A DNA stretch of 64,000 nt from assembly GCA_044344255.1 (NCBI GenBank), contig JBIJDH010000011.1, positions 1 through 64,000 of the forward strand, given 5' to 3'. Positions 1 through 64,000 of this stretch are shown piece by piece. A program made the translations under genes and the position numbers. This stretch comes from Myxococcota bacterium (lineage in GTDB: Bacteria; Myxococcota_A; UBA796; UBA2385). Position 1 is the stretch's first letter, and every line of letters begins with the position of its first letter. The notes below the pieces were generated by a model. The model did no database searches, was not told where the DNA came from, and saw only the letters and a program-made list of their open reading frames with translations.

Positions 1-190
1 CGCCATCCTCGGCGGACCCACACCGCGCGCCCTGCCGTTCGTCAGCAGCGGTAGGGGGCGGCGCCGCCGTCCAGTCCCTCACGGGAAGGGTTTCTTCCCA
101 GGGATCAATTGGAGAGTCCTGACCCCATCGTGACCCCATCGTCATGTCCTACGCCGCGTGAATGGAACCTGTTTGGCCGCCGGCGCAGCA

Positions 191-988
191 TCACCGCGGG
201 GAGAAGTCCACGGCCAGCGTGACGTGAGTCTCGGCTTCTGCCGTGGGGAAGGTGAATCTGAGCAGTCGCCCGCACACACAGCTGGCAACCGTCGTGTCCC
301 CGAGTTGGTCGAGGGACACCTGTACGTCAGCGCTTTGGCCCGAAGGCAGCAGGCGGATCTCCAGGGTGAGGCTCCCGGCGAGCGCGGGGTGCTCACGGAG
401 GACTCGTTGGTAGCAGTAGCCAAGCTGGTTCAAATGTGGAGATACGACCTCCTCTACCGCCCGTGCCGAAACCGGCCCGCTCGTAGAGGTGGCACTCAAC
501 CTGGCCCGAGGGACGGGAGCGGGCGGCGAGGTGTCGGCGGGACGTGGCGAGGACCGATGTACCTCGCCGGCGCCAAGCTGGGTGCCCTTCGCCCCGATGA
601 GACCCCCGATTCCCCGCATGGACGAGGACGAGGGAGAAAACGGTGGTGCCACGCCGACTCCGATGGGCACCAACAGCGGCGTTGCTCCGAGGGCGAAGGA
701 CTGAGCGGCCACGGCCTCCGTGATGCAGCCGGCAATGGGCTCCAAGGCGCCTGGGTCCGATCGGAATTGCACCGAAGTTCCCCCGCCGGGTGCCGTTGCG
801 AGCGCGAGCAATGCCCCCCCGAGGATATCCGGGCGCGCCGCGCTGCAGGACGCGAGGGCGGGCTCCGCGGCCTTGAGCGCCACCTCGATGGCAGCAATAT
901 CGAGGCCGGCGCTGGCGTCGAGCGTTCCCCAATAGATGGGGTGTAGTTCTCCAGCGGCCAGGATCGTCGTAAACAGCAAGCCGAGCAT
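191..988 (-). CDS. Secreted protein with AgmX/PglI C-terminal (TonB-C-like) domain(s)
   Basis: N-terminal signal peptide MLGLLFTTILAAG. C-terminal LGYCYQRVLREHPALAGSLTLEIRLLPSGQ...VASCV...FTFP matches the myxobacterial AgmX/PglI pattern. A degenerate first copy (ALASC...IAGCI...F) lies upstream. Confidence 0.7.
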   Translation of the reverse strand: MLGLLFTTILAAGELHPIYWGTLDASAGLDIAAIEVALKAAEPALASCSAARPDILGGALLALATAPGGGTSVQFRSDPGALEPIAGCITEAVAAQSFALGATPLLVPIGVGVAPPFSPSSSSMRGIGGLIGAKGTQLGAGEVHRSSPRPADTSPPAPVPRARLSATSTSGPVSARAVEEVVSPHLNQLGYCYQRVLREHPALAGSLTLEIRLLPSGQSADVQVSLDQLGDTTVASCVCGRLLRFTFPTAEAETHVTLAVDFSPR

Positions 989-1801
989 GGTGGGCTCCGA
1001 TTCGTCGGGTACCGTAGGTGGTCATCCTCGTGCCGGATAACCGCGAGCCTCGCATCCGGAGCCCCCTGTCCCTCGACATCTCGTCTGGGCATAGGGCGCA
1101 TGAACGGCGGGGACAAGCCATGGCCCCCAACGTACCACAGGACGCCACCACCCTCGCTTTCCCAGGGCACGGCCGTGGGAGGGCGTCTTTTGCGCCGCTC
1201 CCCGGTGCCCGGCCAGAGCTGGCGCCCCGGTCCCGCAGCAAACCCGCGCTCCGGTCGTCGCCCTCAGGCTGTGGCCGCGGGTGGGCCCCGGGGAGGCAGC
1301 CGCGCTCCGGCGTAGGCTGGCCCCTTCGCTCGTCGTGGGGCCGCCTTCGAACACGGTGTGAAGGGTCATGGGGCAGCCACAGCCCGGGCAGCGTCAGGCA
1401 TCCACCGCGAACACCCGCCGCGGAGCGTAGGGATCAGCGCCACCGGCCGAGGGACGAGCGCCTCCGCGGTGGGTGAGAGGGCCGCCGTCCCATCTTCACC
1501 GTCTGCGAGACCCGGGCCGCTTCATCGAAAAGGCACCCGCCCATCCGAGTGCCCCTCCAGACGGTCCACAGCCAACCGGGGCCGGAGCAAGGCGCGCCCG
1601 AGCCGCTGCAGCGTCCGGGGTCAGCGGGTGAGGGTTGAGCAGACACCGAGGCGGCGCCGGCCCCCCGCCCGCGCAGCCGCTGGGAAACGGGGGTCGAAAG
1701 TGATCCCGCCCCAGACTTCGCGCCGCGCCGAATGGCCCGCCCGCGGGGCCCGTCGGCCCGAGACGCCGCCGCTGCGGTGCCCCCGTCCCCTCGGAGCTCC
1801 C

Positions 1802-2389
1802 ATGAACCGCCCCGCCTCCGCCGGCCCCGCTGCCCGCCCCGCTGCCCGCCCCGCATCCCTCTCTGCTCTGTCGCTCCTCCTGCTGCTCGGCGGCTGCATC
1901 GTCGGGGGGGGAGACCAGGATTGGGCCTTTGACGCCGCCGATGTCACCGAGGTCTCGGTGGAGCTCAGCTCGGGGGACGTGCACATCGAGCCCGGAGAGG
2001 GGGAGGAGATTGAGGTGAGCTGGTCGGGCGGCGGCGTCAGCCTCGACGCGATGCCCACGGTCGAGGTCATCGACGGCCTGCTCGTCGTCGACGCCGACTG
2101 CGGGCTCGCCTGCGGCGGTGACCTGCGCGTCACCCTGCCGGCCGGTGTCCCCACCTTCGCCCGCCTCGAGCGGGGTGACCTCCACATCGAGCAAGACGAG
2201 GGGGTCGACATCGACGCCTGCGTGGGCGCGGGTGACCTCCACATCTATGTCCCCGAGGGCGGCTACTGCCTCGACCTCGACGCTGGCGCGGGCTCGGTGG
2301 ACATGGACGGCATCTGGCAGGACGAGCAGGCCAAGGGCTTCATCTCGGCCTGCGTGGGCGCGGGCGACCTACAGGTCGAGGGCCGATAG
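1802..2389 (+). CDS. Lipoprotein with DUF4097/putative-adhesin beta-strand repeats
   Basis: ATG at 1802 inside the 1358..2389 ORF; lipobox LLGGC; repeated SSGDVHI/ERGDLHI/GAGDLHI/GAGSVDM/GAGDLQV units. Confidence 0.7.
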   Translation: MNRPASAGPAARPAARPASLSALSLLLLLGGCIVGGGDQDWAFDAADVTEVSVELSSGDVHIEPGEGEEIEVSWSGGGVSLDAMPTVEVIDGLLVVDADCGLACGGDLRVTLPAGVPTFARLERGDLHIEQDEGVDIDACVGAGDLHIYVPEGGYCLDLDAGAGSVDMDGIWQDEQAKGFISACVGAGDLQVEGR

Positions 2390-2432
2390 ACCGCTCGCCC
2401 GGAGGCCAGCGACGCGCAGGACGCTCGAAGGG

Positions 2433-2963
2433 TCAGCGCTTGAAGGGCCGCAGCGCCTCTCGGAGGGGGTCGATCGCCCCGCGCAGCATGTCCTGGAGGG
2501 CCTGCACCCCCACCTCGCCCCCGCGCAGGTGCTTGTCGATGTCAATCACCATCGTCGAGCGGGCGTAGACCGTGTTGAGGCGGTGATCGAGCTTGATGCC
2601 GCCGAGCACGGGGAGCTTGAAGAGGTTGGCGAGGTCGGTCTTGACCATGGCGACGAGATCGTCAGGGTCGGTGAGCTGGTTCTTCACCTCGGCCCCGATG
2701 GTCAGCGTGGCCTTGTTGCCGAGCAGGGCCTCGGACAGGGCGCCGCCGCCGGTCTTGCGGTCGAGCACCACGTAGGCGCGGTGCAGGACAGGGTCTCCGC
2801 AGGTGACGAAGGTGAGCACCTGTCGGTCATTGACGAAGCTGCGAAAGCCGACGGCGGGCCAGCCCAGGCGATAGAAGGCGCGCACCATCTCGCCGACGAG
2901 GCGCTCGTCTTTTGACTCGCGGGCCTCGGCGCGGTTGTTGAAGATCTGGAGGATGCTGAACAT
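2433..2963 (-). CDS. Hypothetical protein (176 aa), probable distant paralog of the adjacent 2973-3644 gene
   Basis: AAGGAG SD before ATG, globular composition, 9 bp from the upstream gene. Confidence 0.75.
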   Translation of the reverse strand: MFSILQIFNNRAEARESKDERLVGEMVRAFYRLGWPAVGFRSFVNDRQVLTFVTCGDPVLHRAYVVLDRKTGGGALSEALLGNKATLTIGAEVKNQLTDPDDLVAMVKTDLANLFKLPVLGGIKLDHRLNTVYARSTMVIDIDKHLRGGEVGVQALQDMLRGAIDPLREALRPFKR

Positions 2964-2972
2964 GGTCGCTCC

Positions 2973-3644
2973 TTACCGGCCGCGCGCGGGAGAGGGGGTC
3001 GCGAGGGCGGAGGACGCGAAGAAGCGGCCCCGCAGGTACTTCCGGAGGGCGTGGACGATGGCGTCGGTGTGGCCGGCGAGGGTGGCGTCGTCTACCGAGT
3101 AGGGGCCGGTGAAGTACCGGTCAATCGGGAGATAGAGGTCAATCTGCGCGTAGATGTAGCCGGTGGCCATGTCGCCGTCGATGGTCATGGTGCCAGGCTC
3201 GGGGTTGGCGAGGAAGCCGCTCCGCAGCTCGGCCTGCACGGCCTTCCACACGGCCGTGAAGTCACTCGTCTTCTGGCCGTACCCGACGACCAGCGAGAGC
3301 TGGTGGCCGAGCACGCGGGCGGTGGTCTGGTCAGGGGTGAGGTGACCGATCCGGTAATAGATCCGCGAGAGGTTCGAGCCATGGTGGAAGCGCACGAAGT
3401 GGTGCGTCCCGTCGCTCGTGAGGTCAATGAGCTGGTAGCCCTGGTCGAGCGTGTGGGCGATGAGGGCCGACAAGACGACCTCGTCGACCTGGCTCGCCCG
3501 GGTCTGGTCACCGAACCAGGCCCAGCTCTCTTTCACGAGGGCGCCGAAGACGGCGTCGAGGTGCTCGTTCACTGCGTGTGGGTCTGCCACTGCGTGTGGG
3601 TCTGCGTGCGTGGTGTCTGCCGGGACCTGGGCCGTGTCGGACAT
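2973..3644 (-). CDS. Hypothetical protein (223 aa)
   Basis: GGAGG SD before ATG, globular composition, apparent two-gene operon with 2433-2963. Confidence 0.75.
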   Translation of the reverse strand: MSDTAQVPADTTHADPHAVADPHAVNEHLDAVFGALVKESWAWFGDQTRASQVDEVVLSALIAHTLDQGYQLIDLTSDGTHHFVRFHHGSNLSRIYYRIGHLTPDQTTARVLGHQLSLVVGYGQKTSDFTAVWKAVQAELRSGFLANPEPGTMTIDGDMATGYIYAQIDLYLPIDRYFTGPYSVDDATLAGHTDAIVHALRKYLRGRFFASSALATPSPARGR

Positions 3645-3869
3645 GAAACCTCCCCGCGCAGCTTATAGTCTCCGCGTCGATTCGGCCCCCGCCTCGCCCC
3701 CCGGAGCCCCGATGTGCAAGGTGAGCGGGATGAGCCGCCCCACCGCCGCCAACGCCGCCGCCTTCGAGCGCGCCGTGGGCGGTGGTGGGTGAGCTCACGG
3801 CCCCCGACTGGCCGCGGCCCCGCTCCCGACTGGCCGCGGCCCCCGCCCCCCTCCGGCGCCGCGCCGGGC

Positions 3870-4979
3870 TCAGCGGACACACTCGAAGCGGCGGAGGCTG
3901 CCGTCCTCGTGGGCGGTGAGGAGCCAGCGGCCCTCAGGATCGACGAGGAGGTCGGTCAGGTCATCGGAGGAGACCGCCCACCGGTAGTCCCAGCCCGCCT
4001 CTGGCACGGAGGCGAAGGCGCCCATGCCCTGGAAGAAGGACCAGGGGTACGCCGAGCCTGGGCTGCCGACGACGGTGGGGATCGCCGGGCTCTCGTACTG
4101 GACGGAGTCGATGAGCTCGCCCTCGGCGTCGAAGCGGGCGAACCAGCCGTAAGCCTCGGGGCCGCCGGAGACGAAGGCGCCGCCGTCGGGGAGGAGCACG
4201 ATGCCGGTGGGGGCGCCCATCACCATCGGCAGCGTCCGGGGCGCGCGGAAGCCGACGCCCTCCCCGGCCACCGCGAGGCCCACCGCCGGCACCCCCCACA
4301 ACAGGCCGCCGACCCAGCGCCGATCGGCGTCTCCGGCGAGCACGCTCACGGCCTCGAGGCCCGTGTCGAGGCGGTCGCCGCGGGTGGCCCCGCCGGTGAA
4401 GGACGCGGTCCAGTCCGCCGAGCTGAGCTGGAGGCCCCCGGGGGCGGCGGCGACCGTGAGCAGCGGGGCGGTGTTCTCGGGCCAGTCGGAGCGGTCGAGG
4501 CGGTCGGCGGCGAGGTCCCACCGGCCGACCTCGTCTCCGCCCACCACCACCACCGCGCCGTCCGCGTCGAAGAGCAGGCGGCTCCAGGGCGCGGTCGCCG
4601 GCTGCCAGCCGACCCGGGTGAGCCGGGAGCCGTCCGCGGGGGCCTCGAAGGCGAAGAGCTCGCCCTCCCCAGCGATCAGGGCGAGCCGACCCTCCGCGTA
4701 CGCGAGGGAGCGCAGCCGCGGCGGGCCGCCCTCGGGGGTCCAGGCCCAGCGCTCGGTGAGCACCCGGCCGGCCTCGACGCAGGCGTCGAGCGCGACGTCG
4801 GAGGCCACGCCGGCGTCGATGAGCCCGCTGTCGTCGGGGCCCGTGTCGCCGCCCGTGTCGGCGCCCGTGTCGCCGCTCGTGTCGCCGCTGGCGGTGTCCG
4901 CCCCACCGCCGGAGAGGCGGTCGTCGTGGCGGTCGGTGGGGGTTGGGTTCGTGTGACAGGCCAGGAAGAACAACCACAT
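3870..4979 (-). CDS. Lipoprotein with acidic DTG linker and probable beta-propeller (WD40-like) domain
   Basis: MWLFFLAC lipobox-like start (ATG at 4979); DTASGDTSGDTGADTGGDTG linker; C-terminal DPEGRWLLTAHEDGSLRRF resembles a WD40 blade. Confidence 0.6.
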   Translation of the reverse strand: MWLFFLACHTNPTPTDRHDDRLSGGGADTASGDTSGDTGADTGGDTGPDDSGLIDAGVASDVALDACVEAGRVLTERWAWTPEGGPPRLRSLAYAEGRLALIAGEGELFAFEAPADGSRLTRVGWQPATAPWSRLLFDADGAVVVVGGDEVGRWDLAADRLDRSDWPENTAPLLTVAAAPGGLQLSSADWTASFTGGATRGDRLDTGLEAVSVLAGDADRRWVGGLLWGVPAVGLAVAGEGVGFRAPRTLPMVMGAPTGIVLLPDGGAFVSGGPEAYGWFARFDAEGELIDSVQYESPAIPTVVGSPGSAYPWSFFQGMGAFASVPEAGWDYRWAVSSDDLTDLLVDPEGRWLLTAHEDGSLRRFECVR

Positions 4980-5083
4980 GAGCACCTCGCCCTCCCTTCA
5001 TCACCCGCCGCCCGACCGGCGAGAATCCGGATGTTCAGACATGTATTATTCGGGCGTTCCGTTCAATCTGCAGGAGGTGCGGC

Positions 5084-6028
5084 GTGTCTCAGCGGCCCGG
5101 TGATCTGGATGGGGTCGACCTCGCCCCCGGGGAGGCCGACCTCGGCGACCTCGAGCTCCGGGGCCTCCGCCACTTCGAGCTCGCCGCCACCACCCTCAAC
5201 TTTCGGGCGGCGGCGGGGCGGGCCCACCTCTCGCCGGCCGCCTTCAGCGAGAGCATCCACCGCCTCGAGGCGACGCTCGGCGTCGTGCTCTTTGACCGCA
5301 GCACCCGCTCGGTGCGCCTGAGCGCGGCGGGGGCCCGCCTGCTGCCCTCCGCGCAGGCCACCCTGGCCTCGGCGCGGGCCCTCCGCGCGGCCGCAGGGGG
5401 CGCGAAGCGGGCTTGGGAGCTGACGCTCGGCACCCGCGCCGAGCTCGGCCTCTCCTGGCTGACGCCGGCCCTGGACACGCTCGCGGCGGCGGACCCGCGG
5501 CGCACCATCCACCTCGCGGTGGGCGACTCCGGGCCGATGGTCGAGGCGCTGCGGGCCGGGCAGCTCGACGCCCTGGTGAGCAGCGCGCGGCTCGACGCCG
5601 AGGAGCTCGTGAGCGTGCCCCTCCACCCCGAGGCCTACCGCTTCGTGGGCGCCCCCGCGCTGCTCGAGGCCGCCCCCCTCCAGGGCGTCGAGGACGCGGC
5701 GCGGCACCACCTGCTCGACATCGGCCCCGGGCTGCCCCTCTTCCGCTACCTGCTCGACGCCTTCGGCGGCCCCGTCTGGCCCTTCCAGGGCCGCGCGTAC
5801 CTCGGCGGGATCGGCGCCGTCCGCGCCCGCGCCCTCGCCGGCCGCGGCGTGGCCGTGCTCCCCGAGTACCTCGTCCGGGGCGACCTCTCGAGCGGCGATC
5901 TCGTCGAGCTCCTCCCCGACCGGCGGCCGAGCGAGGACACCTTCCGCCTCGTCTGGCGGAGCGGCCACCCGCGGGCGGCGGCCCTGCTCCGCCTCGCCGA
6001 GGAGCTGCGGGCCCTCCCCTTACGCTGA
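5084..6028 (+). CDS. LysR family transcriptional regulator
   Basis: HTH motif LNFRAAAGRAHLSPAAFSESIHRLEATLGVVLFDRSTRSVRLSAAG; AGGAGG SD before the GTG start; LysR substrate-binding C-terminus. Confidence 0.95.
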   Translation: MSQRPGDLDGVDLAPGEADLGDLELRGLRHFELAATTLNFRAAAGRAHLSPAAFSESIHRLEATLGVVLFDRSTRSVRLSAAGARLLPSAQATLASARALRAAAGGAKRAWELTLGTRAELGLSWLTPALDTLAAADPRRTIHLAVGDSGPMVEALRAGQLDALVSSARLDAEELVSVPLHPEAYRFVGAPALLEAAPLQGVEDAARHHLLDIGPGLPLFRYLLDAFGGPVWPFQGRAYLGGIGAVRARALAGRGVAVLPEYLVRGDLSSGDLVELLPDRRPSEDTFRLVWRSGHPRAAALLRLAEELRALPLR

Positions 6029-6033
6029 GACGC

Positions 6034-7302
6034 TCACGCCGTGGACGGGCCCCCCACCCAGCGCTTGTCGGCCGCCGTCGGGCCCCAGCTCTCGAGCCAG
6101 ACCGGCCGGTGGGTCGCCTCGGCGGCGAGGGCCCGGGGGTCGAGCGCCTCGAGGACCGGCCGCGCCGCCTTGAGGTAAGCGCCGAGGCGCTCGCGGTGCC
6201 CGAGGTCGTGCGCGGGGCCGGGGAGGAGGGCGCCCTCGGCGCAGAGGTCGGCCGGGCCGGGGTCTTCGTAACGTCGACAGCCGATCGGGCCGGGCAGGCG
6301 GTCGAGGCAGGTGACCGCGAGAGCGTCGACCGGACAGACGGTGGTGGCGTAGCGCAGCAAGCTGGCGTCGAGGGCGCCGGTGCGAAAGACGCCCTGGGCC
6401 CCGTCGTCGCGGTTGTGGGGCTCGGCGATCGACAGGCTCCCTGCGGTGGGGAGGGGCCCGGCGCCGTGTCGGCAGGCGTAGGCCCGCGTGAGCCCGAGGC
6501 GGTGGAGGGGGCGGTCTCCGGCGAGGGCGAGGGCGCCCTGGCAGGTGGTGTCGCTCCAGGTGGTGTGGGGGTGGAAGCCCCAGGTCTCGTCGAGCAGCAC
6601 GCCTTGCGCCCCCTCGAAGATCAGCACCGGCTCAGCCTCGAGGCGGGCGGCCACCGCCTCGGGAGAGAGGCGACAGAGGCGGCGGGCGACACCCGCCCAG
6701 GCGTTGACAACCCGGTCGATGAGCTGCGGGTCGTCGAAGAGGGGGAGCGCGGTCGCGCCGAGAGACTGGAGCTCGGCTCGCTTGCGCTCACGCTGGCGGC
6801 CGAGGTGACGGCGCAGCGTCACGGGCGCGTCGAGATCGGCGACGGTGAGCACCTCGTCGGGGAAGTCGAGGGAGTCGGCGACACACTCCCCCACGCCGAC
6901 GCCGCAGGTGCCGTGGGCCGCCGCCCCGCGCAGCCGCTCGCGGAGCTGTCCGGCGGCCTGCTGGTAGGGGCTGATGACCCGCGCGCGGGCGTCGACCGCG
7001 GTGGCAGCCCAGGGATCGGGCCCCAGGGCCCCGAGGGCCTCGGCCTCGACCGCCATCCCCAGGGGGTGGAGCAGGAAGGCGGGGCCGAGCAGGGTCCTCG
7101 CCCCCGCAAAGTGGCCAGCGCCGAACTGGGAGAAGGTGTGGTGGCGGCCGTCGGCGGTGACGACGTTGTGCCCCGCCTGGGCGCCGCCGTTCCAGCGCAC
7201 GACGAGGCCGGCCCCCTCGCGGCGCACGAGGTGATCGACGACGCTGCCCTTCCCGGCGTCGCCGAAGCCGAGGTCGACCACCACCCAGCCGCGGCGCCTC
7301 AC
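6034..7302 (-). CDS. Divergent adenylosuccinate synthetase (PurA)-like protein
   Basis: Motifs DLGFGDAGKG, NGGAQAGHNV, GTCGVGVG, FEGAQGVLLD, TRAYACRHGAGPLPT, RTGALD, TCLD and ESWGP. The aspartate-binding GATTGRxR loop is replaced. GTGA overlap with the upstream vWA gene. Confidence 0.85.
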   Translation of the reverse strand: MRRRGWVVVDLGFGDAGKGSVVDHLVRREGAGLVVRWNGGAQAGHNVVTADGRHHTFSQFGAGHFAGARTLLGPAFLLHPLGMAVEAEALGALGPDPWAATAVDARARVISPYQQAAGQLRERLRGAAAHGTCGVGVGECVADSLDFPDEVLTVADLDAPVTLRRHLGRQRERKRAELQSLGATALPLFDDPQLIDRVVNAWAGVARRLCRLSPEAVAARLEAEPVLIFEGAQGVLLDETWGFHPHTTWSDTTCQGALALAGDRPLHRLGLTRAYACRHGAGPLPTAGSLSIAEPHNRDDGAQGVFRTGALDASLLRYATTVCPVDALAVTCLDRLPGPIGCRRYEDPGPADLCAEGALLPGPAHDLGHRERLGAYLKAARPVLEALDPRALAAEATHRPVWLESWGPTAADKRWVGGPSTA

Positions 7303-8252
7303 CGGCTGTGACCCGAGGGGGGCTCGCCCACCGGCAGGTCGGTCAGGCGCTCCCAGGTGCGGGGGGCGCCGTCGCGGCCCACGCAGGCGGCGAAGCCGAC
7401 GATGGCCTGGGCCACCCGGGCGGCCCGCTTGCGGGGCAGGCCTGCGGCGCTGAGCCGATCGATGACGGCGGGCAGGGAGCCAGCGCCGATCAGCAGCGCG
7501 ACGAGGCCGGCGGCGACGTGCGCCGCGTCCTCGGCGGCCCCGAGCCGCACCACCCGGTCACCGAGGAGCTCCCGCCAGGCCCGCTCGACGGCGGGGGCGG
7601 CGGTGGGGGAGAGGAGGAAGAAGGGCTCGAAGCGCTGCTGGAGCGCGTCGATGAGGGCGCGGATGGGCAGGTCGTCGTCGAGCGTGTCGCCGATGATGCG
7701 GGCCACCTGCCCCCGCGCGGCGGCGGGGTTCGGCCCGGCGTCACCGGTGATGAAGAGGACGCCGCGCTGGCCTCGTTTCTCGACACAGTCGAGGGCCATG
7801 TGGTGGGCGGCGAAGTACATCGCCAGCTCATAGGCCTCGTGGCGGCCCGCCCCGCCCCCCTCGAGCCAGAGGGCGGCCAGCCAGCGGTCGATGAGGGCGG
7901 CCGTGCTCTCGAACTGGCCCACCTGCAGCGGCGCCTGGTCTTGATCGGCGTGGCCGATCGCCATGAAGCAGAGCTGAGGGTCTGCCACGCCGACGTCGAG
8001 CAGCACGCGCATGAAGTCGGGGAGCGAGGTGGTGGCGAGCTGGCGCGGGATCTCCCCCATCGAGCCCGTCACGTCGAGGGCGAAGACCACCGCCAGCGAA
8101 TTGGGGTGCTCGTCGCTGTCGCGGCACTCCCGCCGCGCCCCGTGGGGGCGGAGCAGCGCCTGGCCCCCCGGCACCTGGACGGGCGGCGGCGCGTCCAGGC
8201 GCGCGGCGGTGAGTGCCTGGTGGGCCGCGTGACTGTATTCGCCGTATCCCAT
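7299..8252 (-). CDS. vWA domain protein (paralog B)
   Basis: MIDAS-like LDVTGSMG, APLQVGQFES, WLEGGG, EAYELAMYFA, LFITGD; N-terminus MGYGEYS. Confidence 0.85.
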   Translation of the reverse strand: MGYGEYSHAAHQALTAARLDAPPPVQVPGGQALLRPHGARRECRDSDEHPNSLAVVFALDVTGSMGEIPRQLATTSLPDFMRVLLDVGVADPQLCFMAIGHADQDQAPLQVGQFESTAALIDRWLAALWLEGGGAGRHEAYELAMYFAAHHMALDCVEKRGQRGVLFITGDAGPNPAAARGQVARIIGDTLDDDLPIRALIDALQQRFEPFFLLSPTAAPAVERAWRELLGDRVVRLGAAEDAAHVAAGLVALLIGAGSLPAVIDRLSAAGLPRKRAARVAQAIVGFAACVGRDGAPRTWERLTDLPVGEPPSGHSR

Positions 8253-8298
8253 GGATCACGTCCTCATCAGTGTCGACAACAGGGTGTCGTCGGCGGGG

Positions 8299-9261
8299 TC
8301 AGCGCCAGCCCGGCATCGGCAGCGGGTTGTAGGCCGCCGGCCCGTAGGCCTCGATCGAGGCCGCCGACAGGCGGTCGGCGAGGGCCCAGCCGTCGGTCTC
8401 CTCGCCGCGCAGGGCCCGGCTGAGGGCGCGCTCGATCGGCGCCGGCCGCTCCTTGCCCGGGAGCTCCCAGCCCGCCACCACCCGCGCGCAGCGACAGGCC
8501 ATCTGGAGGTCGAGGGCCGCGCTCAGGGCGGAGTGACCCTCATAGAGGCTGAGCCAGCGCGCAGGCCGCGCCACGAAGGGCAGGGGGGCGCCGCGCTGGG
8601 CTTGGGCCGCGGTCCAGCCGATGAGGAGGGCCCCGTGGTCTCGCGGGTGGACGAGGACATGGTCGGGCGTCACGGCGCCGTGGACGAAGCCCGCCCGGTG
8701 CACATAGCCGAGGAGCTCGAGCAGGCGTTTGAGCACCCACACCATCACCGGCCCGGGCACGCCCTGCGGATAGGCGCGGCCGACGTCGGTGAGCGTGTGG
8801 ACGAAGCCGCTCTTCCACCCATAGACCGTCGTGAGGCGCGGCCGATCGGACTGGACGAGGCCCATCGCCACGGGGGTGGGGAGGCGGCCGAGGAAGTGCG
8901 CGCCGCCTTGTGCGGGCCGCTCGTGCAGCGCCCGCAGCGTGTCCCACTCACGGCGGAGGAGGTCGGCGTCGGCGGGGGCCGCTAACACCTTCACCACCAC
9001 CGCCTCGCCGAGGCGATAGACCCAGCGCCCCCGATAGACCACCGCAGAGTCTCCCACCCCGAGCCGCCCCTCGAGGGCCCAGGTGCGGCCGCCGAGGTTG
9101 AGCCGGGGGCGCCCGTCGTCGGGGCGTTTCAAGGGGGCGGGGCCCCCCGGCCGACCGGGCAGGTTGTGGACGCCGCAGGCCGGACAGACGACGACGAGGT
9201 CTCGCCAGTTCGCCTCGAGCGGCGCGCCGCAGCCCTCACAAGACAGGGCGAAGTGGCTCAT
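8299..9261 (-). CDS. Zinc-ribbon plus Ser/Thr kinase-like protein, probable pseudokinase
   Basis: CEGC...CPAC at the N-terminus, Gly loop LGVGDSAVVY, VVVK, REWDTL. The catalytic loop reads HGAVTPDHV and the DFG position reads IGW. ATGA overlap with the upstream vWA. Confidence 0.8.
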   Translation of the reverse strand: MSHFALSCEGCGAPLEANWRDLVVVCPACGVHNLPGRPGGPAPLKRPDDGRPRLNLGGRTWALEGRLGVGDSAVVYRGRWVYRLGEAVVVKVLAAPADADLLRREWDTLRALHERPAQGGAHFLGRLPTPVAMGLVQSDRPRLTTVYGWKSGFVHTLTDVGRAYPQGVPGPVMVWVLKRLLELLGYVHRAGFVHGAVTPDHVLVHPRDHGALLIGWTAAQAQRGAPLPFVARPARWLSLYEGHSALSAALDLQMACRCARVVAGWELPGKERPAPIERALSRALRGEETDGWALADRLSAASIEAYGPAAYNPLPMPGWR

Positions 9262-10133
9262 GAGAGCACGCCCATCACGGCCTCCACCTCGGCCTCCCCG
9301 AGGCCGGCCGCGCGGAGGTGCTGGGCCCCGCGCTCGGGGGAGAGGCGCCCCTCGGCCACCCCCATCACCACGCCGAGCAGCTCGGTGATGGCCTCCACCT
9401 CCGGGAGCACGAGCACCCGCCGCCCGATCAGCCGCTCCCAGCCGGCGACGAGGCCGGGCGCGGGGGGCTGCCCGCGGGTGATCAGCACGTGAAAGAGCTG
9501 CCAGCCCGCCGCCGCCGCCAGGACGACCTCGGCGTCGACCACGTCCCCGGCGGGTCGGTAGCCGAAGACGCGGTGCACGTGGGCGCGCTGGAGGGGCTTG
9601 TTCGCGGCGTCGCCGATGGTGAAGAGGTAGCCCTTACGGCCGCGCCGCTGGAGGGCGTCGGTGGCGGTGTGGTGCGCGGCGAACCAGTGGGCGAGGAGGT
9701 AGGACTCGGGCGGGTCGCCGCCCATGCCCTCGAGCCAGATCCGCGTCAGCCACTGGTCCATCTCGAGGCCGCTCTCGAACTGGCCCACCTGGAGGGGGGC
9801 GCGATCGCAGACGGCGTCGCCGATGGCGGCGAAGCAGAGCTGAGGGTCCCCCACCCAGCCCTCCTCGACGAGGCGCACCATCAGCCGGCCGAGCAGGGCC
9901 TGCGCGAAGCGGGTGGGGATGTCGCCCATCGAGGCGGTGACGTCAAAGGCGACGATGATCGGCACCGACTCGGGGTGGTGCTCGCTGTCCCGCGCCTCGC
10001 GGAGCCGCATGTTGCGGGGGTCCATCAAGGGGTCAATGCTCCGCTCCAAGCGGAAGATCTCGGCGGGGGCGGTGGATGCCCGCTCGCTGCTCACCGCGCG
10101 GAAGGCGGCGTCGCTCCAGCTCGAGTACCCCAT
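9258..10133 (-). CDS. vWA domain protein (paralog A)
   Basis: FDVTASMG, APLQVGQFES, WLEGMGG, ESYLLAHWFA, KGYLFTIGD; N-terminus MGYSSWS; AAGGAG upstream. Confidence 0.85.
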   Translation of the reverse strand: MGYSSWSDAAFRAVSSERASTAPAEIFRLERSIDPLMDPRNMRLREARDSEHHPESVPIIVAFDVTASMGDIPTRFAQALLGRLMVRLVEEGWVGDPQLCFAAIGDAVCDRAPLQVGQFESGLEMDQWLTRIWLEGMGGDPPESYLLAHWFAAHHTATDALQRRGRKGYLFTIGDAANKPLQRAHVHRVFGYRPAGDVVDAEVVLAAAAGWQLFHVLITRGQPPAPGLVAGWERLIGRRVLVLPEVEAITELLGVVMGVAEGRLSPERGAQHLRAAGLGEAEVEAVMGVLS

Positions 10134-10150
10134 GACGACGCTCCGCTCCT

Positions 10151-10172
10151 TGCTTAGACTCCATGCTTAGAC
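10151..10172. promoter_or_regulatory. Direct repeat TGCTTAGAC x2 (13-bp period) in the divergent intergenic region; candidate regulator binding site
   Basis: Exact 9-mer at 10151-10159 and 10164-10172 within the 85-bp gap between divergent vWA genes. Confidence 0.35.
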
Positions 10173-10218
10173 ACTGCGCTGACCCGCAGACGCATATCCA
10201 GCTCACCCGGGAGGCCCC

Positions 10219-11559
10219 ATGGGACACGGTCAATACAGCCAGGACGTCGCCTACCAGACCCGCGCCGGGGGCTCCCGCTGGGCGAACCCCGGTCAGATCC
10301 ACCCCACGCTGGACCCCAAGGTGGGCCCCCGCGAGGTGAACAACGTCACCCCCGTGGTGATGGCGATGGACGTCACCCGCTCCCGCGGCGATGACACGCG
10401 GCGCCTCTACGAGCAGCTCCCCACGCTGATGAAGAAGATGGAGGAGCGCGGCTACGTCGAGGGCCCCGGCATCAGCTTCGCCGCCGTGGGCGACGCCGAC
10501 GCCGACAAGGCCCCCCTGCAGGTGGGCCAGTTCGAGGGAGACAACCGCCTCGACGCCGTGCTCTCCTCGATGTGGATCGAAGAGGGGGGCGGCGGCACGG
10601 GCCAGGAGTCCTATGAGCTCGCCGCCTGGTATTACGCGGGCACGAATTGCGTGCGCCTCGCCAAGAACGAAGGAGGAAAGGGTTTCTTTTTCTTCGTCGG
10701 CGACGAGGGTTTCTATCCCACGGTCTCCGGGGCCCACCGCGCCCGCCTGCTCGGGCAGGAGGCCAAGGACGTCCCCTCCGCCGAGGCCTTCGCGGCCCTC
10801 CAGCAGAAATTCCACACCTTCCTCATCTACCCGGCCACCACCATGGCCGAGCGGAAGTCCGACATCGACGCCGAGATCCGCAACCGCGTGCTCGCGGCGG
10901 GCGGCCAGCACGACAACGTCGACGTGCGCGTGACGCTGGTCTGGGACAACCGCAACGACCTTGACCTGCACGTCACGACGCCGAGCGGCGAGGTCATCTA
11001 CTTTGGGCACCGCGCCTCGGTCTGCGGCGGCGTGCTCGACGTCGACCGCAACCCCCGCGGCGAGACCACCACCCCCGTCGAGAACGTGCGCTGGGCCAAG
11101 GGCGCCGCCCCCGAGGGCGCCTATCAAGTGAAGGTCCGCAACTTCGCCTTCCACGAGGCGGTGCGGGCCCCGACCCCCTTCCGGGTGGAGATCGAGTGCG
11201 CAGGTGAGCTCGACTACTTCGAGGGCGTGATCAGCCCCAAGCTCGAGGCGGGGGCGGCGAGTGACGTCGACCTGCCCCCCTTCCGCTTCACCGCCGACGC
11301 CGCGGCCCGCAGCGCGCAGTACGAGGCCTACTCCGACGCCGTCGTGCTCGCCCAGTGGTCGAGCGTGCTGCCGGCCGGGCACGTCCTCCGGCTGAAAGAC
11401 GCCAACAACATCACCCACACGCTGCTCGGAGCCCTGGCCCTCGCCAACGGCAAAGAGACTCTGGAGAGCTACGGCGCCCGCCTCACCGCCGACGGCGTGA
11501 CCGCCGAGGCCGTGGCCGATGTGCGCGCGGCCCTCGCCGGGGTGGGGCGCGTCACCTGA
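10219..11559 (+). CDS. vWA domain protein (paralog C) with inserted YfaP/DUF2135-like domain
   Basis: MDVTRSRG, APLQVGQFEG, WIEEGGGG, ESYELAAWYY, KGFFFFVGD. Insert contains VRVTLVWDNRNDLDLHVTTPSGE...GGVLDVD...PVENVRW...GAYQVKV. GGAGG SD; N-terminus MGHGQYS. Confidence 0.85.
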   Translation: MGHGQYSQDVAYQTRAGGSRWANPGQIHPTLDPKVGPREVNNVTPVVMAMDVTRSRGDDTRRLYEQLPTLMKKMEERGYVEGPGISFAAVGDADADKAPLQVGQFEGDNRLDAVLSSMWIEEGGGGTGQESYELAAWYYAGTNCVRLAKNEGGKGFFFFVGDEGFYPTVSGAHRARLLGQEAKDVPSAEAFAALQQKFHTFLIYPATTMAERKSDIDAEIRNRVLAAGGQHDNVDVRVTLVWDNRNDLDLHVTTPSGEVIYFGHRASVCGGVLDVDRNPRGETTTPVENVRWAKGAAPEGAYQVKVRNFAFHEAVRAPTPFRVEIECAGELDYFEGVISPKLEAGAASDVDLPPFRFTADAAARSAQYEAYSDAVVLAQWSSVLPAGHVLRLKDANNITHTLLGALALANGKETLESYGARLTADGVTAEAVADVRAALAGVGRVT

Positions 11560-11616
11560 GCGGGGGGCGCGTCGCCTGAGTGGGGGGCCGACCGGGCGGG
11601 GCGCCGACCGGGCGGC

Positions 11617-13398
11617 TCACTCCGAGGTGAGGATCCAGAACCTTCGCCGCACGGTCCCGGCGTCGCCCTCGACCGTGTAGGTGATCGTGTTCTCGCCGCC
11701 GAGGACCACCTGATCGGTGATGTCGGTGGTCACGGTGTCCACCTGGAGGCCCGGGCACCAGCCGGAGCGGCCGTACCACCAGGTGCCGTACTGGTTGGGG
11801 ACGGTGCCGACGGCCACCTGGTCCATGCAGCCGTAATAGGTAGACGTGGTGGGGAAGTCGCGCACGTACTCGCCCGCGAGGTTGTCATTGATCACGAAGT
11901 GGTGCTCGGCGTTACAGAACTCGCCGCAGGTCTGACCGTGCTGAGAGATCACGGTGGCGAGGGTGACCCGCTTGGCGGTGGCGGGCACCAGGAAGGTGTC
12001 GGTGTTCACGTCGCCGAGGACGTAGTCCACTGCCTTTGGTTTGAGGGCGTCTCCTGTGTTGGAGAAGCGGAGCGAGCCCGTGAGGTCGTAGCTGTTGTCG
12101 GACTGGAAGCGGAGGCGCTTGTGGCCGCCCCCGGCGAGAAGGGGCAACATCGGGCTGATATCATAGACCCAGCGGCCCTCTCGGTGGTAGGTCGTGATCC
12201 AGCGCCCGATCTCGGTGTCACAGCCGCCGCAGGCGAGGTCGTCATAGCCGCTGCCGTCCTCCTTGCAGGTGTAGGTGCCGGCCCGCTCCTCGCCGATCGG
12301 GCTCCGACAGGCGCCCTCGAGCGTATCACCCGCCGCGCAGGCGGTGTCCGCATAGGGATTGACCGTGTCGGACGGCTCGTCACACAGATAGAGATAGGCC
12401 ATGTAGTCCCAGGCCGGGCAGGTGCCGTACTCCCCCTCGCCGATGCAGGCCATGGTGAGGTCGACCTGCAGCTTGTCCATCTCGGAGAGGGTGGCGGCGT
12501 CGGGGAGCGTGACGTCGACCGTCACGTCACCGCCCTGCTGGCCGTCAAAGACGGTCACCACGGTGGCGCCGTCGGCCGCCAGGGCCGCCTCTCGGTTGGC
12601 CTCGAAGTTGTAGTAGATGGCCTCGTTGGCCACCATGCCGAGGTTGGGCTGGAACCAGCCCACCGCCTCGTCGTAGCGCTTGGGATCGGCGTAGCTGCCG
12701 ATGTAGCGGATGCGCTGGGTCCGATCGATGGCCACACCCCAGGCGGGGCTCTTCATCGTCTCGCCGAGCCAGCCCGGCAGGTCGGTGTCGCGGGCGGTGA
12801 CGTAGTGGACGCGGCCCCGCCAGGCCTCGGCCTGGGCGCTGTCCATCCGCTCGAGCTCGTCCTCGATGTTGGCCTGCAGCTCATCGAGCGCGGTCGCCCG
12901 GGCCTCCTCGTTGCCGGAGTCGGGGATGAAGAACAGGTGCACGTTCTCGGGCAGGAGGTCGAAGAGGTCGTCGTGGTCGCGCTCCCAGCTCCCCGTGTCG
13001 AAGCCCGTGTTCTGCCGCGGCCGCTGCTGGATGAAGAGGTAGCTGTCGCAGCCGCTGTACTCGGCGGCGAGGCTCCAGTCCCCCTCGCGGGTGGGCAGCG
13101 TGAGATCAGCGGCGGTGGCGTAGAGCGTGTCGTCGTCGACGGCGTCCTCCCAAGGCCGCACGGGCAGGCCGAGCTCGGCGCAGGCGAGGGAGGGGTCGAT
13201 CACGCCGGTGTCGCCGCTGTCCCCGCCGTCGGTGCCGTCGGTGCCGTCACTCCCGTCCGTCCCGTCACCCCCGTCGGCGCCGTCGCTCCCGCCTCCGAGG
13301 ACGCTCCACGAGGACTGGGGCGCGCCGCCGCCGCCGCCGCCGCCGCCGGAGCAGGCCCAGAGGGTGAGGAGCGAGCAAGGGAGGAAGGAGCGGGGCAT
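11617..13398 (-). CDS. Lipoprotein with peptide-N-glycosidase F-related C-terminal domains
   Basis: ATG at 13398 after GAGG; lipobox LWAC; Gly/Asp linker; motifs CPAWDY, EIGRWITTY, DISPMLPLL, CGEFC, NQYGTWWYGRSGWCPG. Confidence 0.8.
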   Translation of the reverse strand: MPRSFLPCSLLTLWACSGGGGGGGGAPQSSWSVLGGGSDGADGGDGTDGSDGTDGTDGGDSGDTGVIDPSLACAELGLPVRPWEDAVDDDTLYATAADLTLPTREGDWSLAAEYSGCDSYLFIQQRPRQNTGFDTGSWERDHDDLFDLLPENVHLFFIPDSGNEEARATALDELQANIEDELERMDSAQAEAWRGRVHYVTARDTDLPGWLGETMKSPAWGVAIDRTQRIRYIGSYADPKRYDEAVGWFQPNLGMVANEAIYYNFEANREAALAADGATVVTVFDGQQGGDVTVDVTLPDAATLSEMDKLQVDLTMACIGEGEYGTCPAWDYMAYLYLCDEPSDTVNPYADTACAAGDTLEGACRSPIGEERAGTYTCKEDGSGYDDLACGGCDTEIGRWITTYHREGRWVYDISPMLPLLAGGGHKRLRFQSDNSYDLTGSLRFSNTGDALKPKAVDYVLGDVNTDTFLVPATAKRVTLATVISQHGQTCGEFCNAEHHFVINDNLAGEYVRDFPTTSTYYGCMDQVAVGTVPNQYGTWWYGRSGWCPGLQVDTVTTDITDQVVLGGENTITYTVEGDAGTVRRRFWILTSE

Positions 13399-13476
13399 GG
13401 CGACCTCTTCGGGGGAGCGCATCATACGCCGGGGGCGGGCCCGTAGGCGGCGGCGGGGAGCGGGTAGGATGGCCCC

Positions 13477-14370
13477 ATGCGCGCCTATGTCCGACTGCGG
13501 CTCCCCGACGGCACCCTCGCCCACCTGGGCCCCGGCGATATGCTCGGGCGCACCTGGTCGGCGGCGCTGCGGCTGGATGACCCCCAGGTCTCGGAGGCCC
13601 ACGCCTTCGTCAGCCTGCGGGGTGGGGCCCTGCTCCTGCTCTCGCTGCGCAGGCGCTTCCTCGTCGATGGTCGGGCGGTCGCCGAGGTCGAGCTCGCCCC
13701 CGGCCAGCGCCTCGCCCTCTCCGCCGAGAGCGAGCTCGTGGTTGAGGAGGTCGGCCTCCCGGACTCCGTGCTCGGCGTGGAGGGGCCAGGGCTCACGCGG
13801 CAGGTGCTCGAGGGCACGAGCAGCGTGCTGGCCGGGCCGCCCCTGCGGGTCGTCCCCGGCGTGGTCCCGGGGGCGGCGGCGATCTTGTGGAGCAGCGGGG
13901 AGGACTGGCGGGTGCGCGTCGGCGCCGAGGTGGCCCGGAGCGTGCAGCTCGGCGACCGCGTCGAGCTCGGCGGACAGGCCCTCGTGGTGGTGGCCGTGCC
14001 GCTCGCGGGGGCCGGCCAGGAGCAGACCCGCGCCGGCCTCGACGCGCCGCTCACCATCATCAGCTGGTTCGACACCGTCCACCTCTGTCGAGAGGGGAGC
14101 CCGCCCGCCGTCCTCACCGGTCAGCTCGCCCGGCTCCTCGCCGAGCTCGTGGCCATCCGCGCGCCTGCGCCCTGGGAGGACATCGCCCACACGCTCTGGC
14201 CCGACAATGACGACCGCGACGCCCTCCGCCGCCGCTGGGACGTGCTGCTCGTCCGCCTCCGCGACCGCCTGCGCGCCGCCAACGTGCGCCCCGAGCTCGT
14301 GCGCAGCTCCCGCGGCGGCCTCATCGAGCTCGTCCTGCAGCCAGCGGACCGGGTGGAGGACCGCGGCTGA
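13477..14370 (+). CDS. FHA domain plus C-terminal winged-helix (OmpR-like) regulator
   Basis: FHA motifs LGR...DDPQVSEAHA; C-terminal PWEDIAHTLW...RRRWDVLLVRLRDRL. Confidence 0.75.
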   Translation: MRAYVRLRLPDGTLAHLGPGDMLGRTWSAALRLDDPQVSEAHAFVSLRGGALLLLSLRRRFLVDGRAVAEVELAPGQRLALSAESELVVEEVGLPDSVLGVEGPGLTRQVLEGTSSVLAGPPLRVVPGVVPGAAAILWSSGEDWRVRVGAEVARSVQLGDRVELGGQALVVVAVPLAGAGQEQTRAGLDAPLTIISWFDTVHLCREGSPPAVLTGQLARLLAELVAIRAPAPWEDIAHTLWPDNDDRDALRRRWDVLLVRLRDRLRAANVRPELVRSSRGGLIELVLQPADRVEDRG

Positions 14371-14640
14371 CGGCCCTCCAGAGGCACCCCAGGCGCGCCG
14401 CCCCGGCCCCGACCGGCGCGCGGCGATCGAGGACCACTGGCGGGCGGTGCCGCTCTTGAAGGAGATGGGTCTGACACTGCCCAGATGACCGGTCGCGGCG
14501 AAGCCCGAACCAACATGAAGATCAGCATAGAAGGCAGCCGTGCGCGGCGATGAGCCCTGGGCCCGGCGTTACGTCACCGGTGAGACCCCCCGCGTGGCCG
14601 TGCTCACCGCGCGACCTGCGCGGGGTCGCCCAGGGGAACC

Positions 14641-15285
14641 ATGTCTACCGAGCTCTCTCGCCCCCGATCGCCTTGGATCCGCGTCTGGCACGCCCTCGAC
14701 GGGCTCGTCATCACCGGCCTCCTCGGCACCGTCCTCCTCCGCAAGACCTTCCTCGCTTGGCGCACGAACGGCCCCCTGATCGAGGCCGAGGTGAGCAAGG
14801 CCGGCGGCACGGTGTCCGCGGAGGGTGCAACCGCCGTGGCCAAGCTGCTGCGCGACCGGATGTGGGAGTGGCACCACATCTTCGGGGTCGCCCTCATCGC
14901 CCTCGTGGTCTTTCGGCTGGTGATCATCGCCCTCGACCGGGAGCAGAACCCCCTGCTGGCGGGGTACCGCGCCTTCGTCCAGTCTCGGGCCCTGCCGCCC
15001 GAGGCCCGCAGCGCCGCCCTACACGGCGTCTTCGTCAAGGTGACCCACGCCGCCTTCTACGGGCTGCTGCTCGTGATGGCGGTCACTGGCGGTCTGCTCT
15101 TGAACGAGGAGACCATCGGCCTCGGAGAGGGGCTGGAGGAGGCCCTGAAGGAGGTCCACGAAGCGGTCATGTGGGGCATCGCCGCCTTCGTACCGCTGCA
15201 CATCGCCGGCGTGGTGGTGGCCGAGCTCCGCGGGCAGCGCGGGCTGGCCTCCGAGATGATCCACGGGCGGAGCGGCGAGCGCTGA
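14641..15285 (+). CDS. Cytochrome b/b6 (b561 / hydrogenase cytochrome b-type) membrane protein
   Basis: Four TM segments with heme-ligand His residues in RVWH, WEWHH, EVHE and LHIAG. Confidence 0.85.
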   Translation: MSTELSRPRSPWIRVWHALDGLVITGLLGTVLLRKTFLAWRTNGPLIEAEVSKAGGTVSAEGATAVAKLLRDRMWEWHHIFGVALIALVVFRLVIIALDREQNPLLAGYRAFVQSRALPPEARSAALHGVFVKVTHAAFYGLLLVMAVTGGLLLNEETIGLGEGLEEALKEVHEAVMWGIAAFVPLHIAGVVVAELRGQRGLASEMIHGRSGER

Positions 15286-15303
15286 GCGGCGCTGGGCCGC
15301 GCA

Positions 15304-17778
15304 TCAGGCCTTGGGGCGCCCCTTCGTGGGGGTGGCCTCCGCCTTGACGGGCCCCCGGTTGAAGATCTCCTTGGCCGCGGCCTCGGGATCGACCGGCAGG
15401 CCGTCCTCCACGAAGGGCATCCGCCAGGCGCAGCCCTCCTTCCAGCGGGAGCAGCCCCAGGCGCTGCGCCCGACGATCACCTTGCCGCCTTCGCAGGCCG
15501 GACAGGGCAGGCCCTCGGGGTCTGGGGGAGCCCGCCGGGGGCGGTCGCCGTCGGCGAAGGAGAAGACCACCTTGTTCTCGGCGTCGAGCTTGAGGCCGGC
15601 CTCGAAGGCCTTGCCGGCCTTGCTCTTCCAGCCCTTGACCACCGGGGTCTGGCGCTCCTTCAAGAGCTGCTTGACCATGCGGGCGGAGACGTCGCGCTTC
15701 GCCATCGTGGCCCAGACGACGAAGCCGCAGGTGCCCGCGCAGGCGTAACGCCCGCGCCGCTCGGAGACAGGCTGGCCGCAGGTGGGGCAGGGGCCGAGCG
15801 AGGGGCCCTCGGCGGCCTGGCGCTCGGGCGCCGGCGGGGTGGCGCCCTTCATCTCGCCCACCATGGCGCCGAGGCGCTCGCGCACGTCGGCCATGAAGCG
15901 CGCGCGGCTCTCCTTGCCCTCGGCGACGTGGTGCAGCCGGGCCTCCCAGCGGCCGGTGAGGGCCGGGCTCTTCAGCTCCTCGACCGGCAGGGCGGCGATG
16001 AGGGCCACCCCGCGGCCCAGCGCGTGCAGCTCCTTGCCCCGCCGCTCGATGAAGCCGCGCTTGAGCAGGGTCTCGATGATGGCGGCGCGGGTGGCGGGGG
16101 TGCCGAGGCCGCCGGCGCGCAGGGCCCGCTTGAGCTCGTCGTCGTCGAGGGCCTTGCCCGCCGTCTCCATCTGGTAGAGCAGGCTCGCCTCGGTGTGGGG
16201 GCGCGGCGGGCGCGTGGCCCCGGCGAGGACGGCGGGATCGACCACCTGGGCGCGGCCGCCGACGGTGAGCAGGGGGAGCTCTCGGTCCTTGGAGGCCGCG
16301 GGAGGGTCGATCGCCTGCCACCCGCGCTCGCGGCAGACCCGCCCGCGGGCGCGGAGGCGGGGCGGAGAGGGCAGCGGCGCCGGGGCCCGGGCGGCGGGGA
16401 CCTCGACGACGAGGGCGGTGAGGTCAAAGATGGCGTCGGGGGAGAGCGCGGCGAGGAGGCGCCGGGCGATGAGGTCGTAGATGCGCTTCTGGTCGGGCTG
16501 GAGGCCCCCGGGATCGGGCCGCGCGGCGGTGGGGAGGATGGCGTGGTGATCGCCCACCTCGTCGGCGTTGACCACCCGGCGGCCGGGCTGGATGGGGCGG
16601 GCGAGGATGGCGCGGGCGGCCGCGGTGTAGGGCGGCAGATGCGCGAGGCCCTGGACCACCGGCGGCAGCTCGGCCACCTGATCGGGCGTGATGTAGCGGG
16701 CGTCGGTGCGCGGGTAGGTGATGAGCCGCGCCTCGTAGAGCGACTGCGCGAGCTCGAGGGTGCGGTCGGCCGACAGGCCATACCGCTGGTTCGCCCGGCG
16801 CTGGAGGCTGGTGAGGTCATAGAGCAGGGGCGGGGCCTCGCGCTTCTCCTTCCGCTCCGAGCTGAGCACCACCGCGCGCTGCTCCCGGAGGGCCTCGACC
16901 AGGGTGTGGGCGAGGATGGCGGAGGGGAGCCGCTCGATGGGGAGCGCGTCCTCCTCGCCCTCCGCGCCCTCGGCGAGCCTCGCCTGACCGCCCTCGGGGG
17001 GCTGCTCCTGGAGGTCGTGGCGGAACCAGCGGGCGCGGAGGCGACCGCCCTCGGCCTGGCCGTCGATCCCGCCTTCGATCACGCCTTCGATGACCCTTTC
17101 GATCAGCAGTGTGGCCTCCACCCGCCAGAAGTCCTCGGGGACGAAGTCCGCGATCTCCCGGTCTCTCCCGACGATCATCGCCAGGGTGGGGGTCTGCACC
17201 CGGCCGACGCTGAGGAGCTGATCGCCGCCGGCCGAGCGGGCGAGGCAGGTCATCGCGCGGGTGGCGTTGAGGCCGACGAGCCAGTCCGCCTCGGAGCGGC
17301 AGCGGGCGGCGTCCCCCAGCGCGTCGTAGGCCGCGGCGGGCTTACGCGCGGCCCAGGCGCCCTTGATCGCCCCCTCGGTGAGGCTGGCCAGCCAGAGCCG
17401 GCTCACGCGGGCCTTGCCGCCGGCGGCCTCCCAGACGTAGCGGAAGATGAGCTCCCCCTCGCGGCCGGCGTCGCAGGCGTTGACGACCTCGTCGAGGCCG
17501 CGCTGCTGGATGAGCTTGGAGAGCAACGCCCAGTGTTCGCGGGCCCCCTCACGCACCTGGAGGGCGAAGGCGGCGGGCACCATCGGCAGGCTGTCGAAGC
17601 TCCACCGCTTCCAGGCGGGGTCGTAATGCTCGGGCTCGACGAGCTCGCACATGTGGCCAATGCACCACGTGATCTGAATGCCCTCCCCCTCGAGGCAGCC
17701 CTCGCCCCGGCGTGTCGCGCCGAGCACCCGACCGAGGTCGCGGGCGACAGAGGGCTTCTCGGCGACGACCAGCAGCAG
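15304..17778 (-). CDS. topB: DNA topoisomerase III with C-terminal zinc ribbons; apparent CTG start
   Basis: AEKPSVA, DAGREGELIF, GRVQTPTL, ITYPRTD (catalytic Tyr), DHHAILPT, GLGTPATRA. The conserved N-terminus lies upstream of the called 17727 start; the CTG at 17778 follows GGAGG plus a 5-nt spacer. Confidence 0.92.
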   Translation of the reverse strand: MLLVVAEKPSVARDLGRVLGATRRGEGCLEGEGIQITWCIGHMCELVEPEHYDPAWKRWSFDSLPMVPAAFALQVREGAREHWALLSKLIQQRGLDEVVNACDAGREGELIFRYVWEAAGGKARVSRLWLASLTEGAIKGAWAARKPAAAYDALGDAARCRSEADWLVGLNATRAMTCLARSAGGDQLLSVGRVQTPTLAMIVGRDREIADFVPEDFWRVEATLLIERVIEGVIEGGIDGQAEGGRLRARWFRHDLQEQPPEGGQARLAEGAEGEEDALPIERLPSAILAHTLVEALREQRAVVLSSERKEKREAPPLLYDLTSLQRRANQRYGLSADRTLELAQSLYEARLITYPRTDARYITPDQVAELPPVVQGLAHLPPYTAAARAILARPIQPGRRVVNADEVGDHHAILPTAARPDPGGLQPDQKRIYDLIARRLLAALSPDAIFDLTALVVEVPAARAPAPLPSPPRLRARGRVCRERGWQAIDPPAASKDRELPLLTVGGRAQVVDPAVLAGATRPPRPHTEASLLYQMETAGKALDDDELKRALRAGGLGTPATRAAIIETLLKRGFIERRGKELHALGRGVALIAALPVEELKSPALTGRWEARLHHVAEGKESRARFMADVRERLGAMVGEMKGATPPAPERQAAEGPSLGPCPTCGQPVSERRGRYACAGTCGFVVWATMAKRDVSARMVKQLLKERQTPVVKGWKSKAGKAFEAGLKLDAENKVVFSFADGDRPRRAPPDPEGLPCPACEGGKVIVGRSAWGCSRWKEGCAWRMPFVEDGLPVDPEAAAKEIFNRGPVKAEATPTKGRPKA

Positions 17779-17827
17779 GGGGGCCTCCAGGCGAGCGGGC
17801 GGCCTATCCCGTCTCGCGCCGGGCCAT

Positions 17828-17895
17828 CACCGCGGCGGACCCCACCGCGGCGGACCCCCACCGCGGCCGGGCCCCCACCGCGGCCGGGCCCCCGC
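17828..17895. repeat. Four imperfect tandem copies of a 16-17 bp unit (ACCGCGGC[C]GG[A/G]CCCC[C])
   Basis: Read directly from the intergenic sequence upstream of topB; each unit contains the palindrome CCGCGG. Confidence 0.8.
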
Positions 17896-17904
17896 CGTAG
17901 CGGC

Positions 17905-18894
17905 TCAGGCGAGGTTCTGCTCCACCACCACCTTTCCGGCGACGCCGCGCCCCTCGAGCCAGCCGTGGGCCTCGCCGAGGCGGGACATCGCGCCCACGGC
18001 GTGCACCACGGGCCGGATGGCGCCGGAGAGGAGGTGCCGCCAGGCCTCCGTCATCTCGCCCATCGAGCCCATCGTGCTCCCGAGCAGCGTGAGCTGCTTG
18101 AAGAAGAGCAGGCGCAGGTTCAGGGTGGGCAGGTGGCCGCTCGTCGCCCCGCAGGTGGCGTAGCTGCCCCCCCAGCGGAGCATCTGGATCGAGGCCTCGA
18201 AGGTGTCCTGCCCGACGTGATCGACGACGAGGTCGAAGCCCTCCTTGCGGGTCCAGCTCCGGCTCTCGGGGACGGCCTCGGGGTAGTCCCAGGCCACCTC
18301 GGCGCCGAGCTCCCGGCAGAGGGCCCGCTTCTCGGGGGTAGAGGCCGTCGCGGCCACCCGCGCCCCGAAGAGGCGCGCCACCTGGATGGCGTAGATGCCC
18401 ACCCCGCTGGCGCCGGCCTGCACGAGCACGCGGTCGCCCGGGGAGACGCGGGCGCGGCTCACCAGCATGTGCCAGGCGGTGAGCAGGCTGAGGGGGGCCG
18501 CGGCGGCCAGGGAGGGCTCCATCGGGCAGGGCAGGAGCTCGGCCTCGGAGACGCCGACGAGCTCGCACATCCCGCCGTCCATCGTCTCGCCGCGGATGCG
18601 GTAGGCGCGGCAGAGGTCGTGGCGGCCCGACAGGCAGCGCCCGCAGCGGCCACAGCCGAGGCCGGGCTGCAGCGCCACCCGCTCGCCGGTGTCGACGCGG
18701 ATGCCCACCACGTCGCTGCCGGGCACGATGGGCAGCGGGAAGCGGTGCCCCGGCACGCCGCGGCGCACCCAGAGGTCCAGATGATTGAGCCCGACGTGGG
18801 TGACGAGGACCCGCACCGGGCCGCTGGGCTCGGGCCGCTCCTCGACCGCGAGCACCTCGGGGCCGCCGTGCGACCGCAGACAGATGGCCTTCAT
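17905..18894 (-). CDS. Zinc-binding medium-chain dehydrogenase/reductase
   Basis: GLNHLD, PGSD, structural Zn motif CGRCGRC...C, NAD(P)-binding AGASGVG, final GKVV. Confidence 0.92.
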   Translation of the reverse strand: MKAICLRSHGGPEVLAVEERPEPSGPVRVLVTHVGLNHLDLWVRRGVPGHRFPLPIVPGSDVVGIRVDTGERVALQPGLGCGRCGRCLSGRHDLCRAYRIRGETMDGGMCELVGVSEAELLPCPMEPSLAAAAPLSLLTAWHMLVSRARVSPGDRVLVQAGASGVGIYAIQVARLFGARVAATASTPEKRALCRELGAEVAWDYPEAVPESRSWTRKEGFDLVVDHVGQDTFEASIQMLRWGGSYATCGATSGHLPTLNLRLLFFKQLTLLGSTMGSMGEMTEAWRHLLSGAIRPVVHAVGAMSRLGEAHGWLEGRGVAGKVVVEQNLA

Positions 18895-18940
18895 CGGCGC
18901 CCCCTCCTGTGTGTTCCCCTCGGTGTCCGGCGCGGCCCTG

Positions 18941-19741
18941 CTACAGGGGCTCTTCCCGCACGACCGTGTTCTCCCCGCCGAAGGGCACCATCTGGACGTC
19001 GCCGTAGTCGCGGGGCGGGGGGAGGCTCTTCACCACCGCGGTGACGGTCTTGCCGAGCGCGGCGAGCTCGTAAGCGAGCAGCAGGCCCTCGCTCGAGTAG
19101 GAGAAGCTCATCTTGCCGGTGCTCGGCGTCCAGCTGTAACGGTGGACGGTGACCGACTGCCCGCCGACCTTGAGCTCGGCCTCGCCGCCGTCCTGCACCG
19201 CGCCCGGCACCGCCACCCCCGCCTCGGTGACGAGGAGGCCGGCGCTCGGCCCATCGTAGAGCTGGGCGTGGAGGACAGGGTCAGCGAGGTCCATCGAGGA
19301 GAGGGTGACCTCGCTCCGCCGCCAGGTGTAGCTGGCCTTCTGCTTGTCGTCGGTGATGGTGCCGGCCCAGCTCCCGTCGGGCTGCCGGCGGGCGGAGACC
19401 TCGCGCAGCGCCCCGTTCTCGCGCACCGCGCAGGTGAAGCTGCTCGTGCGGTCCGAGGCCACGGCGCTGCAGCGGCTCTGCAAGGTCCACCGCTGGGCGC
19501 CGACGACGGCGTCGAGCGCGAGCGTGCTCGTGAGGATGCGCGTCTCGCCGCCGCCGGCCTCGACGTCAGCCGGCAGGTAGCGGATGAGGAGCGTGCGGCT
19601 CCCGATCTTCTGCCCGTCGATGCGGAGGTCATACTCGAGGGACTGCTCCGCATCGGCGCGCGCATCGGCGGGGACGAGGCCGAAGAAGAGGCAGCCGGCG
19701 AGGGGGAGCAGCGTCAAGGGCTGGGCGGCAGATCGGGTCAT
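18941..19741 (-). CDS. Secreted beta-rich hypothetical protein (DUF6134/DUF3108-like)
   Basis: Signal peptide ending ADARA; LEYDLRIDGQKIGSR start; beta-strand pattern. Confidence 0.6.
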   Translation of the reverse strand: MTRSAAQPLTLLPLAGCLFFGLVPADARADAEQSLEYDLRIDGQKIGSRTLLIRYLPADVEAGGGETRILTSTLALDAVVGAQRWTLQSRCSAVASDRTSSFTCAVRENGALREVSARRQPDGSWAGTITDDKQKASYTWRRSEVTLSSMDLADPVLHAQLYDGPSAGLLVTEAGVAVPGAVQDGGEAELKVGGQSVTVHRYSWTPSTGKMSFSYSSEGLLLAYELAALGKTVTAVVKSLPPPRDYGDVQMVPFGGENTVVREEPL

Positions 19742-19799
19742 GGTCGCCGCTTAACCCGCGAGGCCCGGCGCGTGAGCCCACCCTCCGTGCGTGCTCGAC

Positions 19800-21569
19800 T
19801 CAGCGGGCGTAGACCCACCCGAGCAGGCGGTCGACCTCCTCCTCGATCCGAGGGCTGGTGCGCGGCCCGAGGGAATTCGTCTCCTCGTAGTGATCCCCGA
19901 GCTCGGGCTCGTCGAACCAGGGGTTCACGTCGTCGAGCACGAAGTCGTAGGGGGGCAGGATGTAGCCGAGCTCGTCGTTGCCGAGCCCGACGATCCAGGA
20001 CTGCGGGCCCTCGAGCTTGTCATCCAGGTAGGGGCCGGCCGGGGCCTTCGAGATGTCGGGCGGCGCCTGGTTGTCGGCGTCGTTGATCGGCGTGTCGGCC
20101 GAGCCCGTGCAGCAGCCGTCGTAGCCGCCGATGGCCAGCTCGGGGAAGAGCTCACCGGGGATCGTGAGCAGCTCGAGGTCACCCACGCGGAGAAGATCGA
20201 TCTCCGTCTCGATCTCGGGGATGTTGGTCTCGTCGATCGCCTTGGTCTCGTCGTAGTTGTGCGTCTCGCGGGCGATGATCCCGGAGAGGAACATCGCCTG
20301 GAAGCCCCAGTTGTCGACGGGGAGGAAGAAGCGGTGGGCGGTGACGGACAGGGAGGGCGCGCTCACGGGGGCGCCGCCCTCCACGGCGTCGAGCGCCATC
20401 TCCGCCATGATCTTGCCCAGCGCGTCGTTGCGCTCGAAGGTGTAGTCGCTGAAGGCGTTCCCGTCCGGATCGTGCACGGTGATGCCGAGGGGGGTCATCA
20501 TGCCGCCCACGGCGCCATTGACGAAGATCGCGGTGCCGCCGAGGCCGGCACGATTGTACGTCTCCCAGGAGACCCCCTCCTCGACGCCCGTGCGGAGCTG
20601 ATCGGGGAAGTCGGAGGTGAGGAGCGAGTTCTCGTCGGCCATGTTCTCGGGGTGGTTCCCGAAGTGGACGAGGGTGGCGAGGGTCTGGCCGCTGGCGTCG
20701 GCGAACCAGGCGGTGCGCAGCCGGTAGTCGATGATGTTCGGGTCACGGTGGTCGGAGACCACGTTGTAGGCGCCGTGGGGGTAGGTCGAGACGTCGACCT
20801 CCCCCACCTTCATCGTCGCCACCTCGGTGAGCTTGCCGATGGCGGCCTCGATGGCGTCGGCGGACTGCTCGTGGACGAAGCCGAGGTAGTCGGGGTCTAC
20901 CCCGGAGCGGCTCTCGGTCTTGCCCCAGAGGCCCATGGTGTCGGGGCCCTCGTGGACGTGGGTGGAGGCCATGATCACCCAGTCGACGTCGAGGCCGCGG
21001 GCGGCGACGAGCTCGCGGGTGGCCACGACGTCGGGGTTGAACCAACCGACGAGATCGACCATCACCAGCGCGACGCGGGTGTCCCCCTGATCGAAGACGA
21101 TGGCGCGGGTCCAGAGGTCGTCGTGCACGCCGGAGGCCGGCCGGTTGTTCTGGAAGCCGGCCATCCACACGGCCTGAAACTCACCGTCGCCCTCCCCCGC
21201 GTCGGGCGCCTCGTAGCCGGCGTCACCCGGGCAGAGGCGGTCACAGCCGCAGTCGAGGAAGGCCTCGTCCTCGTCGAGCTCGGCGTCGGCGTCGAGGTCT
21301 GTCCAGCCCTCGAAGCAGGTGGGGGTGATGGGGATCGAGGCGGCCCCCACCCGGAGCGCGCCGGTGGCCGTCTCGCAGCCGGGGTCGCCGGGGCAGTGCA
21401 TCTGCGGTCGATACTCCGCAGGGGCCCCGGTGTCGTCGCCCCCCCCGTCACCCTCCCCTCCGTCACCTCCCGAGCCCCCCTTACCCTTGTCACAGCCGAG
21501 GCCGAGGAGCAGCAGAGCGCCGAGCGGCGGGAGAGCGCGGAGAGTGAGGACGGTGAGGAGGGCGCGCAT
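19800..21569 (-). CDS. Neutral/alkaline ceramidase-like lipoprotein
   Basis: Lipobox GLGC; GVHDDLWTRAIV, ASTHVHEGPD, HFGNHPE, SDFP, NGAVGG, IPGELF, GLGNDELGY, YEET. Confidence 0.8.
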   Translation of the reverse strand: MRALLTVLTLRALPPLGALLLLGLGCDKGKGGSGGDGGEGDGGGDDTGAPAEYRPQMHCPGDPGCETATGALRVGAASIPITPTCFEGWTDLDADAELDEDEAFLDCGCDRLCPGDAGYEAPDAGEGDGEFQAVWMAGFQNNRPASGVHDDLWTRAIVFDQGDTRVALVMVDLVGWFNPDVVATRELVAARGLDVDWVIMASTHVHEGPDTMGLWGKTESRSGVDPDYLGFVHEQSADAIEAAIGKLTEVATMKVGEVDVSTYPHGAYNVVSDHRDPNIIDYRLRTAWFADASGQTLATLVHFGNHPENMADENSLLTSDFPDQLRTGVEEGVSWETYNRAGLGGTAIFVNGAVGGMMTPLGITVHDPDGNAFSDYTFERNDALGKIMAEMALDAVEGGAPVSAPSLSVTAHRFFLPVDNWGFQAMFLSGIIARETHNYDETKAIDETNIPEIETEIDLLRVGDLELLTIPGELFPELAIGGYDGCCTGSADTPINDADNQAPPDISKAPAGPYLDDKLEGPQSWIVGLGNDELGYILPPYDFVLDDVNPWFDEPELGDHYEETNSLGPRTSPRIEEEVDRLLGWVYAR

Positions 21570-21633
21570 GGTGGGCTCGTCGGGGAAGAGGGGCGGGGTC
21601 GCGCGGGGATTCTGTCACCCGCGCGCAGAAAAG

Positions 21634-24600
21634 TCACCGGACCCGGCCGGTGCTCGGCGAGAGACCACACCAGCGCACGGCGGGGAGCGACAGGAAGCTG
21701 TCGCGATAGCGGGCCGGGACGTGGGGCAGCACCTCGGCGACCAGCGCCCGGGCCTCCTCCTGGTGGCCGGCGCCCCCGCTCGCGTGCAGCACCTCGAGCA
21801 GGAGGAAGCGGTCGCCGCTGATGCGGGCCTCCTGCTCCGCGCTCTCGAGGATCTCGGCGTCCCCGCCGACGGTGCCGCCGTAGAGCAGCAGGCGGGCTGC
21901 GAGGCGGCGGTCCCCTGCGGTGCCGAGCACGTCCATCGCCTCGGTGATGGCGTCGGTGTCGGCGGTGAGCACGCCGAGCATGCCGAGGAAGTAGGCGGCC
22001 GCGGAGGCGAAGCCGGCCCGCGTCGCCTCGACCTCGGCGGCCTGGTAGACGGCCAGCGCGGCCTGGCGGTCACCGGCGACGAGGCGCAGGTGGGCCTGCA
22101 CCTCGCGGTAGACGATGCGGACGAAGGTGGAGGCCTCGGGATCGAGCGCCACCCGGGCGTCGGTCATCAAGGCGGTGGCGGTGGTGATGTCGCCGAGGGC
22201 GATGAGCACGCCGGCCTTGCCCACCCGCACCAGGGCCCGCTTGTGGGGGAGCTGGGCAAATCGAGCGATGTCCTCGGCCTCGTCGAGGTGCTCGAGGGCG
22301 AGATCGGGCCGGGCTTGCCGCCGCCAGGCGACGCCGAGGCGGTAGAGGGTGGGCACGAGGCGGTGGCTCGGCCCGTGCGCGCGGAGGTAGCCCGCCTCCT
22401 GCTCGAGGTGGTGGATGGCCTCGTCGAGGTGCCCCTCCTCGGCGTACAAGGCGCCGAGCCCCCCGTTGGCCATCGCGACGAACTGCCGCGAGCCCTGGTG
22501 GTTGGCCACCTCGATCGCGCGGTGAAACAGGCGCGAGGCGGCCTCGGGGCGAGCGCCGAGGCGATGGCTGGTCGCGGCGAGCAGGAGCGCGCGGGGGAGG
22601 GAGGGGTCGAGCGGGCGCCCTTCGACCAGCTCCAGCGCCTCTTCGGCGAGCAAGGCGGCGCGCCGCTCATCGCCGATGCCATGGTGCACCTGGGCGAGCC
22701 CGACGAGCGCCCGGCCGACGAGCTCGGGGTCGCGGAGGTCGAGGGCGAGGCGGTGGCCCGCGGTGATGGCGTTCATCGCCTCCTCTCGGCGGCCGACGGC
22801 GTCGAGGGCCTCCCCGCGGACGATCGCGAGCCGGGCCGAGACGCGGGCCTCCGCGCCTGCGATCTTGCTGGCCCGATCGAGCACGTCGAGGGATCGGGCA
22901 TACTGGCCGCGGCGGAGCAGGTCATCGCCGAGGGCGAGGAGGGCGGCCGGGGCGTCGTCGGGCTCGGCGCCGTGGGCGGCGTGCCAGCTCAGACGCTGGT
23001 CGCGCCAGGGATCGGGCGGCAGGGCGGAGAGGGCGCGGGCGAGCTGGCGGTGGATGGCCGTCTGTCGGGCCACCGGCACCTGCCCCATCACGAGGGTGCC
23101 GACCGCGGGGCGGCGGAGCATGATCTGATCGCCGTCCTCGTGGGTCTCGGTGCTGGCGAGGCCCGCGTAGAGGAGCGGCCCCATCGCCATCCCCGAGAGG
23201 TCGGCGCCGCAGAGCTCGAGGGCGAGGTCGACCGGCAGGGCCTCCCCCACTACCGCGAGCACCTCGAGGAGGCTGCGGGAGGCCTCGGGGAGCTGCGTGA
23301 GCACCGTCCCGAAGAGGCGGACGAGGCCGGTGGTGGGCTCGATCGACACCGTGCGATCGAGGCGCCAGGCGACGTGGCCGTCCTCCCCGATGCCCTCGCA
23401 CCACAGCGCCCCGCGGGCGACGAGCTCCTTGACCCCGAGCACGACGAGGGCGGGCAGGCCGCCGGCCATGCGGTGGAGCTGCGTGGCGAGGCCGGCCGGC
23501 GGCGTGGGGGTGCTGAGCATGCCGACGACGATGAGCTGCGCCTCGTCCGGGCTCAGCGCCCGCAAGGGCACGGGGTGGGCCGGGATGCCGGGGGGCGCGC
23601 GGACGCCGGTCATCACGAGCGCGAGCTTGGGGGCGGCGGCCACGACCACCCCGAGGATCTGCGCGGCGTCGGGGGAGAGGTGCTCGGTGTCCTCGATGAC
23701 ATAGAGCAGGGGCCCCTCTTCGGAGAGGGCCTCCGTCGCGCGCGCGAGGCCCTCGACGCTCGGATCGACCCGACCGACGATGCGGGCGAGGTCCCGGGCG
23801 AGCTGCTCGACGGGGTCCAAGGGGGCCGCGCGGGCCCGGCAGCGCAGGGCGATGGTCTCCACCCCGCGGAGGCGGGCCTGATCGAGGGCGTGGGTGGCCA
23901 TCCGGCCGGTGCCGCTCCCAATCTCCCCGCAGAGGAAGAGCGAGCCCCCCGCGTCGAGCACCGCCTCGATGGCGCCGAGGGCCGCGGCCCGGCCAGCGAT
24001 CGGCGCCGGGCTGAGCGAGCGCCGCACCCCGGTGGCGCCGGTCAAGGTGGCGCGGGCGATGGCCGCCGAGGCGGGGCGGGCCAGCGGATCGCGGGCCATG
24101 AGCTGCGTGACGGTGTCGAGGAGCCGGATGGGGGCGTCGGGGCAGAGCTCGATGAGCGAGGTCGGCGCGCCCTCCCGGTGGGCGCGGAGATAGCCCGAGG
24201 CACCCTGGGCGTGGAAGGGGCGGGTGCCGGTCAGGGCCTCGTAGAGCGTGACGCCGAGGCTGTAGAGGTCACAGCGGTGGTCGACCTCGGCGCCGGCGAT
24301 CTGCTCGGGGGCCATGTAGGCGTAGGTGCCCATCACGTCGCCGAGCGTGGTGGTGAGGGGATCCCGCGGGTCGGCGGCGAGCCCGAGGTCGAGCAGGAGC
24401 ACCCGCCGGTCGGCGGCGAGGTAGACGTTGCTCGACTTCACGTCCCGGTGGACGATGCCCTGCTGGTGGATGTGGTCGAGCACCCGCAGCAGGGAGGCGG
24501 CGAGCGAGGCCACCGCATCGTAAGAGAGGGGGCCCTTCAGCCGGATCCGGCCCGAGAGCGTGTCCCCCTCCAAGAGCTCGAGCACGAGGTAGGGCTGCTC

Positions 24601-24828
24601 CCCCTCCCCGACGGCGTAGCAGCGAGGAAGCCCCGGGTGATCGAGGCGGCCGAGCAGCCGACCCTCCCGGAGGAAGCGCGCCCGGTGGGCGTGGCTGCGC
24701 TTCGGGTCGCGCAGGACCTTGAGGGCGACGGGCTTGCCCGAGCCGTCCGCCGCGACCGCCCGCCACACCTCGGCGAGGCCCCCCGAGCCGATCCGCGCCT
24801 CCAGCATCCACTGGTCGATTTGGTCCAC
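21634..24828 (-). CDS. Ser/Thr protein kinase with central AAA/STAND-like region and TPR repeats
   Basis: IGSGGLAEVW, VALKVL, HRDVKSSN, DLGLA, YMAPE, DLYSLG; degenerate P-loop GEIGSGTGR; GGLP motif; helical TPR C-terminus. Confidence 0.9.
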   Translation of the reverse strand: MDQIDQWMLEARIGSGGLAEVWRAVAADGSGKPVALKVLRDPKRSHAHRARFLREGRLLGRLDHPGLPRCYAVGEGEQPYLVLELLEGDTLSGRIRLKGPLSYDAVASLAASLLRVLDHIHQQGIVHRDVKSSNVYLAADRRVLLLDLGLAADPRDPLTTTLGDVMGTYAYMAPEQIAGAEVDHRCDLYSLGVTLYEALTGTRPFHAQGASGYLRAHREGAPTSLIELCPDAPIRLLDTVTQLMARDPLARPASAAIARATLTGATGVRRSLSPAPIAGRAAALGAIEAVLDAGGSLFLCGEIGSGTGRMATHALDQARLRGVETIALRCRARAAPLDPVEQLARDLARIVGRVDPSVEGLARATEALSEEGPLLYVIEDTEHLSPDAAQILGVVVAAAPKLALVMTGVRAPPGIPAHPVPLRALSPDEAQLIVVGMLSTPTPPAGLATQLHRMAGGLPALVVLGVKELVARGALWCEGIGEDGHVAWRLDRTVSIEPTTGLVRLFGTVLTQLPEASRSLLEVLAVVGEALPVDLALELCGADLSGMAMGPLLYAGLASTETHEDGDQIMLRRPAVGTLVMGQVPVARQTAIHRQLARALSALPPDPWRDQRLSWHAAHGAEPDDAPAALLALGDDLLRRGQYARSLDVLDRASKIAGAEARVSARLAIVRGEALDAVGRREEAMNAITAGHRLALDLRDPELVGRALVGLAQVHHGIGDERRAALLAEEALELVEGRPLDPSLPRALLLAATSHRLGARPEAASRLFHRAIEVANHQGSRQFVAMANGGLGALYAEEGHLDEAIHHLEQEAGYLRAHGPSHRLVPTLYRLGVAWRRQARPDLALEHLDEAEDIARFAQLPHKRALVRVGKAGVLIALGDITTATALMTDARVALDPEASTFVRIVYREVQAHLRLVAGDRQAALAVYQAAEVEATRAGFASAAAYFLGMLGVLTADTDAITEAMDVLGTAGDRRLAARLLLYGGTVGGDAEILESAEQEARISGDRFLLLEVLHASGGAGHQEEARALVAEVLPHVPARYRDSFLSLPAVRWCGLSPSTGRVR

Positions 24829-24873
24829 GGGGGCGTCGTCTCCGTCATGCGCGAGGGGCGGGCGGTGGAGGGC

Positions 24874-27024
24874 TCAGGCCCGGAGGTGCTGCTCGAAGAA
24901 GCGCAGGACGCGCCCCTCCATCATCGCGCGATCGGCCTCGCTGCGGGGCATGTGCCGCTCGTCGGGGAAGAGCAGCAGCTCATGGGGGAGCCCCGCCTTG
25001 ACGAGGCGGTCGATGAGCCGGGCCGCGTGTCGGAAGTGGACGTTCTCGTCGATGAGGCCGTGCACGAGCAGGAGCGCGCCAGCGGGGGCACCGGGAGCAC
25101 CGGCGGCCGGCACCTGGCTGAGCACCGAGCCCTCGGCGTAGCCCTCCGGGTTCTGCTCCGGGGTGTCCATGTAGCGCTCGGTGTAGTGGGTGTCGTAGCC
25201 CTCCCACTCGGTGACCGGCGCGCCCGAGACCGCGGCACGAAAGACGCCGGGCTCCTTCAGCAGGCAGAGCAGCGCCATGTAGCCGCCGTAGCTCCAGCCG
25301 ATGACGCCCACCCGGGCCGGATCGACGAGCCCGCGATCGATGAGGTGCCGCACCCCGTCTACCTGATCGCACACCTCGACCGTGCCCATGCGCCGGTAGA
25401 TCGCCCCCTCGAAGGCGAGCCCCCGGCGCGCCGAGCCCCGGTTGTCGACCTTGAGGACCGCGAAGCCGCGCTTGCGCAGGTGCTGGGCGCGGAGATCGAC
25501 CGTCTGTGCGTAGCTGGACTGTACATATTGGACATGGGGCCCCCCGTAGACGGCGACCACGAGCGGGAAGGGCCCCTCCCCCGCCGGCGTGTAGAGCGCG
25601 CCGTACAGGCGCTCGCCGTCGCGGGAGAGGAAGGAGAAGAGCTCGGGCGGCGGGAGCGCGACGGCCGAGGCCGCCGCGTGGACGGCCCGCGGCGTCGGGC
25701 CGCGCAGGGTGAGGGAAGGCGCGCGGTCGAGCCCCTCGAAGATGTGCAGCCAGGCACCGCCGTCGGGGGAGAGCACCGCCTCGTGCATCCCGAGGTCGAG
25801 GGTGAGCCGCTCGATCGGGCCGCCCGCGATCGGGACCCGATAGACGTGGCGCTCGAGCGGGCTGTCCTTCGTGCCCGTGAACCACACGAAGCCCTGCGCG
25901 AGCCCCACCACGCGGTCGACCATCCAGGCCCCCTCGGTGAGGGAGCGGAGCACGCGACCGTCGGCGTCGAGGTGGTAGAGGTGGCGGAAGCCCGTACGCT
26001 CCGAGCTCCAGAGGAGGCTGCCGTCGTCCAAGACGCGCAGGTCATCGTGCAGGTTGACCCAACACTCGCTCGTCTCGGTGAGCAGGACCTCGGTGGTGCC
26101 GCGCCGGGGATCGACCCGCAGCAGGCGGAGGGTGCGCTGGTCCCGCGGCTGGACCTGGACGAGGAGGCGACCGTCGCCGGTCCAATTCACGCGGCAGACG
26201 TACTCGGGATCGCCGAGGTCGAGCAGGGTGACCGGCCCGCCCGCGAGCGCGGTGACGAAGAGCCGCACCCGCGCGTTCTCGGCGCCGGTGAAGGGGTAAC
26301 GGTGGGCCTCGGCCGCACCCGGGGGGCCGGCGAGGCGGGGGATCGAGAGGAGGGGGATGTGGCGCTCATCGACCTGCGCAAAACAGACCTGCTCCCCGCG
26401 CGGACAGATCCAGAAGCCCTCGGCGCGGTGCATCTCCTCCTGGGCGATGTACTCCGCGGCGCCGTTCGTGAGGCCCAGCGCGGCGTCTGCGGTGAGGCGC
26501 CGCTCAGGGCCGCCGCGGCTGCTCACCGTGTACAGATCTCCGGCCCGCGTGAAGACCACCTGCTCCCCGTCGGGGCTGAGGCGGGCCTCGTCTGCGTCGA
26601 CGGCCACGGCGCGGGTCTCGCCCTCCCTCGACACCCACAGGCGGCCTCGCACCGGCACCAGCAGCACCAGGGCGGCCCGGGCCCAGGCGTAGTGGGTGAT
26701 GCCCGTCTCGCGGAGGCGCTCTCGCTCGCGGCGCAGGGCCTCCTCGGGGGAGACGTTGTGGTCGGTGGCGCCGCCGCCGACGTCCTCGAGGCCGAGGAGG
26801 CGCCGCTGCTCACCGGTCGTGACGTCCACCGCGTAGAGCTCCCGGAGGAGGCCCCCCGTCGGGCTGTGCAAGAAGGTGAGGGTGCGGCCGTCCGGGGAGA
26901 AGGCCGGGCGGCCAGGCGTCGCCATCCCCGGGCGCGGGAAACGAGCCACCGCCGCGAGATCGAGGGACTCCAGCCCCCGGGTGGCGGGCGAGGGGCGGGC
27001 GGGGGTCGGGCTCGGCGCGGTCAT
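24874..27024 (-). CDS. S9 family dipeptidyl peptidase IV
   Basis: AQEEM, YGGP, DNRGS, nucleophile GWSYGG, HGLIDENVH, ERH. Confidence 0.95.
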   Translation of the reverse strand: MTAPSPTPARPSPATRGLESLDLAAVARFPRPGMATPGRPAFSPDGRTLTFLHSPTGGLLRELYAVDVTTGEQRRLLGLEDVGGGATDHNVSPEEALRRERERLRETGITHYAWARAALVLLVPVRGRLWVSREGETRAVAVDADEARLSPDGEQVVFTRAGDLYTVSSRGGPERRLTADAALGLTNGAAEYIAQEEMHRAEGFWICPRGEQVCFAQVDERHIPLLSIPRLAGPPGAAEAHRYPFTGAENARVRLFVTALAGGPVTLLDLGDPEYVCRVNWTGDGRLLVQVQPRDQRTLRLLRVDPRRGTTEVLLTETSECWVNLHDDLRVLDDGSLLWSSERTGFRHLYHLDADGRVLRSLTEGAWMVDRVVGLAQGFVWFTGTKDSPLERHVYRVPIAGGPIERLTLDLGMHEAVLSPDGGAWLHIFEGLDRAPSLTLRGPTPRAVHAAASAVALPPPELFSFLSRDGERLYGALYTPAGEGPFPLVVAVYGGPHVQYVQSSYAQTVDLRAQHLRKRGFAVLKVDNRGSARRGLAFEGAIYRRMGTVEVCDQVDGVRHLIDRGLVDPARVGVIGWSYGGYMALLCLLKEPGVFRAAVSGAPVTEWEGYDTHYTERYMDTPEQNPEGYAEGSVLSQVPAAGAPGAPAGALLLVHGLIDENVHFRHAARLIDRLVKAGLPHELLLFPDERHMPRSEADRAMMEGRVLRFFEQHLRA

Positions 27025-27080
27025 GGGGGTCGGACTCCACCTGGGTGGGTTAGCCGGTCTGCGCCCTCCTTGGAACGACC

Positions 27081-28793
27081 ATGCCCCACTCCTCGTCTGC
27101 GGTCCCGAACGTCTCCACCCCGGTCGCGCCGCCCGCTGAGCTGCTGACGCGCGCCGAGGCCTCCGGCTACACCGAGACCTCGCGCCACGACGAGGTCATC
27201 GCCTACTGCGACGCCCTCGCCGCCGAGAGCCCGCTCGTGCAGCGGACGAGCCTCGGGCGGAGCGGGGAGGGCCAGGACATCGTCGCCCTCATCCTCAGCG
27301 ACCGCGGGGCCTTCACCCCCGAAGAGGCCCGCGCTCAGGGCAAGATCATCGTGATGATCGAGGCCAACATCCACGCCGGCGAGGTGGAGGGCAAAGAGGC
27401 CGCCCTCGCGCTGGCGCGAGACCTCGTGCGCAGGAAGAAGGGGCACAAGATCCTCGGCCGGGTCTGCCTCGTGATCATCCCCGACATCAACCCCGACGGC
27501 AACGACCGCATCAGCCCCAACAACCGGGCCCTTGACCTCGCCAACCTCGAGGGGCAGGTCAACCCGCCCGGGGGCGTGGGCACCCGCTACACCGGCGCCG
27601 GCTGGAACCTCAACCGCGACGCCATGAAGCAGGAGGCGCCCGAGACGGCCGCCCTCGCCCCCTTCTACCAGCGCTGGTACCCGCACATCTTCATCGACTG
27701 TCACACCACGGACGGCTCGATCCACGCCTGTGACCTCACCTTCGACACGAGTCACTCCAACCAGCACCTCTTCGCGGCCCTGCTCGGCAAGAGCCGGAAG
27801 ATGCTCGAGCGCTGCGCGGCGCGGATCGAGGAGCGCCACGGCTACAAGGCCACCTGGTACGGCAATTTCGTGGTCGAAGACCAGCCCGAGACCGGCTGGC
27901 ACACCTATCCGGCCCTCCCCCGCTTCGGCAGCCACTACCGGGGGCTGCTGGGCCGGATCGACGTCCTGCTCGAGACCTACAGCTACATCTCCTATCCCCG
28001 TCGCTGCGCGGTCATCTACGCCTGGCTCGCCGAGCTCGTGCGCACGGCGGCCGTGAAGCGGGACAAGCTGCTGCGCGCCGTCGAGGCCGAGGAGGCCCGC
28101 ATCATCGCCCGCGGCCTGGCCGCCGACGCCCGCGACCGCGTGGGCATCCACTACGGCGTCGCCCGCCGCGATTCGTCGGGGGAGCTCGTCTATTCCTATC
28201 CGGCCTATGCCCTGGACGGCGACACGGTCAAGGTCCCCGGCTTCGAGCGGGAGGCCCTGCGCGACCGCCAGTACCCCGGTGAGCAGCCCACCACCTGGAC
28301 CGTCCCCCACCTCCGCGCCTTCGTGCCCACCGCGATGGTGACCGTGCCCTTCGGCTACGTCGTCACCGTGCCCATCGCGGCCCGCCTCGCCGGCCATGGC
28401 CTGAGGGTCGAGGAGCTCGAGGAGGCAGTGACGCTCGAGGTCGAGAGCTACGTCATCCTCGCCTCCGAGAAGACCTTCTCCCCCGACGTCGCCGGCCGGG
28501 TGCCGCCCCCCGGCGAGTCCGAGGTGCCGCTCAGCCAGAAGCCGCCGCCCAGCCGCTTCGAGACGGTGCTCTCCGTGCGCCCCGAGCGCCGCACCCTCAC
28601 CTTCCCCGCCGGGACGATGGTGGTGCCCACCGCCCAGCGCGCTGGCACGCTGGCCACCTACCTCCTCGAGCCCCACTCAGACGACGGGCTCGTGCGCTGG
28701 GAGTTCCTCGACGCCTGGCTCCAGGTGGGCGAGCTCTACCCCGTCCACCGGCTGACGGGCCCGGTGCCGGAGCGCCGGAACAAGGCCGAGTAG
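27081..28793 (+). CDS. M14 family zinc carboxypeptidase
   Basis: NIHAGEVEG, INPDG, NLNRD and IDCHTTDG motifs. Confidence 0.92.
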   Translation: MPHSSSAVPNVSTPVAPPAELLTRAEASGYTETSRHDEVIAYCDALAAESPLVQRTSLGRSGEGQDIVALILSDRGAFTPEEARAQGKIIVMIEANIHAGEVEGKEAALALARDLVRRKKGHKILGRVCLVIIPDINPDGNDRISPNNRALDLANLEGQVNPPGGVGTRYTGAGWNLNRDAMKQEAPETAALAPFYQRWYPHIFIDCHTTDGSIHACDLTFDTSHSNQHLFAALLGKSRKMLERCAARIEERHGYKATWYGNFVVEDQPETGWHTYPALPRFGSHYRGLLGRIDVLLETYSYISYPRRCAVIYAWLAELVRTAAVKRDKLLRAVEAEEARIIARGLAADARDRVGIHYGVARRDSSGELVYSYPAYALDGDTVKVPGFEREALRDRQYPGEQPTTWTVPHLRAFVPTAMVTVPFGYVVTVPIAARLAGHGLRVEELEEAVTLEVESYVILASEKTFSPDVAGRVPPPGESEVPLSQKPPPSRFETVLSVRPERRTLTFPAGTMVVPTAQRAGTLATYLLEPHSDDGLVRWEFLDAWLQVGELYPVHRLTGPVPERRNKAE

Positions 28794-28812
28794 CGCCGGC
28801 CCCGCAGGCCGA

Positions 28813-29976
28813 TCAGCCCCCGGGGCGCTCGCCGAGCACGATGTGCTCGGTGCGGATCGCGTCTCGCGCGTAGTCGGGGCGGTCGGCGCTGGCGCGGGCC
28901 ACGATCTTGAGGCGGGCGTCGCGCATCGCCTCGACCGTGGGGGAGAGGGCGTCCACGAGCTTGTCGCCGACGAGGCCGTCGCCCACCACGATCGCCAGGC
29001 GGCCCCCCGGCGGCAGCAGGCTCGCCTGGGTGTTGATCCAGTGCTCGGTGTCTTCGCGCCACTTCTTCAGGGCGGCGGCGCGGCCCATCGCCCGGAAGCT
29101 GCGGCGGCTGCCCACCTCGGCGCCCGGGCTCCAGCCGGGCTCGAGGCCGAGCCAGGCCATGCGGAGCTGCTGCATCGGCACGTAATCGTAGACGCCCGGG
29201 TAAGGCGGCGAGGTGAGCACGAGGCCGGTCTCCTCGGGCGGGCCCACGCGGCGGGCGTCGGCCATGCGAACCTTGAACTCGGGGGCGGCCGGCATCTCGT
29301 CGAGCATCCGGCCGAGCTCACGGGCCTTCTTGTGGAAGAGGATGGCCGTGGTGCCCGGGGGGCGGTGCATGGTCACGCGGTTGTTCGAGGTGTCGCTCTC
29401 GCGGTAGCTCGCCTTGATGCAGATCGAGGAGAAGACCGCCTCGAGGAGGGGCCGCACCTCGGCGCCCTCGAGGGCGATGCCGTCCCGCAGGCGGCCGAGC
29501 TCCTCGGCCACATGGGGCTCGTACCACTCCTTACAGACCTCGGGCACGGTGGTGGGGGTGCGGAGGCGGGCGGCGGCGGTGAGCTTGCGGGAGGCCGCGC
29601 GGAGCGGGGTGGCCAGGAGCGAGCCCGAGCAGCGAGCCCGCGCGACGAGGAGCGCGATGGGGGAGAGGTCGGTGCCGGTGCCCTGGCGGTTGTTCAGCAC
29701 CGCCTCGACGAGCACGGTGCCGCCGCCGCAGAAGGGGTCGTGCACGGCGCCGGGGCAGGCCTCGATGATGATGCGGGCGCAGTCCGGGTGCATGCCTGCG
29801 GGGTAGGTGTGGAAGCCGTGGGTGGCCCGCGGCTCGCGGCCCGTCGTGGAGACCGCCTCGGAGAGCATCTTCGCGAGGCCCTCATCGCCGGCGGAGCGCA
29901 CGGAGAAGGGGGCGGTGGGCCCGGCGCGGCGCTGGGAGGCGGCGGCCTCCAGCTCGGCCAGCAGGTCATCCGACAT
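28813..29976 (-). CDS. Amino-methyltransferase, likely an N4-cytosine DNA methyltransferase (alpha motif order); orphan
   Basis: HGFHTYPA, motif I DPFCGGGT near the N-terminus, motif IV TSPPY later. ATG at 29976 overlaps the upstream gene end. Confidence 0.8.
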   Translation of the reverse strand: MSDDLLAELEAAASQRRAGPTAPFSVRSAGDEGLAKMLSEAVSTTGREPRATHGFHTYPAGMHPDCARIIIEACPGAVHDPFCGGGTVLVEAVLNNRQGTGTDLSPIALLVARARCSGSLLATPLRAASRKLTAAARLRTPTTVPEVCKEWYEPHVAEELGRLRDGIALEGAEVRPLLEAVFSSICIKASYRESDTSNNRVTMHRPPGTTAILFHKKARELGRMLDEMPAAPEFKVRMADARRVGPPEETGLVLTSPPYPGVYDYVPMQQLRMAWLGLEPGWSPGAEVGSRRSFRAMGRAAALKKWREDTEHWINTQASLLPPGGRLAIVVGDGLVGDKLVDALSPTVEAMRDARLKIVARASADRPDYARDAIRTEHIVLGERPGG

Positions 29977-31489
29977 AGCTCTCGTCCTGTTCAATTCGGG
30001 AGAGCACCCAGTCGAATGCTCCAGTGGTGATCTTGGCGTCGCAGTAGCCGCAGACGCCGGCCATGTTGACCTTGTCCGCGGGGGCGCCGCAGCTCGGGCA
30101 GCTCTGGCTATCCCAGCCGCCCGCCCGGGGCTTCCCGCCCACGGCGCGGAGGAAGGTCCAGTACTCGCTGAAGGTGCGGAGCTGCGCGGGGTCGCCGCCC
30201 ACCACCTTTCCGGTGCGGGTGTCCAGGGTGCTGTCGCGCATCGAGGCGAAGATGCGCACCGTGACGGTCTCGTAGTAGGCGTCCATCCCGATCTGGGCCA
30301 CCTCCACCTTCTGGATGGTGACGTCGTCGAGGCGGTTCTGCAGGTGCTCGCGCTGGTAGCGCTCGATCCACAGCCGGTGGACCCGGAAGAGGGCGTCGGA
30401 CTCGAGCGGGCGGGCGAGCTCCCAGCGGCCGCTCGACCAGGCCTCCTGGATGCGCTTGAAGACGCTCCGGGCCTCGGAGAGGAACTTGTTCCAGTCGTGG
30501 TCGGGGTGCCGGGCGAGCATCGCGCGGCGAGCGGCGGCGAGGTCGGGGTCGAAGCGGGTGGCGACCGCCGTGCCCGCCTCGACCCCGCCGCCGCCGAGCT
30601 GGAGCTCCACCGGCTGCACCCGGCGGCGGCTCAAGGTCTGGACGCCGCTCACACACCACTGGCTCTCCCCGCCCATCCGCGGCTCCCCGCAATTGGGGCA
30701 GGTGCCGTCGGACTTGGGCTCGGCGGAGCTCCCGCAGGCGGCGCAGGACAGGGTCTCCATGCGGTCGGGGCCCGGCGAGCGGGTGCCGGCCTTGCGCGAG
30801 AAGGTCCAGCGTTCGGTGCAATGGAAGGTGGAGGGTCCCTTCTCGGCGACCTCGGTGTAGTTGGTCTCGAAGTCCACGGTCAGGCGCTGCTGGCTCTGCC
30901 CGAGCTCCACCTTGCGGATCACCACCGCGCCGAAGATGACGTCCTTCACCTCGCGCAGCCCCTTGTCGGCGGCGGTGAGGCCGTCGAGCGCGGCGCGGCT
31001 GAACCAGGGGCTCAGGACTTCGGCGCCGCGCGGCCGGAGGCGCAGCTCCTGCCCGTGCGCGTAGACGAGCTGCGCGAAGTCGAGGAAGAGCGGCATCGAG
31101 AAATTGGGATCGGCGGCGACGAGGGCCCGCAGCGACTCCGCGCGCGACGCGCTCGCCGGGGCGAGGCTGGGGCCGGGGGTCCAAGCGCGGGCCTTGTTGC
31201 CCTGCTGTGACTTCCACCAGATGAAGCCGACGATGATGAAGAGCGGGATCCCGATGGCCGGGAACTGGATCACGAGGCGGATGAGCAGCCAGAGGATGGC
31301 GCCGCCGTCCCCGCCGCCCGAGGAGCCGCCGCCCGACGAGCTGCCGCCCCCTGAGTAACCATGACCGCCGCCCGCCCGCGCCCAGGCCTCGTCGGCGCCG
31401 AGCAGGAGCCCGGGGACGAGGAGGACCAGCAGGGCCCGCCATCGGGGGGAGCCACAGAGCGCCAACCCGCGCGACCAGAGGGGCGTCAT
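29966..31489 (-). CDS. Membrane protein with two TIM44-like domains and zinc ribbons
   Basis: ARAGGGHGYSGGG leader, TM helix, DPNFS...ERWTFSR, second domain ending FSEYWTFLR, CAACG...CPNCG and CPSCG...CGYC ribbons. Confidence 0.85.
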   Translation of the reverse strand: MTPLWSRGLALCGSPRWRALLVLLVPGLLLGADEAWARAGGGHGYSGGGSSSGGGSSGGGDGGAILWLLIRLVIQFPAIGIPLFIIVGFIWWKSQQGNKARAWTPGPSLAPASASRAESLRALVAADPNFSMPLFLDFAQLVYAHGQELRLRPRGAEVLSPWFSRAALDGLTAADKGLREVKDVIFGAVVIRKVELGQSQQRLTVDFETNYTEVAEKGPSTFHCTERWTFSRKAGTRSPGPDRMETLSCAACGSSAEPKSDGTCPNCGEPRMGGESQWCVSGVQTLSRRRVQPVELQLGGGGVEAGTAVATRFDPDLAAARRAMLARHPDHDWNKFLSEARSVFKRIQEAWSSGRWELARPLESDALFRVHRLWIERYQREHLQNRLDDVTIQKVEVAQIGMDAYYETVTVRIFASMRDSTLDTRTGKVVGGDPAQLRTFSEYWTFLRAVGGKPRAGGWDSQSCPSCGAPADKVNMAGVCGYCDAKITTGAFDWVLSRIEQDESYVG

Positions 31490-32133
31490 CGGCGGATCCG
31501 CGGCGCGTCGGCGATCTCGTTCGGGTTGTCTCCGCTGGGCGGCAGGTGGGCGGCGAGCACCTTGCCCACCGCCTCCATGCCCCGCAGCAGGTCCTCGAGC
31601 GTGGAGACCCGCTGGGGATCGGCCCCTTCACCCCACCGGACGGCGTTCCACTCGGAGCCGGGGATGAGGGCCTGCAAGCCGACGTCGGGCAGGAGGACCA
31701 CCCGCTCCTCCAGGGCCGAGTAGTAGACCAACAGCCCCGTCCGACCGCGGGTGCCGCTCACCGACTCGTGGAGGAACGCGGCGGCCGCGGCCACCGCGAC
31801 GGCCTGCTGCATTCGGGCGGGACCGCTCAGCGCGCGGAGCAGCCTCCCCGACCGGGAGGCGGCCCAGCCGGCCGCGAGCCCGAGCAGCGGCAGCTCGACG
31901 GGGAGCCAGCGCTCGTCGAGCACGACGGGGCTCCAGAGCGCGAAGGCGAGGCCCAGCCCGGCCACCCCGGCGCCCACCTGCCAGGGGACCCCGCGGGTGT
32001 CGGTGGAGCTTGAGGCCGCCACCACCACGAGCTCGGCGTCGGTCGTGGCCTCGATCCGCCCGACGGCGGCCTCGACGGCTGCGGCGAAGCGGGGATCGTG
32101 GAGGGGCAAGGTCACCTCGGAGCAGGGAGACAC
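31486..32133 (-). CDS. TPM domain-containing membrane protein
   Basis: IEATTDAELV, TRGRTGLLVYYSALEERVVLLPDVG, DNPNEIAD; ATGA overlap with the downstream gene. Exact start uncertain. Confidence 0.88.
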   Translation of the reverse strand: MSPCSEVTLPLHDPRFAAAVEAAVGRIEATTDAELVVVAASSSTDTRGVPWQVGAGVAGLGLAFALWSPVVLDERWLPVELPLLGLAAGWAASRSGRLLRALSGPARMQQAVAVAAAAAFLHESVSGTRGRTGLLVYYSALEERVVLLPDVGLQALIPGSEWNAVRWGEGADPQRVSTLEDLLRGMEAVGKVLAAHLPPSGDNPNEIADAPRIRR

Positions 32134-32268
32134 GTCCAGCCGCCCCGGCGGGCCGAGGAGCGCAACCCCCTAATCCCGCCCGCGCCGGCAGCGCACCCGG
32201 AAGCAGAGGGCACAGGCACAGCTACGCTCCGCGAGATATTTTCATGCCGACCCTCCACCGGAGCGCCC

Positions 32269-33330
32269 TTGACCGCGGTCCACTCCACTCCGAGCTCGAT
32301 CAGCGCCGTGGCCTACCGCACGGTCGCGTCCCTCGCCTCTCCCGGCGCCGTGGAGGTGAGCCGCGCCGGCGTCACCGACCGGCGAGGCGCCTCGCCCGCC
32401 GCGCGCGCCTGCGAGCGGTGCCCCAATTGCGACTGCAGCGCCGTGTCCGTCTCGATCTCCGACGAGGCCCGCGACGCCGCGACCCGCCGCGCCGCCCTGA
32501 GCGAGCTCGCAGTGACGGAGCCCGGCCTGAGCCCGGTCGAGGTCGCCCTGAAGGTCGAAGGGCGGGTGACGGGGGTGGCGCCCTTCGAGGAGATCGCCGC
32601 CCCCGCCGAGGCCACCGAGGCCACCGAGGCCACCGAGGCCACCGAGGCCACCGAGGCCACCGAGGTCGCCCCCGGCCCGGAGGCCGCCGAGGCCGAACCG
32701 ACGACCCGCGAGGCTGGGGGCCGCGCCGCCGGCGAGCCGCTCACCGCCGAGGAGCAAGCGATGGTCGCCCAGCTCCGCGCCCGGGACACGGCGGTCCGGG
32801 CCCACGAGGCCGCCCACAAGGCCGCAGGTGGCGGCGCCACCGGGGCCGTCTCCTTCAGCTTCCAGGTCGGCCCAGACGGCCAACGGTACGCCGTGGGTGG
32901 CGAGGTGGGGGTCAGCCTGTCCGGTGGGGGCAGCCCCGAGGAGGTCATCCGGCGCGCCGAGCAGGTCCGGGCCGCCGCCCTCGCGCCGGCCGATCCCTCC
33001 GGACAGGACCGCGCCGTCGCCGCCGCCGCGTCGGCGGTCGCCGCGCAGGCCCGGGCAGAGCTGGCCCGACAGACCCTCGAGGAGGCCAAGGGCTCGGAGT
33101 CCGCACCGGAAGACGGCGCCCCCAGCGTGTCCCCCTCCGCGACGCCCGCTGGCAGCGCACGTGAGCCGAGCAGCGCGGTCGAGCCGAGCAGCGCGGTCGA
33201 GCCGGGCGCTCGGACCGCCCCCCCGGCCGAACCGGAGGGCGCGCCTGGCTTCCTGACCGGCACCGCCGCCGAGGCCCAGATGCGCCTCCCCGACCTTGAG
33301 CAGGCCTACCGCGAGGCCCTCGGCGGCTGA
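32269..33330 (+). CDS. SprA-related family protein (putative metalloprotease CJM1_0395-like)
   Basis: RDTAVRAHEAAH, GPDGQRYAVGGEV, AALAPADPSGQDRAVA. Start placed at TTG 32269 after GGAG, uncertain. Confidence 0.8.
   Translation: MTAVHSTPSSISAVAYRTVASLASPGAVEVSRAGVTDRRGASPAARACERCPNCDCSAVSVSISDEARDAATRRAALSELAVTEPGLSPVEVALKVEGRVTGVAPFEEIAAPAEATEATEATEATEATEATEVAPGPEAAEAEPTTREAGGRAAGEPLTAEEQAMVAQLRARDTAVRAHEAAHKAAGGGATGAVSFSFQVGPDGQRYAVGGEVGVSLSGGGSPEEVIRRAEQVRAAALAPADPSGQDRAVAAAASAVAAQARAELARQTLEEAKGSESAPEDGAPSVSPSATPAGSAREPSSAVEPSSAVEPGARTAPPAEPEGAPGFLTGTAAEAQMRLPDLEQAYREALGG
32608..32661 (+). repeat. Perfect in-frame tandem repeat (GAGGCCACC)x6 encoding (EAT)6
   Basis: Read directly from the sequence. 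Confidence 0.95.
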
Positions 33331-33358
33331 TCCGCCGGGCCCCCGCGGCTGCGGCGCG

Positions 33359-34636
33359 TCAGGGCAGCTCGCTCGGGGTCTTGAGGCTCGAGCCCATCCC
33401 CCCGCGGTCGGCCACCACCGACAGGAGCTTCGGGAGGTCGACCCCGAGCGCCCCCTTCAGCTCCTCGGTGATGCGCACGGCCTGCACACCCGCGCTGTTC
33501 GAGCCCGGGAGCACGGTCAGGCGGTCCACCTCAACGGTCTCGAGGGTGTTCGTCAGGCTGGTGAGCAGGGTCTGGAGCTTCTGCATCAAGAAGATGTCGC
33601 GGGCCTGATCTCCGCCGGCCTTCCAGGTGTGGACCATCTCGTCGAGCACCGAGACCGTCGCCCGCCCGTCTTCGATGATCTTCGACGCGCCGCCTCGCGC
33701 GTGGGCGATGCTGGCCTCCATCGCGGCGCGGGCCGGCTCGACGACGTCGGCCTGGAGCTGCCGGCGGGCCTGCTCGACGCGGGCCTCCTGCACCTTGAGG
33801 TCGGCCGTGGCGCGGGCGACGACGGCCCGCACCTGACCGACCTGCTCGGCCACCATCGCCGACTTTCGGGTGCGGGCGTCGACGATCCGCCGCTCGGTCT
33901 CGGAGCGGAGGACCTGCCGCTGGTTCTCGAGGGCGATGAGCCGCGCGCTCTTGTTGTTCTCCGACTCGCGGGTGCTGCTGATCGCCTTCGCCTCCGCCTC
34001 GGCGATACGCGCCGACTTCACCACCTCGGCCGACTGTTTACGGCCGGTGCTGGTGAGGTACTTCACCTCGTCGGAGACGTTCTGGATCTTCAGCGTGTCG
34101 AGCACGAGCCCGAGCTTGCTCAGATCGTGCTCGGCCTCGTCGAGGAGCTTGCTGGCAAAGACGTTCTTGTCTTCGTTGACCTGCTCCGGCGTGAGCTGCG
34201 AGAGCACGCCGCGGAGGTTGCCCTCGAGGGTGTCCTTGGCGATCTTCATGATGTCGGCGCGGTCCCGGCCGAGGAAGCGCTCGATCGCGTTGGAGAGGGC
34301 GGGCTCGTGGCCCGCCACCTTGAGGTTGGCCACCCCATGAACAGAGAGCGGGATGCCCCCCTTCGAGTAGGCGTTCGACACGCTGAGCTCGATGATCATG
34401 TTGGTGAGGTCCATGCGGTCTACCGTCTCGAAGAGGGGGATGCGATAGCCGCGCCCCCCCTTGATCACCCGGTAGCCCTTGACCTCCCGCCCCTCGCGGA
34501 CCCGCGCCCCCGAGAACACCAGGGCCTCGTTCGGACCACAGATGTAGATGAGGTTCCGAACCACGAGCAGGAAGGCGCCGAAGGCCGCGCCGCCGACCAC
34601 GACGAGCGCCACGAGCACACTGAGGAACTCGAACAT
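33359..34636 (-). CDS. Flotillin/SPFH family protein
   Basis: ICGPNEALVFSG, NAIERFLG, LEGNLRGVL, LKIQNVSD, Ala/Glu coiled coil; ATG at 34636 after AGGAG. Confidence 0.92.
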   Translation of the reverse strand: MFEFLSVLVALVVVGGAAFGAFLLVVRNLIYICGPNEALVFSGARVREGREVKGYRVIKGGRGYRIPLFETVDRMDLTNMIIELSVSNAYSKGGIPLSVHGVANLKVAGHEPALSNAIERFLGRDRADIMKIAKDTLEGNLRGVLSQLTPEQVNEDKNVFASKLLDEAEHDLSKLGLVLDTLKIQNVSDEVKYLTSTGRKQSAEVVKSARIAEAEAKAISSTRESENNKSARLIALENQRQVLRSETERRIVDARTRKSAMVAEQVGQVRAVVARATADLKVQEARVEQARRQLQADVVEPARAAMEASIAHARGGASKIIEDGRATVSVLDEMVHTWKAGGDQARDIFLMQKLQTLLTSLTNTLETVEVDRLTVLPGSNSAGVQAVRITEELKGALGVDLPKLLSVVADRGGMGSSLKTPSELP

Positions 34637-34637
34637 C

Positions 34638-35975
34638 TCAGGACTCCTGACGGGCGGGGCCCGCTCCGATGAGGGGGTCATGCACCTGCACAGAGCCCAA
34701 CGGGCGCACCGCTCCGGAGAGCATGCCCGTGACGTCCACGCCGGTCGAGCCCTTGAGCTCGTCGAGCACGGCGCGGACGCTGGCGGGGAAGCTCGCGATG
34801 TGCCGAGGGAGGGTGGTGCCGTCGCCGCCGTCGATGAGGTTGACCTCGCCGATCGCGACCTTCGAGACCCGAGTGACCACGGTCTTCAGCACCGTCTCGA
34901 GCTGCTGGATGAGGAAGATGTCGCGGGCGTCGGGCCCGGCGGCGAGCCAGGTGTCGGTCATCATCTGGAGCACGTCGGCCATCGCCTTGCCGCTCTCGGC
35001 GATCGCGGCCGCGTCCCCACGGGCGCGCAGGGCGGCGGCCTCCTGGGCGGCCTGGGCGGGGAGCACGACGTCAGCCTGCAGGCGCAGGTGCTCGAGCTGG
35101 CGCCGGATGTCCTGGAGCTCGGCCTCGGCCTCGGCGCGGGCCTGCCGCCAGGCGGCCTCGGCCTGCTCCTCTTCCGTGCGGGCTTCGGCCTCGAGCTCCG
35201 CCTTGAGCTGGCGGACCGAGTTCTCGGCCTGGACCACGATCGTCTCGGCGTTCTGTCGCGCGACGGTGGCCACCTTGGTCGACTCGCTCTCGATCTTCTG
35301 GGCCTCGGTGAGCGCGAAGCTCTCGGCCATCTCGGCGTCGCGCACCACCTCGGCGATGCGCTTACGGCCGATGCTGTCGAGGTAGTTTCGATCGTCAGCC
35401 ACGTGCTGCACCTTGAGGGTGTCGAGCTGGAGACCGAGCTTGTGGAAGTCGTTGCCGGCCTCCTCGACGAGGGCGTCGGCGAACTTCAGCCGGTCCTCGT
35501 TGACCTCCTCCGGCGTCAGCGTGGCGAGCACGCCGCGGAGGTGCCCCTCCAAGGTCTCTTTGGCCACTCGGCGGATCTCGGCGGGGTCGCGCCCGAGGAA
35601 GCGCTCGATCGCGTTCCGCACCACCGCCGGCTGCGCGGAGACCTTCACGTTGGCCACCGCGTGAACGGACAGGGTGATGCCGCCCTTGGAGAAGGCGTTG
35701 GCGACCTTGACCTCGACGGGGATGGTGGAGAGGTCCATCCGGGCGACCTGCTCGATGAGGGGCCAGCGGAAGGAGCGCCCGCCCCCGATCAGCTCGCGGT
35801 AGCCGCGCACCGTCCCGTCGGCCATCGTCTGCTGACGACCGGAGAAGATGAGCACCTCGTTCGGCCGCCCGATGAAGAGGAACTGCCGCACGAAGGCGAT
35901 AAAGAGGACGACACCGACCGCGATGCCGACCCCCGCCACAAGCGCGGAGAAGAGTGTTGCGATGATCTCTTGCAC
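34638..35975 (-). CDS. Flotillin/SPFH family protein
   Basis: GRPNEVLIFSG, NAIERFLG, LEGHLRGVL, LKVQHVAD, coiled coil; paralog of the neighbour. Confidence 0.92.
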   Translation of the reverse strand: MQEIIATLFSALVAGVGIAVGVVLFIAFVRQFLFIGRPNEVLIFSGRQQTMADGTVRGYRELIGGGRSFRWPLIEQVARMDLSTIPVEVKVANAFSKGGITLSVHAVANVKVSAQPAVVRNAIERFLGRDPAEIRRVAKETLEGHLRGVLATLTPEEVNEDRLKFADALVEEAGNDFHKLGLQLDTLKVQHVADDRNYLDSIGRKRIAEVVRDAEMAESFALTEAQKIESESTKVATVARQNAETIVVQAENSVRQLKAELEAEARTEEEQAEAAWRQARAEAEAELQDIRRQLEHLRLQADVVLPAQAAQEAAALRARGDAAAIAESGKAMADVLQMMTDTWLAAGPDARDIFLIQQLETVLKTVVTRVSKVAIGEVNLIDGGDGTTLPRHIASFPASVRAVLDELKGSTGVDVTGMLSGAVRPLGSVQVHDPLIGAGPARQES

Positions 35976-35996
35976 GGACGACCTCCGGAGCCGACT

Positions 35997-36686
35997 CTAC
36001 GGCGCCGCGGTGAGGTTGTTGCGGAGCGCGGTGACCTCGGCCACCCCCTCCTCGATGGAGACGATGAGCACAGTGTCGTTGGCCCGAATGGGCGCGATGT
36101 CGTGGGTGCGGGCGAGGAGATCGACCGTCGAGCCGCCGAGCAGGGCCCGGATCTTGCCCGTCTGGTGCGCCTCGATGGGGAGCAGCGCCTTGGCCTCACC
36201 GCCGCGCAGCTTCCCGAGCGTGGTCTCGGTGCCGACGTTGCTCGACTGCAGTCGCCGAAAGGCGGCGGCGACCACCCCGCCGACCCCCACGCCGATCACC
36301 GCCGAGACCGGGGCCGCGATGAGGGTCGCCTGACCGAGGAGCGTGAGCAGGAGGCCGCTGAGGCCGAAGCTCGCGAGGCCGAAGGTCCAGAAGCGCATCG
36401 AGAGGAAGGGCAGCCAGGGGCCCGCGCCGGCCGGCCCTTCGACATGGACCGCATCTCCGTGCCCGCTCACGGTGAGCGCACCGTCGCCCGCGCCATGGCC
36501 GACGTCGCCGTGGCCAACGTCGCCATGGCCGACGTCTCCATGATCGAGACCGCCGTGATCGAGGCCGCCGTGGTCCACGTCGCCGTGGAGGTCGCCCTCG
36601 GACTCACCCGCGTCACCGCCCGAGAGGGCCCCGACACCGACCAGGATCCCCCCCGCCACCAAGGCAACCACGTAGAGCGCAAGCAT
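35997..36686 (-). CDS. NfeD-like/YqiJ-like flotillin partner with His-rich loop
   Basis: TM helix, repeated HGDVG/HGGLD, LPFLSMRFWTF...FGLSG, and a C-terminal OB-fold-like beta region. Confidence 0.8.
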   Translation of the reverse strand: MLALYVVALVAGGILVGVGALSGGDAGESEGDLHGDVDHGGLDHGGLDHGDVGHGDVGHGDVGHGAGDGALTVSGHGDAVHVEGPAGAGPWLPFLSMRFWTFGLASFGLSGLLLTLLGQATLIAAPVSAVIGVGVGGVVAAAFRRLQSSNVGTETTLGKLRGGEAKALLPIEAHQTGKIRALLGGSTVDLLARTHDIAPIRANDTVLIVSIEEGVAEVTALRNNLTAAP

Positions 36687-36782
36687 GGCGACCTATAGCG
36701 CGGCGCGCCCCCCGTGGGGAGTTCGAGTCGCCGATTCCCGGGGACCTCTGCGCCGATCACATGAGCGCTCCGCCCCCAGGTG

Positions 36783-36812
36783 TTGACAACGGAGGGCTCA
36801 ATCCGGTAAGGG
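36783..36812 (+). promoter_or_regulatory. Putative sigma-70 promoter for the pal-cpoB operon
   Basis: Perfect TTGACA at 36783-36788, 18-nt spacer, weak -10 TAAGGG; about 90 bp upstream of the ATG. Confidence 0.4.
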
Positions 36813-36904
36813 GTTGTCCCCACCGGTGGGTTCCCGCCCACCTCCCGCTCCCGCTGGGTACCTCAACCCCCGGCGCCGCCCCCCCTCCGCCTTGCGGGTC
36901 TGCC

Positions 36905-37645
36905 ATGCGCCTCCCCCGGTCGCTCCGCTTCCCCCTCCTGATCGCCCTGTTCCCGGTCCTCTTCGCTGGAAAGTGCAAGAAGAAGGACCCCGAGATCGTG
37001 GACACCACGCCCACCGACGTCAACACGCCGGAGGTGAAGCTCCAGGTCGTCAGCATCGAGCCCGCCGAGGTCGAGCCCGACAGCGCCTTCCGCGGCATCG
37101 TCTACGGCAGCGGCTTCCAGTCCGGGGCCCGCGTCTGGCTCGGGAGCACCGAGGTCGCCTCCGTCACCTTCCGCGACGAGAACACCCTCGCCCTCTCGGC
37201 GCCCCCGCTCAGCGAGGGCAGCTACGACGTCAAGGTGCTCAACGGCGATGGCGAGAAGGCGATGCTGCGCGGCGGCCTCTCCGTGCGCGGCCGCACCGAC
37301 GCCGCGGCGGGGCTCAACTGCGGCCTCATCCGCGTGCGCTTCGACTTCGACAAGTCCTCGATCACCACCGACTCTGACCGCGAGCTCACGCGCAACCTCC
37401 CCTGCTTCACCTCCCGCTCGGGGCAGGTGCGCATCGAGGGGCACTGCGACGAGCGCGGCACCACCGAGTACAACATCGCGCTGGGTCAGCGGCGCGGCGA
37501 CGCCGTCAACAAGTGGCTGGTCGGCCATGGCGTGCCGCCCAGCCGCCTCCGCACCGTCTCCTACGGGGAGGAGCGCCCGGTCGACCCCGGGCACTCCGAG
37601 GCCGCCTGGTCTCAGAACCGTCGCGCCGACGTCTCTGCCCAGTAG
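36905..37645 (+). CDS. pal: Pal/OmpA-family lipoprotein with N-terminal IPT/TIG domain
   Basis: FDFDKS, IEGHCDERGTTEYNIALGQRR, VSYGEERP, AWSQNRRA; IPT-like PAEV...YGSGFQSGARVWLG...GSYDVKVLNGDG; next to cpoB. Confidence 0.8.
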   Translation: MRLPRSLRFPLLIALFPVLFAGKCKKKDPEIVDTTPTDVNTPEVKLQVVSIEPAEVEPDSAFRGIVYGSGFQSGARVWLGSTEVASVTFRDENTLALSAPPLSEGSYDVKVLNGDGEKAMLRGGLSVRGRTDAAAGLNCGLIRVRFDFDKSSITTDSDRELTRNLPCFTSRSGQVRIEGHCDERGTTEYNIALGQRRGDAVNKWLVGHGVPPSRLRTVSYGEERPVDPGHSEAAWSQNRRADVSAQ

Positions 37646-37654
37646 GAGCCAGCC

Positions 37655-38608
37655 GTGACCCTCACCCCCACGCCCACCTCCAGGCCCACCTCCAGGCCCT
37701 CCGTCGCGCCCTCGCGCCTCGCCCTCGGGCTCGCCCTGGCCTTGCTGCCGGCCTGCGTGCTCGACCGCTCCGGCCAGTCCGCCTCTGAGCAGTATCGACG
37801 CGAGCTCGCCCTCCAGGGCAGCCGCGTCGGCAACCTCGAGGGCCAGTTCGACAAGGTCGACGCTCGCGTCGCCCAGCTCGAGGAGCTCTCCCGAGCCCGC
37901 GGCCAGGAGGAGATCCAGCGCATGGAGACCCTCGACGAGGTCCGCGGTGAGGTGGGTCGGATCCGCGGCGACCTCGAGGTGCTGCGCCACGAGTACCAGC
38001 AGACCTCCACCGACTCCTACAGCCGCGGCGAGGACTCCACCTTCCGCCTCACCTGGCTGGAGATGCGGGCCGAGGCGGTCGAGAAGTCGCTCGGCGTGAA
38101 GCCGCCGCCGCCGCCCACCCGCGAGGCCACGAGCGGCACCCCCGCCGCCACGGGCACCGCAGGCGCCGCCGGCACCGCCACCACCCCGGCGACCCCCGCC
38201 AAGGCCACCGACCCCGCCAGCGACACCGGGCAGAACGTCACCGATCCCGACGCGATGCTGAAGCTCGCCGAGGAGCACCTCGCCGAGGGCCGAGAGAAGG
38301 CCGCCATCGCGGTCCTCGACCGCTTCATCAAGCAGTTCCCCGACAACAAGCGCGTCCCCGAGGCGCACTACCGTCGCGCCGAGGCCGAGTTCAACGCCAA
38401 GAACTACCCGGCCGCCGTGCTGCGCTTCCAAGAGGTGATCGACAAGTACCGGTCGAGCCCCTGGTCCTCCTGGGCGATGCTGCGCCAAGGGGAGTGTTTT
38501 GAGGCGCAAGGCCAGAAGGACAACGCGCGACTGTTCTACGAGGACGTCGTGCGCCTGTGGCCGAAGAGCAAGGCCGCCAAAGAGGCCAAGACCCACCTCG
38601 GCAAGTAG
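37655..38608 (+). CDS. cpoB: Tol-Pal system protein CpoB/YbgF (coiled coil plus TPR)
   Basis: Lipobox-like LPAC, coiled coil, FIKQFPD...EAHY...VIDKY...AMLRQG TPR pattern, directly after pal. Confidence 0.8.
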   Translation: MTLTPTPTSRPTSRPSVAPSRLALGLALALLPACVLDRSGQSASEQYRRELALQGSRVGNLEGQFDKVDARVAQLEELSRARGQEEIQRMETLDEVRGEVGRIRGDLEVLRHEYQQTSTDSYSRGEDSTFRLTWLEMRAEAVEKSLGVKPPPPPTREATSGTPAATGTAGAAGTATTPATPAKATDPASDTGQNVTDPDAMLKLAEEHLAEGREKAAIAVLDRFIKQFPDNKRVPEAHYRRAEAEFNAKNYPAAVLRFQEVIDKYRSSPWSSWAMLRQGECFEAQGQKDNARLFYEDVVRLWPKSKAAKEAKTHLGK

Positions 38609-38619
38609 CCAGGAGCCCC

Positions 38620-39324
38620 ATGGCGACGCTCTATTTCAAGCAGCTCCTCGCGGGCCGTGACTTCGGGCGCAGCAACTTTGCCGCCGCTCAGATGCAGAAC
38701 TTCGTCTACCTGATCGGAGATCGCGACACCGGAGAGGCCGTCGTGGTCGATCCCGCCTGGGCCATCGACGAGCTCTGCGACACGGTCGAGGCCGACGGGA
38801 TGAAGCTCGTGGGCGCCCTCGGCACCCACTACCACCCCGACCACATCGGCGGCACGATGTTCGGCTTCACGGTGGAGGGCCTCCCCCGGCTGCTGGCCCG
38901 TTGCCCCGTGCCGGTGCACATCCACCGCCTCGAGGCGGAGGGGGTCCGAAAGGTGACCGGGCTCTCCGAGAGCGACCTCGTCAAGCACGACTCCGGCGAC
39001 AAGGTGCGCGTCGGCGACGTGGAGATCGAGCTCCTGCACACGCCTGGGCACACGCCAGGCTCGCTCTGCTTCCGCCTGAAGGACGCGATCGTGGCGGGAG
39101 ACACGCTCTTCCTCCAGGGCTGCGGCCGGGTCGACCTCCCCGGCGGCGACTCCGAGCAGATGTACGAGACCCTCACGAAGCGGCTCGCCACCCTCCCCGC
39201 AGACACCATCCTCTACCCCGGCCACGCCTACGGGGGTGAGCACGCCGACATGGGCACAGTCCGGCGCACCAACGCGTACCTCCGGGTGCCGAACCTCCAG
39301 GCTTGGCGCCGAATGATGGGCTGA
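38620..39324 (+). CDS. MBL-fold metallohydrolase (glyoxalase II-like)
   Basis: THYHPDHIGG, HTPGHTPG, GDTLF, YPGH; AGGAG SD before ATG 38620. Confidence 0.92.
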   Translation: MATLYFKQLLAGRDFGRSNFAAAQMQNFVYLIGDRDTGEAVVVDPAWAIDELCDTVEADGMKLVGALGTHYHPDHIGGTMFGFTVEGLPRLLARCPVPVHIHRLEAEGVRKVTGLSESDLVKHDSGDKVRVGDVEIELLHTPGHTPGSLCFRLKDAIVAGDTLFLQGCGRVDLPGGDSEQMYETLTKRLATLPADTILYPGHAYGGEHADMGTVRRTNAYLRVPNLQAWRRMMG

Positions 39325-39337
39325 TGAGCCCCCTCGC

Positions 39338-42031
39338 TCAGCGTCGGCCGTCCGGGAGCCGGTAGAGGGTGACCTCCGGGCCGCGGAGCACCGGCGGGCC
39401 CAGCACCTCGTCTACACGCTGGCTCACCTGGAGCGCGGTCTGAACGTCCGGGTTGCCGCCATCGCTGCCGACGAGGGCGCGGAGCAGGCGATTGTTCACC
39501 GCCACATACCGGAACCCGCGGGAGCGGAGCTCCACCAGCGCATCGACGCTGCGGATCTGAGAGCTGCTGCTCCGGAAGAACGAGAGGGCGGGGTCGATGT
39601 CGAGGAGCTCGCGAAACTCTGTGAACGCGTGGAGCTGCCGCACGACGCCCGGCCCGCCGATGAGGGAGTCTCGCCCTCGCAGCGGCTCGTAGATCGCGAG
39701 CTGCTCGCTCCACCCGATCGGGAGCTCCGCGATCGCGCCGGGCTCCCCGATCTGTTCGAGCCAGCGGGGCGGGGAGAAGGTGAAGGTGCGGAGCGGCAGG
39801 TCGCCCGACCAGAGCCCGAGGCTGGGGGCCAGGAGCAGCGCCACGACCGGCACCGCCCCCCGCAGGGGCCGCGGAGATCGGCGCTGCAGCGGGCGCAGAC
39901 AGAGGCCGAGCAGCACGCTGCCCGCCACCGCGGCGAGGATCATCAGCCGATCCGGCGCGCCGAGCCGACCACCCAGAGGCAGGATCGCCTGCAGCACCGC
40001 TAACGGCGCGTGGTATCGCTCTCCCCCGAGCTCGATCACCGGCCCAAAGGAGAGCGCGGCGGCCACCCCCCCGATGAAGACCCACAGGCGACGACGCCCC
40101 TCCGGGAGAGCCAACCACAGCCCGAAGGGGAGCAACGCCGCGAGGCAGGCGAAGATCCCCGCCCCCACAACGCCATTGCCGCCGATGAAGGCCCGCATCG
40201 AGGTCGCCCCCTGCAGCTCGACCTCCGCCAGGAAGCCGTCGATCATGCTGGCCTGGTTCGTGGACGAGAGCGTGAGCCAGCCGATGCCGGGGATGTCCCC
40301 ACGATTGGCGCTCGCGACGAGCGGCCCCGCGAAGAGCGTCATCGGCACCAGGACCCGCGCCAACGCACCCCCAAAGTCGCGCAGCGCAGGGCGCTCATCG
40401 GGGACCTTCCGCCACCGATCGAGGCAGACGAAGCCGAGGATGAAGAAGACGAAGGCCCCGTAAAACCACCAGCTGAGGGCTGCGAAGGTGATCGCGAACC
40501 CGGCGAGGACCCCACCCCGGCGCCCACCCCTCTCCATCGCCCGGAGGCAGAGCCCGATCGCCACCGCCAGCGGAAAGGCGACGAACTGGATCTGGCTGCC
40601 GTCGGAGATCTCCCGCAAGACCGGCGGGGCCGCCGTGAAGGCCAACCCGGCCAGGAGGGCGCCGGTCTGATCGGCCCCCACCACCCGCGCCAACCAGCGC
40701 GCGGAGAGCCCGTTCAACACCAAGACGCAGATGACAAAGACGTTCCAGTATCCGGGGTATCCGAGCAGGCCTTGAAGCGGCGCAGCGAAGAAGGACGGGA
40801 GCAGGTTGCCGAACAGCGCGACGAGGTTCGCCCCCGAGGGCCAGAAGATTCGCGTGGTCTCGAGCAGCCCCCCGTCGCCCTTCATCCAGCCAAGCACCGC
40901 ATCGTTGGCCCAGAGGGACCCCGGCAGCGCGCCGCGACCATCCCCGAGGAGCAAGGGATCGCTCCCCTCCATCCGCAGGCCGGGCAGGCAGATCGCCACC
41001 GAGACGAGGAGCAGCGCCAGGACGCTGAGGCCGAGGCCGACCCGGCCCGACCAGCGGAGGCCGGCCGGAGAGTCGAGCACGGGGTCGCCGAGGTTCGCCA
41101 GCCACCACGCGAGGCCCCCCGACGCCGAACCTTGCGCCCGCAGCGCCTGACCGTCCCAGAGGAGCCGATGGGAGAGCTGGGCGGAGAGGCGCTGGCAAGC
41201 GGGCTCGCCGGAGATGAGCCGCTCCGCCGGCAGCGGCTCGACGACCACGACCTGCGCCCCGCAGCGCTCGAGGGGGCGACGACAGACCTCCAAGAAGCGG
41301 GCGATGCGCGCCTCGGGACGCTCCCCGACCGCCCAGCGTCCGAGCGCGTCCGCGCCCTCGATCACGATCAGGGGGGCGGCTCGGTCCACGGGGGCGGAGG
41401 GGAGGCGCTCCAGCCGGCGGGTGAGCTCAGCCTCCGTCCACGGCGCGGCCGGCTGGGCGTGGAGGGTCGGACGGCCCGCCCGCGCAGCGAATTGCAGGAG
41501 ATCCACCGTCGGCCATCGCTCTGCACCGCAGACCAGGGCAAAACCCTCCCGGGGCAGCGCGTGCGGCCAGCCCACCCGGTCGCTGCGCTCGCCGGCCCCG
41601 CCCTCCTGCCGGTCGGCCCCCTCCACCGCTTCGCCGAACCGGGGCACCGGGGCGGCGAGCCACGGGGCCGGGAGGGTCCAAGAGCCGACCAAGGCGGAGG
41701 CGAGGCGGAGCCCGCGGAGGCCGAGCACCACGACCACCGCGAGGAGCGAGAGCGCAGACACGGCGGGGTCGAGCAGGACCTCGGCGGGGCCGACGTAGTC
41801 GTAGAGATCGCCCCAGAGGAGATCGAAGACCAGCCCGCCGCCGACCACGAGCCCGATGGGGATCAGCCCGAGCCCGACCCGCACCACCCGCGACCTTCGG
41901 CTCCACCACCCACCCGCAGGCCGCGCCGCGGTCGCGGGGACCTCGGACGCCCCAGAGGCAGAGGCCCGCTCCGGGCCCGGAGGCCGGGGAGCCGAACGCT
42001 GGGGAGCGGGGCGATGAGGAGAGGAGGACAC
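39338..42031 (-). CDS. Large multi-pass membrane protein, probable GT-C-type glycosyltransferase with an extra N-terminal alpha/beta domain
   Basis: Many TM helices; IFWPSGANL...NLLPSFFAAPL...WNVFV...LNGLSARWLAR and LSFGP...PDRL, ELP, GFRYVAV patterns resemble YfhO/PMT-like proteins. Confidence 0.55.
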   Translation of the reverse strand: MSSSPHRPAPQRSAPRPPGPERASASGASEVPATAARPAGGWWSRRSRVVRVGLGLIPIGLVVGGGLVFDLLWGDLYDYVGPAEVLLDPAVSALSLLAVVVVLGLRGLRLASALVGSWTLPAPWLAAPVPRFGEAVEGADRQEGGAGERSDRVGWPHALPREGFALVCGAERWPTVDLLQFAARAGRPTLHAQPAAPWTEAELTRRLERLPSAPVDRAAPLIVIEGADALGRWAVGERPEARIARFLEVCRRPLERCGAQVVVVEPLPAERLISGEPACQRLSAQLSHRLLWDGQALRAQGSASGGLAWWLANLGDPVLDSPAGLRWSGRVGLGLSVLALLLVSVAICLPGLRMEGSDPLLLGDGRGALPGSLWANDAVLGWMKGDGGLLETTRIFWPSGANLVALFGNLLPSFFAAPLQGLLGYPGYWNVFVICVLVLNGLSARWLARVVGADQTGALLAGLAFTAAPPVLREISDGSQIQFVAFPLAVAIGLCLRAMERGGRRGGVLAGFAITFAALSWWFYGAFVFFILGFVCLDRWRKVPDERPALRDFGGALARVLVPMTLFAGPLVASANRGDIPGIGWLTLSSTNQASMIDGFLAEVELQGATSMRAFIGGNGVVGAGIFACLAALLPFGLWLALPEGRRRLWVFIGGVAAALSFGPVIELGGERYHAPLAVLQAILPLGGRLGAPDRLMILAAVAGSVLLGLCLRPLQRRSPRPLRGAVPVVALLLAPSLGLWSGDLPLRTFTFSPPRWLEQIGEPGAIAELPIGWSEQLAIYEPLRGRDSLIGGPGVVRQLHAFTEFRELLDIDPALSFFRSSSSQIRSVDALVELRSRGFRYVAVNNRLLRALVGSDGGNPDVQTALQVSQRVDEVLGPPVLRGPEVTLYRLPDGRR

Positions 42032-42325
42032 CGGAGAGGCACCCGCGGCGAGGTAGAAGGAGGGACCGCTCGCACCGCCCGCGGCCGATGGCCCAAAGGA
42101 TGGAGGGCCGCGGGCGAGGCCGCCCGCCGAGACCGGGTCGAGGCGGACCCGAGGTTAACGCCGCGGCTCCTCACCGGACAGCCCACGTCGGCTGTGCGGG
42201 CGAGCCGTCAACCGGATAACGTGGGCCGCCTGCCTGCCCTCCCGCGACCCTCGGACCATGGGGTCGGCCCGGCCGCAGCACCACCCCCAGGGTGCCGTGG
42301 GCCGTGATCCCCTCACCGGAGCTAC

Positions 42326-43801
42326 ATGATGCAGCCCGTGCGCATCCTCAGCCTGAGCCTCAGCCTCCTCTTCGCCGCCTGCGGCGATGACCCCGCCCCG
42401 ACCAAGGCGCCCGCCCTGTCGAAGGAGGCGGCCCCGTCGCTGACGAGCGCCTCTGCTTCGGCCACCGCTGCGGCCACCTCGTCCGCCTCGGCGCGCTCCT
42501 CCAAGGCGGTGGACCCCTGGACCGTTCTCACGTCGGTCGTGCAGACGCTTCAGGACAAGGAGATCACGGCGGCGGTGACAGAGACCCTCGAGGATCGCGG
42601 GTCGGCCCGCAAGGTGGAAGATCAACGGATCCGCAGGGCGATGCTCGACGTGGAGGGCCAGCTCGCCACGGGCTGCAGCGGCGCGGCCCTCGACGCCGCC
42701 TTTGCCACCCTCCAGGTCCGCGAGTCGGAGTCCCTCACCGCCGATCGCGCCGCCCTCCGCACCGTGCTCGAGAAGTCCACGGCGGAGGGCCGAAAGGCCA
42801 TCTGGGACGTCGCCTCGCCGGAGCAGGTCTTCGCCGCCTCGCGCAAGAAGATGGTCGACAACTCCAGCGCCAACCTGCCCTCTTGGGTAGCCTCCGAGTC
42901 GAACGAGGCCAAGGAGGCGACCGCCCGCCGCACCCTGCTCGGCCTCAAGTTCACGATCGAGGCGATGAGCCTCGACGCCGCCACCCGCGTGACCGAGCTC
43001 GAGGTCCTCGTCGCTGACCTTGACCCCGAAGACGACGCCACGCCCGCGGCGGTCGAGACGGCGCTCGCGCAGGTCGACCAGGCGCTGCTCGACGGCCAGA
43101 AGGTCAAGTTCCAGAAGCTGGTCCCCGCCTGCAGCAGCATCGACGAGAGCTTCTGGCTCTCGATGTTGGACCGCGGCAACGTCAGCGCCTTCATCGGCGT
43201 CATCGGCGGCACCTCGGGCATCGCCTCCCCCGAGTCGAAGACCAAGGCCTCCACCTCGGCGATGTCAGGCGGCCAATCGGGCACCTCGGGCGGCCAGGGC
43301 ATGCAGGGCGGCGGCCAGCAGGGCACCGGCCAGGGCATGCAGGGCGGCGGCCAGCAGGGCACCGGCCAAGGCATGCAGTCCGGTGGGCAGCAGGGCACCG
43401 GCCAGGGCATGCAGTCCGGCGGACAACAAGGTGGCGGACAGCAGGGTGGCGGCCAGCAGGGTGGCGGCCAGCAGAGCGGCGGCCAGCAGAGCGGCGGCGG
43501 CCAAGGCACGCAGAACGGCGGGCAGAAGACCGGCGGGCAAGGCATGCAAGGCGGCACGCAGGGCAGCCAGGGCGGTGGCCAGCAGAGCGGCGGCCAGGGC
43601 ATGCAGTCCGGCGGACAGCAGGGCGGCGGACAGCAAGGGAGCGGCCAGAAGACCGGCAGCCAAGGCATGCAGGGTGGTGGGCAGCAAGGCGGCGGGCAGA
43701 AGACCGGCAGCCAAGGCCAGCAGGGCGGCGGACAGCAGTCCGGCGGCCAGCAGGGCGGCGGCCAGCAGGGCGGCGGACAGCAGGGCGGCGGCCAGCGGTA
43801 G
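42326..43801 (+). CDS. Lipoprotein with helical core and long Gly/Gln low-complexity tail
   Basis: Lipobox FAAC; about 180 C-terminal residues of GGQQG/GQGMQ repeats. Confidence 0.75.
   Translation: MMQPVRILSLSLSLLFAACGDDPAPTKAPALSKEAAPSLTSASASATAAATSSASARSSKAVDPWTVLTSVVQTLQDKEITAAVTETLEDRGSARKVEDQRIRRAMLDVEGQLATGCSGAALDAAFATLQVRESESLTADRAALRTVLEKSTAEGRKAIWDVASPEQVFAASRKKMVDNSSANLPSWVASESNEAKEATARRTLLGLKFTIEAMSLDAATRVTELEVLVADLDPEDDATPAAVETALAQVDQALLDGQKVKFQKLVPACSSIDESFWLSMLDRGNVSAFIGVIGGTSGIASPESKTKASTSAMSGGQSGTSGGQGMQGGGQQGTGQGMQGGGQQGTGQGMQSGGQQGTGQGMQSGGQQGGGQQGGGQQGGGQQSGGQQSGGGQGTQNGGQKTGGQGMQGGTQGSQGGGQQSGGQGMQSGGQQGGGQQGSGQKTGSQGMQGGGQQGGGQKTGSQGQQGGGQQSGGQQGGGQQGGGQQGGGQR
43262..43798 (+). 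repeat. Coding low-complexity repeat array (GGQQG, GQGMQ, GQKTG units)
   Basis: Read directly; includes near-identical 39-bp units at about 43291-43440. Confidence 0.9.
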
Positions 43802-44017
43802 ACCGAAGTGATCGCGCCCGATCGCCCAACTGTGGCCGCGGTCAAGAATTCCATCAAAGGGGCTGGCCACCTCGCAGTTGTGTAGATTAAGATGAGCCAG
43901 TAGGGGTGAGTCCCCCATACCCCCCCAGGTTGTCGGTCCAGCGGTCACGAAGCTCGCAGGGACTATCCCTCCGAGATCCAGCTGCTCTCACGCCCCATAC
44001 TTCGCCAGGATGTCCCC

Positions 44018-45853
44018 ATGCGCACCACTCCTCTCAAGCTCCTGATCGCATTCTGCGCCGGTGCCCTCGCCGTGGCGTGTACCGGGGGCCTCCCGACCGA
44101 CAAGGGCGCTGGCGTCGGTGACACGGGCGCCAGCACCGACTGCACCGATGCGGACGGCGACGGCTACTGCGCGGGAGAGGACGACTGCGACGACTCCGAC
44201 GCCGCCATCAACCCGGGCGCCGCCGAGGTCTGCGACGGCGTAGACAACGACTGCGACGGTGAGTTCGACGAGGATGTGACGAACACCTACTACGCCGATG
44301 GAGACAACGACGGCTTCGGCGATTCGGCCGTCACGACGATGGCCTGTGAGCCGTCGGACGGCTGGGTCCCCGTTGACGGCGACTGTGCAGACGACGACTC
44401 CACCATCTTCCCAGACGCCGAAGAGCTCTGCGACGGCCTCGACAACGACTGTAACGACATCATCGACGACGGCCTCGGCTCCTCCACCTGGTACGCTGAC
44501 ACCGACGGTGACGGCTACGGTGACCCCGACGCCCCCGCCACCGCCTGCGAGCAGCCCGAAGGCTACGTCGGCAACACGCTCGACTGCAACGACGGCGACG
44601 TCGGTGAGCCCGTGCACGTGTCCAACACCGGCCCCATCCCCGGCGACGGCATCGAAGGCTGGGACACCAGCGACACCTGGGGCCCCTGGGACACCACCGA
44701 CACCGCCTCGGGCCCCGCCGGCAGCCGCGGCAACCCCTACACCACGGTGCAGGAAGGCATCAACAACTCCGAAGACTGCGTCTACGTCTACACGGGCTCC
44801 TACCCGGAGAACGTGGACTTCAACGGCAAGGACATCCTGGTGCTCGGCCTCAACGGCGCCGATGACACCTCGATCGTCGGCACCGGCACTGGCCCCACCG
44901 TCACCTTCGACGGCGGCGAGTCCAGCGGCGCCCAGCTCACCGGCTTCACCATCACCGGCGGTGGCGGCTCGGTCACCGAGACCACCTCCACCGAGGCCTG
45001 CGGCTCCGGGAACACCTGCACCGCGACCGCGACCACCTACAGCGGCGGCTGCGTCTACGTCGAGGGCTCTGCCCCCACCCTGAGCTGGCTGGTGATCTCT
45101 GCCTGTCGGCTCCCCGAGTACTCGATGAGCTCCGACGACGCGGGCAACACCACCTTGGTCTACTCCATGGGTGGTGGCGCGTACGTCCAGAACGGCGAGC
45201 CCTCCTTCACCGAGGTGGTCTTCCGGAAGAACGCAGCGGACGCGGGTGGTGGGCTCTACGTCGGATCGGGCAGCAATGTCACCGTGCTTCAGTCCCTCTT
45301 TGACGCCAACGTCGCCTCTTCGGGCGCTGGCGCCACGACCTCGGACTCCAGCACCACCTTCACCAACGTGATCTTCGCCAACAACGTCGCCTCCGGCACC
45401 GGCTCCAACACGGGTGGTGCGGCGGTGGATGTCTCGGGCGGTGTCTTCACCTCGAACTTTGTGACGGGTGTGGGCAACCAGGGGACGAGCTCGATCTACC
45501 TCTCCGACAGCGCGTCGGCGGCGGTGGTGAGCACCATCCTGATGGCGAACTCCGTCGGTTACCTGGTGGATGGTGACGCCACGGGCACGGTGAGCTTCTC
45601 CTACGGCGACATCTTTAACGCCGCGGGTCTCGGCAACGTGGGATCCGGCGTCACCGACCCCGATGGTTCGCTGGGCAACATCAGCTCCGACGCGATGTTC
45701 GTCGCCTTCACGGATGATAGCGACTACAGTGACGACAACCTGCACCTGACGGCCGGCAGCCCCGGTACCGACGCGGGCAGCCCCTCGGACACCGATGCCG
45801 ACGGCACCCCGGCGGACATGGGCGCTTACGGCGGTCCCAACGGCGGCTGGTAG
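44018..45853 (+). CDS. Surface lipoprotein with MopE-like (DxDGDG/DCDD...EVCDGVDNDCDG) repeats and parallel beta-helix domain
   Basis: Lipobox AVAC; three Asp/Cys repeats; YPENVDFNGK, LTGFTITGG, GGGLY beta-helix motifs; C-terminal LHLTAGSPGTDAG...DMGAYGGP. Confidence 0.85.
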   Translation: MRTTPLKLLIAFCAGALAVACTGGLPTDKGAGVGDTGASTDCTDADGDGYCAGEDDCDDSDAAINPGAAEVCDGVDNDCDGEFDEDVTNTYYADGDNDGFGDSAVTTMACEPSDGWVPVDGDCADDDSTIFPDAEELCDGLDNDCNDIIDDGLGSSTWYADTDGDGYGDPDAPATACEQPEGYVGNTLDCNDGDVGEPVHVSNTGPIPGDGIEGWDTSDTWGPWDTTDTASGPAGSRGNPYTTVQEGINNSEDCVYVYTGSYPENVDFNGKDILVLGLNGADDTSIVGTGTGPTVTFDGGESSGAQLTGFTITGGGGSVTETTSTEACGSGNTCTATATTYSGGCVYVEGSAPTLSWLVISACRLPEYSMSSDDAGNTTLVYSMGGGAYVQNGEPSFTEVVFRKNAADAGGGLYVGSGSNVTVLQSLFDANVASSGAGATTSDSSTTFTNVIFANNVASGTGSNTGGAAVDVSGGVFTSNFVTGVGNQGTSSIYLSDSASAAVVSTILMANSVGYLVDGDATGTVSFSYGDIFNAAGLGNVGSGVTDPDGSLGNISSDAMFVAFTDDSDYSDDNLHLTAGSPGTDAGSPSDTDADGTPADMGAYGGPNGGW

Positions 45854-45878
45854 TCCTCCGGTCTGCTGAGCCTCCCCG

Positions 45879-46703
45879 GTGAGACTCGCCCGAGCCCCAG
45901 GCGCCCGCGTCTGGGGTTTTGGCGTTTTGGGGCTGCTCGGGGGCTCGGCCCTGGCCGCACCGACTCCCTCTACCTTGCTCGAAACAACGGTGGAGGTGCG
46001 GGTCAACGACCAGCGCTCCAAGCGGCTGCTCGAGCCGTGGATCACCGTCGAGCTGGAGAGCGGCGAGACGGTCGCCGCCCGCGCCCTCGACGACGGGACA
46101 GACCCGGGCGACCGCTTCGCGAACGACCGCATCTACATCGCGCGCCTGCGCTTCACCGGCCCCGGGAAGGGCCGGCTCTACCTCACCAACGGCGAGAAGC
46201 AGGTGGGCACCGACCTCTGGCTCGCCTCCCGAGCCGTCGAGGCCGTGCGCGGGCGGGCGGTGGCGGTGGAGCTCGCCGATCCCGCGGGGAGCGTCACCGC
46301 GCTCGCCTCCAGGCGGGTCCGCGCCCCCCAAGAGCCGGGCCCGGGCGGCCCCGAGGGTGGGCAGCCCAGCGGGCCCCCGCCGGGTGGGGCGCCGGGTGGG
46401 GCGCCGGGTGGGGCGCCGGGCGGCGACGGGGACGCCGACTCCCCCGTCGCTCGCGAGGCCCTCATCCGGCCCTCCTTCGTCCCGCTCGCCGATTGGCCAT
46501 GGGCGTGGATCGGCGCCCTGATCGCGGGGCCCCTCGGCCTGGTGTGGGTCGATCGACGCCTTCAGCGCCTCGGGCGGCTCCTCGTCGGGCGGCTGCTTCG
46601 GCTCGGCGACCAGCTCCGTGGGATGGCGAACGCGCGTCGCCCCCGCCGGACACTCTCCGCGCCGGCCCGAGTCCCGTCGGGCGCCCGGCCCGATCCCCGA
46701 TGA
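45879..46703 (+). CDS. Hypothetical exported protein with choice-of-anchor X-like motif, Pro/Gly linker and TM anchor
   Basis: Signal peptide; LDDGTDPGDRFANDRIY motif; WPWAWIGALIAGPLGLVWV TM segment. Confidence 0.55.
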   Translation: MRLARAPGARVWGFGVLGLLGGSALAAPTPSTLLETTVEVRVNDQRSKRLLEPWITVELESGETVAARALDDGTDPGDRFANDRIYIARLRFTGPGKGRLYLTNGEKQVGTDLWLASRAVEAVRGRAVAVELADPAGSVTALASRRVRAPQEPGPGGPEGGQPSGPPPGGAPGGAPGGAPGGDGDADSPVAREALIRPSFVPLADWPWAWIGALIAGPLGLVWVDRRLQRLGRLLVGRLLRLGDQLRGMANARRPRRTLSAPARVPSGARPDPR

Positions 46704-47011
46704 GCGCCACGCCCTTGATGCGCTGGGGCTTCGTCTTCCTGGCCTGCCCCGCGCCGCTCTCCGAAGACCAGAAGCAGGCCTTGGTGCGCCTCGCCGCGCA
46801 GGCCTGGTTCTCCGACCAGAGCCCCCTCCGCTTCGACTGGTCGGAGTGCACGGGAGAGCTGCGGGCCTCCTCGGACACCGTCTCCCTCGGCAGCTTCGTC
46901 GGCCAGCGCTTCGAGGCCGACGTCCACGTGCCCACGGGCTCCTTTCAGGTCGCCTTCCTCGTCGCCGAGGCGCAGCTCCGCGCCGCCTCCGGGCCCGTCG
47001 CCGAGGCCTGA
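46700..47011 (+). CDS. Hypothetical protein (103 aa)
   Basis: ATGA overlap with the upstream gene; GC-rich third positions; globular composition (C-terminal part of ORF 46037..47011). Confidence 0.65.
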   Translation: MSATPLMRWGFVFLACPAPLSEDQKQALVRLAAQAWFSDQSPLRFDWSECTGELRASSDTVSLGSFVGQRFEADVHVPTGSFQVAFLVAEAQLRAASGPVAEA

Positions 47012-47135
47012 TCCCCGGAAGGTCGGGCGCGTAGCGCGCTTCGCGGCACCGCGCAGGGTTGAACGCATCTCCGCATGGCGCGACCCTCGAGCGTGAGATA
47101 AAAGGGCCCCCTCAATCGCCCAGGAGGGCCCGGTC

Positions 47136-48332
47136 ATGTCCGATAACGCCGCTGGAAATGGTGCTGAGAAGGTCGATAAGCTCCTGTTCGAGATCCACGA
47201 GAGCCACCTGGACACTGGGCTCCGCGGCTTCCCGGTCAGCACGGTCTTCACCTCTGAGGTGAGCCCGCAAGACGGCCTCCACTACGTCGGCTACCCCATC
47301 GCCGACCTCGCGAACCTCGACCCCGAGGCCGCGGTCTTCCTCCTCTTCCACAAGCACCTCCCCTCGGCCGAGGAGCTCGCCACCTTCAAGGGCGAGCTCG
47401 TGCGGCGCGCGAAGGTCGATCCCCGCGTGATCGAGCTGCTGAAGGGCCTGCCGAAGGAGGGCCACCCGATGGAGTGGCTCATCAGCGGCCTCACCTTCCT
47501 CGGTATGCTCTGCAAGACGGGCAACTACCGCGAGGACGGCCTCAACGTCGTGGCGCAGATGCCCGAGGTGGTCGCCGCCATCTACCGCCTCCGCTCCGGC
47601 TGGGGCGAGCCCATCGAGAGCAAGCCCGAGCTCGGCCTGATGGAGAACTTCGTCCACATGATGGGCGTGCCGGGCGCCGATCCCGCCAAGCTCACCCGCC
47701 TCATGCGGGTCTTCTACGTGCTCCACATGGACCACGGCGGCGGCAACCTCTCCACCTTCGTCGGCAAGGCCGTGGCGTCGGGCAAGTCTGACACCTACGC
47801 CTCGCTCGGCGCCTCGATGGCCGGCCTCTACGGGCCGCTGCACGGTCGCGCCAACCAGGAGTGCCTCGAGTTCCTCGACCGCTGCGGCACCAACGACCCC
47901 GACGCCGTCGAGCAGTTCATCAAGGACGAGATGGCGGCCGGCCGCTCGATCTTCGGCTTCGGCCACGCCGTCCTCCGCGCGGAAGACCCGCGGGCCGGCG
48001 TCCAGTACAACCTCGGCGCCGAGATCTGCCCCGATGACTCGCTCTACCAGCGCGCCGTCATCATGCGCGAGCGGGCGGTCAAGGTGCTCAAGGCCAACCC
48101 GAAGGTCAAGAACCCCTACCCCAACGTCGACGCCGTCTCCGGCTCGCTCCTCCGCGCCACCGGCCTGCTCGACGCCGAGTACTACACGGTGCTCTTCGGC
48201 CTGTCCCGCTGCTCCGGCATCTCGGCGCAGATCGTAGACGAGCGCCTCGTGCACCGCGCCGGCAAGGGCGTGGCCATCTACCGGCCCGACGACATCCCCG
48301 TGAACCAGCCCCGGCGTCGCCTCCTCTCCTGA
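47136..48332 (+). CDS. gltA: Citrate synthase, eukaryotic-type motifs
   Basis: DHGGGN, GPLHGRANQE, GFGHAVLRAEDPR, KNPYPNVDAVSG, YYTVLFGLSR; upstream of sucCD. Confidence 0.9.
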   Translation: MSDNAAGNGAEKVDKLLFEIHESHLDTGLRGFPVSTVFTSEVSPQDGLHYVGYPIADLANLDPEAAVFLLFHKHLPSAEELATFKGELVRRAKVDPRVIELLKGLPKEGHPMEWLISGLTFLGMLCKTGNYREDGLNVVAQMPEVVAAIYRLRSGWGEPIESKPELGLMENFVHMMGVPGADPAKLTRLMRVFYVLHMDHGGGNLSTFVGKAVASGKSDTYASLGASMAGLYGPLHGRANQECLEFLDRCGTNDPDAVEQFIKDEMAAGRSIFGFGHAVLRAEDPRAGVQYNLGAEICPDDSLYQRAVIMRERAVKVLKANPKVKNPYPNVDAVSGSLLRATGLLDAEYYTVLFGLSRCSGISAQIVDERLVHRAGKGVAIYRPDDIPVNQPRRRLLS

Positions 48333-48420
48333 CGAGCGCCACCGAGGTCCATGATCCATCGGGGCTTCGTTTCGCGAGGCCCCGATTCTTTTCAGCGTCA
48401 CCGTTCAGGCGGAGGATTCG

Positions 48421-49653
48421 ATGAAGCTTCATGAATACCAGGCGAAGGACCTCCTTCGCCGATACGGGGTCACCGTCCCTCCCGGGAAGGCGGCCACGAC
48501 CATCGAGGCCGCGGTGGAGGCCGCCGCCGAGATGGGCGGCAACTTCTGGGTCGTCAAGGCCCAGGTGCACGCGGGGGGCCGCGGCAAGGGGCGCTTCAAG
48601 GAGGTCTCCTCCGAAGAGGTGCTCAACGCCGTGATCGCCGGCGAGGCCAAGGTGCCTGGCAAGGGCGGCGTCCAGCTCTGTAAGAGCCTCGACGACGTGC
48701 GCGCCGCCGCCACCACCATGCTCGGAAACACCCTCGTCACCAAGCAGACCGGCCTCGAGGGCGTGAAGGTGAAGACCATCTTCATCACCACCGGCGCCGA
48801 CATCGACCGCGAGATCTACGCGGCCCTCCTGCTCGACCGGCAGAAGTCCCGCATCGTGCTGATGGTCTCTTCGGAGGGTGGCACCGAGATCGAGGAGGTC
48901 GTCGCTCACAACCCCGACGCCATCCACAAGGTCTGGGCTGACCCCGTCACCGGCCTCGGCGGCTGGCAGGCGCGCGAGATCGCCTTCAAGCTCGGCCTCT
49001 CCGGGCGGGCCTTCAAGGAGGGCGTGGTCCTCTTCCAGAAGCTGTACGAGGCCTACCTCGGCACCGACGCCACCATGCTCGAGATCAACCCCCTCATCGT
49101 CACCCCCGACGGTGGTGTGGTGGCCCTCGACGCCAAGATGGAGATCGACGACAACGCCGCCTTCCGCCAGAAGGAGATCGTCTCCTGGTACGACTCCGGC
49201 GAGGATGACCCCGCCGAGGTCGAGGCCACCGCCTCGAACTTGAACTTCGTGAAGCTCGATGGCTCCATCGGCTGCATGGTCAACGGGGCCGGCCTCGCGA
49301 TGGCCACCATGGACATCATCAAGTTCTACGGCGGTGAGCCGGCGAACTTCCTCGATGTGGGCGGCGGCGCCAACAAGAACCAGGTCAAGGCCGCCTTCGG
49401 GATCATCTCGAAGGACCCGGCCGTGAAGTGCATCCTCGTCAACATCTTCGGCGGCATCATGAAGTGTGATGTCATCGCCGAGGGCATCATCGCGGCGGTC
49501 GGTGAGATCGGGCTCAAGCTCCCGCTCGTCGTCCGCCTCGAAGGCACGAACGTCGAGCTCGGCAAGAAGATGCTCGCCGAGAGCGGCCTCGCCATCATCC
49601 CCGCCGACTCGATGGCGGACGCGGCTGCGAAAGCCGTGGCTGCGGTCCAGTAG
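48421..49653 (+). CDS. sucC: Succinyl-CoA ligase beta subunit
   Basis: [53 protein letters not shown]. Confidence 0.98.
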
Positions 49654-49662
49654 GAGGACACC

Positions 49663-50541
49663 ATGGCTGTACTCGTCAACAACGACACCCGTCTCGTCTG
49701 TCAGGGCATCACCGGCGCCTCCGGGAGCTACCACGCGAGCGCCTGCAAGGCCTACGGCACGAAGCTCGTCGCCGGCGTGACCCCCGGCAAGGGCGGCACC
49801 ACCTTCGAGGGCACGGTCCCGGTGTTCAACACCGTGGCCGAGGCCGTCCGAGAGGCCGGCGCCAACGCCACCATGATCTTCGTGCCGCCTCCGGGCGCGG
49901 CCGACGCCATCTGTGAGGCCGCCGACGCAGGGATCTCCCTCATCGTCGCCATCACCGAGGGCATCCCGGCCAACGACATGGTGCGGGCCTGGCGCTACCT
50001 GCAGGGCAAGAACGTCCGCCTGATCGGCCCCAACTGCCCTGGCGTCATCACGCCCGGGCAGTGCAAGATTGGCATCATGCCCGGGCACATCCACAAGCCC
50101 GGCAGCATCGGCGTGGTGAGCCGCTCCGGCACGCTCACCTACGAGGCCGTGGGCCAGCTCTCGCGCCTCGGGCTCGGGCAGTCCACCTGCATCGGCATCG
50201 GCGGTGACCCCATCATCGGCACCAACCACACCGACGCCCTCCGCCTCTTCAACGAGGACCCCGAGACCGAGGCGATCATTATGATCGGCGAGATCGGGGG
50301 CTCGGCCGAGGAGGCCGCCTGCGCCTACGCCAAGGAGCATGTGCGCAAGCCCATCATCGGCTTCATCGCCGGCTCCACGGCCCCCCCAGGGCGCCGCATG
50401 GGCCACGCGGGCGCCATCATCAGCGGCGGTCAGGGCCGCGCTGAGGACAAGTTCCGGGCCATGGAGGAGGCCGGCGTGCACATCGTGCGCAGCCCCGCCG
50501 AGATGGGTCGGAGAATGGCCGAGGTCCTGGGCCGCCTCTGA
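49663..50541 (+). CDS. sucD: Succinyl-CoA ligase alpha subunit
   Basis: [27 protein letters not shown] (phospho-His). Confidence 0.98.
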
Positions 50542-50567
50542 GCGGATCGAGGTAGGCGGGAGATGAG

Positions 50568-50598
50568 GCCCCGGGAGTCAACGGCTCCCGGGGCTTTG
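50568..50598 (+). terminator. Intrinsic terminator-like hairpin after sucD
   Basis: GCCCCGGGAG-tcaacgg-CTCCCGGGGC followed by TTTG; between convergent genes. Confidence 0.7.
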
Positions 50599-50678
50599 TC
50601 GTCGCTGAACTGTGCGGACGCCCACCCGAACCCGGGTGGCCTCACTGAACGAAACACCCGCCGAGCTCACTCACGTGC

Positions 50679-51596
50679 TCACCCACAGGCCGCGAAGGCT
50701 CTCCGCACCGCCACCTTGACCATCTGCCGCCTCCACGCGGCGTTGTGGAGGTGGGTGCCCAGCGGCCGCGCGGCGACCCAGGCCTTCTCCTCCACCTCCT
50801 CGGGGCTGTCGCCGTCCACCTCGATCGGCGCGGGGCCGAGGGCGGAGATCACAGCCCGGCCGCCCGCGCCCCGCCGCTGGACGGCGACCAGCACGGCGCC
50901 AAAGTCGATGGCGCCGCGGAGGCGGATCTTGTGGTGGACGACGGGGTCGGTGGGGGCAGGCAGGATGACGCGGGTGAGCAGCTCTCCCGGCCGGGTGCGG
51001 AGCCACTGCCGCCCGTCGGCGCCGTCGTAGAGCCAGGAGACGGGCAGCTCTCGGAGGCCCTCGGGCGAGGCCAGCTCCACCCGCGCGCCGTAGAGCCAGA
51101 GCGGGGGCACCGTGTCGGCGGAGTGCGCGGCGTAGCAGCCGTCCCCCGCGGGGGCCACGTGACAGACGCGGCCCTCACACTTGAGGCAGCCGCCGATCGA
51201 CTCTCGCCAGCCGTCGGGCTGGTTGTAGAAGACGCAGCGGGTGTCGAGCATCACGTTGCCGCCGAGGGTCGCGGTGCCCTGGAGGGTGCGCGTGGCCACG
51301 CTGGCCGCCGCGGCGGCGAGGGCGGGGTAACGGGCGCCCACCACGGGGTGTGCGCGCAGCTCGGCGAGGGTGACCGCGGCGCCGATGCGGAGGCCGCCCC
51401 CGCTCTCGACGACCCCGCGGAGCTCGCTCAACCTGCGCAGGGAGACGAGGGTGGAGGGCGCCTGCAGGCGGTGCTTCATCGCGGGCAGGAGGTCGGTGCC
51501 GCCTGCGAGGTAACGGGCCTGGGGATCGGCCCCCAGGGCCGCCGCGTCTTCGAGGCGGTCGGGGGCGGCGTAGGAGAAGCGCGGGAGGGTGAGCAT
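50679..51596 (-). CDS. FAD-binding subunit of xanthine-oxidase-family enzyme with 4Fe-4S insert (HcrB-like)
   Basis: LAGGTDLL, TLGGN, DTRCVFYNQ...GGCLKCEGRVCHVA...CYA; ATG at 51596 overlaps the upstream TGA (TGATG). Confidence 0.88.
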   Translation of the reverse strand: MLTLPRFSYAAPDRLEDAAALGADPQARYLAGGTDLLPAMKHRLQAPSTLVSLRRLSELRGVVESGGGLRIGAAVTLAELRAHPVVGARYPALAAAAASVATRTLQGTATLGGNVMLDTRCVFYNQPDGWRESIGGCLKCEGRVCHVAPAGDGCYAAHSADTVPPLWLYGARVELASPEGLRELPVSWLYDGADGRQWLRTRPGELLTRVILPAPTDPVVHHKIRLRGAIDFGAVLVAVQRRGAGGRAVISALGPAPIEVDGDSPEEVEEKAWVAARPLGTHLHNAAWRRQMVKVAVRRAFAACG

Positions 51597-53935
51597 CAGC
51601 GGGGCCCCTTCTGGCGCAGCGCGCGGAGCACCTTGTCGGGCGTGAAGGGGGGGCGGGCGAACCAGACCCCGGTGGCGTCGTGCAGCGCGTTGGCGATGGC
51701 CGGGACCGTGGAGAGCTGCGGCCCCTCGCCCACCTCCTTGGCGCCGAAGGGGCCCTCGCGGTCTCGCGACTCGACGAGGAAGACCTCGACGGGCGGCGAG
51801 TCGGCGGCGGTGGGGATGCGGTACTCGAGGATCGAGGGCGCCCGCAGCCGCCCCTCCCGGTACTCCTGCTCCTCGAGCAGGGCCTCCCCCACGCCCATGT
51901 AGACGCAGCCCTCGACCTGTCCGCGCGCGATCTCGGGGTGCAGAACCCGGCCGAGATCGTGGGCGCACCAGACGCGGTCGATGTGGACCTCCCCGGTGTC
52001 GGGGTCGACCGTGAGCTCCACCACCTGGGCGGTGAAGGAGTAGGCCGGCGAGGGGCCCACGCTCTGGCGGCGGAAGCGGCTGCCGATCTTCGGCGGGCGG
52101 TAGGAGCCGGTGGCGCCGATGGTGCCCTCGGCGGCCTCCACCTCGGCCACGAGGGTGAGCCAGCCCACCCCCTTCGTGTCGTCTCCCCGCAGCGAATACC
52201 GGCCGTCCCGGGCGACGACCTCGTCCTCCGGGCAGCCAAGCTGTCGGGCGGCGGCGGCGACAAAGCGCGCCCTCAAGCGATCTGCAGCGTGTAACGCCGC
52301 GTTACCCGCCATGAAGGTGACGCGGCTCGAGTAGGAGCCGAGGTCAACCGGCGTGAGGTCGGTGTCGGCCTCCACCACCGTGATGTCCTCGGGCTGGAGG
52401 CCGAGGCGCTCAGCGACCACCACCGCGAGCATGTGATTGCTGCCCTGCCCCACATCGGCGGTGCCCGAGAAGACCGTCACCCGCCCCGAGCGGTCGACCT
52501 TGATCTGCACGCCGGACTGCGGGAGCTCGTTGGCCGCCGGCGAGTGCAGCGCCCCGCACATATACGCGCTGGTCGCGAGGCCGATGCCGCGGAAGGGGCC
52601 GAGCTGGCCTCGCTTCTGGCGGTACCCGCTGGCCTCAACCACCCGGTCGATACACTCCTTCAGGCCGACGCTCGTGACCCGGAGGCCGTTGATGGTCTCG
52701 GTGTCGGGCTGCACGCAGCCCTGGAGGCGGACCTCCGCGGGGTCGAGGCCGAGGGCGTGGGCCATGCGGTCGAGGTGGACCTCGAGCGCGAAGCGGGGCT
52801 GGATCGCCCCGTGGCCCCGCTTGGGCCCGCATGGGGGGTGGTTGGTGTAGACCCGCGTGGCCTTGAAGCGGTAGTGGTCGAGCCGGTAGGGCAGGGTGCC
52901 GAAGACGCCGAGGTAGTAGCTCGTGACCACCCCGTAGCTCGCGTAGGCGCCCCCCTCGGCGAGGGCGACGAGGTCTACCGCCGTGATGCGCCCCTCCGCG
53001 GTCATGCCCATCTTCACGCGCATCCGCGTCGGGTGCCGCCCGCGGTGGGCGTAGAAGACCTCCTCCCGCTCCAGCTTGAAGCGGACCGGCCGCCCGAGGC
53101 GCCGCGCGAGGTAGGCGGCCAGCACGTCGGTGACGAAGGTGTCGCACTTCCCGCCGTAGCCGGCGCCCACCTCCGGCTTGATCACGCGGAGCTGAGACTC
53201 CGGCATCCCGAGCACCCGCGCCAGGGTGCGATGCATCGGGTGGGGGTTCTGCGTGCTCGACCAGACCGTGAGCCGCCCGCCCGGCCCCGGCGCGGCGAGG
53301 GCGGCGTGCGGCTCGAGCGGGACGTGGGTGGAGCCCGGATAGTGGTACTCCGCCTCGAGCACGAGGTGGGAGCTGGCGAAGGCGGCGTCGGGCTCCCCGA
53401 AGGACTGCTCCACCGAGCGCAGCACGTTGCTCTTCTTCCGCGCCTCGTCGTGGATGGCGCCCTGGCTCGGGTCGAGGGCGTCCTCAGCGGTGAAGATGGG
53501 GGGCAGGGGCTCGTAGACGACCCGGATCAGGCGCGTGGCGTCCCGCGCGATCTCCTCGGTCACCGCGGCCACGCAGGCCACCGGCTCGCCCACGTAGCGC
53601 ACCTTGCCGATGGCGAGGGCCGTCTCGTCTTGCATCACGGGGATGGCGCCGTAGCGCACCGGCAGGGACTCCCCCGTCACCACCGCGAGCACGCCGGGCA
53701 GCGCCAGAGCCGCCCGCGTGTCGACCGTGAGGATGCGCGCGTGGGGGTGCGGGGAGCGCAGGACCTTGGCGTGCGCGAGGCGCGGGAGCTCGATGTCTGC
53801 GGTGTAACGCGCGCTCCCGTCTACCCGACCCACGCCGTCGATGCGGCCCCTCCCGCCGCTGCCCACCACGCCGCCCTGGGCGGCCTCGGTGGCGTGGGTG
53901 TCGTCGGGCCCCATGAAGCCGGTGGTGTCGCTCAT
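51596..53935 (-). CDS. Molybdopterin-binding subunit of xanthine-oxidase family (HcrA-like)
   Basis: LRSPHPHARI, VRYVGEPVA, WSSTQ, GAGYGGK, KRGHG, DVGQGS, GSYSSR, GQVEG, GAKEVGEG. Confidence 0.92.
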   Translation of the reverse strand: MSDTTGFMGPDDTHATEAAQGGVVGSGGRGRIDGVGRVDGSARYTADIELPRLAHAKVLRSPHPHARILTVDTRAALALPGVLAVVTGESLPVRYGAIPVMQDETALAIGKVRYVGEPVACVAAVTEEIARDATRLIRVVYEPLPPIFTAEDALDPSQGAIHDEARKKSNVLRSVEQSFGEPDAAFASSHLVLEAEYHYPGSTHVPLEPHAALAAPGPGGRLTVWSSTQNPHPMHRTLARVLGMPESQLRVIKPEVGAGYGGKCDTFVTDVLAAYLARRLGRPVRFKLEREEVFYAHRGRHPTRMRVKMGMTAEGRITAVDLVALAEGGAYASYGVVTSYYLGVFGTLPYRLDHYRFKATRVYTNHPPCGPKRGHGAIQPRFALEVHLDRMAHALGLDPAEVRLQGCVQPDTETINGLRVTSVGLKECIDRVVEASGYRQKRGQLGPFRGIGLATSAYMCGALHSPAANELPQSGVQIKVDRSGRVTVFSGTADVGQGSNHMLAVVVAERLGLQPEDITVVEADTDLTPVDLGSYSSRVTFMAGNAALHAADRLRARFVAAAARQLGCPEDEVVARDGRYSLRGDDTKGVGWLTLVAEVEAAEGTIGATGSYRPPKIGSRFRRQSVGPSPAYSFTAQVVELTVDPDTGEVHIDRVWCAHDLGRVLHPEIARGQVEGCVYMGVGEALLEEQEYREGRLRAPSILEYRIPTAADSPPVEVFLVESRDREGPFGAKEVGEGPQLSTVPAIANALHDATGVWFARPPFTPDKVLRALRQKGPR

Positions 53936-53996
53936 CGCGGCCGCTTAACCCGGAGGCGGCGCGGGACGGCGAGCCGCTCCGACCACAGGAGGGTGA

Positions 53997-54692
53997 ATGC
54001 AGGCGGTCCTCTTCGATCTCGACGGCACCCTGATCGACTCCAGCGAGGCCATCGTCGCCGCGCTCGACGCCTCCTTGGACGAGCGCGGTCACCCGCCGGT
54101 GGCCCCCGAGGCGGGGCGGGCGCTCATCGGGCTGCCGCTGCTCGTGATGTTCCCCCGCCTCATCGAGACCCCGCTCGACGAGGCCGAGCTCCACGCCCTC
54201 ATCGAGGCCTATCGTCGCCACTACGTGCCCCTCGCCCACCGCCTCGAGCGCACCTTTGACGGTGTGCCCGCGCTGCTCCGGGCCCTGGTGCGGGCGGGTC
54301 GCCGCCTCGCCATCGTGACCAGCAAGGCCACCGCGGGGGCCGAGGCCGCCCTCGCCCGCGCCGGCCTCCGGGAGCACTTCGAGGTGGTGCTCGGCTACGA
54401 CGCTGTCACGCGGCCCAAGCCCGCGCCGGACCTCGCCCAGGCCGCCCTCGCCGCCCTCGGCCTGCCCCCAGACCGCGCGATCCTCGTGGGGGACACCGAC
54501 TACGACCTCGAGATGGGCGCGCGCGCCGGGGTCACCAGCGTCGGCGTCGGCTGGGGAGCCCACCCGCGGGAGCGGCTCGAGGCCGCGCGCCCCTCCGCCA
54601 TCGTCGATGATCTGCCGGCGCTGGCGCGTGTCCTCGGCCTCTCGACGGAGGATCTCGCGCCCTCTGAACGAGAGGGGAGCCCTACGAGATAG
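53997..54692 (+). CDS. HAD family hydrolase (phosphoglycolate phosphatase/PpaX-like)
   Basis: FDLDGTLIDS, IVTSK, PKPAP, VGDTDYD. Confidence 0.92.
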   Translation: MQAVLFDLDGTLIDSSEAIVAALDASLDERGHPPVAPEAGRALIGLPLLVMFPRLIETPLDEAELHALIEAYRRHYVPLAHRLERTFDGVPALLRALVRAGRRLAIVTSKATAGAEAALARAGLREHFEVVLGYDAVTRPKPAPDLAQAALAALGLPPDRAILVGDTDYDLEMGARAGVTSVGVGWGAHPRERLEAARPSAIVDDLPALARVLGLSTEDLAPSEREGSPTR

Positions 54693-54718
54693 GATGCCGA
54701 TCCCCTGGAGCTGGCCCC

Positions 54719-57622
54719 ATGGCTGACATCCTCCGCGGTCCAAGCTGGGCCACCCTCCCCTCGGACCCCGCCCTCCCGCCCCATGCGCCGCTCACCCGGC
54801 GCCTGACCGCCGCCTTCGAGCAGGGCCGCCTCACCGGAGCGGCCGATCTGCCCGCGGTCTCTGGCCTCTCCCCGCTCGTCTTCGCACGCTGGCTCTATCG
54901 GGGATGGCTGGAGTCGCAGCCTCGTTGGCGAGCCTTTGTCCACATTGACCCCGCGCGGCTCGACGCCCCCCGTTCGGGTCGCTCCGGGATCGCGACCGAA
55001 CAACGCGCCGCGGCGCTCTCCGACAGCTTCGAGCAGGCGGCCGGCGGCTGGCTCCTGCTCGACCTCGGCTGGGAGAGCCTCGACGATCGGGCCGCCCTCG
55101 CCGCCCGGGCGCAAGGGCTGGGCATCCGCCTCCTCCTGGCGACGCCGGGCCCCCCGGAGCCAATCCCCGCCGAGCTCTCCCGTCGAATCAGCCGGCTGGA
55201 CCCGCTCCACCTCATCGCGACCGACCCCTCCCTCACCCTGGTGCGGCGCAGCCTGCTCGGCCACTGCCGGGCGGCGGGGGTGGTCCACCTCCACGGGCCG
55301 GTGGGGACGGGCAAACGTTCGCTCTGCCGCTGGGCCCACGCCACCCAGGACGATCGCCCGCTGCACCGGGTCCAGGCCGGTCAGAGCGCGCCCCCCGCGG
55401 GCGCCCCCCTGGTCACCGGCTGGCTGGTCTTCGAGGAGGTCACCGCGATCGCGCCGCCCCAGCTCGCCCCGCTGCGGGAGCGCCTCGCCGGAGCCGTCGA
55501 TCCCTGGCCCGCCTCCGCCCCCCGTGGGCTCGGCGCCGAGCCCTCCAGCCGTCCAAATGATGACGCTTTTCAGTACATCATCGGAGACAGCCCGGCGCTG
55601 CGGCGGGTGCTGCACAAGGCGGCCCGCTACGCGCCGAGCGCCCTCCCCCTGCTGGTCCGCGGGCCCACGGGCTCCGGCAAGGAGCTCCTCGCCCGCGCGG
55701 TGCACCACGCCAGCGGCCGACGCGGCAAGCTGGTCTCCGTCGACCTCAACGCCGTCACCGAGGGCCTCCTCGAGTCTGCCCTCTTCGGCCACGTCAAGGG
55801 CGCCTTCACCGGGGCCGACCGCGAGCGCGCGGGCGCCCTCCGCGACGCTCGGGGGGGCACGCTCTTCCTCGATGAGCTCGGCAACCTCAGCCTCGGGGTG
55901 CAGGCCAAGCTGCTGCGGGTGCTGGAGACCCGCATGGTCCAGCCCGTGGGCTCCGATCAGGTCTTCCCCGTCGATGTCCGGGTGGTCGCCGCCACCAACG
56001 CCGACCTCGAGGGGATGGTGGCCCGCGGCGAATTCCGGGAAGACCTGCTCTTTCGCTTCAACCCGGCGGCCACGCTCTGGCTCCCGCCCCTCTCCGAGCG
56101 GCCCGAAGACCTCCCAGCGCTGGCCCGCCGCTTCGTGGCCGAGACGCTCGGCGTAGACGAGGGGCCCGAGCTCCACCCCGACGCCGTCGGCTGCCTGATG
56201 GATCACGGTTGGCCCGGCAACATTCGAGAGCTCCGCCACGTGATGGAGGCCGCGGCGATCGAGTCGGGCGGTCAGACGATCCGCCAGGAGCACCTGGGCG
56301 ACCTCGGGCAGCGCGGCGCGCCCTCCCCCCTGCTCGTGACCAGCAGCCACCAGGACCTCAGCGCCACCCCCGCCGGCCTCCCCCGCGACCTCTGGCAGCA
56401 GATCTGCGCCGTCACGATGACGCTCCCCGCCGTCGCGGAGCGGAGCTCGATCGCCGTGCGCAGCGCCATCCTCGGCCAGCTCGGCGGCCGGCCGATCCGA
56501 GCGGAGGCCCTCGCCTCCTTGGAGAACCGCCCCTGGTGGGGCAACTACTCCGAGCTCTCCCGCGCCATGGAGGCCGTCCGCGGCAACATCGAGGGCGTCA
56601 TCGACAGCGCCGCCCTCCAGCGGAGCCTCCCCCACCTCCTCCAGGGGGAGGGCCGCGCCCCCATCCACCTGCTGATGTTCCCCATCCTGAGCGCGAACGG
56701 GGAGGTGGCGGGCCTCCGGCAGGTCTTCCACGAGGGGGCCGTGCTGATCGGTCGAGTCGGCAGCCTGGGCGAGGTGATCGGGGGTCCCGGGGGCGGCGAC
56801 AGCCGCTTGGAACGAAGGCGCGAGACCCTCCGGCGCCTGCTGGGCCCCATCCAGCCGGGCTTCCTCCGCCTCGACCACGTCATCGAGGTCAGCCGGGCCC
56901 ACCTCCTCCTGCTCCGGGACGGGCCGGGGACGGTGGTTCACCTCATGCCCGACGTCGGCCTCCAGGTCTGGGCGGGCCCCATCGAGGGCGCCTCCCGCCC
57001 CGACGGGCAGTGGCCGCTCCACCTCGTCACCGCCGACGAGCCCGTCGACATCGGGCCCGCAGGGGAGATCCAGATCCGGCTCGCCGGGGCGGAGGGCTTC
57101 CTGGTGCGCCTCTTCGTCACCGCTGGCGCGGTGGCCCTCGAGGAGTATCGGAGCGCCCTCCGCGCGCGCCTCTCGCCCGCCCACGCCACCCAGGTCGGGG
57201 CGCGGCCCGCCGTCGCGTCTCCGCCCGCCGGTCAGTCCGCACCGCCCGCCCCGCCCGCCGCGCCCCTGCCCTCCGCCCCCGACGGGGGGCCGCCCGCCAA
57301 CCGCGTCTGGGTGCTGGACGCCGCCGAGCGCGCGGCGATGAACGAGATCATCCTCCACGGGGCGCAGCGAGGCGGCTCCTTCTCCAGCCACCTCCACGTC
57401 GAGGGCCGGCGACTGCTCTTCGAACCCAAGCTCCGCCGCCTCGGGCAGTACCTCGACAGCCGCCACCCCACCCAGTCCGCCTCCCGCCTCTACCTCCACG
57501 AGCCGAACGAGCCCCTCCGCGTCGAGCTGGCCGAGCGCCTGGAGGCGGCCGCAGAGGGGCCGGAGCTGTGGGAGCGCCTGCCGAAGAACATCCGCGGCGC
57601 GCTCCCCGGCGGTCCGGCGTGA
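54719..57622 (+). CDS. Sigma-54 interaction (AAA+) domain protein with atypical flanking domains
   Basis: GPTGSGKE, ESALFGHVKGAFTGA, LFLDELG, RVVAATN, FREDL, WPGNIREL; extra N-terminal P-loop GPVGTGKR. Confidence 0.88.
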   Translation: MADILRGPSWATLPSDPALPPHAPLTRRLTAAFEQGRLTGAADLPAVSGLSPLVFARWLYRGWLESQPRWRAFVHIDPARLDAPRSGRSGIATEQRAAALSDSFEQAAGGWLLLDLGWESLDDRAALAARAQGLGIRLLLATPGPPEPIPAELSRRISRLDPLHLIATDPSLTLVRRSLLGHCRAAGVVHLHGPVGTGKRSLCRWAHATQDDRPLHRVQAGQSAPPAGAPLVTGWLVFEEVTAIAPPQLAPLRERLAGAVDPWPASAPRGLGAEPSSRPNDDAFQYIIGDSPALRRVLHKAARYAPSALPLLVRGPTGSGKELLARAVHHASGRRGKLVSVDLNAVTEGLLESALFGHVKGAFTGADRERAGALRDARGGTLFLDELGNLSLGVQAKLLRVLETRMVQPVGSDQVFPVDVRVVAATNADLEGMVARGEFREDLLFRFNPAATLWLPPLSERPEDLPALARRFVAETLGVDEGPELHPDAVGCLMDHGWPGNIRELRHVMEAAAIESGGQTIRQEHLGDLGQRGAPSPLLVTSSHQDLSATPAGLPRDLWQQICAVTMTLPAVAERSSIAVRSAILGQLGGRPIRAEALASLENRPWWGNYSELSRAMEAVRGNIEGVIDSAALQRSLPHLLQGEGRAPIHLLMFPILSANGEVAGLRQVFHEGAVLIGRVGSLGEVIGGPGGGDSRLERRRETLRRLLGPIQPGFLRLDHVIEVSRAHLLLLRDGPGTVVHLMPDVGLQVWAGPIEGASRPDGQWPLHLVTADEPVDIGPAGEIQIRLAGAEGFLVRLFVTAGAVALEEYRSALRARLSPAHATQVGARPAVASPPAGQSAPPAPPAAPLPSAPDGGPPANRVWVLDAAERAAMNEIILHGAQRGGSFSSHLHVEGRRLLFEPKLRRLGQYLDSRHPTQSASRLYLHEPNEPLRVELAERLEAAAEGPELWERLPKNIRGALPGGPA

Positions 57623-59376
57623 CCCAGACACGCGGCCGTCCGCTCCGCCTCGTGCTGGGGGGTGGGCTGGCGCTCAGCCTGCTCTGCCTGGGCCTCTTCG
57701 GCTGGCTCGGCGCGCAGATCCACCCCGAGCCCGCCGCCGCCGGGCTCCGCCACCGCCCGGCGCCCGCGGGGGCCCGCTCCCTCGGCGCGACCCCCTCCGG
57801 GCCGAGCGAGCCCGGCTGCCTCGTGCAGGTGACCGTGACCGGAGAGCAGGGGCCCCTGGCCGAGGCCGAGCTCCGCGTCGGCGAACACCCGAGCGCCCTC
57901 GGCGAGCCCCTCAGCACGGACGCGTCCGGGCGGGCCTCGAGCGTCGTCCCCTGTGGCCCCGTCCACCTCGCGGCCGAGGCCGACGGCTACGCGCCCGCCC
58001 GCGACCTCATCATCGTCGACGTGGGCGAAGCCCAGGAGATCGTCATCGCGCTCCGTCGCGGGCGCCTCGTGGTCGGCACGGTCTCAGACCCTGCGGGGCG
58101 CCCGATCGCCACCGCCTCCGTCCTCTCCGGCGCCTCCTCCACCGAGACCGAGGCCGACGGTGCCTACAGCATCGTCGTGCCTTATGACCCCTCCGCCCTC
58201 TCGGTGAGCGCCCTCGGCTACGATGAAGCGGTGGTCGAGCTGGCTGCCCTGCCCACCGATAGCACGGAGCCCACCACCGTCGATGTGACGCTCGAGCCCA
58301 ACCACGACGTCGCCGTCTGGTGCCTCGGCATGCCGGGCGACATCTGCCCCGACATGCCGCTCTTCTGCACCTCGCCCTGGCTCTTGATGGGAGAGGAGTG
58401 CAACCGTCGCGAGCGCTGGCCGCTGGAGCCCATCACCCTCTGCCCCTGCCCCGACGGCGAGGTGGCGGTGCGCGGCGGCGGCGCGTCGGTGTTGGTGCCC
58501 GCCGACGAACACGAGGCCTGGCTCGACCTCGAGGACGCCGGGAGCGTGTCGGGGCGGGTCGTCTCCAAGACCTCGGCGCTCAGCCGCTGCAGCGTCGAGC
58601 TCATCCGCATCCCCGAGGCCCTCGAAGACCTCCCCCGCGGCGTGCTGGTGGCCCAGCGGGTGGACTGCGCCGAAGACGGCGCCTTCCGAGCGGAGGGCGT
58701 CGTCGCGGGAGACTGGGAGCTGCACGTCGAGGGCAGCCTCCTGCCGTCGGGTGAGCGAAAGGAGCGCACCCTGCCCCCGCTGCGGGTGGGCCCCGGCGCC
58801 GACGTCGACGTGGGCACCGTAACGCTCGAGGGCGGCGGCTCCGTCGCCGGGCTGCTCGTGGACGGCCTCACCGGCCAGCCCCTCCCCTACCAGCCGGTGG
58901 TCGGGGTGCGCTGGAGCGCAGGCGCAGAGCGCAGCGCGGTGCTCGGCGGGCAGAGCGACGAGGCGGGCCAGTTCCGAATCGAGGGCATGCCCCCGGGGAC
59001 ATGGTCCCTCTCCCACATCCTCGCCCCCCAAGACGCCATCGAGGTGGAGGTGCGGGAGGGTGAGCTCACCGACGGCCTCCGCCTCGAGACCAGCGACGCC
59101 ACCGCCCTCGACGTCAACGGCTTCGCGCTCTCCGAAGAGGAGGGCCAGCTCGTCGTCGCCGACGTCGAAGAGGGGAGCCCGGCCGACCTCGCGGGGCTCG
59201 AGGCGGGGGAGGTGGTGGTGGGGGTCCGCCTCGCCGGCCTCGACCTCGGCAGCAGCTTCGGGGGGAAGGGCGCCCTGATCAACCGCTTCGTCCTTGGCCA
59301 CTGGGATGGGCCCGGCGTCACCCTCGTGGTCCAAGGGGAGGACGGCGAGGAGGAGCTCGTGCCGCTCGACTGGTGA
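57619..59376 (+). CDS. Membrane-anchored carboxypeptidase-regulatory-like repeat protein with C-terminal PDZ
   Basis: GTGA overlap; N-terminal TM; TDASGR/GTVSDPAGRPI/SDEAGQFRIEGMPPGTW beta-sandwich repeats; VEEGSPADLAGL PDZ motif. Confidence 0.8.
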   Translation: MTQTRGRPLRLVLGGGLALSLLCLGLFGWLGAQIHPEPAAAGLRHRPAPAGARSLGATPSGPSEPGCLVQVTVTGEQGPLAEAELRVGEHPSALGEPLSTDASGRASSVVPCGPVHLAAEADGYAPARDLIIVDVGEAQEIVIALRRGRLVVGTVSDPAGRPIATASVLSGASSTETEADGAYSIVVPYDPSALSVSALGYDEAVVELAALPTDSTEPTTVDVTLEPNHDVAVWCLGMPGDICPDMPLFCTSPWLLMGEECNRRERWPLEPITLCPCPDGEVAVRGGGASVLVPADEHEAWLDLEDAGSVSGRVVSKTSALSRCSVELIRIPEALEDLPRGVLVAQRVDCAEDGAFRAEGVVAGDWELHVEGSLLPSGERKERTLPPLRVGPGADVDVGTVTLEGGGSVAGLLVDGLTGQPLPYQPVVGVRWSAGAERSAVLGGQSDEAGQFRIEGMPPGTWSLSHILAPQDAIEVEVREGELTDGLRLETSDATALDVNGFALSEEEGQLVVADVEEGSPADLAGLEAGEVVVGVRLAGLDLGSSFGGKGALINRFVLGHWDGPGVTLVVQGEDGEEELVPLDW

Positions 59377-59385
59377 GGCCCCCCC

Positions 59386-61089
59386 TCAGGTGAGCAGCGC
59401 GGCGAGCGCGGGCGGCAGGGGCTCTCCGAGCGCGGCCGCCAGCGCCGCCACCCGGGCCGCCTCCCGGCGGAGGGCGCGCTGATGATTACGGCCCGCGACG
59501 AGGGCCTCGAGGCCGAGGGCGGCGAAGGCCTCCTCCCGGCTGCCGGCGCGGCGCACGGCCTCGAGCAGCACCAGGGCCTTGAAGGCGTCGGCGGTGTGCC
59601 AGTCGTGCAGGCTGGGGTGGGTCTTCATCGCGTCCAGGAGGGCGTTCGCGGCCCCCGTCAGCCGCTCGAGCGTCCCCCGCTCCATGCGCTCGGGAGCCTC
59701 CACGGCGCGCGTCCGGGGCGCGGTCAGCTGCATCGACCGGATGAGCCCGCCCTCGGCCAGCAGGGCCGCGCGGTCGAGGGCGTTGCCCAGCTCGCGGATG
59801 TTGCCGGGCCAGTCGTGCTCCACGAGCTGGGTCAGGGCCGCCTCGCTCAGCCGCAGCGGCGGCAGGCCGTAGCGGGAGCGGGTCTGCTCCAAGAAGTGGC
59901 TCGCGAGCAGGGGGATGTCCTCGCGGCGCTCGCGCAGCGCCGGCAGGTGGGCGACGAAGACGGCGAGGCGGTAGTAGAGGTCCTCGCGCAGCTTCCCCTC
60001 ACGGATGGCGTCCGTGGGATCGCGCCCCATCGCGGCCACCACGCGCACGTCGACGCGCACGGGCTGGCTCTCGCCGAGCCGCGTGACCTGCTTCTCCTGC
60101 AGCGCCACCAGCAGCTTGACCTGGCAGGAGAGCGGCATGCTGTCGAGCTCATCGAGGAAGATGGTGCCGCCCTGGGCGGCCTCGAACTTCCCCTCGCGGT
60201 CGGCGGTGGCCCCGGTGAAGGTGCCCTTCTTGTGGCCGAAGAGCTCACTCTCCAGGAGCGCCTCGGGGATGGCGCCGCAGTTGAGGTGGACGAAGGGCCG
60301 GCCCGCGCGCGGGGAGCCGAGGTGGAGCTGCCGGGCGACGAGGCTCTTGCCGGTGCCCGTCTCGCCGGTGATCAGCACCGGCACGTCGAAGCGCACGATG
60401 CGCGCCAGCTCGGCGAGCTGCGCCTTCATGGCCCCCGAGCGGGTGACGACCCCGGGGAGCACGGTCTCCTCCACGCCGGCCCGGGCCACCGTGCCCGCGA
60501 GGACGGGGAGCCAGGTGGCGGCGGCGGCGACGGCAGCGTCGTCAAAGAGGCCGTTACTGCTTCGGTTATCGAGGTAGACGAAGCCGATCGCCGCTCCATC
60601 GGCGAGGAGCGGCAGGGCGGCCACGCTGCGCAGCTTCAGCGCCCCGACCGAGGCGGCGCCGCCGTACTCCTGCCCGGCGTCGTGGGTGACCACGGGCGTG
60701 CCCGAGGCCAGCGCCTCGCGGATGATCTGGGTGGAGACGTGGGCGGCCGGGTCGTCGATGTCGGCCTGGCGGAGGCTGCGCGCGGCGAGGAAGCGCCAGC
60801 CAGCCGGCTGCACGAGGCCCACGAAGCCGCGCTCGGCGCCGACCACCGCGATGATGCCGTCCAGCATCTGCTCGGCGACCGGCTCGAGCCCGCGGGCCAT
60901 CGTCACGCCCACCGTCCGCTCGAGCATGAGGCGATAGCGCGCCACGTCGCCCGACATCGCGAGGTGCTCGGCGCCGAGCTGGCCGGCCTCCATGCGGAGC
61001 TTCGCCAGGAGCTGGCGGGCGGTCTCAATCTCGCCGCGGCGCAGCGCGCCTTCGGCCTCTCGTATGCGCGGGAGGAGCTCGGTGGTCAT
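59386..61089 (-). CDS. GAF-domain sigma-54-dependent transcriptional activator
   Basis: GAF (AERGF...RSVAALPL...GFVYLDN...LFD), GETGTGKS, ESELFGH, GTFTGA, FLDELD, REDLYYRL, WPGNIREL. Confidence 0.92.
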   Translation of the reverse strand: MTTELLPRIREAEGALRRGEIETARQLLAKLRMEAGQLGAEHLAMSGDVARYRLMLERTVGVTMARGLEPVAEQMLDGIIAVVGAERGFVGLVQPAGWRFLAARSLRQADIDDPAAHVSTQIIREALASGTPVVTHDAGQEYGGAASVGALKLRSVAALPLLADGAAIGFVYLDNRSSNGLFDDAAVAAAATWLPVLAGTVARAGVEETVLPGVVTRSGAMKAQLAELARIVRFDVPVLITGETGTGKSLVARQLHLGSPRAGRPFVHLNCGAIPEALLESELFGHKKGTFTGATADREGKFEAAQGGTIFLDELDSMPLSCQVKLLVALQEKQVTRLGESQPVRVDVRVVAAMGRDPTDAIREGKLREDLYYRLAVFVAHLPALRERREDIPLLASHFLEQTRSRYGLPPLRLSEAALTQLVEHDWPGNIRELGNALDRAALLAEGGLIRSMQLTAPRTRAVEAPERMERGTLERLTGAANALLDAMKTHPSLHDWHTADAFKALVLLEAVRRAGSREEAFAALGLEALVAGRNHQRALRREAARVAALAAALGEPLPPALAALLT

Positions 61090-61113
61090 CCCCCCCGAGT
61101 AACCGACGGGCCC

Positions 61114-64000
61114 CTATCGGTCGGCCAGGGCCCGCTGGACCGCCGACCTCGCCCCATCGAGATTGAGCCCCTCCTCGCTCGCGGGCGGGATGCGCAGCGA
61201 GGGGGCGATGGACTCGGCCTCGGCCAGCGCGGCCACCGCTTCGTCGAGGGCCCCCTGGGCGACGGCGACCCCGACGCGGGCGATCAGGATGGAGAGCAGG
61301 TAGGGGCGAGCGCCGTTGGCGCGCGCTCGAGGCTCCGCCTCATCCAAGTATCCGCGGGCGCGCTCGAGCTCGCCGAGCTCGCGATGGACGACCGCGAGGC
61401 CAACGAGGCACGCCTCCTCGGCGTTGCCGATGCCGAGCGTCCGTTGGGTGTGGAGGGCGGAGTCGAGGCAGGTCAGCGCCTCACCCAAGCGGCCGAGCTG
61501 GAAGTGCAGCCGCCCGAGGTTGATGAGGTTGCTCACCTCGCTGAGGGGGAGGCCGAGGCGGCGTTGGAGGGCCAGCGCGGCCTCAAAGCAGCGCCGGGCC
61601 TCGTCCAGCCGCCCCTGGCGTCGGTGGACGACGCCCAGGTTCCCGAGCACGACCGCCCGGACCCGCTGGTTGCCGTCGGGCGGCAGCTCACGGAGCACCT
61701 GCTCGAAGCGCTCGCGGGCCTCGTCCAACCTCCACTCCGAGGAGTAGACGTTGCCGATGCTCCCGATGAGGGCGCTCGCTTGGGACAGTTCTCCGGCGTC
61801 TCGGGCCAGGACGAGGCCGCGCTCCAGCGCCCCCCGCGCCGCGTCAAAGCGGCCCTGCGTGGTCCACAGCCTCCCCAGCTCGTGGAGCACGCGCGCCTCG
61901 AAGCGGAGGTCTGGCGCGGAGGCTCGCTGGGCGAGCGCCAAGGCCACTTGATAGGCCGCCTCGGCGACCGCCGCCGAGCCACCCCCGAGGCGCTCGGCGT
62001 GACCCGCCATGAGGGAGACGGCGGCGCGCGCTCGGTCGTGGAGAGGAGGACCAGCGCGCAGCTCGGCGGCGAGCTTCACCACGGGCTCGGCCGGGCCGAT
62101 GTTCATCAGCAGGGCCCAGAGCGCCTCGAGGGTCGCGACCGCCACATCGCCGCGCCCCGCCGCGCCCGCCCGCCGACAGGCCCCCTGCAGGTTGTCCCGC
62201 TCGCGGGCCAGCGCCCGGCGCCGCTCCAGGCCATCTGGGCCCTCGAGGGCCTCGATCTCCCCATCGGCGCCGAAACGCGCGAAGAACAGCCCGTGCCGAT
62301 GCTCGACTTCGGCGCGGTCGCCCTGCGCATCCAGCTTCTCGCTCGCGTACTCCTGCACGGCGGCCAGCAGGTCGAAGCGGTCGTGGGAGGCCAGTCGGAG
62401 GAGGGAGCGATCGACCAGCGCCTGGACGAGATCGGGGGCCCAGGCCTCGCCCGCCTCGAGGACCGCCTCGGCCGCCTCCAGGGTGAAGCCACCGGCAAAC
62501 ACGCTGAGCTGGGCGAGGGCGGCGCGCTCCTCCGGGCGTAAGAGGTCCCAGCTCCAGTCGAGCATGGCCCGCAGCGTGCCGTGGCGGCGGCTGCGACCGA
62601 CCGGGGCGCTCAGCAGCTTGAAGCGCTCGTTCAGCCGGGCGAGGAGCTGGCTGGGCGTCATCAGGCGACACCGGGAGGCGGCCAGCTCGATGGCCAGGGG
62701 CAGCCCGTCGAGGCGGCGCACCAGCGCCTCGAGCGTGGCGGGCTCCGCCGTCACCGAGGGGTGGACCGCCCGGGCGCGCTCGAGGAAGAGCGCCACGGCC
62801 GCGGGGTCGTCCAGCGGATCAAGCGCCAGCACCTGCTCTCCCGGGAGGCCGAGGCGCTCCCGGCTGGTCACCAGGAAGCGCACACCGGCCGCGCGGTCCA
62901 GCCAGCGCCCCACCGTGGCCGGCGCCACGGCGACCACCTGCTCGAAATTGTCCAAGATCAACAGGCAGCGCCCCCGCTCGGCGAGGGCGTGGCCGATCTG
63001 GGAGGCCGGGTCTGCCTGCAGCGGGAGGTCGAGCGCGGCGCCCACCGCGTGGAGCACACCCTCCTGGCTGCGGGCCTCGGAGAGGTCGCAGAACCAGACA
63101 CCCCCCGGCCACTCCCGCAGCCGGCTGCGCGCGTAGTGGAGGGCGAGGCGCGTCTTGCCCGTGCCGCCGATGCCCAGCAGGCTCACAAGGCGGCCCTCCA
63201 AGAGGCGCTCGTGCAGGGCCGCGAGGTCTGCGCCGCGCCCCACGAAGGTGTCGCGCTCGCTCGGCAGGCGGTGCGGGCCCACCTCGACGGCTCCGAGGTC
63301 GAGGGTCGGATCCGACCGGGCCGGTCGCGCTAGCGGGATCGTCGCCGCCAACGGGGCGGGAGGCGCAGGCGGCCGCGGCGAGGCGCCGCCCGGGGGCCCC
63401 CGCCAGCGCGCCGCCAGGGCCGCGACGCTCGCCGGGCGGACGCTGGGGTTGGGGTCGAGCGCGTCGTGGATCGTGTCCACCCAGTGGAGGGGCAGGTCGG
63501 GCACCACGGCGTCGATCGGCGTGTAACTGGCGTTACACGCGCGCTGATAGAGCTGGAACCAGGGCACCCCCACCGGAAAGGCGCGCTCCCCCGCCAGCAG
63601 CTCGTAGAGGATGGCCCCGAGCGCGAAGACGTCCGCCCGGGCGTCAACGCTGGCCACGTCGAGGTAGGCCTCGGGGGCCATATACCCGGGCGACCCGAGG
63701 CCGATCCCGGCCTGGGTCACCGCCCCTCGCGCCGCCGGGTCATTGGCCCGGGCGAGGCCAAAGTCGGCGATCTTGGGGCAGCCATCGGCGGTGAGGAGGA
63801 TGTTGCTGGGCTTGAGGTCGCGGTGCACCAGCCCGAGCGCATGCGCGGCGACCGCCCCCTCCAGCACCCCCTCGATGAGCTGCAGCGCCTCGCTTCGCCC
63901 CAGCGGGCCCCGCTCCAGCCGCTCCATCAGGGTCTCGCCGTCGATCTGGTCCATCACCAGGGCGACGCCGTCTGGGAGCTCGACGAGGTCGGTCACCCGC
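61114..64000 (-). CDS. Ser/Thr kinase-STAND (NB-ARC-like) ATPase-TPR protein; 5' end lies outside the window
   Basis: HRDLKPSN, DFGLA, YMAPE; FVGR, GIGGTGKTR, LLILDNFE, LVTSRE, GLPLAIELAA; TPR repeats. The kinase N-lobe is missing at the window edge. Confidence 0.92.
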   Translation of the reverse strand, partial: RVTDLVELPDGVALVMDQIDGETLMERLERGPLGRSEALQLIEGVLEGAVAAHALGLVHRDLKPSNILLTADGCPKIADFGLARANDPAARGAVTQAGIGLGSPGYMAPEAYLDVASVDARADVFALGAILYELLAGERAFPVGVPWFQLYQRACNASYTPIDAVVPDLPLHWVDTIHDALDPNPSVRPASVAALAARWRGPPGGASPRPPAPPAPLAATIPLARPARSDPTLDLGAVEVGPHRLPSERDTFVGRGADLAALHERLLEGRLVSLLGIGGTGKTRLALHYARSRLREWPGGVWFCDLSEARSQEGVLHAVGAALDLPLQADPASQIGHALAERGRCLLILDNFEQVVAVAPATVGRWLDRAAGVRFLVTSRERLGLPGEQVLALDPLDDPAAVALFLERARAVHPSVTAEPATLEALVRRLDGLPLAIELAASRCRLMTPSQLLARLNERFKLLSAPVGRSRRHGTLRAMLDWSWDLLRPEERAALAQLSVFAGGFTLEAAEAVLEAGEAWAPDLVQALVDRSLLRLASHDRFDLLAAVQEYASEKLDAQGDRAEVEHRHGLFFARFGADGEIEALEGPDGLERRRALARERDNLQGACRRAGAAGRGDVAVATLEALWALLMNIGPAEPVVKLAAELRAGPPLHDRARAAVSLMAGHAERLGGGSAAVAEAAYQVALALAQRASAPDLRFEARVLHELGRLWTTQGRFDAARGALERGLVLARDAGELSQASALIGSIGNVYSSEWRLDEARERFEQVLRELPPDGNQRVRAVVLGNLGVVHRRQGRLDEARRCFEAALALQRRLGLPLSEVSNLINLGRLHFQLGRLGEALTCLDSALHTQRTLGIGNAEEACLVGLAVVHRELGELERARGYLDEAEPRARANGARPYLLSILIARVGVAVAQGALDEAVAALAEAESIAPSLRIPPASEEGLNLDGARSAVQRALADR

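Follow-up and report, generated by a model that had tools for sequence, protein, structure and literature searches.

The PurA-like gene in the window (the whole stretch of 64,000 nucleotides analyzed here) belongs to a real, widespread, and apparently undescribed branch of repurposed PurA proteins that occurs in bacteria and large phages. The enzyme retains the catalytic residues of PurA, but its aspartate pocket has been rebuilt, and its gene is in near-obligate linkage with a gene for a vWA protein. We tentatively suggest that the enzyme is a GTP-driven ligase, which would couple IMP, or another nucleotide with a 6-oxopurine base, to the amine of the N-terminal glycine of the vWA protein. 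The features of the locus are as follows.

6034..7302, minus strand: predicted PurA-like GTP-dependent ligase of 422 aa with a GTG start, its catalytic core kept and its aspartate pocket rebuilt (profiles, alignment, and model).
6301..6312, minus strand: TCLD (T331-D334), in which the guanine-reading Asp (E. coli D333) is kept and Lys331 is replaced (alignment).
6382..6423, minus strand: replacement of the aspartate loop, EPHNRDDGAQGVFR (E294-R307), with the family consensus E-x-H-N-x4-W-Q-G-x-F-R (alignment).
7299..8252, minus strand: vWA protein 3 (vWA3), 317 aa, starting MGYGEYS, with the MIDAS motif DVTGSM; its stop overlaps the start of the PurA-like gene by 4 nt.
8299..9261, minus strand: Zn-ribbon pseudokinase, 320 aa, in which the Lys and the alphaC Glu are kept, the catalytic-loop Asp is Ala (HGA), and DFG is IGW.
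9258..10133, minus strand: vWA protein 2 (vWA2), 291 aa, starting MGYSSWS; first gene of the operon, with a 4-nt overlap with the pseudokinase start.
10151..10172, unstranded: 9-bp direct repeat TGCTTAGAC at 10151 and 10164, a possible operator in the 85-bp divergent intergenic region.
10219..11559, plus strand: vWA protein 1 (vWA1), 446 aa, starting MGHGQYS, divergently transcribed.

The minus-strand operon thus runs vWA2, pseudokinase, vWA3, and PurA-like gene, with 4-nt overlaps at two junctions. In vWA3, several residues that are conserved in the family are changed. vWA1 carries an extra domain of about 120 aa (phrog_2971 matches residues 39-204, and phrog_1735 matches residues 215-335), which lies inside the protein, so that the N-terminus remains free. 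In the sole RNA run with a small share, four short contigs fell on vWA1 only and none on the PurA-like ORF.

The PurA-like ORF (7302..6034) is intact over its 422 aa and matches PF00709 with 169 bits, against a curated Pfam cut-off of 27. The AlphaFold2 model of the enzyme, built on a 148-row alignment, has a mean pLDDT of 96.4 and superposes on E. coli PurA (1CG3) with a TM score of 0.82. In a structure search, PurA structures of the long type came out first (Z of 42.5 and rmsd of 2.5 A over 392 residues), whereas PurZ structures reach a Z of 29-35. With these values, the likeness to PurA is not due to chance, and the ORF belongs to the PF00709 fold superfamily and has the PurA fold. However, it scores far below the PurA equivalog cut-offs (138 against 402 bits for NF002223 and 118 against 396 bits for TIGR00184), and it also falls below the cut-off of the PurZ model NF038379 of NCBIfam (38 against 300 bits). 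The canonical PurA of the host is encoded on contig C45 and scores 588 bits; therefore, the PurA-like ORF is an additional gene. Two trivial origins were considered and rejected. A contig from another sequencing run (X17) covers 5900-11700 in one piece, which rules against an assembly artefact; it differs in 40 letters and has 6 gaps, and the gaps listed all lie outside the ORF. A decaying gene is rejected because 57 homologues, which are less than 50% identical to each other, share the replacement residues.

In E. coli PurA, we take D13, K16, H41, and Q224 to be the catalytic residues and T300, T301, R303, R305, and V273 to be the residues of the aspartate loop. Positions were mapped to E. 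coli PurA from NC_000913.3, the mapping being verified by alignment with homologues, and conservation was counted in the 57 diverse homologues, which were drawn from 167 enzyme-vWA pairs. The motif changes that had been read from the sequence at the outset are all present in the ORF: GDEGKG has become GDAGKG (G14-G19), NAGHT has become QAGHN (Q42-N46), GTTGRGIG has become GTCGVGVG (G131-G138), EGAQG is kept (E230-G234), and in the TKLD motif (6312..6301) only the Lys is changed. The catalytic core is retained almost without exception. D15, K18, and H45, the equivalents of E. coli D13, K16, and H41, are found in 57/57 homologues, and Q233, the equivalent of Q224, in 56/57, which agrees, at the level of residues, with the proposal that the activation chemistry would be kept. 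The equivalent of T239 (T/S248) is Thr or Ser in 55/57. The P-loop GDxGKG, G40, E118, EGAQG, and S-x-G-P are also shared with E. coli PurA.

In contrast, the aspartate pocket has been rebuilt. In the 57 homologues, V273 is replaced by His (57), T300 by Trp (46), and T301 by Gln (55), and a new Asn (N297) is present in 55. The replacement loop is one residue shorter than that of E. coli, and no Arg is aligned to R303 or R305. In the order T300, T301, R303 and R305, and V273, the set has given way to Ala/Trp, Gln, no aligned Arg, and His. At residue 302, the copy in the window carries Ala, whereas Trp is usual in the family (126/148). The alignment thus confirms that the aspartate loop is replaced; E294-R307 corresponds to 6423..6382, and the extent first given for it (about 6367-6423) continues to D312. 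R307 is invariant in the family (166/167) and aligns to E. coli R306, which is variable in canonical PurA; this Arg could assume the role of R305 and bind a free amino acid. On the other hand, a pocket of amide and aromatic residues would be a better match for a peptide backbone than for a dicarboxylate. We consider it very likely that a different amine is accepted, as had been suggested.

The same cannot be said of the phosphate donor. D334, the equivalent of the guanine-reading D333, is Asp in 148/148 family rows and in 57/57 diverse homologues, and S-x-G-P is kept, so that GTP is the likely donor; the suggestion that a different NTP might be used is not supported. Asn is found at the position of D333 in a distant phage member (L115) and also in the ATP-type PurZ row. 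The site for the phosphate of IMP has been remodelled: N38 is replaced by Gln (57 of the 57), T129 by Cys (55), and S240 by Trp (51), and the equivalents of K140, R143, and D231 are lost or unconserved. We compared the IMP contacts with the contact table for H. pylori PurA in PMC11571797, the conversion from H. pylori to E. coli numbering being our inference; in that table, the 5'-phosphate of IMP is capped by an Arg of the other subunit (Arg135). No conserved Arg was found in the helix aligned to that of R143, the partner-subunit Arg on the IMP phosphate. Compared with PurA, the family has also gained the invariant residues H55, F57, Q59, E86, and H279.

The family forms a branch of its own. 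A quick tree of 56 rows (47 from the family, 7 canonical PurA, and 2 PurZ, with archaeal PurA left out) places all 47 family rows on one side, apart from the PurA and PurZ rows, with an SH-aLRT of 99, subject to long-branch warnings. Members were found in Myxococcota, Acidobacteriota, Chloroflexota, Actinomycetota, Verrucomicrobiota, Planctomycetota, Pseudomonadota, and Patescibacteria-type records, and most copies are chromosomal. The distribution is patchy among the relatives of the host, where 6/60 genomes match the family profile with more than 350 bits. Among phages, 234 records were matched (E <=1e-10), of which 201 are named Mycobacterium; the 52 phage matches listed are 38-39% identical and cover 98% of the query. 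The profile of the partner vWA matches 1074 clusters (50% identity, E <=1e-30). Databases name some of the homologues adenylosuccinate synthetase, and in PHROG 1211, as in several RefSeq records of phages, the PurA-like proteins go under the PurZ name "2-aminooxy adenylosuccinate synthetase." The latter label is contradicted by the kept catalytic Asp, where PurZ rows have Ser; this, together with the NF038379 score, upholds the earlier statement that the enzyme is not PurZ. In the literature searched, the module was found only as a mention in annotation (PMC9476963), and an earlier mention in other papers is possible; terms for the module are absent from PMC9503650, PMC7824862, PMC10892097, and the main text of PMC2330246. 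PMC12884076 gathered 481 viral PF00709 proteins and discusses the PurZ group.

The vWA gene accompanies the enzyme almost everywhere. In the best 80 GTDB loci, a vWA gene is present in 77 and a kinase-like gene in 66, and in 30 viral loci, the numbers are 28 and 22. Both sets take in loci at the ends of contigs as well as near-duplicates, of which 16 Variovorax loci are an example. At viral loci centred on the enzyme and flanked on either side by 2.5 kb or more, the vWA gene was found in 66/66, and the reverse linkage under the same limit is nearly as tight, with the enzyme present at 58/61 viral and 16/18 metagenome loci centred on the vWA gene. The genes flanking the module are mostly unrelated among about 50 bacterial loci. 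Five longer vWA homologues were found in a search for fusions. The four that include PurA-like parts seem to be products of frameshifts or deletions, the other is probably chimeric, and the absence of fusions is itself weakly informative. Coevolution between the two proteins (167 pairs, effective number 115) gave R121/D47 as the top pair, with a Z of 9.0 against a null maximum of 6.6, a signal which comes from 11 Lys/Asp pairs and possibly from a single lineage; no pair below it exceeded the null.

The kinase-like protein of the window lacks the signature of an active Hanks-type kinase, having HGA for HRD and IGW for DFG, and in the family the position of the HRD Asp is occupied by Ala in 55, Asp in 9, and Ser in 2 of 67. 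At viral loci, the pseudokinase occurs alone in 129 and a small helical protein alone in 29, with neither in 24 and both in none; that the two are never together suggests that they fill an interchangeable adaptor slot. PADLOC 2.0 (2023 library) gave no match for the enzyme, the vWA proteins, or the helical protein, and only generic matches for the kinase.

The vWA protein was modelled with a pLDDT of 92. Its vWA fold covers approximately residues 49-292 and is closest to integrin beta I domains (Z of 15.7, rmsd of 3.4 A, 200 residues aligned), and residues 1-48 form an extension outside known vWA folds. The MIDAS motif D-x-T/S-G-S is intact in the family, although Pfam VWA gave no match for the copies in the window, and no solved structure related to the protein by sequence was found. 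A start codon followed by Gly was found in 275/278 unique vWA sequences, compared with 213/823 internal control windows (26%). The pattern M-G-x-[GST]-x-[YWF]-[SDTN] describes 262 of the 275 starts, and an SD-like sequence accompanies 210 of them. The three sequences that failed include a frameshifted gene and another in which the motif follows an Ile codon. Independent database gene calls agree, with 140/150 starting with MG, 4 looking truncated, 3 extended upstream, and 3 appearing to be true exceptions (MAKG, MADK, and MMVK). As a control, Gly stands at position 2 in 3/102 gene calls of the PurA-like enzyme itself. All three copies in the window start with MG, including vWA3 with its changed residues and vWA1 with its internal insertion. 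Under the methionine aminopeptidase rule, Gly at position 2 permits the removal of Met1, which would leave a free and unhindered amine on the vWA protein. However, residues 1-10 have a mean pLDDT of 85 in the monomer model, so that the tail may pack against the rest of the vWA protein, and the role of Gly2 may be structural.

In five small genomes in which the PurA-like enzyme is the only PF00709 match, PurB was found in 0/5. An even sample of 200 genomes from the phylum of one of them yielded two more that carry the enzyme, again without a PurB being found, whereas the controls from that sample with a match in the canonical range had PurB in 3/3. Overall, PurB was not found in 7/7 small genomes in which the enzyme is the only PurA-family match. 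All of these are incomplete MAGs, and we therefore speak of PurB as not found rather than absent; even so, the result argues that the product of the PurA-like enzyme is not adenylosuccinate.

Part of the family is linked to NAD metabolism. A gene for NrtR (Nudix and winged helix) is present at 11/80 bacterial and 2/30 viral loci, and a box of the GTGT-N7-ACAC type lies upstream in 13/101 loci, compared with 3.1 expected. This pattern was derived from the module loci themselves and is consistent with the GT-N7-AC core given in PMC2330246. At the locus in the window, the best fit to the pattern in 10120-10235 is 5/8, and no nrtR is adjacent; NrtR motifs vary by lineage, according to the same paper. 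The nrtR of the host is on contig C48, where a pncB-like gene is also found, and a GTGT-N7-ACAC-type box lies upstream of the latter. Genes for NAMPT, NADAR, TROVE, Band-7, and R2K proteins recur near the phage copies, in counts that stand without a background rate. A Band-7 protein and an NAD-kinase-like protein are the products known as nrtX and nrtY. The main text of the NrtR regulon paper (Rodionov et al. 2008, PMC2330246) does not describe nrtX and nrtY and contains neither purA nor adenylosuccinate. The NAD link is thus real for a minority of the family and unproven at this locus.

Taken together, the rebuilt pocket, the obligate vWA partner, the constancy of Gly at its N-terminus, and the failure to find PurB are most simply, though tentatively, read as ligation to Gly1 of the vWA protein. 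According to this proposal, IMP, or a 6-oxopurine nucleotide related to it, would be phosphorylated at O6 with GTP to give a 6-phosphoryl intermediate, and the removal of Met1 would free the amine of Gly1. The Gly-x-Gly-x-aromatic tail of the vWA protein would bind in the rebuilt pocket of His, Trp, Gln, and Asn, and the amine would displace the phosphate to form an N6-(glycyl-protein) adenylate. The loss of the Thr and Arg residues would fit such a substrate, since the side chain of glycine carries no carboxylate and the alpha-carboxylate is not free within a peptide. Several observations weigh against the proposal: the possible packing of the tail on the vWA protein itself, the three apparent exceptions to the MG start, R307 as a potential stand-in for R305, the Ala302 of the copy in the window, the incompleteness of the genomes in which PurB was not found, and the restriction of the NAD link to a minority of loci. 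More speculatively, the pseudokinase might be a non-catalytic adaptor, and the module might serve as a sink or switch for nucleotides under NAD/ADP-ribose stress and in conflicts with phages. It is possible, though doubtful, that the branch as a whole is a third branch of the PurA family that makes a new type of bond between protein and nucleotide, with purine C6 linked to the N-terminal glycine of the vWA protein, and that bacteria and large phages employ the module as a covalent sink or switch for the hypoxanthine nucleotides arising in NAD/ADP-ribose-linked conflict. If the glycine is the amine, this would be a new protein modification built with core purine chemistry; even if it is not, the PurA-like enzyme still has a defined partner.

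It could also be proposed that the enzyme is a GTP-dependent aminase, using ammonia, a small amine, or an amino acid such as glycine to return IMP, or an adenine nucleotide that has been deaminated (ITP, dITP, IDP-ribose, or deamino-NAD), directly to its adenine form without PurB, with the vWA protein as an obligate subunit and Gly2 in a structural role. We consider this somewhat unlikely. The lack of a detected PurB in the seven small genomes would also be explained, the bulky His, Trp, and Gln do fill the aspartate pocket, the loss of the R143 equivalent could admit a substituted phosphate, and the NrtR genes and boxes near a minority of loci and the NAMPT and NADAR genes near phage copies would be in agreement with such substrates. 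However, the free Met-Gly start of the vWA protein and the three vWA copies at the locus are left unexplained, no glutaminase-type neighbor was found among the flanking genes scanned with Pfam, and the host already has a PurA.

The intact MIDAS and the integrin beta I fold of the vWA protein raise another explanation, namely, that the enzyme is a ligase for a Lys or the N-terminus of a third protein, with the vWA protein gripping this client through the MIDAS metal, the pseudokinase or its coiled-coil alternative recruiting it, and Gly2 serving as an assembly element. The mutual exclusion of the pseudokinase and the helical protein is what interchangeable adaptors would show. This explanation is nevertheless unlikely, since no fourth conserved gene is available as a candidate client, and a client of a module that occurs in hosts of many phyla and in phages would need to be nearly universal.

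A PurZ-like enzyme of a modified-base pathway, which would supply N6-substituted (d)AMP for phage DNA, is suggested by the frequency of the family in large phages and by the labels in PHROG 1211 and RefSeq, but it is very unlikely. In the description of PurZ in PMC12884076, the catalytic Asp is Ser and aspartate is the substrate, whereas the PurA-like enzyme keeps the Asp and lacks the aspartate loop. Furthermore, the family is a separate clade with most copies on bacterial chromosomes, and two PurZ loci adjoin a DNA polymerase gene, which was not found among the recurring neighbor families of the module that were scanned. Even less probable is a futile IMP-dependent GTPase, in which water would hydrolyze the 6-phosphoryl intermediate and GTP would be drained as a stress or defense output under the control of the vWA protein and the pseudokinase. 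The retention of the activation residues, the loss of those that bind the amine, and the patchy distribution (6/60) would be expected of such an enzyme; however, the conservation of the new pocket in 57 diverse lineages implies a specific second substrate, the module is carried by lytic phages, and neither the enzyme nor the vWA proteins gave a match in PADLOC. Finally, an ordinary but divergent adenylosuccinate synthetase, as homologues are named in databases and as the whole-fold match to PurA might suggest, can practically be dismissed in view of the low equivalog scores beside the canonical copy on C45, the absent TTGR loop, and the PurB not found in the small genomes.

We compared the enzyme and its module with known systems. 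PurA (EC 6.3.4.4; E. coli 1CG0/1CG3) shares with the PurA-like enzyme the full-length long-type fold and the catalytic and guanine-reading residues, but the PurA-like gene is accessory, patchy, and tied to the vWA gene, and the aspartate loop is replaced. Judged from its residues, the enzyme would resemble PurA in the first step, and its scores place it outside the models that define PurA and PurZ.

PurZ and PurZ0 of the 2-aminoadenine pathway (NF038379; 7ODX, 6FM1, and 7VF6) are likewise repurposed PurA paralogues in phages with the same fold (Z of 33-35), and PHROG 1211, which bears the PurZ label, matches the PurA-like protein. The catalytic motif differs, being GDAGKG in the PurA-like enzyme and GSTGKG and GSEAKG in PurZ/PurZ0, a group marked by Ser (or Gly) at the place of Asp13. 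As described in PMC12884076, PurZ changed its nucleotide (Ser for Asp13, with dGMP) and kept aspartate; the PurA-like branch did the opposite, keeping Asp13 and losing the aspartate site. PurZ is the one well-known repurposed offshoot of PurA, and its change of nucleotide led to Z-genomes. The PurA-like branch is a second offshoot, in which the amine was very likely changed instead; approximately 200 cultured mycobacteriophage records carry it, and databases label it PurA or PurZ.

A counterpart of the module is found in the cluster C mycobacteriophage Bxz1, where gp247, gp248, and gp250 repeat the order of pseudokinase, vWA protein, and PurA-like enzyme, interrupted by one small ORF (gp249). 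The three are annotated as a Ser/Thr kinase, a hypothetical protein, and a "PurA-like adenylosuccinate synthetase," and the last shares 39% identity with our enzyme across 98% of the query. Where the pseudokinase of the window has a Zn ribbon, that of Bxz1 carries an N-terminal segment bearing HPD, which is J-domain-like by eye. A Ser/Thr kinase and a PurA-like gene are listed in PMC9476963 among the genes conserved in all C1 phages, and for the three Bxz1 genes the literature searched offers annotation and no function. The module also resembles members of NrtR regulons, in that an nrtR gene or a GT-N7-AC box precedes it in a minority of loci, unlike the locus in the window, where no box of the GTGT-N7-ACAC pattern was found in 10120-10235.

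Two further systems are relevant to the proposed nucleophile. Lasso-peptide cyclases are relatives of asparagine synthetase in which ammonia has been swapped for the N-terminal amine of a peptide, and in the coronavirus NiRAN-nsp9 pair a pseudokinase uses the N-terminal amine of a protein as the nucleophile. Although their folds and products are unrelated to those of the module and the comparison is one of analogy, they would resemble it in pairing a metabolic ligase fold or a pseudokinase with the N-terminal amine of a protein as the nucleophile.

The genes next to the PurA-like enzyme and its vWA partners in the window are arranged as follows.

5084-6028 (+), LysR regulator, convergent with the PurA-like gene, 5 bp between the two
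10151-10172, 9-bp direct repeat, two copies of TGCTTAGAC with a spacing of 13 bp, between the divergent vWA genes
10219-11559 (+), vWA1, with an inserted domain at residues 215-335 that matches phrog_1735 and phrog_23228
11617-13404 (-), large protein whose C-terminal domain resembles PNGase F (PF09113, 82 bits)
15304-17727 (-), ORF of 807 aa, read by eye from the sequence

The LysR regulator is not among the conserved neighbors of the PurA-like gene. The gene for the PNGase F-like domain protein is convergent with vWA1, and the 807-aa ORF resembles, by eye, a type IA topoisomerase that carries Zn-finger repeats. The direct repeat is a candidate operator, possibly of some regulator; in a genome-wide count, the 9-mer occurred only once more in the source genome outside this repeat.

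Both phage protein families that match the vWA1 insert are without assigned function, and the P_proprotein match of this domain was weak. Two vWA copies around a single enzyme gene were also observed at four of the compared loci (L016, L018, L024, and L036), which are titled as Myxococcota or Deltaproteobacteria.

Elsewhere in the source genome, one row of genes has an upstream GTGT-N7-ACAC box, located before the pncB-like gene.

Contig C48, about 113300-117600 (-), three consecutive genes: pncB-like and nadE-like, both identified by eye, then nrtR

A helical protein of ~115 aa that carries no annotation is encoded next to the vWA gene at the viral locus L197 (4660-4995) and at 28 more viral loci; among the loci listed, its gene lies directly upstream. 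Pfam and PADLOC scans gave no match for this protein, and at no viral locus did it occur together with the pseudokinase.

Vibrio phage phiKT1024 (L115) and Rhizobium phage RHph_TM30 (L116) form a phage subgroup that branches deeper, and its vWA likewise starts with MG. In the L115 enzyme, Asn takes the place of D333 and N38 is retained (E. coli PurA numbering), so this enzyme may use another NTP. Cluster C mycobacteriophage records in RefSeq, such as NC_008207.1, carry the label "2-aminooxy adenylosuccinate synthetase," probably carried over from PHROG 1211, a phage protein family labeled PurZ; despite this label, the catalytic Asp is present in the Bxz1 orthologue.
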